A stretch of 31,427 nucleotides of DNA from Savitreella phatthalungensis (lineage: Eukaryota): NCBI GenBank assembly GCA_051599415.1, contig AP039698.1, positions 496,001-527,427 of the forward strand, in the 5' to 3' direction. The notes under the pieces were generated by a model. It did no database searches. It was not told the origin of the DNA and worked only from the letters and a program-made list of their open reading frames with translations. Positions 1 to 31,427 of this stretch are shown here, piece after piece (position 1 is the first letter of the stretch; every line of letters begins with the position of its first letter). Both the position numbers and the translations under genes were made by a program.

Positions 1-1799
1 CATGACTCACCACGGATGTGCGAGGTCTGGCGCGAGTGGCCTGGGGAGGCTCCTGCACCGAGTAACGGGTTGCCAGTAAGCCAGTTACTCAGCGCTTGCG
101 GCTCCATCATTGCGCACCCTGTTACCGGGTCGAAAGATATGTCGTCGAGTAAGGATGGTCCTCGCATGTGTAAGGGCACAGCATGCTTGCCGGAAGACTC
201 CACGGCAGGGATGGAGTCAAGACCTGCAATATCACTGGCTGGCTGCAGCATCGCTGGCAATGGATTGCCGTCGTCATCCTCATCTCCTGTCGTCAACATA
301 GCCGCAGATTTAAGGAAAATCGGTAGATAGCCATGTGGCTGCGGCGCTTGGCCAGCAGCAAGAGCCTCCTGGATTGAAGGCAGACGAGCATGGCCGAGAC
401 GGGGCGATTTGCTCTGGGAGCGTGTGACCCGGCGACTCGGCGGGTCCAACACATGCGAGCTCGTTGCGACCTTCATCAGTGTCGTCGGCTTCTTCGATGG
501 GCTTTCTGGTAGACTGGGAGTCGTCGTCCGAGAGTCGCCAGGCGCTGCTTTGCTCTTGCGTTCGCTGCGCTGTTTGGTAGTTTCCGTGTATGGGTTGAAT
601 TGCTGTCCGGTCTGATTTCTGAATTCGAACTGCAGCCCAGTCGAGGATGGCGTCTCTTGTGGTAAAGCCGGTGTCTTGACAGAAGGCCGGCGTGTTTCAG
701 CCACCTGCCGTGGAGTACGCGTTGGGGCGGCGATCTCAAGCTGTTCCACCTGCTGTTCCTCCGGGCAATGCTGTTGCTGCAATTGTTGTTGCTGTTGCAT
801 CGATGGATATACATAATCCCGGTCGAACTCGCCCTTTTTCGGCGATGATGGGACGGGAGTTCGCAGGGGATAATTGACGAAGGGCGCGGCATTTGAGGAA
901 GATAGAGGAGGTGCGCGTGGCACTGGCTGGACAAGCATGGGCGCCTGGTAGAACTGCTCTGGAGAGACCAGACCACTACTCCAGCCCAGAGGTACCTGCT
1001 GAGGATACAGAGCAGGCCCGAAGCCCTGCTCTACAGACCCGATGATCGGCGTGTAGCCCGAGTTCGTGATACCGAGCCCTTGCTGCAATGCCAGAGACGC
1101 GCTTTGTCCCTCCGGAAGTAAGTAGCGTGAGTTTGTCGCTGCAATAACGGCGGCCTGTTGGTGCTGGCGCTGCAGTTGCTGCTGCTGTCGTTGAAGAACT
1201 TGCGCTTGTTGCAAATCTGGGGACATACTGCCAGCCTTTTCTGTCATAGCTGGCGTTTGCAGATGAGACCCGGCACGAGGCAGCCCAGCAGCTGTCACGG
1301 GATCAGCACGTGTGGTATGATATGTTCTCTGGGATCTGACCTGGAGCTGCTCCGAACCGTCGAGCTCGTCGTCATCATCATCGTCCTCGATACTCTGCTG
1401 TTGGCCTTGCGACAATTTTGGCGTGTCGCCAGTGTTCGGAATGACCGCATAAGTGTTCACGACGGCTACTTTGTCCTTTGTGATCCGCCAGACGCCCTGT
1501 GCAGGATCGTCGAGCTGCAGATCCGGTGAGGTGTCGTAGTTGCGAATGGGATCAACTGTGCAGAAGTCCTTCGAGATATAACGTTCCATCATGACTTGAG
1601 CACTGTCCTTACTACTTTCGTCCGAACTGTAAACATGGCACATATTCTTGCGATCGAACATGAGTACCACCACCTGTGTATCACACAGGACGGCCAATTC
1701 GTGTGCTTTCTTGAGAATACCATTACGTCGGCGGTTGAAGGTTACCTTGCGTGTCTTGTCATCCGATATCGGTTTAATCGTGATCTTCTTACGACCCAT
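1..1799 (-). CDS. MEF2-type MADS-box transcription factor (Rlm1/Mbx1-like), 3' end runs off the window
   Basis: Manual translation from ATG at 1799 gives MGRKKITIKPISDDKTRKVTFNRRRNGILKKAHELAVLCDTQVVVLMFDRKNMCHVYSS, a canonical MADS domain. A Q/P/S-rich tail follows with no stop found before base 1 (about 599 codons). Absent from the ORF track because the stop lies outside the window. Confidence 0.93.
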   Translation of the reverse strand, partial: MGRKKITIKPISDDKTRKVTFNRRRNGILKKAHELAVLCDTQVVVLMFDRKNMCHVYSSDESSKDSAQVMMERYISKDFCTVDPIRNYDTSPDLQLDDPAQGVWRITKDKVAVVNTYAVIPNTGDTPKLSQGQQQSIEDDDDDDELDGSEQLQVRSQRTYHTTRADPVTAAGLPRAGSHLQTPAMTEKAGSMSPDLQQAQVLQRQQQQLQRQHQQAAVIAATNSRYLLPEGQSASLALQQGLGITNSGYTPIIGSVEQGFGPALYPQQVPLGWSSGLVSPEQFYQAPMLVQPVPRAPPLSSSNAAPFVNYPLRTPVPSSPKKGEFDRDYVYPSMQQQQQLQQQHCPEEQQVEQLEIAAPTRTPRQVAETRRPSVKTPALPQETPSSTGLQFEFRNQTGQQFNPYTETTKQRSERKSKAAPGDSRTTTPSLPESPSKKPTTLMKVATSSHVLDPPSRRVTRSQSKSPRLGHARLPSIQEALAAGQAPQPHGYLPIFLKSAAMLTTGDEDDDGNPLPAMLQPASDIAGLDSIPAVESSGKHAVPLHMRGPSLLDDISFDPVTGCAMMEPQALSNWLTGNPLLGAGASPGHSRQTSHIRGES

Positions 1800-3675
1800 G
1801 ACAGAAGAATATGAGTCCACGCCTCTGACCTATACAAATTTATGACGATTGTACCGCAGACGGTGGCCGCAAGAACTGATGTTTTGTGGTTGGTTCTACT
1901 TTCGACCGAGCGATACCAAAACAATAAACAGAGATTTGGTTTCAGACGTTGCCGTTGAGGCCACGTGCTTCGAAACTCAAAAGTGGGGCCGTGTGCTCGC
2001 TGGCCGGGTCCTGGGCGGCGCTCGGCGTAATATTGGCCGATAACCAGGTCAGCCAGATTCCATGTACAATTTATTTTCAGCTGTTTCAACGTGTGCAAAG
2101 CCGGGGCTGAAGTAGCCACAAATGGTGAACAGCCCAGTGGTCACGGTTATCCCGAAACAGCCAGCAAGGACGAAACTGGCCCTTCTTCGATAAGGTCACA
2201 TTTATTGCCTTCGTGAGACGCGCATACGCCAGCTACGAGATGTATTGAAGCTGTGTGGGCGTATGTGTGTCCGATGATGAGAGTGCCATGCGCACAGCTG
2301 CCAGTGTGTTCATGCTTGCACTGGTAGCTAATTCCGACGCTGAAATTCTCGCTGCAGCTCACCTGCCAACGACCTGTGCAATGCACGCCATCAGCAAGCT
2401 TGAGCAAAGAATGCTCCAATCGATTTCCGGTATTTGTCCTGAAGGACAGAAACGAAGGCCACCAAAATCCATCTAAGATTGTAGTAATTCTACCACGTTG
2501 CCCTCTCACGGCAGACCTGCATTGAAACGCGGTCGACGAAATGTGTCTCATTCTAGCATCATGACCGCTCCGGTCTATTCTACTATTGACCGTAGATGCG
2601 AATTCAAACAACCTGGTCTACATGTCTACACGTTTACTTGTGTACACACAATTTGCAGCCCCATCGATGCTATTTTTACCGACGCGAGGTGCATGACGTC
2701 GTCGATCATTGCATGTCAATTCAGCCGGGTGGCTGGCATACTATGAGGGGTGGAGCTCGACAACTCTCTTACTCATGGACTGACCACGGAGTGAGCTCAC
2801 CTGACTTTAACCATGCGGGATCGCCGGGATGGGCACTCGATCGAGTTCGCGAAACGACGAGGGGTCAGTTCTGGAGTCTCCCCTGCAACTGGAGATGGTC
2901 ATGTTCCTTTGCAGAACTAGCCAGTCCACCGGTTCTTAATCGCGTCCAGCTACGGAATATTGAACAAAAATGTTGACTTGTCTTAGCACACCAGGACGAA
3001 AAAATGAAAACTCATAATTGATCAACCGATATACCTAACTATTGTTCCAAAAGCCGCCTGATGTACTGCAAACTTGTACGGCGCTAAGTTACCCGCACGC
3101 TTAGTGCTGCGCAAAGGAACAATATCGTGCGACCGAGCTGAGCTACAAGCCACATAAGCCACTGTTTGCGGGCTTGAAAATCGTTCGCATCACTTACTGC
3201 GTATCTCTTCGAGGTGTAACAAGAGAATCCGAAAATATCGCTATTTTCATCATCATCATCCGAGAAAGACTAGCCAATGCTCCGACAAAACGCAAACCCA
3301 TCTGCAGACTGGAGAAGGTCGGCCAGGCCGTCAAATTGCACTTCGAACCACATGACAGTTCTGCAGACCCTCGCCTGAGCATATATGCCTTGTGAAGCGT
3401 GGCATCTGACTGGGGCCGCTCATTGGCAATGTGGTTCTAAGATCAGCCGCGACGACGAGCGGGTTTCATCCGAACCTTCGCTCTGAAGAAATACGCTACC
3501 AGAACGACTGTCCGTCGACAGAGTCTTTAAAAACACGAGCATACGCACTCACCTTGGGTTGAATCGCTCTCCCTGTAGCAATGTTCACGAGAATGTCGGT
3601 GCAGTTGTGATCAGCCTCGGATTCCAGACACTCGCTTGCACAACACGCTCGTTTTAACGTCAAATCATCATCACT

Positions 3676-4281
3676 ATGACTTTCCTTACGTCGCGCGACA
3701 CCATTGCAGCTCTTATGGGCCCTGCCGTACGGACGGTCAGTCCAAACGAGGAGATTATGTCGCCGAGGCAGCGTCAATTACGCGCCATGCGTCGCTCAAG
3801 CAATGAAAGTATAAAGAGCAATAGCAGTGGCTCAAGCAGCGCGCCAACGACACCGCCTGACGAGGCACCGGCTCTCGCGACTCTCGACGTCACACATCCA
3901 CAAGATCTCTTCTTCGTCCAGCAGCACTGTGAGCAAATCGCTTTACAGCAGTTGCAAGAACTACAGCTCACTGCGAGACATATGCACAGCAGTGCAGACA
4001 ACAAAACGTATCGAGGCCGCAAAGCATCACACAATCGACGAGCCTCTCGCAACAAGTCGTCCGTTGCGCTAGCGCCCGTCATCGAGGTGGCCAGTCCGAC
4101 GGAAGAAAAATCCTACAAGCAAGTCTGGCAGAATTTTTCGCGCCCACAGCCTGTGGTGCTGCGATCCGCATCAGTCACGTCCTCTTCGTCAACATCGTCT
4201 TCCACGTCCTCTGCTCCATCTGAGGCTCTCTCCGGCGACTGCTGGGCGGCCGACGTCTGCTCTGCATTACACGCTCTCTGA
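3676..4281 (+). CDS. Hypothetical Ser-rich, probably disordered protein (201 aa)
   Basis: ATG-initiated ORF with S/T-rich tracts and RRxS motifs. No recognisable domain. Confidence 0.6.
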   Translation: MTFLTSRDTIAALMGPAVRTVSPNEEIMSPRQRQLRAMRRSSNESIKSNSSGSSSAPTTPPDEAPALATLDVTHPQDLFFVQQHCEQIALQQLQELQLTARHMHSSADNKTYRGRKASHNRRASRNKSSVALAPVIEVASPTEEKSYKQVWQNFSRPQPVVLRSASVTSSSSTSSSTSSAPSEALSGDCWAADVCSALHAL

Positions 4282-4610
4282 CAAGCTGACTCGTCAGTCT
4301 TTCATGGCCACGATCAGCCCTGTTGCGAATTAGCAACGACATAATGAACCTCAGTATCAATGACATTAATTGTACAGTATATTAAATTATGCCGCGCCCT
4401 GGGCGAGGACACAACAGAGTTCCACGTGCTTTCCTTTTCTTTTTTTTCGGATCCCGGAGATTCGGTTGGAAGCGCAGCGGGAGCGCTAAGTAATTTACAT
4501 ATTTGATCAACCCCGCACCAGTGCTTCATCGATCTATAAAGACAGAGGATCGTGCCAGGTGGATCGAGGACACTTCGAAGGCAACACGAGAAACACGAAC
4601 GGCCTCCAGC

Positions 4611-5744
4611 ATGGCACCTAAGAGTTCCAGCCGCATTTTCGGACATCGTGATGGCTTCACCGCCGACTCTGTCATGCTCATCAATGACGTGACATTCAAG
4701 AACCCACTCTTCAATCTTGGCCTCCTCGCATATCTTCTGAAGAAAGCCGGAGCTCCATTTGACACCACGCTTGGCGCTTGGATCGCGAATAAGACGAATC
4801 GCACCTGGGGTATCACCCTTGCCTCAACACTCGTTGCTGTATCGGCTCTGCGTAGGCTTTCTGATCATCTATCCCGGCTGGCACGAAACCATGGCGTGTT
4901 GGATGGCAAGTGGGAGTGGTCGAAGGAGATCGTGCTCGTGACAGGTGCTGCAAGTGGCATCGGGCAACGTGTCTCGCAGATGCTTTGCGAGCGGGGTATC
5001 ACGGTCGTCGGATGGGATGTTCAGCCTCTGCGCTATCCACAACCGCGCGGCATGCATTTTTACAAGGTCGATCTGCAAGATCCGGACAGTGTCAAGGCTG
5101 TGGCCGACAAGGTGCGACAAGAGGTGGGACATCCGACCGTTCTCTTCAACAATGCCGGGATTGGCAATGGCAGCCTCATCTTAGAGGCTGATACTAAGCA
5201 CGTCAATTCAATTATCGGGGTAAACAGCATTTCGCACTATTGGACAGTGCAGCAGTTCTTACCGAACATGATCGCCAACGATCACGGGCATGTGATTGTG
5301 ACAGCCTCGATGGCATCCTACGTGTCTCCGACAGGGCTCTCGGCATATGGCATGTCAAAAGCTGCCGCGAAAGCTTTCCACTACACACTTTCTCAGGAAA
5401 TCAAGCATGTTTACAAGGCTCCACATGTCCGTACTTCGATGATTAACCCGTTGTGGACAGCAACGCCGCTGCTCGAGCCTCATTCGGCAAGCGCTGCGGC
5501 TAACAAGTCCAACAAAGGTTTGCGTACGCTTCACGTCGATAGTGTCGCAGAGCGCATTGTGGACGTAATCATCTCCGGTGAATCACAGCACCTATGTATT
5601 CCTCGCGCGTCGACAATTGGCTCTGCATTGCGTGGTTTGCCAGACTGGCTTCACTATGGCTTACTTGACGACAACGCAAAGACGATGACAAAATTCGACT
5701 CTCACGAACAATTCACACAGCAGTACCTGAGCAGGCAGAAATAG
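4611..5744 (+). CDS. Short-chain dehydrogenase/reductase (retinol DH/17beta-HSD11-like) with N-terminal membrane segment
   Basis: TGAASGIG Rossmann motif, NNAG, and catalytic YGMSK (YxxxK). First ATG is at 4611. Confidence 0.92.
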   Translation: MAPKSSSRIFGHRDGFTADSVMLINDVTFKNPLFNLGLLAYLLKKAGAPFDTTLGAWIANKTNRTWGITLASTLVAVSALRRLSDHLSRLARNHGVLDGKWEWSKEIVLVTGAASGIGQRVSQMLCERGITVVGWDVQPLRYPQPRGMHFYKVDLQDPDSVKAVADKVRQEVGHPTVLFNNAGIGNGSLILEADTKHVNSIIGVNSISHYWTVQQFLPNMIANDHGHVIVTASMASYVSPTGLSAYGMSKAAAKAFHYTLSQEIKHVYKAPHVRTSMINPLWTATPLLEPHSASAAANKSNKGLRTLHVDSVAERIVDVIISGESQHLCIPRASTIGSALRGLPDWLHYGLLDDNAKTMTKFDSHEQFTQQYLSRQK

Positions 5745-5763
5745 TCGTGTTGTAGCTATAATA

Positions 5764-8199
5764 CTAAAGACCCGCGACTCGAATGACGAGGAAGCCAAGT
5801 GAGACAACGACGCCAAAAGTGACCACGGAAGCTGGCACACCAGACCTCAAGAAGTCGAAAACCGTGAGGTATCGCGTCCCGACCTCGTTCTCTGACGCCA
5901 GAGCGACCATGTTCGGGAAGCCGGACGTCGGCAGACCCATGGCTGCCGAGCACATCAGAGCTGCGCCCATTACGAGCAGCCGAGGATGTGGATCCTCCAT
6001 CGCCGCTCCAACTTGCGCGACCACCGGCAAAACGATGAGCGCGGCAACAGTGTGAGAAATGAATGTGGCCACAACGAGGACGAGTGCCGCGAAAACACAG
6101 AAGACAGCGTACAGGGGAAGCCCCTGAACGGCGGATGAAATTTCGCTTGCAATGGTCGCCAGAAGGCCGGACGAGGAGACAGCTTTGCCTAGGGAAATAC
6201 CACCCATGGCGAGAATGACCACTGTCCAGAGGAAGTTGTTGAAGTCTTCCTTCGTCAAAACTCCGGTACCGAAAAACACGACCAGCGGGATGAGCGCAAC
6301 GACGCCCATGTCCCCAAGAACAGTCTCAAACTGTCTCTCGACGCACCAGAGCACAATCGTCGCAAGGGTGACGAATGCGATGAAGTATTGAATGCGGTCG
6401 AACTTGTCCTTGGACGCGCGGATGGGCTGTAGGTTCGACTGACCCTTGCTGTTATCGTCACCGTTACGAAAAATGAAAAGCAGCAACAACCAAATTGCGA
6501 TGATGGAAACCATGCAAACCGGCACACTGACGAAGAACCATTGCCCCCAACTGGGCGGCGGACTCATGTTCTGCAATGCAACGATGTTCTGCGGCGAAGC
6601 GATCGGTGATGCCATGCCGCCAATATTGCTCGCCAGGGCAACACCAATGATCAAGCACTTGGCGAAGCTCGAGCCGTCCGGAAGGGTGCGCAAGATCGGT
6701 TGAAGAATCGAGTAGACCAGCACCGGAGCAGCTACATTTGATATCCACATGCTCAGAAAGGTTGCCACGCACATCGAAGCAAGCAGAACGTTGCGGGGCT
6801 TCTGTCCCACTTTGCTGAGGATCGACGTAGCGAGCATCTTGGCGATATGATGCTTAGACAGTGCGGCCGCGAGCGAGAAACCGCCGAGCAAGAGCATGAT
6901 CGTAGGAGTCCACATTGCAGCGAAGATATACTTGGTCGCAGCCGGAGCCGAGAGTCGTGTATGTTGCTTGTCATCGGAGCGTACGACACGCAGGCAAACG
7001 ACAAGGAGCGGTATGAGGAGAGCGGTCGTGAATAGCGGGATAACCTCAGTGGCCCAAAGAAGGGATGCGAACACTAGAATGGCCAAGCAATTGCTCTGTT
7101 CAATGCTCTGGAGCGTCGGAAGATAAATCAAGCCGAAAAATACGGCTAAGCAGCCAAAAAGCGTCCATAGGGTGCTGTTTAAGAAGACAGGCGGAATTTG
7201 GTATCGTCCAAGAGGCGTTCTGACAATCTTGGGTGCTTCGTCCTTTGCCGCCAGCAGTGAGCGGAATTGGTTGACACTCGCAGCCTCTGTCCGCCGCTCA
7301 ATGTTGATCATCTCGCGCCAGACTGTATTGCGCTCCCACACAACATGCTCTCGCAGATGAGCCTTCAGCTCCTTTCTTGCCTGTTCAAGGGTATCGCGTG
7401 TCATCCCAGCGTACCAAGCGACAACGCTGTCGATGTTGGAATCGAGCCTGTCGCGAACGTCGCGAGTAAATGGAAAAGTTTCATCCACCTTACGCATGTA
7501 GGCCGAACGCACTGATCGACCAACTGTCTTGTCATACTTCTTCGTGGCCTTGGTGAAGCCAGTGCTGTTCAAATTGACGTATGAGCGGAATTCTGAAAAT
7601 TCGACGTAGAGAGCGGCAACGCGCTTCTTGAGAGCGATCTGGCTCTCGTAGTAGAGAAACGTGTCATATGGATCATCGTTGTCGTCATCGGAATTGTCGT
7701 CCACAGCAGGCGCTTCTCGCGATTGATTCGACGACGTCTGTGTCAATCGATTCTCCTCATCAGACTCACGCCGTCTACCACTGCTGCCAGCATTCATTTG
7801 CTGGCCTGCGTAGCTGCTCTTCCGCCTGACAGCAAATGACGATGATCGTCGAGCTCTGACCCTTGGCGCAGTCGCTACAGGATCTCTGACCTCACCAAAG
7901 TCGTCTTCGCGCTGGAACTCTCCAACCTGTTTTGCCAGATCATCGTATTTTGTCTGGATTGCGGCTTCCTTGATTCGCGCAAAGGCTTCAATCTTGAACA
8001 ATTCCTTGTCCAGCGCCTGGATAAAGCGTGTGTCTGGATCGGCTTCCGCAAGTAGTCCACTTTCCTCATCATCCGCGCCGGTGGACGCTAGATGAGCCTT
8101 TTCAAGAATGTATATGAGCTTCTTCAGGTTGCTGTAAGCAATATAGTTGTCCTGCCATTCTGGCACAGAATTAAACTGCAAAGAGTGTGAGAACTTCAT
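5764..8199 (-). CDS. PHO91: SPX-domain low-affinity phosphate transporter (SLC13/DASS family)
   Basis: N-terminus MKFSHSLQFNSVPEW..YIAYSNLKKLIY (SPX), followed by a multi-TM permease with SMWISNVAAP, ASNIGGMASPIASPQN and GLPTSGFPN. Confidence 0.93.
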   Translation of the reverse strand: MKFSHSLQFNSVPEWQDNYIAYSNLKKLIYILEKAHLASTGADDEESGLLAEADPDTRFIQALDKELFKIEAFARIKEAAIQTKYDDLAKQVGEFQREDDFGEVRDPVATAPRVRARRSSSFAVRRKSSYAGQQMNAGSSGRRRESDEENRLTQTSSNQSREAPAVDDNSDDDNDDPYDTFLYYESQIALKKRVAALYVEFSEFRSYVNLNSTGFTKATKKYDKTVGRSVRSAYMRKVDETFPFTRDVRDRLDSNIDSVVAWYAGMTRDTLEQARKELKAHLREHVVWERNTVWREMINIERRTEAASVNQFRSLLAAKDEAPKIVRTPLGRYQIPPVFLNSTLWTLFGCLAVFFGLIYLPTLQSIEQSNCLAILVFASLLWATEVIPLFTTALLIPLLVVCLRVVRSDDKQHTRLSAPAATKYIFAAMWTPTIMLLLGGFSLAAALSKHHIAKMLATSILSKVGQKPRNVLLASMCVATFLSMWISNVAAPVLVYSILQPILRTLPDGSSFAKCLIIGVALASNIGGMASPIASPQNIVALQNMSPPPSWGQWFFVSVPVCMVSIIAIWLLLLFIFRNGDDNSKGQSNLQPIRASKDKFDRIQYFIAFVTLATIVLWCVERQFETVLGDMGVVALIPLVVFFGTGVLTKEDFNNFLWTVVILAMGGISLGKAVSSSGLLATIASEISSAVQGLPLYAVFCVFAALVLVVATFISHTVAALIVLPVVAQVGAAMEDPHPRLLVMGAALMCSAAMGLPTSGFPNMVALASENEVGTRYLTVFDFLRSGVPASVVTFGVVVSLGFLVIRVAGL

Positions 8200-8714
8200 C
8201 TTTGTGCGACGGCGATGCCGACTGCCGAGGTCAACGAGCTCCAATGTGCCGTCTATCTTGCCGGCATATGAGATAGGTCAACCGCGACCGCGCGATGCGT
8301 TCAGAATGGCTGTCTTTCTGAACACCCACGTCACTGTCGATTCTTCACCGAACGTCCGTGCGTGGGTGATTGCGTGGTGGTCGATTTTTGTCTTCAAGGT
8401 CGATGGGCACGGAATGTGATCTTATTTCAACTGTGATGATAATGCACATCCGGTCAGACCAAAAGAGACCAAGACAAATGCTGATAAGAACGTGGGGGCG
8501 TTTGCCCTGCTGCTGTCAGCGAAGCAGTTATGATGCGGCTACGATGAGCACAACCATTTAAAGACCTTCAGGAGTGCTGTGTGTCACGAGTCAGCGGCAC
8601 GCTGCAGCCACGTCCAACGCGTGATTGGATATCAGAGCATATCAGGTCCATCACGGATCCCGCGGGATCCTTTTATAAGAATCATTGACACTTATCTACT
8701 TGGTGTCAACCGAC

Positions 8715-9839
8715 ATGACTGAACGCTACAGCTGTAGTCTCACCTACGCACAGTATGCGTTGGCCAAAGGTCCATTTGTCGCGTACGATGATACTTTTCT
8801 GGAGCTCGTAGGCCAGTCTCCAAAGCTAAGCGTCCTCCATAGGAAAGACTGGTTGTTCTGCCACGAGGCTGGAGTTTATGTGCGCAGTCTCGACTCGGTC
8901 TTCTTCACAGCCAATTGGCAAGCTCGTCAGCACAGCGGTCCCACCTCAGTGTTCAGCGTTCACTGTCAGACACATGATCTGCGCGAATGGACCGATCAGC
9001 TCCCGGTCGAGATTGTAAACCCGAATGGAGCCTGCAATTTGAATGACAATGAGTTAGTGTTTTGTTGCCAAGGGGATGACGAGGGGGGCCGCTCTGCTCT
9101 CGTAGCCTGGAACGCTGTGACAAATAAGGCTCGCGTTCTGGTCGATCACTATCACGGTCGAAGTTTCAATTCTATCAACGATGTGCTCGTACATCCGACG
9201 ACAGGGGACATCTGGTTCACTGATCCCACCTACGGACATGATCAGAACTTCCGACCTCCACCGCAACTTCCCGCGCAGACTTACAGACTCGATGTGAAGA
9301 GCAGTCGTGTCTACGCTATGGACGACTCCCTCAGGTATCCGAACGGCCTGTGCTTCTCGCCGGATGGGCGAATCCTGTATGTTACCGATACAGAGGCGAT
9401 GCATGGTGACGACAGATCGGGAGGCGTATTTTCTGTCGGTGATGGTGCAAAGCCGCTGCAACGTCCCGGAAAAACGATGCAATTTCACCAACACGGTCGG
9501 GCTCATATCTATTCTTTTCCTTTGATATGTGCTGGTAAGAGGCTTGGGCCGAGATCAATGCTTGCGCATGTCGACGCTGGCGTACCGGATGGTTGCAAAG
9601 TCGATATACATGGCAACATCTGGACTGGCTGTGGTGATGGCCTTCAGTGTCATGATGCTCATACAGGCGAGCTGCTGGGCAAGGTCCTCGTCGAGGGCGG
9701 GGTCGCCAACTTCTGTTTTGCTGCCAAGAAGATATGGATTTTCAACGAAAGACGCTTGATTGTCGCAGAAGGGCTTCTGACGAGGGGTTTCGTAGAGACA
9801 GCCCTCACGGCTGAAGCGGCAAAACATCATGTTTCGTAG
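8715..9839 (+). CDS. SMP-30/gluconolactonase/LRE-family beta-propeller lactonase
   Basis: Motifs PNG, FNSINDV, IWFTDPTYG, PNGLCFSPDGRILYVTDT and PDGCKVDIHGNIW. Confidence 0.9.
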   Translation: MTERYSCSLTYAQYALAKGPFVAYDDTFLELVGQSPKLSVLHRKDWLFCHEAGVYVRSLDSVFFTANWQARQHSGPTSVFSVHCQTHDLREWTDQLPVEIVNPNGACNLNDNELVFCCQGDDEGGRSALVAWNAVTNKARVLVDHYHGRSFNSINDVLVHPTTGDIWFTDPTYGHDQNFRPPPQLPAQTYRLDVKSSRVYAMDDSLRYPNGLCFSPDGRILYVTDTEAMHGDDRSGGVFSVGDGAKPLQRPGKTMQFHQHGRAHIYSFPLICAGKRLGPRSMLAHVDAGVPDGCKVDIHGNIWTGCGDGLQCHDAHTGELLGKVLVEGGVANFCFAAKKIWIFNERRLIVAEGLLTRGFVETALTAEAAKHHVS

Positions 9840-10612
9840 TTGTACATTTCTTGTGAGCGATATAGGCGTGCATGACAACGCTCAATAACGGCCTCACCAA
9901 CCTCACCATCGTTCTCTCGAGCCGGGTAGGTCTCGTCCGCGTAGAGCCAACACCTAGATGCCATCGAGCCCGGCAGATCGATCTGCCGCCAGCCGTACGG
10001 CGCGCCTGCTTGCCGAATAGCCGGCTTTTTGTGCGGCGAGAGAATAAGAAGCCAGGTCGATGCTCGCGCCAAGGCACTCAGGCATGCGTACAGACGTGAT
10101 TCGTCACTGAGAAGATGCAGTGCATAAGATATCACCGTTATATCTGCCGTACCTCCAGGGCCAATCAGCTGGTCAAGCGCATCGCACTGATCGAAACTGA
10201 GCTCGGCGAAAGGGACCTCAGGATGAGCCCTCACGAATGCATCGCGGGTGAAGGGGTCCGCGGCAAATAGCTCAAGCTCTATTTCATGCGTCGCCACAAA
10301 GCGGGCTCTCGCGGTGCCGACCCTCTGACGAGCGGGTGCAGGATTGAAATTGTCATTGACCTGTTCCGGCAGGGTCAATCCAATTCTGTGCCACTCCTCT
10401 ACGACGGACGTAACCTCTCCCGCACCGCAAGCAAAGTCCAGCAAGCGCAGCCTGAACGCAAACTTTTCGCGCTCGGCAAAAGCGGAGAGAACATTTGTGA
10501 GGGCAACGCGGACAGCACCAAACGATGGGTTTCGGTACGTCGATCCTACATCGCGGTAGTAATTTGCAACGCCGCCGGCGGCGTAGTTGTCGCGCATCGA
10601 GGTCGAGTACAT
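9827..10612 (-). CDS. Putative class I SAM-dependent methyltransferase-like protein
   Basis: Motif I-like LLDFACGAGE and ADITVISYALHL. Its 3' end overlaps the lactonase by 13 bp. Confidence 0.75.
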   Translation of the reverse strand: MYSTSMRDNYAAGGVANYYRDVGSTYRNPSFGAVRVALTNVLSAFAEREKFAFRLRLLDFACGAGEVTSVVEEWHRIGLTLPEQVNDNFNPAPARQRVGTARARFVATHEIELELFAADPFTRDAFVRAHPEVPFAELSFDQCDALDQLIGPGGTADITVISYALHLLSDESRLYACLSALARASTWLLILSPHKKPAIRQAGAPYGWRQIDLPGSMASRCWLYADETYPARENDGEVGEAVIERCHARLYRSQEMYNYET

Positions 10613-10751
10613 GACATAGATGAAATCAAACTTGTTGCAAGAGCTCGCCCACCGACATGTGAGCTAAGAAGCTTCACAAGACCATTCTTTGACGTGCTGT
10701 GTCTCCAGGACACGCGGGATCCAAAAAAGATTACGGGGGGGCAAAAAGAGC

Positions 10752-10757
10752 AAAAAA
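10752..10757 (-). terminator. RNA polymerase III oligo-T terminator of tRNA-Gln
   Basis: TTTTTT on the minus strand just downstream of the discriminator base, with a second T5 run beyond it. Confidence 0.8.
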
Positions 10758-10758
10758 G

Positions 10759-10845
10759 AGGTCGCTGCCGGACTCGAACCGACGTCAGCCGGAAAATTCT
10801 GAAACAATCAGAACCGACTGTGCTAACCACCTACACCAAGCAACC
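10759..10845 (-). tRNA. tRNA-Gln(CTG) with 14-nt intron (10794-10807)
   Basis: Acceptor stem GGTTGCT/AGCGACC, D arm GTGT..GCAC, anticodon stem GTCGG/CCGGC with TT-CTG-A, intron after position 37, T arm GTCGG-TTCGAGT-CCGGC, followed by a T6 run. Confidence 0.93.
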
Positions 10846-10970
10846 GATAAAGCCAATTGCTCTCTGGCAAAACATGAACGTAGTCTGAATTGCGAACAAC
10901 ACAAGCCAAAAGCACGTCATCTGGCAATAACATTGAAGTAGCGCACATAAGTGCTTTAACCGCTTGCCAA

Positions 10971-11543
10971 ATGGCGACACTACATCGGTCGTTGCGTCCA
11001 CTTCATTGGAACAACGGCGCATCCCATACTGTTGAGCTCTTCCTCGATTTTGTGTGCCCTTTCAGCAAGAAGCAATTCTTGACGGTACACGACCTCCTGC
11101 TCGCCGGCGAATCGCGCGCGGACTTTGTACTGCGGCTGCAGGTCCAACCATGGCATCCTTCATCGACGCTTTTACATGAGACTGCTGTCGCCGTCGCAAA
11201 TCTCGAGGATGATTCGAGGAAGTTTTGGTCGGTCGCACGAAAGCTGTTCGAAGCCAGCGAAGATTACTACGACTCGAGCACTACGGATCAGACCCGGAAC
11301 GATATCTACCGACGTTTGGCTAAATTGATTGACGTTGATGGTGTGCTAGATCAACTCCTCATAACGGGCGATGTCGGCAATGGCGGTAACAAGGTCACGG
11401 ACGTGCTGAAGCTGTCCATTAAGTACGGGCGGCAATTAGGGATTCATGTGTCACCGAGTGTCGTAGTCGACGGTGCGTTGGCGAACAACGTCTCGAGCAG
11501 TTGGACTGCCGGGCAGTGGGACAACTTTCTCGCCAAATTGTAA
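10971..11543 (+). CDS. Thioredoxin-fold (DsbA-like) protein, Pxp2-like, probable peroxisomal
   Basis: VELFLDFVCPFSKK (CxxS), QVQPWHPSS, GIHVSPSVVVDG (cis-Pro loop) and C-terminal AKL (PTS1-type). Confidence 0.82.
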   Translation: MATLHRSLRPLHWNNGASHTVELFLDFVCPFSKKQFLTVHDLLLAGESRADFVLRLQVQPWHPSSTLLHETAVAVANLEDDSRKFWSVARKLFEASEDYYDSSTTDQTRNDIYRRLAKLIDVDGVLDQLLITGDVGNGGNKVTDVLKLSIKYGRQLGIHVSPSVVVDGALANNVSSSWTAGQWDNFLAKL

Positions 11544-11563
11544 CACTGCCCCAATGCCAGATT

Positions 11564-14500
11564 TCATAATGTTAGACTGCCAACATCAGGCATGACTTGT
11601 GGCCCCTCGATCGTGACGCCGAGCGCAATTGCTTCCTGGTGTAGGGCTGCCACATCAGCTGTACTGCTCCAGCAAGTGCGCTCTATGGCAACGTACAGAT
11701 CGGACACAGCCTGCCTGTCGTCAACCAAGGGCAACCATTCTAGCCTGCGTGTTGAGAGCTCGTGATCGAATGGTATCCGCACCTCAAGTTCCAGGGGATT
11801 TGCCCCAAGACATGCATGTAGAAAATCTGCCAAATCCTTCCTGTGCTCCTCGCAGGCGCTCAAGAACCCGTCCACTGATCCCCTCCTCGCCAGTGCGCCA
11901 GCCCGTCGGACGGCGTCGGCGTGCCGGAAAGTGAACAGCCAGTGAGAGGCAAATTTCTGGCAAACGGCACTGTCGCGCTCCTGCAACAGCTGTCTCACCT
12001 GTAAACAGAACGCTTCGTTAGCCGGAGTGTAGTTGCGCTTAAGCGCACGTAGAAGGACTTGGCTATTTGGATGCGGCAAGAGCCGACGGATGCCCTCTAA
12101 ACGAGGGATCGCTTCGCCGAACAGTGCGCGTCCGAGGTCTGGTGCAGGCGAGCGCAGCCAGAGCGTCTCTGCCTCCAAGCGATCGAGTTCGACTGTTCGC
12201 GTTCGGTACACGACCTCTGCCTCGCCTTGTGCAGCGGACTCAATCAGCCGCGAGGGAGCGTGGCGGGATATGTCAAAGGACGCGTTGCGCGAGGTAAGGA
12301 CGAGGTGTGCGTGGCCGAGTAGCTCGGCAACAGCGCGGACATGCCTTCCAGGAGCTTCAACGCACAAATTACTCAGACATGCGAAAGCGAGATTTGCCAC
12401 TTCGACGACTTGATTCGTTACGCTCACATCGATGTCTTCGAGGGCATGGCCATGCTCATCCTGGGAAGGCATGAAATCGCTGAAATCTTGAGATTCTGCT
12501 GGCGGAATGAGTGATAGCAGACGAGTAAGAAAGCGACATGTGTCTATCAAGAGGCCGTGGGAGAAGTGATAATGCTGAAGCAGGATTGCCTTTATATCGA
12601 GTGACAAGAAGCAAGCGAGATCTCCGATAGACAAGCCTTCGGAAGGGACGCCTGTTACGCATCTGCGCAGAAGACCGAGTTCGGCTGTCCCGCCGTCGAG
12701 CTGTGCTTCGCACATCGCTCGATACTGAGCTACAGTGGCTTGGACAATCCGGTCGAGCCAAGACACAAGAGGACGGACGGGACAGGCATGGCGCCTGTAG
12801 AGACGCAAGCTCTCCATACAGGCCTCAAGCGATCGCTCTCGCAGCATCAGGTGTGAGCCCTCTAGGTTCGCCGACGCTGCATCTGCCACGGCCACAAGAT
12901 CCTTCATTGTAGGGGCGATGTCGTAAAGACACAGCTCCAGCGCGAAACGATTGACGACTTTGGCAAGGTCGCGAGAGTCCAGCGCCTGCGTCGATCGAAA
13001 CGAGAGCGGCCCATGAGTCCGCAGCTTGTCGACCAATTTTGGCGTGATTCGAGTGAGGCGGAGGATTTTTAGAAAAATACCAAAGACGTTCGTCGCATCG
13101 CTCTCGTGGAAGTCTGCATCTTGAGAATACGACGCTTGGACTGTCTCGCTCGATAGATTGCCCAGAGAAAGCCGCTGAAAGATGAAGCGATACAGCACGC
13201 CATCTGCAAGGCCTGCGCCGAGCAGGGGCCAAGTCGACCATCCACACCAAGTAAGAAAGTGCGCGCGCTGAATCAGCAATCGAACCGAGGCATCTTCTTC
13301 GTCCTGTAAAGATTGCAGAAGATGCAAAGCGAGCGTCCAGTTCGATCGCGGCTCTGGATGACCATAAGCATTGAACGAAGCCGCAGCAAGGGTAAGGCAC
13401 ACCTGCCACGCCGTTTCCTTGTCACGGACCAGGACAATCTCGTTGAAAAGATTCCACGACGGCTGTGCATGCAATATGATCGTCGCGGCCACCAGCAGAT
13501 CTGATGCATATCCGCGTCTGAGCGCGTCGCCAACAGAGCCGATCTGGTCGACAAGTGAGGATATCGCCTTGCGGGAAGCTTCCTCAAAATCTTTTCCGCG
13601 AAGGACAGCTCGCACGCAAGCCCACGCTTCTCCAAGCAACCCAGGGGCAGCATCAATACAATGACCACCCGCCAAAGCACGCACGAGGCAGCCATCGGCC
13701 AAGTCAGGCAACGCGAAGGTCGCTCTGACTAAGCCAAAGGCAACAGGAGCCGATTTATTTTGCAGACATCGTTGTGCAGGAGGTTTCGGGCGACCGCGCC
13801 TGCCCTTCGACACGCCGACAAATGTGCTCTGACGCCACGATGCAACTTTTTCGTGGGCCGCGATCTCTGCCAAGTACTCGAGCTGCCGTTGTAGAGAGTG
13901 TCGGCCCATGCGGGAGGCTTGGCGACGCGAGCGCGCAATTTCGTGCTGCAGATCCGGTGCATGAGTGCGCGGTCTCCAGTGATTTCCGTCACTTTTGCTC
14001 CGTTCAGTGGTCCGATGAAGAGGGCTTCTTCGCTGGACGGATCTCTGATCGACCTTGAAGATCGGCTCTTGGCCTCGCACAGCCTGTCTTCTGCCGAGCA
14101 ATGATTGACCGTGCCCTTCGGAATTCCGTGCACTCCTCCTTGTGTAGTCACGGCCCGCTGGCTCGATCTTGCGCTTGCCAGCAACAGCTTTACGTTTGTT
14201 TTCAGACCCGCTCCCAGGTACGTTTGCACGATCCGAAACATCGTCAGAGGCGCTCGAAGACTCATGCAACACACCGAAGTCGAGACTCTTCGTAGCATGT
14301 TTTATGCGCTTGCCACTTGTCCTTGTCGATCTCCGCGCGATCCGTAGTTCCTTTGTGTCCTTTCGAGCCCCACGATCCTGTCGACTCGCCAACGATCGCT
14401 TTGGCAACATTCTATTCAGCGCGCCGGAGTCATCGACAATGACACTTGCATCGTCATCAGAGGAGACTAGGACGAGCTTTGGTGCCTCTGGCGATGACTT

Positions 14501-15169
14501 CAGCCGGTGTGCTTCATGCGTCTTTATGGGTCGATCCTGCTCAGAATCACAGGCGATACGCCTCCGCTTGACCCGCGCACGACCGACGACATGCTCTGCA
14601 TTCGCACGTGCATAAGCGTGAGAGCGATTCTGTTCCCGGCGCACTTGGAAGGCATCTCTATTTGCGAAGCTTGGTGGGAGCACACCTCGGATGCGTCGCT
14701 TCCACATCTGTAGCTCACGCTCTTCCTCACCGTCTGAGCTGCTTTCCTCGGTGCTTGACAACTCTTCGGATACGGCGCGCGCATTTCCTCGCCAATGATT
14801 GGTACTGAACTCGAAGCTGGCTTTGTCAGAGGCCCGGGCGGGTCGGCGACCATCCTTCGCGTGGGGTTCATTCGACCTTGCGGCGGATGCAGGAACGACA
14901 AACTCCTGCGCGTCATTCAACGACTCGACAGGTTTTCCGTATGCCAATGGTTTCAGTCCTATTGAGCGGAATTGCTGCTCGTGTACATGATGATAATATG
15001 CGTAGGGATTCAGCTGTTTCAATGAGGTTCGCTCGCGCAGAGAATAGCCTCGGCGGCTGGCCGTCTTCGCTGCATCATCACTGATATGTAGTCTCCTGCT
15101 CGTCGGCGGACTAGCTGAGACGAGGGTCTCATCCTCATGTTCGCTGTCGATGACGACCCCTCCGACCAT
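11564..15169 (-). CDS. MMS22: Mus7/Mms22-family replication-fork repair protein
   Basis: About 1200 aa. N-terminal YSLRERT..QLNPY..GLKP and RRIRGVLPPSF motifs recalled from fungal Mus7/Mms22, then a disordered middle and helical C-terminus. Confidence 0.78.
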   Translation of the reverse strand: MVGGVVIDSEHEDETLVSASPPTSRRLHISDDAAKTASRRGYSLRERTSLKQLNPYAYYHHVHEQQFRSIGLKPLAYGKPVESLNDAQEFVVPASAARSNEPHAKDGRRPARASDKASFEFSTNHWRGNARAVSEELSSTEESSSDGEEERELQMWKRRIRGVLPPSFANRDAFQVRREQNRSHAYARANAEHVVGRARVKRRRIACDSEQDRPIKTHEAHRLKSSPEAPKLVLVSSDDDASVIVDDSGALNRMLPKRSLASRQDRGARKDTKELRIARRSTRTSGKRIKHATKSLDFGVLHESSSASDDVSDRANVPGSGSENKRKAVAGKRKIEPAGRDYTRRSARNSEGHGQSLLGRRQAVRGQEPIFKVDQRSVQRRSPLHRTTERSKSDGNHWRPRTHAPDLQHEIARSRRQASRMGRHSLQRQLEYLAEIAAHEKVASWRQSTFVGVSKGRRGRPKPPAQRCLQNKSAPVAFGLVRATFALPDLADGCLVRALAGGHCIDAAPGLLGEAWACVRAVLRGKDFEEASRKAISSLVDQIGSVGDALRRGYASDLLVAATIILHAQPSWNLFNEIVLVRDKETAWQVCLTLAAASFNAYGHPEPRSNWTLALHLLQSLQDEEDASVRLLIQRAHFLTWCGWSTWPLLGAGLADGVLYRFIFQRLSLGNLSSETVQASYSQDADFHESDATNVFGIFLKILRLTRITPKLVDKLRTHGPLSFRSTQALDSRDLAKVVNRFALELCLYDIAPTMKDLVAVADAASANLEGSHLMLRERSLEACMESLRLYRRHACPVRPLVSWLDRIVQATVAQYRAMCEAQLDGGTAELGLLRRCVTGVPSEGLSIGDLACFLSLDIKAILLQHYHFSHGLLIDTCRFLTRLLSLIPPAESQDFSDFMPSQDEHGHALEDIDVSVTNQVVEVANLAFACLSNLCVEAPGRHVRAVAELLGHAHLVLTSRNASFDISRHAPSRLIESAAQGEAEVVYRTRTVELDRLEAETLWLRSPAPDLGRALFGEAIPRLEGIRRLLPHPNSQVLLRALKRNYTPANEAFCLQVRQLLQERDSAVCQKFASHWLFTFRHADAVRRAGALARRGSVDGFLSACEEHRKDLADFLHACLGANPLELEVRIPFDHELSTRRLEWLPLVDDRQAVSDLYVAIERTCWSSTADVAALHQEAIALGVTIEGPQVMPDVGSLTL

Positions 15170-15331
15170 GCCATGGCGCGTCTTGACGCGATTCACAGGT
15201 ACGCCCAGCTAAATCATCAGATCGGAGGGTCACGTGATCTAAATCAAAGGATGACGAAACACGCCATGAAATAAATATTCACATAAAAGGCAATACACCA
15301 CGGATGCAGAGTCAGTACGACGACAAAGTCA

Positions 15332-15562
15332 ATGTCGCTCTCCCGTAATATTCCTGGCTTTCTGGTGGCTGCGACCGTAGGCATCGTCAGCGGCTACTAC
15401 ATTTTTGATCCTATTGTTCGTCAGGAAGTTGAGAGCGGACGTCCGGCCGCAGAGGCTGCTGCGAAGGCGCAGGAGAACGCCAAAGCGCTAGAGGAGTTGC
15501 AAAAGCATCACGAGAAAATGGATGACAAAGTGAAAAGAGCGATCAAGGATGCAGAACATTAA
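15332..15562 (+). CDS. Small single-pass membrane protein with coiled-coil tail (Ecm19/PIGBOS1-like pattern)
   Basis: 76 aa with TM segment FLVAATVGIVSGYYIFDP and a charged helical tail. Divergent from MMS22. Confidence 0.72.
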   Translation: MSLSRNIPGFLVAATVGIVSGYYIFDPIVRQEVESGRPAAEAAAKAQENAKALEELQKHHEKMDDKVKRAIKDAEH

Positions 15563-16055
15563 TCACCAATATGGCGTCACGAGGATCCGGTCGGTTTGGA
15601 AAATGCTGACAACGGAACTCCGTTGAGCATGGACAGCTTTAAACTCCTGGCCTGTGATCATCACCTTGTTGGTCGACTGGTCTACAGCGGCAAGCCCTGA
15701 TGAAATCGGCATATTTCGAGAGACGCAATTTGCCGCAGGAGAATACTCTGCCGACGGTTTTGTTACAATGCTGACGAGAGCGACACACGGAGAAACTTGG
15801 CAGCCACTGATCCGCGACACCTCATAATATATTGTACATCACTACAGCAAATTCGTCTGTCTCATCACATGTGTTTTTTTACGACTTTAGATCGATACTG
15901 ATATTTCCGATGCATGTACACGTACGATGGATCTCGATGCAAAATTTGAAAGGAATTTGACTGCAGCTGTTTGAACATGAATTGGCGCGTTTTATCATTG
16001 CACTATGAGCTTGCACAGCGTGTATATGGATGCATGCGCATGCATGCATACTTTT

Positions 16056-16072
16056 TGACTTGACTGACTCAT
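16056..16072 (+). promoter_or_regulatory. Gcn4/CpcA-type (AP-1) site TGACTCAT plus tandem TGACT half-sites upstream of HIS4
   Basis: TGACT at 16056, 16061 and 16065. Full TGACTCAT at 16065-16072, about 95 bp before the HIS4 ATG. Confidence 0.55.
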
Positions 16073-16166
16073 GCAAATATAACGTTACGGTCTGTAGATC
16101 ATCGATCCGAAAGTCAATAAATATTTAGTGAGTAAGACGACACACTCGAACACTCTCTTTTCATCG

Positions 16167-18503
16167 ATGAAGGTCTGTCCAACTTTGTCGGCCACGGACG
16201 AGATCAAGTGGCCAGTATGTGGGCAGGTTCTCGTCAATGGCGGTGCAGATGAAGTGATCGCTTTCGTTGAGCGCCATTTCGGGGTTGTCGATATATGCGC
16301 GGACGGGAGAGGCTGGCCGGCGGAAGATGTCTACCGGGCTCTGGATGCTGGAGTGCTTCGGATCATCACCGAACAGAACGTGCCGAGAGATCGTTCCTTA
16401 CGAGAGGATTCTCTCCTACTGGGAAATCCTAGCGAGGAAACCCCCACAGATCTGACGGTCGTGCTACCTCAAGCATCTCTTGACGCGGACGCGCTTACCA
16501 ACTTGCTCCTCCGCGGAGTGACGAGCGATAGACCGGATGGTCTGTTCGCAACTGTCGTATGCGACACCCGCGGCTCGTGTCTCGGATTAGCGTACTCGTC
16601 CGCGCAGAGCGTCTCGGAAAGTCTTAGCACGGGTAAGGCAGTCTATCAAAGCAGAAAGCGGGGTCTCTGGTACAAGGGTGCTACGTCAGGCGACGTGCAG
16701 CTCTTGCACGGCATCGACTTTGACTGTGACAGTGACACAATACGCTTCGTCGTTTTACAGGAAGGCCGAGGTTTCTGCCACTTGCCACAGTACACCTGTT
16801 TCGGGGACGCACGCGGCCTCACACGGCTTGAGCGCACGCTACAGGAGCGTCAGCGCTCCGCTCCGGAAGGATCATACACAGCGCGGCTCTTCTCGGACGA
16901 CAAGCTCCTGCGTGCCAAGATCTTAGAGGAAGCCGATGAGCTTTGTGATGCAATTGAGCCGAAGCATGCAGCTTTCGAGGCCGCCGATCTCGTCTACTTT
17001 GCCCTTGCGCGCTGTGTCAAGCTCGGGGTCAGCTTATCCGATGTGGAGCGCTCCCTCGACCGCAAGTCTTTGAAGATTCAGCGTCGAAAGGGAGACGCCA
17101 AAGAGCAATACCAGGCTGCTGTCAAGGCGAAGGAGGAGGCAGTCGTTGCGCAGGTTAAAAGCATGGGCGATGATCCTCCTATCGATGACCGTGAGGGCCT
17201 CAAGCTAAGGGTCTTCCGCCAAGCTGACCTGGATGCTGCTCAGACTTCCGCTCTGCTGAGACGACCAATCAAGACGAACGACGAGATCACGAAACTCGTT
17301 CGGCCGATCATCGAAGCTGTGCGCTCTCGTGGCGACGAGGCCGTCCTTGAATTTACGGAGAAATTCGATGGCGCAAAGCTAGCTTCTCCTGTCATGCGCG
17401 CACCGTTTCCGCAATCAGCCATGGAGTTGCCCGCAGACACGATCGCTGCCATTGACCAAGCATTCTCCAACATTCAGCGCTTCCACGAAGCGCAGCTCGC
17501 CAATGAAAGGCCAATCGCTGTCGAGACGATGCCGGGCGTCACGTGCTCTCGGTATTCCAGAGCCATCGAGTCTGTCGGACTTTACATACCCGGCGGCACG
17601 GCCGTGCTTCCGTCGACAGCCATGATGCTCGGCATCCCGTCCATGGTAGCGGGATGCAAGCACATCATCTTCGCCTCCCCGCCCCGCCGAGACGGCTCGC
17701 TCAATCCGGAGATTGTCTACATTGCTCACAAGGTCGGGGCTGAGTCAATTGTGCTCGCAGGCGGTGCACAGGCCATCGCAGCTCTCGCATACGGCACTGA
17801 AGCCGTGCACAAGGTCGATAAGATTCTCGGCCCGGGTAATCAGTTTGTCACGGCAGCAAAGTCCCTCGTGAGCGGGGATCCTGAGGCGCTCGTCAGCATC
17901 GATATGCCCGCTGGCCCGTCCGAAGTCCTGATACTTGCAGACGGCCAATCAGATCCGCGCTTCGTCGCAAGTGACCTGCTCTCGCAAGCGGAGCACGGCG
18001 CGGACTCACAATCCGTCCTTGTCGGCATCGACCTGACTGACGCTCAGATTAAAGCAATCCAAGATGAAACGATCGCTCAAGCCAACCGACTACCCCGCGT
18101 AGACATCCTTCGCAAATCCATCGCGCATTCGTACATCTTGAATGCCAGCAACCTCGCAGACGCCATTGACGTCACGAATCGTTATGCTCCCGAGCACTTG
18201 ATCGTTTACACGGCAAACTCAGTAGAGGACGCCAAGCGAATCACTAATGCTGGCAGCATTTTCGTTGGCGCTTACGCCCCTGTGGCTTGCGGCGATTATG
18301 CTTCTGGGACTAATCACACGCTACCGACGTACGGCTACGCTAAGCAGTACTCTGGCGTGAACACATCGAGCTTCCTGAAGGCAATCACTTCGCAATACAT
18401 CACACGAGACGGTTTGCAAGATCTTGGTAAGGTGGTGATGCGGCTAGCTGAAGTAGAGGGACTTGATGCGCACAAGAATAGCGTGAGTATCAGGCTCGAA
18501 TAG
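16167..18503 (+). CDS. HIS4: Trifunctional histidine biosynthesis protein (PRA-CH / PRA-PH / histidinol dehydrogenase)
   Basis: YQSRKRGLWYKGATSG and DCDSD..FCH (HisI), SYTARLF..KILEEADEL (HisE), and VGLYIPGGTA, DMPAGPSE, QAEHG, APEHL, GDYASGTNHTLPT (HisD). Confidence 0.97.
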   Translation: MKVCPTLSATDEIKWPVCGQVLVNGGADEVIAFVERHFGVVDICADGRGWPAEDVYRALDAGVLRIITEQNVPRDRSLREDSLLLGNPSEETPTDLTVVLPQASLDADALTNLLLRGVTSDRPDGLFATVVCDTRGSCLGLAYSSAQSVSESLSTGKAVYQSRKRGLWYKGATSGDVQLLHGIDFDCDSDTIRFVVLQEGRGFCHLPQYTCFGDARGLTRLERTLQERQRSAPEGSYTARLFSDDKLLRAKILEEADELCDAIEPKHAAFEAADLVYFALARCVKLGVSLSDVERSLDRKSLKIQRRKGDAKEQYQAAVKAKEEAVVAQVKSMGDDPPIDDREGLKLRVFRQADLDAAQTSALLRRPIKTNDEITKLVRPIIEAVRSRGDEAVLEFTEKFDGAKLASPVMRAPFPQSAMELPADTIAAIDQAFSNIQRFHEAQLANERPIAVETMPGVTCSRYSRAIESVGLYIPGGTAVLPSTAMMLGIPSMVAGCKHIIFASPPRRDGSLNPEIVYIAHKVGAESIVLAGGAQAIAALAYGTEAVHKVDKILGPGNQFVTAAKSLVSGDPEALVSIDMPAGPSEVLILADGQSDPRFVASDLLSQAEHGADSQSVLVGIDLTDAQIKAIQDETIAQANRLPRVDILRKSIAHSYILNASNLADAIDVTNRYAPEHLIVYTANSVEDAKRITNAGSIFVGAYAPVACGDYASGTNHTLPTYGYAKQYSGVNTSSFLKAITSQYITRDGLQDLGKVVMRLAEVEGLDAHKNSVSIRLE

Positions 18504-18524
18504 ACTCTTCCGGCTGTGAATGGC

Positions 18525-18896
18525 CTAGTGCAGCTTATCCTTGTCACCGGCCTTGAGATCCTCGCCTTCAGTGATCATTTCCGAGTCGCTCTTCATTGTT
18601 CCGAGGGCAATCTTCGCCTGACCTTTGATACGGTCCCCAAGACTAGCCTTCTGCTCCGCTGGATGGTTGCCCGACAAAAGCGCGGGTCTGTCCGAATACT
18701 CATCTGGTCTTGAGTCGATCTGCGATTGTCGCGAAGCCTGTGTGCCTTCGAGGCGCTCATCCGACCCGGTGGTGTCCACGGTCCGCGCAAGGCCGCCGGC
18801 ATGCAGACCTTCAGACTGCTGCCACAGTTGCTCTTGCGTCAGCGGAGCCTTGTCCTTGCCCAGAGCAGAAATTGACTGTTGTCCAAGATCGCTCAT
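18525..18896 (-). CDS. Hydrophilic stress-type protein with CsbD-like C-terminus
   Basis: 123 aa, hydrophilic, ending in SLGDRIKGQAKIALGTMKSDSEMITEGEDLKAG. Confidence 0.65.
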   Translation of the reverse strand: MSDLGQQSISALGKDKAPLTQEQLWQQSEGLHAGGLARTVDTTGSDERLEGTQASRQSQIDSRPDEYSDRPALLSGNHPAEQKASLGDRIKGQAKIALGTMKSDSEMITEGEDLKAGDKDKLH

Positions 18897-19083
18897 CGTT
18901 TCGTTGTCCCTCTCAGTGTCCGCAATCGCGTGAGGTCATAAAATGATGTCAAGTCGCCGAGGAGATCTATTTGTGCGATTTCCTGCTCCGGGAATTGAAT
19001 CCATGCGCGTGGTTTCTATTTTTCTGTGTCTAGGCACGATCACATGCACACCACACGACAAGACGCGCTGTGAACCTGTCTTG

Positions 19084-19887
19084 ATGTCCTCAGAAGATCT
19101 GCTGCAGCAAGCGCGACCGTACCTGGACAATGCAGTCGCACGAGTTCGGACGTTGCCTCCGTTCACTCTTGGTGTCACCTGCGTCATGGGCCTTGTGGTC
19201 ACGGCAGGGCTCTTAGTTGACATCGTCGCATGGTTCAGTCTTGCGCCTTCGAACATATGGTCACTCGAACTCTCTCGCCTCACGACGTATCCCCTCGCAC
19301 ATCTCGGGTTACTTCACTTCCTCATCAACTTGATCGCTTTCTTATCGCTGTGCGCACGTTTCGAGGCTCGTCACGGTACTCTACGCTCATTGACTATGTT
19401 TCTCGGGCCTTTCGAGAGTGTTCCAGGCCTAATCTATTGCTTCATCGAGGGCGCCATCTTCCGGAAAAATACCGCAATCGTTGGCTGCTCGGGCTGGATT
19501 TTTGTCCTGCTCGCGATCGAAAGCAAAACAGAGTTGACCCTGTCCGGTCGACGGATCCCTGGATGGGCCGTTCCGCTCATCCTGGTCGGATTTGCAGCTT
19601 TGTTATTACCAGGTTCGAGTTTGTTTGGCCACCTCGCAGCGGTCGCAACGGGCTTCGTATTCGGCACGGGCAAAGTCGACTTTGTGCTTCTGCCACTAGG
19701 TGTTTGCAACTTTGTGGAGCAAAGGATACTGGCAGTCGTGCTGGGCTATGTTCCACGCTATGTGACCGCAGAGCAGGCGATGAAGAACGCCCAGGCACTT
19801 CCAGATCTAGAAGCGGCACCGAGACCACGGATGACGCGGGCGGCGACCACATCTCTCGGGCACGCGTCGCGTTCGAATGCCGATTGA
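19084..19887 (+). CDS. RBD2: Rhomboid family intramembrane serine protease
   Basis: RLTTYPLAHLGLLHFLINL, catalytic GCSG and GSSLFGHL. Likely ATG at 19084. Confidence 0.88.
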   Translation: MSSEDLLQQARPYLDNAVARVRTLPPFTLGVTCVMGLVVTAGLLVDIVAWFSLAPSNIWSLELSRLTTYPLAHLGLLHFLINLIAFLSLCARFEARHGTLRSLTMFLGPFESVPGLIYCFIEGAIFRKNTAIVGCSGWIFVLLAIESKTELTLSGRRIPGWAVPLILVGFAALLLPGSSLFGHLAAVATGFVFGTGKVDFVLLPLGVCNFVEQRILAVVLGYVPRYVTAEQAMKNAQALPDLEAAPRPRMTRAATTSLGHASRSNAD

Positions 19888-19910
19888 CGAATGCAGCAAA
19901 CTCCAGCGAT

Positions 19911-20873
19911 TCAGACTTTTGGCAGCGCTTCTGCCTTGTAGAATGCATGTGGCTCGAGAATGCTCTTGATGTTATCAACGATGCGCAGCTCGCATGAACG
20001 GCAAACAAGACTGGCTGTGGACTTGTCAGAATCTGTTGCCTCCGATGTCTTCGACCGCATCCTGGCCTCCCGCCAGCTCGGAAATGCTCCGACAGCATCC
20101 TCAAAGTGGCTTCCAGTATCTTCCAAAATCGGCTTCATTGTATCGAGCGCGGTCAACACCGCATCTCGTAGAGCCTGACCTTTTAGAATATGAGATAGCA
20201 GAAGCGCGGCAAACAGGTCGCCCGTCCCCTGGTAAGGTCTATCATAGAATGGCACCTGAACGCGAAACGGCGCTTCCGAGTATGATGAGACGACGACCGA
20301 AATCTCGTGCGGTTGACTAGGATCTTTGAACGTCGTGACAACGATGCGCTTGACGCCCTTTCCATGCAGGATCTCGAAAGCCCGTTGCAGTGTTGCCCAC
20401 GAATTGACCTTGATGCCGGCGAGCAACTCGAGTTCAAACATGTTCGGCGTGATCAGATCGGCTTGTGGCGCCATGGATGCATACAGTGGAGGGATCTCAT
20501 CCGACACGTATAGCCCTCGTTCTTCGTCACCCATTACAGGGTCAAGCAGCCAGAACGGCCTGTCTTGACCAGAAGAGATCCGCTCGGCTATCTCCGCGAC
20601 CGCGCGCACACCCTCGACACCTGGTACGTAGCCGGTCAAGAAGCCCGTCCATCCTCGCGCGCCAACCTTTTCGAGGCCCTCATAAAGCACGAGCAGCTCG
20701 TCTCGGGTGCCGCGTCGGCCCGTTATCCAAGGATAGCCTGTATGCGTTGCGAATTGCACAGTGTCCAGCTGACAGACATCAAAGCCATTCAACTGGATAG
20801 GCAAAACAGCTGCGCGGTTGCCGACATGACCGTACGCGACGCTCGACTGCACAGTCAAGACCTGAGGTGCCAT
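19911..20873 (-). CDS. Pyridoxal kinase (Bud16/Bud17 family)
   Basis: VQSSVAYGHVGNRAA, HTGY, LTGY, DPVMGD, TPNMFELELL and GTGDLFAA. Confidence 0.95.
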   Translation of the reverse strand: MAPQVLTVQSSVAYGHVGNRAAVLPIQLNGFDVCQLDTVQFATHTGYPWITGRRGTRDELLVLYEGLEKVGARGWTGFLTGYVPGVEGVRAVAEIAERISSGQDRPFWLLDPVMGDEERGLYVSDEIPPLYASMAPQADLITPNMFELELLAGIKVNSWATLQRAFEILHGKGVKRIVVTTFKDPSQPHEISVVVSSYSEAPFRVQVPFYDRPYQGTGDLFAALLLSHILKGQALRDAVLTALDTMKPILEDTGSHFEDAVGAFPSWREARMRSKTSEATDSDKSTASLVCRSCELRIVDNIKSILEPHAFYKAEALPKV

Positions 20874-20932
20874 GACGATGGTTATCAAAAGTTATTCACG
20901 AATCGCAAGTCATAACATTATTTACCATTTTC

Positions 20933-21892
20933 TTATCGTGAGGTCGTATCTCGATCATTAGGTCTTTGGCTTGTGAAGAACCTCTTACCCAGCTCATATG
21001 AAGATATCATGATTGCGCAGGCCGGCGAGACCTTGAGGCAGCGAGGTACTGTGCCGCGCCAAAGGCCGCGTACTCCTTCCTCGGCATAGATGATTCGCAT
21101 CAGCTGCGGTGTCGTCACCTCACGCTCGAGGATCTGCTTCTTCGTCTTGGCCACGTCGAACGGTGTTGTGACAAGGGCTGCAATCGTGCCCGATACACCG
21201 CCACTGAGGAACGATTGCGCAAATGGCGAGTGGACAAGGTCATGCCGGCTAAGCAATCTCCGGGTCTTTTCGTATCCGAGCCAGTAGAGCGCGCTGAAGG
21301 GCACATCGCGCCAGAGCGTCAGCCCCAAGCCTCGCCACAGTGATCTGAAGCCCTCGCGTCTCAAACTCGCTTTCATGCCCGCGGAAACATCCTTGAAGGT
21401 CTGAGAAGCTGACTTGCCGAGGTGCGTCGAGCTTTGCAATCGCGTTCGCAGCAACTCCAGTGGTCCGATCGCAGTCGCGCTGGCAGTCCGTGCAAGACCA
21501 CCGCAAAGTAGAGGGGCCCATGTCGCGTCGCCACCGACGAGGCCCCTGAGCTGCTCGTATCCGACAAAATAGATCACAGTCGACGGTATCGCCATGAACA
21601 GGGTTGGCGACAGGCCACGCCATAGTGAAGAAACCCCTTCATTCCGTGAAATTTTAACGATGCCTTCCCACGTACCATTGAAGCGTCGAAGCGACGTTTG
21701 TTCCGCCTCGCATATCTCCGGTTGGGGCCCGCATGTCGTCGCCATGCTGATCTCTCTGCAGCATACCGGCTCCTGCAGAGATTGCGATTGTAGTCTTGTT
21801 TTTACCACATCGAGCGGCGTCACAATCAAGCTCGTGATGATAGCTCCGCTGATTGCAGATAGCGCCTTTTGTGTCGGCGACACGTCTCCCAT
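20933..21892 (-). CDS. MTM1: Mitochondrial carrier, SLC25A39/40 subfamily
   Basis: Three carrier signatures (PLDVVKTRLQ, PLELLRTRLQ, PFDVAKTKKQ), Cys-rich first loop (VCCRE..C..C), WRDVPFSALYW and PACAIMISSYE. Confidence 0.92.
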   Translation of the reverse strand: MGDVSPTQKALSAISGAIITSLIVTPLDVVKTRLQSQSLQEPVCCREISMATTCGPQPEICEAEQTSLRRFNGTWEGIVKISRNEGVSSLWRGLSPTLFMAIPSTVIYFVGYEQLRGLVGGDATWAPLLCGGLARTASATAIGPLELLRTRLQSSTHLGKSASQTFKDVSAGMKASLRREGFRSLWRGLGLTLWRDVPFSALYWLGYEKTRRLLSRHDLVHSPFAQSFLSGGVSGTIAALVTTPFDVAKTKKQILEREVTTPQLMRIIYAEEGVRGLWRGTVPRCLKVSPACAIMISSYELGKRFFTSQRPNDRDTTSR

Positions 21893-22494
21893 ACGATGGC
21901 TAGGTTGCGCGAGACGCCGACCCTGAACGACTCGTCCTCTCCGGATTCCACTCCTGACGAACTAGTCTTGTGCCGTAATCAGGAGTTTAACTTTTGCTTG
22001 CACGACGTCTGTGGTGACGCACATTTTGATTTTTTTTACCCACCAGAAATCCGATATGATGTGGCATAAATCGGGCCATCATTGATGTGGCTGAAGTGTG
22101 GCGTTGCTGGCATCGATCGCTGGCTCAGGCTGACTGACCCCGATCTCAAAATTCGAGACTGAATCTTTGGTCATCCTGCTAGCGTCCGAACAAGAATTCC
22201 TCTCCACAATCAGCAGAATTATCTTCTCGCCTGTTCCGCAAGCCAGACATCTCCCCAAGCAATCGTTCAGCTTATAGCCATCTCTGCTCCTCAAAATATA
22301 TCAGCACAGTGACGACAATTACGTCGATGTGTATGGTCATGAGCGCGCTAAAGAAGCGCGGTAAAGAGTAGTCCAAGGACCTATATTTACTCTGTTCATA
22401 ATCCCAAACTGTTTTCAGCAACGCCAGATTATGGCCATGAAGTTACGGATGAAACACTGCATGGCATCCCTAAGTTTAAGTCAGCAATTAGAGG

Positions 22495-22731
22495 TGGACC
22501 TAACTCCATCCCAAACTGCAGAACCAAACAGCGCTCCACCAATTTGGACCTGACTGCAAACCAAACTGCAAAACCATACTGCAGTGCTTCAAAAATTTGG
22601 ACCTAACTGCATCCCAAACTGTAGCTGTGAACCTAACTGCAAAAACCTAACTGCAGAAACCAAACTGCAGTGACCAAACTGCAAAACCAAACTGCAGCAC
22701 ACAGCAAACTCAGACCCAATTGCGTCCCAAA
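22495..22731 (+). repeat. Degenerate CC(A/T)AACTGCA minisatellite marking the start of the subtelomere
   Basis: Roughly a dozen irregularly spaced copies of ccaaactgca/cctaactgca. Confidence 0.85.
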
Positions 22732-23050
22732 CTAGATATATTCCACGCGTTTGACCCCGTTGGTTTGACCTGCGTTAGATAGGGGCAATTTTTTCGCTTG
22801 ACGAACGGCGCAATGCACAAAAATTTGGCGCCGTTGGTCGTGCATCTGACGCCATTTTGGCGCCGTTTGTCAGCAGGGCCGGCAAGACAAAATTTGCTCC
22901 TATCTGGAGGCCCTCAGTCAAATAATTTGATCACCAAAAAAGTATCAATTTTGGCGCCGTCGGTCAAAAATAGGTCACGTTTGGCGCCGTTGGTTCTATT
23001 TGATCACCAAAAAATATCGAAATTGGCGCCGTTGGGAGAAAATAGATTAC
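22732..23050 (+). repeat. Leader of array 1 (diverged direct duplicate of 26922-27245)
   Basis: Shared blocks CTAGATATA, TTTGACCCCGTT, TTAGATAGGGGCAATTTTTTCG, ACGGCGCAATGCACAAAAATTTGGCGCCG and TCCTATCTGGAGGCCCTCAG. Confidence 0.92.
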
Positions 23051-23870
23051 TTGGCGCCGTTGGTTTTGTGCATCCACACAGAATTGGCGCCGTCGGTCGA
23101 CCACATAGCACTGAATTGGCGCCGTTGGTCAATCACATAGTAATGATTTGGCGCCGTCGGTCAACCACATAGCAGCAAATTGGCGCCGTCGGTTTTGTGC
23201 ATCCACACAGAATTGGCGCCGTCGGTCGAGCATCCTAGCACAAATTTGGCGCCGTCGGTCAATCACATAGCAGTGAAATGGCGCCGTTCGTTCTGTGCAT
23301 CCACACAGAATCGGCGCCGTTGGTCAACCACATAGCAGTGAAATGGCGCCGTCGGTCAAGCACCTGACCAAAATTGGCGCCGTTGGTTTTGTGCATCCAC
23401 ACAGAATTGGCGCCGTCGGTCGAGCATCCTAGCACAAATTTGGCGCCGTTGGTCAATCACATAGCACTGAATTGGCGCCGTTGGTCAAGCACCTGACCAA
23501 AATTGGCGCCGTTGGTTCTGTGCATCCACACAGAATTGGCGCCGTTGGTCAAGCATTCCAGGGCAAAATTGGCGCCGTCGGTCAATCACATAGCACTGAA
23601 TTGGCGCCGTCGGTCAATCACATAGCACTGAATTGGCGCCGTTGGTCAAGCACCTGACCAAAATTGGCGCCGTCGGTTTTGTGCATCCACACAGAATTGG
23701 CGCCGTCGGTCGAGCATCCTAGCACAAATTTGGCGCCGTTGGTCAATTACATAGCAATGATTTGGCGCCGTTGGTCAATCACATAGTAATGATTTGGCGC
23801 CGTTGGTCAATCACATAGCACTGAATTGGCGCCGTTGGTCAACCACATAGCACTGAATTGGCGCTGTTGT
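23051..23870 (+). repeat. Array 1: TTGGCGCCGT(T/C)GGT core with variable spacers, 31-33 bp period
   Basis: About 26 regularly spaced cores (about 31 counting those in the leader). Spacer types include tttgtgcatccacacagaa, caatcacatagcactgaa, cgagcatcctagcacaaat and caagcacctgaccaaaa. Confidence 0.95.
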
Positions 23871-24299
23871 TCTTTGCACCTACTAGGTCACACTAGTAAT
23901 AGATTGTACTAGTAGTAGGTGCTACTAGATTGTAGTAGTACTAGGAGGTAGTACTAGGTTGTAGTAGTGCCAGGTCGGCCTCGGTCGCAGTCAGTGCTAG
24001 GTAGTGCCAGGTGGCAGTACTCTGCAGTGCCAGGTCGTACTAGTAGGTGGTGGTACTAGTAGTAGGTCGTAGTGGTGGCAGGTGGTGGTACTAGTAATAG
24101 GCCGTGCCAGGTCGCGCTAGGTAGTACTAGGTGGTGGTGCTAGGTCGTCGCCGAGTCGGTCCGTTTTTCGCACCTACTAGGTGCTAGTCCTAGGTGGTAG
24201 TAGTAGCTGGTAGTAGTACTAGGTGGTGGTGCTAGGTCGTAGTAGTACTAGGTCGCAGTAGACCTAGGTCGTAGTGGTGCCAGGTCGCAGTAGGTCAAA

Positions 24300-24348
24300 C
24301 ACGTGTGGGTGCCATTTGGCTCGTTGACCTGAATGGCACCCACACGTG
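24300..24348. repeat. Perfect 17-bp inverted repeat with 15-nt spacer (copy 1)
   Basis: CACGTGTGGGTGCCATT-tggctcgttgacctg-AATGGCACCCACACGTG. Confidence 0.95.
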
Positions 24349-24707
24349 ATTTGTGTCGTCACGTGACCAGGTCCAGGTCGGCCTCGGTCGCAGTCGGTGC
24401 TAGGTAGTGCCAGGTCGTACTAGCAGGTGGTGGTACTAGCAGGTGGTGGTACTAGTAGTAGGTCGTAGTGGTGGCAGGTGGTGGTACTAGTAATAGGCCG
24501 TGCCAGGTCGCGCTAGGTAGTACTAGGTGGTCGTGCTAGGTCGTCGCCGAGTCGATCTATTTTCGCACCTACTAGGTGCTAGTCCTAGGTGGTAGTAGTA
24601 GCTGGTAGTAGTACTAGGTGGTAGTCCTAGGTCGTAGTAGTACTAGGTGGTGGTGCTAGGTCGTAGTAGTACTAGGTTGTAGTAGTGCCAGGTCGCACTA
24701 GGTCAAA

Positions 24708-24799
24708 CACGTGTGGGTGCCATTTGGCTCGTTGACCTGAATGGCACCCACACGTGCAGGTGCCATTTGGCTCGTCGACCTGAATGGCACCCACACGTG
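24708..24799. repeat. 17-15-17 inverted repeat copy 2 (24708-24756) plus partial copy 3
   Basis: Identical to copy 1, followed by ggtgccatt-tggctcgtcgacctg-aatggcacccacacgtg. Confidence 0.92.
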
Positions 24800-25422
24800 A
24801 TTTGTGCCGTCACGTGACCAGGTCCAGGTCGGCCGCGGTCGCTGTCGGTGCTAGGTAGTGCCAGGTGGCAGTACTCTGCAGTGCCAGGTCGTACTAGTAG
24901 GTGGTGGTACTAGTAGTAGGTTGTCGTGGTGGCAGGTGGTGGTACTAGTAATAGGCCGTGCCAGGTCGCGCTAGGTAGTACTAGGTGGTCGTGCTAGGTC
25001 GTCGCCGAGTCGATCTATTTTCGCACCTACTAGGTGGTACTAGTAGTAGGTTGTACTCGTACTAGGTCGTAGTAGTACAAGGTGGTAGTACTAGGTTGTG
25101 GTGGTAGGTGGCAGTACTAGGCAGTAGTGGTACTAGGTTGTCGCCGAGTCGATCATTTTTCGCACCTACTAGGTCGTACTAGCAGTAGGTTGTAGTGGTA
25201 CTAGGTGGTGGCACTAGTAACAGGCCGTAGTAGTACTAGGAGGTAGTAGTACTAGGAAGTAGTGGTACTAGGCAGTCGTCAAGAACCTGTCTTCTGAAGG
25301 TTGTAGGATGCTGCCGACACGATCGCACGGTTCTGTGGCGCAGCATGTGGCTGGTGAAATTTCGGTCCCGCAACCGATTTTGCTATCGGGCGAGCGCCAG
25401 CTAGGCGCTACACCGGTGGCCG

Positions 25423-25697
25423 CCAGCAGCAGCAGCAGTGGCAGCAGCAGTGGTGGTAGTAGCAGCAGCAGTGTCAGCAGCAGCGGCAGCAGCAGTGGCA
25501 GCAGCAGTGGCAGCAGCAGTAGCAGCAGCAGTGGCAGCAGCAGTGGCAGCAGTAGGAACAGCAGTAGGAACAGCAGCAGTAATGAATGCAGCAGTAGTAA
25601 CGGCAGCAGCAGTGAATGCAGCAGTAGCTGTAGTAGTGGCAGTATTAGAAGGAGTGAAGGGAATGTCAGATGTAGTCAGTGTGGTAGCAGCAGCAGC
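25423..25697 (+). repeat. Degenerate (AGC/AGT/GGC/GGT)n trinucleotide tract
   Basis: agcagcagcagtggcagcagcagtggtggtagt... It produces poly-Ser and poly-Ala pseudo-ORFs. Confidence 0.9.
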
Positions 25698-26304
25698 CAT
25701 CACGGTCAATAAAGCACAGACTAGATAGTAGAATGAGGCATACAAGGAGCACAGACAGGCACAGACACAACGTAGTGGACAGATTACAGTGCATGACAGT
25801 GGCAAGTACATGCGACAGTGCACAAGGGAGGCAATAAGAGCAAGTGAGAGTGAATTAGAGTGAGTTGTGGAGGAAAGGGCACAGCACAGCGCCAGCCACA
25901 GATTTGAGAAGCAAGGGTGGTGGAAACAGTGCAGGCCATATGACAATGGAGTCAATTGCAATCAATTGATGTTGCACAACAAGCGCCAGTGCCAATTACA
26001 GACAGAGGAAAGAGAATGCAGGCAACAGGGTAGGGCCAGGGCCAAGCAGGTGGTGTTTATAACAAGCAGAGACAGGGTCAGTGGCAGGGCCAGGTGACAA
26101 ATGACAGTGACAAGTGCAGGAATGACACATCAAGTGACAGTGCAGTTTGAACAGATGACATCATTCAGCCAATGGCAGTGCAGTAATGAAACAAGGTACA
26201 GTGCAGGCAACAAGTGTGTGATACACAACAGGGGTTGACAGGTCAACAGCAATTGGCAGATCAAGGGTTTGACAAATGTTGGGTCACAGAGCGGGGCAGT
26301 GGGT

Positions 26305-26530
26305 CAGGTGACGGTGCAGGCAACAGCATTTGCCAGATGATGGTGCAGGTAATGGCATTTGACAGATGTGTTGCAGGTAAAGGCGGTTGACAGATGTGTT
26401 GCAGGTAAAGATGTTTGACAGGTGGCAGTGCAGGTAACAGCATTTGACAAGCGACATGCAAGTAACAGCATGTGACAGGTGACATGCAGATAACAGCATT
26501 TGGCATTTGGCAGGTGACGGTGCAGTTGCA
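26305..26530 (+). repeat. Degenerate 28-29 bp tandem repeat (TGCAGGTAACAGCATTTGACAG...)
   Basis: TGCAG(G)-like starts at 26315, 26344, 26372, 26400, 26429, 26457 and 26485. Confidence 0.8.
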
Positions 26531-26860
26531 GATGAAACAGATGGCAGGGCGATTAACAGTTGGAATGTGGGGAGCAAATGGCATGGGATGTGTCAGGTAA
26601 ACAGGAGGAAGAATGTCAGATAGAGGAGGGATTGAGAGCAGGAGTACAGCAGAGAGAGGAGCAGCAAGAAAACAGCAAGATGATGATGATGTTGAAGATC
26701 AGCAGGGACATATGCGTGCGGACAAGTGCAGTATAGCAAGGCAGCAGGCGTTATCAAAGAAACAAGGTTAACAAGCAAGCGAGCGAGCGAGCAAGCAAGC
26801 GAGCAAAGCGGAGCAAGGGTTGGGGCATTGGTTAGTTTGACGGCGGTTAGTTTTTGTGGG

Positions 26861-26920
26861 TCAGGGTGAGGGTGAGGGTTAGGGTTAGGGTCAGGGTCAG
26901 GGTCAGGGTCAGGGTCAGGG
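26861..26920 (+). repeat. Interstitial telomere-like tract of 10 hexamers (6 TCAGGG, 2 TGAGGG, 2 TTAGGG)
   Basis: Read directly from the sequence. Same polarity as the terminal telomere and abuts leader 2. Confidence 0.95.
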
Positions 26921-26921
26921 T

Positions 26922-27245
26922 CTAGATATATGCCTCGCATTTGACCCCGTTTGTTTGACCTGGTTTAGATAGGGGCAATTTTTTCGTCTGACAAACGGCG
27001 CAATGCACAAAAATTTGGCGCCGTTTGTCGTGCATCCGACCTCAAATTGGCGCCAAAATGGCGCCGTTTGTCAGCGGGGCCGGAAAGATAAAATTTGGTC
27101 CTATCTGGAGGCCCTCAGAAGAATAATTTGATCTCCAAAAAATATCAATTTTGGCGCCGTTTGTCGAGTTTTGGTCATGTGAGGCGCCGTTTGTCAGGCA
27201 CCTGACCAGCAAATTGGCGCCGTTTTTTGGAAATAGATTGCCTGT
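26922..27245 (+). repeat. Leader of array 2
   Basis: Colinear homology to 22732-23050, starting at CTAGATATA. Confidence 0.92.
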
Positions 27246-28465
27246 GCGCCGTTTGTTCTGTGCATCCATTTGAAATTGGCGCCGTTTGTCAGGCACCTGA
27301 CCACCAAATTGGCGCCGTTTGTCAAACACCTAGCGAGGATCTGGCGCCGTTTGTTGTGCATCCATCTGAAATTGGCGCCGTTTGTCAGACAGCTGACCAC
27401 CAAATTGGCGCCGTTTGTCGTGCATCCATTCAAGATTGGCGCCGTTTGTCAGACAGCTGACCAGCAAATTGGCGCCGTTTGTCAAACGCCTAGCAACGAT
27501 CTGGCGCCGTTTGTCAGACAGCTGACCAGCAAATTGGCGCCGTTTGTTGTGCATCCAATTGAGATTGGCGCCGTTTGTCAGACAGCTGACTACCAAATTG
27601 GCGCCGTTTGTCGTGCATCCGATTGAGATTGGCGCCGTTTGTCAGACAGCTGACCACCAAATTGGCGCCGTTTGTCGTGCATCCATATGAGATTGGCGCC
27701 GTTTGTCAGACAGCTGACCAGCAAATTGGCGCCGTTTGTCGTGCATCCATTCAAGATTGGCGCCGTTTGTCAGGCAGCTGACCACCAAATTGGCGCCGTT
27801 TGTCAAACACCTAGTGAGTACTTGGCGCCGTTTGTCGTGCATCCATTCAAGATTGGCGCCGTTTGTCAGACAGCTGACCACCAAATTGGCGCCGTTTGTC
27901 AAACACCTAGTGAGTGCTTGGCGCCGTTTGTCGTGCATCCATTCAAGATTGGCGCCGTTTGTCAGACAGCTGACCACCAAATTGGCGCCGTTTGTCAAAC
28001 GCCTAGCAACGATCTGGCGCCGTTTGTCAGACAGCTGACCAGCAAATTGGCGCCGTTTGTTGTGCATCCAATTGAGATTGGCGCCGTTTGTCAGACAGCT
28101 GACTACCAAATTGGCGCCGTTTGTCGTGCATCCATATGAGATTGGCGCCGTTTGTCAGACAGCTGACCAGCAAATTGGCGCCGTTTGTCGTGCATCCATT
28201 CAAGATTGGCGCCGTTTGTCAGGCAGCTGACCACCAAATTGGCGCCGTTTGTCAAACACCTAGTGAGTACTTGGCGCCGTTTGTCGTGCATCCATTCAAG
28301 ATTGGCGCCGTTTGTCAAACACCTAGTGAGTGCTTGGCGCCGTTTGTTGTGCATCCATTCAAGATTGGCGCCGTTTGTCAGACAGCTGACCACCAAATTG
28401 GCGCCGTTTGTCAAACACCTAGTGAGTGCTTGGCGCCGTTTGTTTTGTGCATTGCGCCGTTTGTC
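27246..28465 (+). repeat. Array 2: TTGGCGCCGTTTGT(C/T) core with variable spacers, 31-33 bp period
   Basis: About 38 phased cores (about 45 counting the leader). Spacers include agacagctgaccaccaaa, gtgcatccattcaaga, aaacacctagtgagt(a/g)c and aaacgcctagcaacga. Confidence 0.96.
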
Positions 28466-28610
28466 GAGAACCCTGTCCTTTCTGGGTTGCAAGGTTGTGT
28501 TTTGCAGCAAGTCTCACCACCCCGCTGGACTTGACCAAAAGAAAGTCATGTTGATGTTCTGACAAGACAGTGTGAGAGCTTTGCACGTTTTGTTATGGGA
28601 TTATGAATGA

Positions 28611-29290
28611 GTGCTCGCAAGACTCTACAGCATCATTGTAGAACACTGACAAGACTCTGCAGCATCATCGGCAAGCACTTGCAAGACACTACACTATCAA
28701 GAGCGAGCATTTGCCAGACACTGCAGCATGATTGACAATCACTCGCCGGACGCTACAGCACAATCAATGATCACTCGCAAGACACTATAACACGATCAAC
28801 AATCACTCGCCAGACACTACAACACGGTCGACAATCACTTGCTGGACACTGCAGCATCATCGACGGACACTTGTTGGACTCTGCTGTATCATTGACGGGC
28901 ACTTGTTGGACTCTGCAGCATCATCGACGGGCACTCGCCGGACTCTGCTGTATCATCGACAAGCACTCGCCGGACACCGCAGCGTCATTGACGGGCACTC
29001 GCTGGACGCTGCAGCAACATCGACGGGCACTCGCTGGACGCTGCAGCAACATCGACGGGCACTCGCCGGACACTGCAGCAACATCGACGGGCACTCGCTG
29101 GACGCTGCAGCAACATCGACGGGCACTCGCCGGACACTGCAGCAACATCGACGGGCACTCGCCGGACACTGCAGCATCATCGACAAGCACTCGCCGGACA
29201 CTGCAGCGTCATTGACATGCACTTGCTGGACACTACAGTCTCATTGACAGGTACTCGCCAGACTCTGCAGCAATATTGACGGGCACCTGA
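28611..29290 (+). repeat. Array 3: 32-bp tandem repeat CACTCGCCGGACACTGCAGCAACATCGACGGG, about 21 copies
   Basis: Near-perfect copies at about 28995-29180, increasingly degenerate toward both edges. Confidence 0.93.
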
Positions 29291-29425
29291 CGGAGTTGAC
29301 AGGAGTCCTAGCAAGGGATCCACCAGAATGCGCACACCTTTGAATGTATCATCACTTTTATCTCTTCCAACCAGAACAGTTCCGAGTAATTTTGCACAAG
29401 TCAATATGAAGATGATTCAAGCTGC

Positions 29426-31248
29426 CTAGCAAGCTGGTGTGGCGCGCCTGAGTGAGCCCTCTGATTCGACAAAGAGAGACCAGAGAAGCAAGGTCGCCAG
29501 ACTTGCAGGCAGAGACGAAACCCAGAATCGGAGCTGGCGAAGGTGCGAGATAAAGCTGGTGCCGTTCACCAACATTGCTATCACCTCCTCCTCAGAGCTC
29601 GAGTAGTGGTTCAAGGCACGCAACAGATGAGGATCCTGTCTGCTATACAGGCCCCAGAGAAGCGGCAGCACCGTGTCCCCAAGCACGCAGCTGGTTGCGT
29701 CCTGCTGCTTCCGCGCCAGATAGCATATTTTCATCGCATTGTCGCACACATAACACACAGCCATCTTGTGGTCGTACTTTGCAGCATCCATCTTGTCGGC
29801 CACAAAGCGCCGGTGTCGGGCACAGCTGTCCTTGCTCTCAGCACGGCAATCCTCGTCAAACGCCAGGCAGACGGCGCACTTGCCATTGTAGGCAGTGAGG
29901 AAGTCCACCATCTTTTGCAGCGCGTAGTCAAGTCTGCTGCGCTCAGACTCTGTCAGCTGGGCAAAAGACAGCCTGGCCTCTGTCTGGCCATTTGTTGACC
30001 TCAGCAAGACAGCTGCAGAGTGTACCGTGCCAGGTGCTTGCGTTGCTGAGTTTGGTGTGGCCGGCGCTCGACCTGCGCCTGTCGTGTGCAACCCGAACCC
30101 AAGGGATGCGTTCGGCGTCGACGGCACTTGGCTGTGAACCTGTGGCAACGCCATCAGGTCTCCAGGGCTGCGGCGCACACCTGAGTGTTCCCGTCTCACG
30201 GTCCTTCGTGATGTGTTGGACGGAGTGGGAGAATGTGTTCCAGGGTAAGGCCATGTCTGGTCCAGTGCCGCTCGCGCTGGCCCGTTGCGCTGAGGTGCTG
30301 ACAGCCGACTGTATCTTGGGACACCTGGTCTGGGACTGCTGTACAAGGGCAACGGGCTGCTGCGCACATCAGAGGTCTCTCGGCGACGTTTTGGTGACTG
30401 TCTGTCACAAGGTGGCTCCAGTGGGAGGTCATTGGTAGGGTGCACGAGCACACTTGTGGCGTCTGTGAGATCTGTGACCGGGGGCGCCGCGTTGTCTGCC
30501 CCGACGCGCTCGATCGGCGCCATTGCAAGCTGGGAGGCTGTCAAGATTGGCTGGGAGTTCTCGTTGATCTGAGACTGGCAGAGGTCACACAGCCGACGGC
30601 CTGCATTGATGCAAGTCGCTCGTCTGCCATCAAGAAAGTCCTGCATTACTGCCGTCCGGCACTCGACAGCACTCAGCAGCCTTCTCATCTGCAGCACAGA
30701 CTGGATCCGTAGCAGGCCCGCAGTGTCTCGGTTCTCGTCCTCAGGAGGCAGGAAACCTCCCGACGGCATCAGAACATATGACCACGCACCCTTGCCATCG
30801 CGCCCTGCCCTGCCAATCTCCTGTGCGTAGTCGATCAAAGAGTACGGCGCGTTGCTGTGCACAACAAGCCGGATATCTGCACAGTCCAATCCGGTGCCGA
30901 GGGCGGTGGTGCCCACGATAACGAGTCTCGAGGAATCCTGCCGCCATGCAGCGAGTATCCGCTCGCGTTGGATATGGTGGACGCTCCCGTGGATGAGCGG
31001 CCAGCTGTTCTCCTCGGCCAGCTGTGTGGCTGCATGCCTTGTCTTGCAGATGACCATGGCACGATCGTCGGGCTTGATCCTGTGGCGGTCGAGCAGGCGC
31101 AGCACTGTCTCAGACACAAGCTTGGAGGTGAGCCTCTGGACGGTCTCGACATTCAGGCTGATGTCCTTGCGGATGGTTTCGTGGTCCCGGAAGACAATTG
31201 TTGGCATGGGGTGGTCTCGCAACACCTTCTCTGCGAGGTCATTCTGCC
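29426..31248 (-). pseudogene. Telomere-linked RecQ helicase (TLH family), 5'-truncated by the telomere
   Basis: Motif IV (RAMVICKTR), motif V (VGTTALGTGLDCADIRLVVH), motif VI (YAQEIGRAGRDG), RQC-type Zn cluster (CR..C..CDLC) and a Cys-rich C-terminus. Walker A and DExH motifs are absent, and the frame is open up to the telomere junction. Confidence 0.9.
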
Positions 31249-31360
31249 TTAGGGTTAGGGTTAGGGTTAGGGTTAGGGTTAGGGTTAGGGTTAGGGTTAG
31301 GGTTAGGGTTAGGGTTAGGGTTAGGGTTAGGGTTAGGGTTAGGGTTAGGGTTAGGGTTAG
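31249..31360 (+). repeat. Telomere (TTAGGG)18 + TTAG
   Basis: 112 bp of perfect TTAGGG, with the G strand running toward the contig end. Confidence 0.98.
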
Positions 31361-31427
31361 CTGTTCTCGCAAAGGCAGAAAGTAGTCTTAACCTTAGCAA
31401 TACGTAACTGAACGAAGTAGATACAAG
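31361..31427 (-). other. Untrimmed Oxford Nanopore native barcode (NB06 as recalled) plus ligation adapter; sequencing artefact
   Basis: 31364-31387 is the reverse complement of GACTACTTTCTGCCTTTGCGAGAA. 31388-31395 is the TTAACCTT barcode flank. 31396-31419 is AGCAATACGTAACTGAACGAAGTA, the reverse complement of the ONT adapter. Confidence 0.93.

Follow-up and report, generated by a model that had tools for sequence, protein, structure and literature searches.

The first descriptions of TLH and Y' raised a question that still stands, namely why helicase genes are found at the tips of fungal chromosomes and why their inner borders are sharp. The window studied here, a stretch of 31,427 nt of Savitreella phatthalungensis (AP039698.1, assembly GCA_051599415.1, positions 496,001 to 527,427), contains two modules, each consisting of a leader and a repeat array, close to a TLH helicase gene (Table 1). 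The host is a Taphrinomycete fungus, whose HIS4 has its best named relative in Taphrina deformans (63%). A recombinase domain predicted in the helicase gene of the element suggests that the element grafts itself onto chromosome ends. Of the two modules, the second is a coding copy of this element in truncated form and the first a non-coding derivative.

Table 1. Parts of the window, in positions counted from its first nucleotide.
Feature	Position	Strand	Remarks
Degenerate family-B terminus (CTATAT start) and short CCTAAC/CCAAAC-type repeat array	22381..22731	+	Broken at 22732, where the family-A element begins
Family-A terminus, copy 1, subfamily A1	22732..22744	+	Fixed first nucleotide of the element
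Leader 1	22732..23050	+	Tip copy of the core motif, inverted motif pair ~70-110 bp in, irregular first units
Array 1	23050..23880	+	26 cores (23050-23870), period 31-33 bp, four spacer types
GTAG-rich repeat block and tail	23880..25420	+	Makes up the body of non-coding (non-autonomous) forms in both families
Common subtelomere core	25421..26857	+	Common to most chromosome ends
Variant telomere repeats TCAGGG/TGAGGG/TTAGGG	26858..26921	+	Old chromosome end that served as target for the second element
Family-A terminus and leader, copy 2, subfamily A2	26922..27240	+	Inverted motif pair ~26990-27029
Array 2	27240..28467	+	38 regular cores (27240-28440), three spacer types, higher-order alternation
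Second, ordinary 32-bp minisatellite, 19.8 copies	28653..29286	+	Downstream of the TLH stop codon
TLH gene 3' fragment (Helicase_C and C-terminal part)	29426..31248	-	Faces the centromere
Telomere, TTAGGG x 18.7	31249..31360	+	Added within the TLH reading frame

At least one of the window's subtelomeric parts is matched at 52 of the 56 chromosome ends, mostly the block 25421..26857, and intact relatives of the degenerate family-B terminus (22381..22731) are present at 24 ends. The ordinary 32-bp minisatellite (28653..29286 type) accompanies TLH at 4 ends.

The two leaders, which a first-pass annotation had placed at 22732 and 26922, are confirmed, with a mean column identity of 85% over the aligned stretch, and each is followed, as proposed there, by cores containing GGCGCC (26 in array 1, 38 in array 2). 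The mean core period is 32.3 bp in array 1 and 32.1 bp in array 2. GGCGCC occurs 79 times in the window, with only 6 occurrences in the 28.7 kb outside the two modules. At its close, array 2 repeats 23 bp of the leader (26990-27012) exactly and in inverted orientation (28443-28465). The description of a core held constant, with spacers drawn from a small vocabulary, is right: core identity across spacer types reaches 0.91 (array 1) and 0.97 (array 2), and spacer identity is 0.87-0.89 within types and 0.53 (array 1) or 0.42 (array 2) between types, the shuffled-spacer control giving 0.44 and 0.42, respectively. The vocabulary comprises four types in array 1 and three in array 2 rather than about four to six, and the spacers are not free in sequence, as had been supposed, but conserved within each type, with types common to different chromosome ends. 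Their order, described as shuffled, is indeed indistinguishable from random in array 1 by the test of same-type neighbours (6 vs 7.2 expected by shuffling), but array 2 alternates non-randomly, with no same-type neighbours against 11.7 expected and none of 10,000 shuffles as low.

A leader followed by repeat and spacer units at a fixed period had suggested a CRISPR-like framing, or a locus of processed small RNAs with one 32-nt guide per unit. Such a locus is hardly credible here, and the framing had to be given up. The spacers are not mostly unique, as there are only 13 distinct ones in 25 units and 14 in 36. Because spacer types, three to four of them, recur within and between ends, and because array 2 alternates non-randomly, the arrays are not CRISPR-like. 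The Rfam scan returned one tRNA and nothing else, so none for the arrays; a scan of 13 long ORFs gave no cas gene (10 match housekeeping or helicase families, 3 match no family), and no effector gene lies nearby.

With few unit types, a higher-order arrangement and a copy number differing between ends (45 vs 28 units at near-identical ends), the arrays are variant-repeat minisatellites. One could accordingly take the whole structure for an ordinary minisatellite of this kind in a subtelomeric block that is spread by homologous recombination only, with chance homogenisation or some host DNA-binding protein keeping the core constant. The higher-order alternation and the differing array lengths speak for this, as does the alignment of some spacer types across their first 8 bases; compound helicase-associated repeats are also described for Magnaporthe in the available text of PMC1635262.

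Termini and joints were counted in one assembly with 56 chromosome ends. Family A, to which both leaders of the window belong, has 10 copies at 7/56 ends, with the start nucleotide identical in 10/10 copies behind 9 unrelated flanks. The sister terminus, family B, has 28 copies at 24/56 ends, and the CTATAT start is intact in 18/28. The termini of both families have their first 13 bases in common. Searching 12.7 Mb for this shared terminal 13-mer gives 19 exact matches, which without exception (19/19) lie within 9 kb of a contig end and point outward (reversed control: 1), so that 0/19 point inward genome-wide, and no internal copy of the element was found in the assembly. A genome-wide search finds the leader solely at chromosome ends, to which it had correctly been tied beforehand. 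The claim of a structured cis-acting module linked to TLH also stands, since the leader is present at all four ends bearing the TLH of the window (Fisher P 1e-4 over 56 ends; P 8e-4 with two identical ends counted once). The start of the leader is very probably a defined end of an element. A recognisable terminus is absent from 27/56 ends, and the C2-internal and C10 ends possess the same joint and the same truncation; ordinary recombination thus spreads blocks as well. In a comparison of positions 26500-27250 with contigs of four sequencing runs, in which the variant-telomere tract was passed over, the likely source sample contained the leader, and an A1-type leader was present in two runs of another study.

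At the joints, the commonest next base of the reconstructed empty site is C in 11/12 independent cases (background C 0.22; P 6e-7). A looser search for empty sites (n=16) gives 12 C, one tie and 3 A (P 1e-5). At the C20 left joint the empty site clearly continues with a base other than C, and at three joints in degenerate repeats C is found at only about half of the candidate sites. New copies are nested within older ones, e.g. family A at 22732 inside a family-B terminus, and in the nested cases examined the distal remainder of the target is never seen behind the new copy. Homologous recombination cannot yield one donor nucleotide against unrelated flanks, nor a bias towards C; the ordinary-minisatellite explanation therefore covers the turnover of the arrays and leaves the leader unexplained. 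As a full account it is very improbable, and already largely refuted by the terminus and joint data.

The telomeric helicase that had been noted beside the arrays is real, albeit merely a 3' fragment cut by the telomere; the recombinase and DEAD parts of the window's TLH gene were lost through the telomere addition. TLH is an SF2 helicase of RecQ type (Helicase_C and DEAD; first family-profile matches RECQ5, BLM and RecQ), and telomere repeats are found no more than about 5 kb away from each of the 5 strong copies. The assembly contains no intact TLH: the four family-A copies are cut 5' by telomeres, the longest being additionally frameshifted, and the family-B copy breaks off within the DEAD domain. 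The latter, on C22, lies directly behind a family-B terminus and array, is 48-52% identical to family-A TLH and contains a C2H2 finger (C-x2-C-x12-H-x4-H). A full HMMER scan yields 200 relatives. Relatives show the architecture OrsD, DEAD and Helicase_C and a conserved domain ahead of the helicase; a word-index search of longer proteins with the N-terminal TLH part gave no match.

Tyrosine recombinases (YRs) possess the catalytic set R-K-(H)xxR-H/W-Y. The conserved domain of TLH contains this set in order (R307, K341, R426, H457, Y466), and these residues, together with E310, are nearly invariant across 110 aligned relatives; the first His of HxxR is unconserved. The predicted structure of the domain (pLDDT 80) is matched best by an archaeal Xer in VIA (Z 12.7, rmsd 3.0, 172 aligned). 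Nearly all of the best 27 VIA rows are YR, topoisomerase IB or Ndc10 chains, with Z of 12.7, 11.9 and 11.6 for Xer chains, and unrelated rows begin at 6.6. Foldseek with the same model gives YRs throughout among the matches listed (best E 0.01). Identity to YRs amounts to 9-15%, and neither Pfam (TLH domain, 34 members) nor PDB profiles provide a YR match at sequence level. On this structural model, the TLH domain has the fold of a YR catalytic domain, fused to a RecQ helicase. TLH is the likely maker of the joints.

Host repair would be a different maker. The terminus would then be a recurrent break or template end (nick, hairpin or stalled fork), to which broken chromosome ends would anneal through 1-3 bases before being lengthened by break-induced replication; TLH would either nick the donor or do nothing. 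The overlaps at the joints do amount to 1-3 bases (C, CT, CTA), as in microhomology priming, the leader folds into a 12-bp stem (z about -2.5), and intact TLH is missing from the assembly. In Pyricularia, the accessible part of PMC8381367 describes the duplicative capture of subterminal DNA after telomere failure. However, the donor nucleotide is constant in 10/10 family-A and 18/28 family-B copies, the stem is situated ~70 bp inside the element and away from the joint, and the same 13-bp end is kept by two families 50% apart in protein, with the catalytic set conserved. Joints made by host repair are therefore an unlikely explanation.

YR elements commonly move via circles, and a two-ended YR element might produce a similar picture. 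A circle, with the terminus joined to telomeric repeats, would insert as a whole at C, and the distal target would be lost afterwards through breakage and healing at internal telomere repeats; alternatively, a single ancestral type of element would have had A as its right and B as its left terminus. The orientation of the genes agrees with the latter, as TLH-A faces toward its own terminus (inward) and TLH-B away from its own (toward the telomere), as left and right ends would. The array motifs of A and B, in element orientation, are alike at 7/8 bases (P 0.05 with one variant of A and 0.33 with the second). Ready breakage and healing of internal telomere tracts is reported in the part of PMC8381367 that was available. 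Against two ends stand the missing inward motifs (0/19) and internal copies, and a target remainder kept in no nested case, which leave this explanation improbable, more so than host repair.

The reading we favour is a one-ended telomeric DNA element: leader and array probably represent its inner end, joined to chromosome ends by the element's own recombinase-helicase, with the array as a subterminal minisatellite, perhaps of binding sites. The element would have a single defined end and the telomere as its opposite boundary. TLH would cut at the terminus and join it to a C in another chromosome end, whereupon helicase and replication would copy or swap all DNA out to the telomere, so that the old tip would be replaced. 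The 32-bp array, with a period of about three helical turns, may form a row of subterminal binding sites, which would explain a held core with drifting spacers, its length and order presumably turning over through ordinary slippage and unequal exchange. That TLH itself is the protein bound is a more tentative suggestion. Tip, inverted and array copies of the motif vary together between A1 (3 copies) and A2 (7 copies), which is a single contrast. The first-pass annotation was thus sound in its cis-acting module tied to TLH and chromosome ends, erred in the CRISPR-like framing, and missed the precise element end and the YR domain.

Several known classes of mobile DNA were compared. Cryptons and Starships have two defined ends, target DNA on both sides, internal insertion and no fused RecQ. 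They resemble the present element in YR chemistry, which is proposed here, and in lacking a long target duplication, but are rejected as all 19 terminal motifs point outward and no target remainder is found. No Pfam match to DUF3435 or Phage_integrase is present in the TLH domain or its relatives, with Atlas leads of only 0.88 and 0.87. Helitrons insert between A and T and have a CTRR 3' end, with a hairpin a short way within. On the minus strand the family-A end reads CTAG, but it is flanked by A, T or G; there is no CTRR in family B, and the stem is located ~70 bp into the element. Helitrons encode an HUH Rep and a PIF1 helicase, in place of which a RecQ-type helicase and an upstream domain with a predicted YR fold are found here. 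Telomeric non-LTR retrotransposons (MoTeR, FoTeR) are rejected likewise, with 8 genomic RVT_1 matches and none at ends bearing an A or B terminus; the one match near an end (C23 right) is at an end without either.

No report of a YR in TLH was found in the literature searched, mostly open-access, and the one integrase passage found in the available texts concerns a retroelement. We tentatively propose that TLH genes encode the transposases for a so far unrecognised class of mobile DNA in eukaryotes, one-ended telomeric elements whose only end, (C)CTA, is linked by a YR to a C of a chromosome tip and in which the fused RecQ helicase carries the exchange to the telomere. In Savitreella, non-coding derivatives would then constitute the subtelomere itself, most ends would owe their 'X-like' core to the element, and the array of phased 32-bp units would serve as a recognition platform co-evolving with each TLH subfamily. 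If this is true, a selfish element, and not host repair alone, accounts for part of the turnover of subtelomeres in many fungi, and bacterial one-ended telomeric transposons have a eukaryotic counterpart with different chemistry. About 38 copies of the two related termini are available in this genome, together with a rule for the target (C), a candidate for the enzyme and a catalytic residue identified by name, which opens the question to direct experiment.

Among known systems, TLH region I of Magnaporthe oryzae (Rehmeyer et al. 2006, PMC1635262) shares, according to the available text, a RecQ-type TLH at several ends, adjoining compound repeat arrays, frequent terminal truncation and a sharp inner boundary. 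The Magnaporthe TLH regions start within a CCTAAC unit, at either its first or its second C, and their TLH faces the telomere, as in family B here, whereas family A faces inward. The boundary is treated as a domain border in that text, which names no enzyme or mobility, and Savitreella differs in having two families, non-coding derivatives and many nested joints. The same source describes for X/Y' of Saccharomyces cerevisiae a core that almost every end possesses; distal to this core, on the far side of telomere-like repeats, a helicase element may be present as well. The TLH-containing regions of Fusarium oxysporum (Salimi et al., 10.1101/2024.02.27.582403) are alike in zinc fingers, a conserved 'TLH domain' of ~250 residues before the RecQ motifs, and units that occur at ends singly or in arrays, separated by telomeric repeats. 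No function is assigned to this domain in the accessible text, and our YR domain is equated with it by position and architecture only. Closest in working are the one-ended telomeric transposons of cyanobacteria and Streptomyces (Hsieh et al., 10.1101/2024.11.13.623437), for which the available text gives one specific end, a telomere boundary, conserved orientation and telomere replacement. The Savitreella element likewise has one specific end, the telomere as other boundary and a fixed orientation. It works alike and is not a member, since those transposons are bacterial, with DDE (TnsB-type) transposases and protelomerase or terminal-protein telomeres, and the element described here is eukaryotic, with telomerase-type repeats and a predicted YR fold joined to RecQ.

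The window lies at the right end of contig C10 of an assembly (G000) of 12.7 Mb in 27 contigs, in which 56 chromosome ends were examined; this number includes the two sides of a telomere-to-telomere join inside C2. The window's genes up to position 21961 are fungal housekeeping genes. Among named relatives of the HIS4 protein the best is that of Taphrina deformans (63%), which makes a Taphrinomycete the most likely host. In C2 (G000:C2:311053-311250), telomere tracts stand head-to-head and link two chromosome-end structures, probably by an assembly join or else by a true end-to-end fusion. The ends C16 left, C17 left, C23 right and C27 left have no match to any subtelomeric part of the window and carry telomeres on other sequence. 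A reverse-transcriptase ORF of 1172 aa (G000:C23:222036-225554; stretch L087:695-4213) is located ~4-7 kb from an end without the common subtelomere. Non-telomeric bases lie distal to the telomere at window 31361-31427 and at the outermost positions of C1 and C8; they resemble untrimmed long-read adapter and barcode. The GTAG-rich block of the window itself repeats with a 458-bp period, and long palindromic units with a 43-bp period are present within it (24299-24350, 24707-24799).

Additional features located in the window
Feature	Position	Strand	Source
tRNA gene	10759-10845	-	Rfam
Decayed family-B terminus	22381		
11-6-11 inverted repeat, decayed family-B copy	22468-22495		

Both leaders (22732 and 26922) and both arrays of the first-pass annotation are confirmed in place. 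Array 1 comprises 26 cores with a mean period of 32.3 bp, array 2 comprises 38 (mean 32.1 bp). The proposed repeat/spacer grammar is real, since cores from different spacer types are 0.91-0.97 identical, whereas likeness across spacer types is 0.53 and 0.42, compared with 0.44 and 0.42 after shuffling. The freedom ascribed to the spacers does not hold: they are 0.87-0.89 alike within a type, total only 3-4 types per array, and follow a non-random order in array 2, with no same-type neighbours against 11.7 expected. Identical types are found again at other chromosome ends, and two ends that agree in leader, joint and helicase fragment differ in unit number (45 vs 28). This matches the turnover of a variant-repeat minisatellite and not that of CRISPR spacers; the feature is real, the CRISPR analogy wrong, and a CRISPR-like function of the arrays scarcely credible.

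The family-A leader occurs in ten copies at 7 of the 56 ends and nowhere else in the genome. All ten have an identical starting base in CTAGATATAT, and the DNA before them comprises nine unrelated flanks, which are unique DNA, variant telomere repeats, subtelomere core or a leader already present. A sister terminus, family B, starts with CTATATATATTCC and is present in 28 copies at 24 ends (18 intact starts, 10 decayed). The 13-mer shared by both families has 19 exact matches genome-wide, every one at most 9 kb from a contig end and oriented toward the telomere. The leader is thus very probably the end of an element. A plain minisatellite spread by homology alone cannot yield such a fixed end and is very improbable; ordinary recombination clearly contributes to the spread, because the C2-internal and C10 ends have joint and truncation in common and 27 of 56 ends show no recognisable terminus.

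Family-B leaders (e.g. stretches L062, L053, L086) contain an inverted repeat of 11-6-11 geometry, similar to that of Xer dif sites; its arms are telomere-like and it lies ~85-115 bp inside the terminus. Of 21 copies in which 9 or more bases pair, 17 have an identical 6-bp middle and one (C22 left) has its exact inversion, which could reflect recombinase action or hairpin-loop inversion. In the non-coding family-B copies L062 and L053, ~700 bp between array and GTAG block contain, by eye, A-box and B-box motifs of tRNA-like kind, which are possible TFIIIC boundary sites. Near the right end of C24, a family-B stub consisting of the first nine bases only interrupts variant telomere repeats; it starts 9 bp from the telomere, which caps it directly.

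An empty site is readable where the flank is repeated elsewhere in the genome. Its commonest next base is C in 11 of 12 independent joints (P 6e-7, background 0.22), although three of these joints have degenerate flanks, where C occupies only about half of the candidate sites; a looser search gives 12 C, one tie and three A among 16. At C26:5461-5587 a family-A terminus is joined at a C into the leader of the previous copy, after 114 bp. In nested cases the new copy extends to its own telomere, and no remainder of the old copy is seen behind it. From the fixed start, the C at empty sites and the unseen remainder, the joints are exact on the donor side and require a match of about one base in the target; they also look one-ended. 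Host repair, with priming by 1-3 bases on a template end that is fixed, is an unlikely source of these joints. A two-ended insertion, later trimmed at internal telomere repeats, is a still more doubtful one.

The claimed tie of leader and array to the telomere-linked helicase (TLH) is borne out: at all four ends with the window's TLH, the gene is followed downstream by a family-A leader and array (P 1e-4, or 8e-4 if two identical ends count as one). These four TLH copies are cut by the telomere on their 5' side, at three different places. The remaining family-A copies, module 1 among them, are non-coding forms that run into the GTAG-rich block and common subtelomere core or terminate in telomere. 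On C22, a family-B terminus and array lead directly into a second TLH, 48-52% identical and facing the telomere; each terminus family therefore has its own TLH. As the assembly contains no intact TLH, the elements may rely on copies that other strains carry, or else be relics.

The longest family-A TLH copy (C8) still includes the region that precedes the helicase. In a full HMMER scan 200 relatives are found; the long ones scanned possess DEAD and Helicase_C in 23 of 23 cases, and OrsD too in 15. Across 110 aligned sequences R307, E310, N318, R324, K341, P374, R426, H457 and Y466 are invariant or nearly so. Tyrosine recombinases (YRs) have the active-site order R-K-R-H-Y, in which the conserved residues of the TLH domain also fall. 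Sequence searches of Pfam and PDB with this domain give no match. A model built from 81 of the 110 sequences (pLDDT 80) was compared with 48,161 chains, and Xer, XerA, XerH, integrases, integron integrase, Cre and topoisomerase IB match best (top Z 12.7, rmsd 3.0, 172 residues; first unrelated match 6.6). The matches listed by Foldseek are all YRs, none below E 0.001. Fold and conserved residues of the TLH domain are those of a YR; recombinase activity is only predicted.

In the mechanism judged most likely, TLH would bind near the terminus, cut, and attach the end of the element to a C within a different chromosome tip; helicase and replication would then copy or swap DNA out to the telomere, the old tip being lost. 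Under YR chemistry the enzyme would remain 3' of the target C, in agreement with the one-base rule. Putative subterminal binding sites would be provided by the array, as its period is close to three helical turns, the core motif is also present as an inverted pair ~70-110 bp from the terminus, and the motif copies at the tip, in the inverted pair and in the array covary between subfamilies A1 and A2, a single contrast. An A1-type leader from another study shows this pattern too. The window would have received a B element, then an A1 element joined into it at 22732, then, at 26922, an A2 element that was attached to the old variant telomere and afterwards cut back by a new telomere at 31249.

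By architecture and place the S. phatthalungensis element is a TLH element; CRISPR, Helitron, Crypton/Starship and telomeric retrotransposon were considered, and it belongs to none of them. No report assigning a recombinase to TLH was found in the literature searched, which covers subscription journals poorly. TLH-driven one-ended movement would, if demonstrated, represent a new class of eukaryotic mobile DNA, a reading to which we give somewhat less than even odds. According to the accessible parts of the respective reports, Magnaporthe TLH regions contain compound repeats and have an inner border that falls sharply on either the first or the second C of CCTAAC (PMC1635262), Fusarium has arrays of TLH units with a 'TLH domain' without assigned function (10.1101/2024.02.27.582403), and in Botrytis TLH adjoins a nuclease-less 'Helitron-like' element (10.1101/2022.03.07.483234). 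Closest in way of working are, as far as the accessible text describes them, the one-ended telomeric transposons of bacteria, whose enzymes are of the DDE type (10.1101/2024.11.13.623437), whereas the TLH domain has a YR fold.
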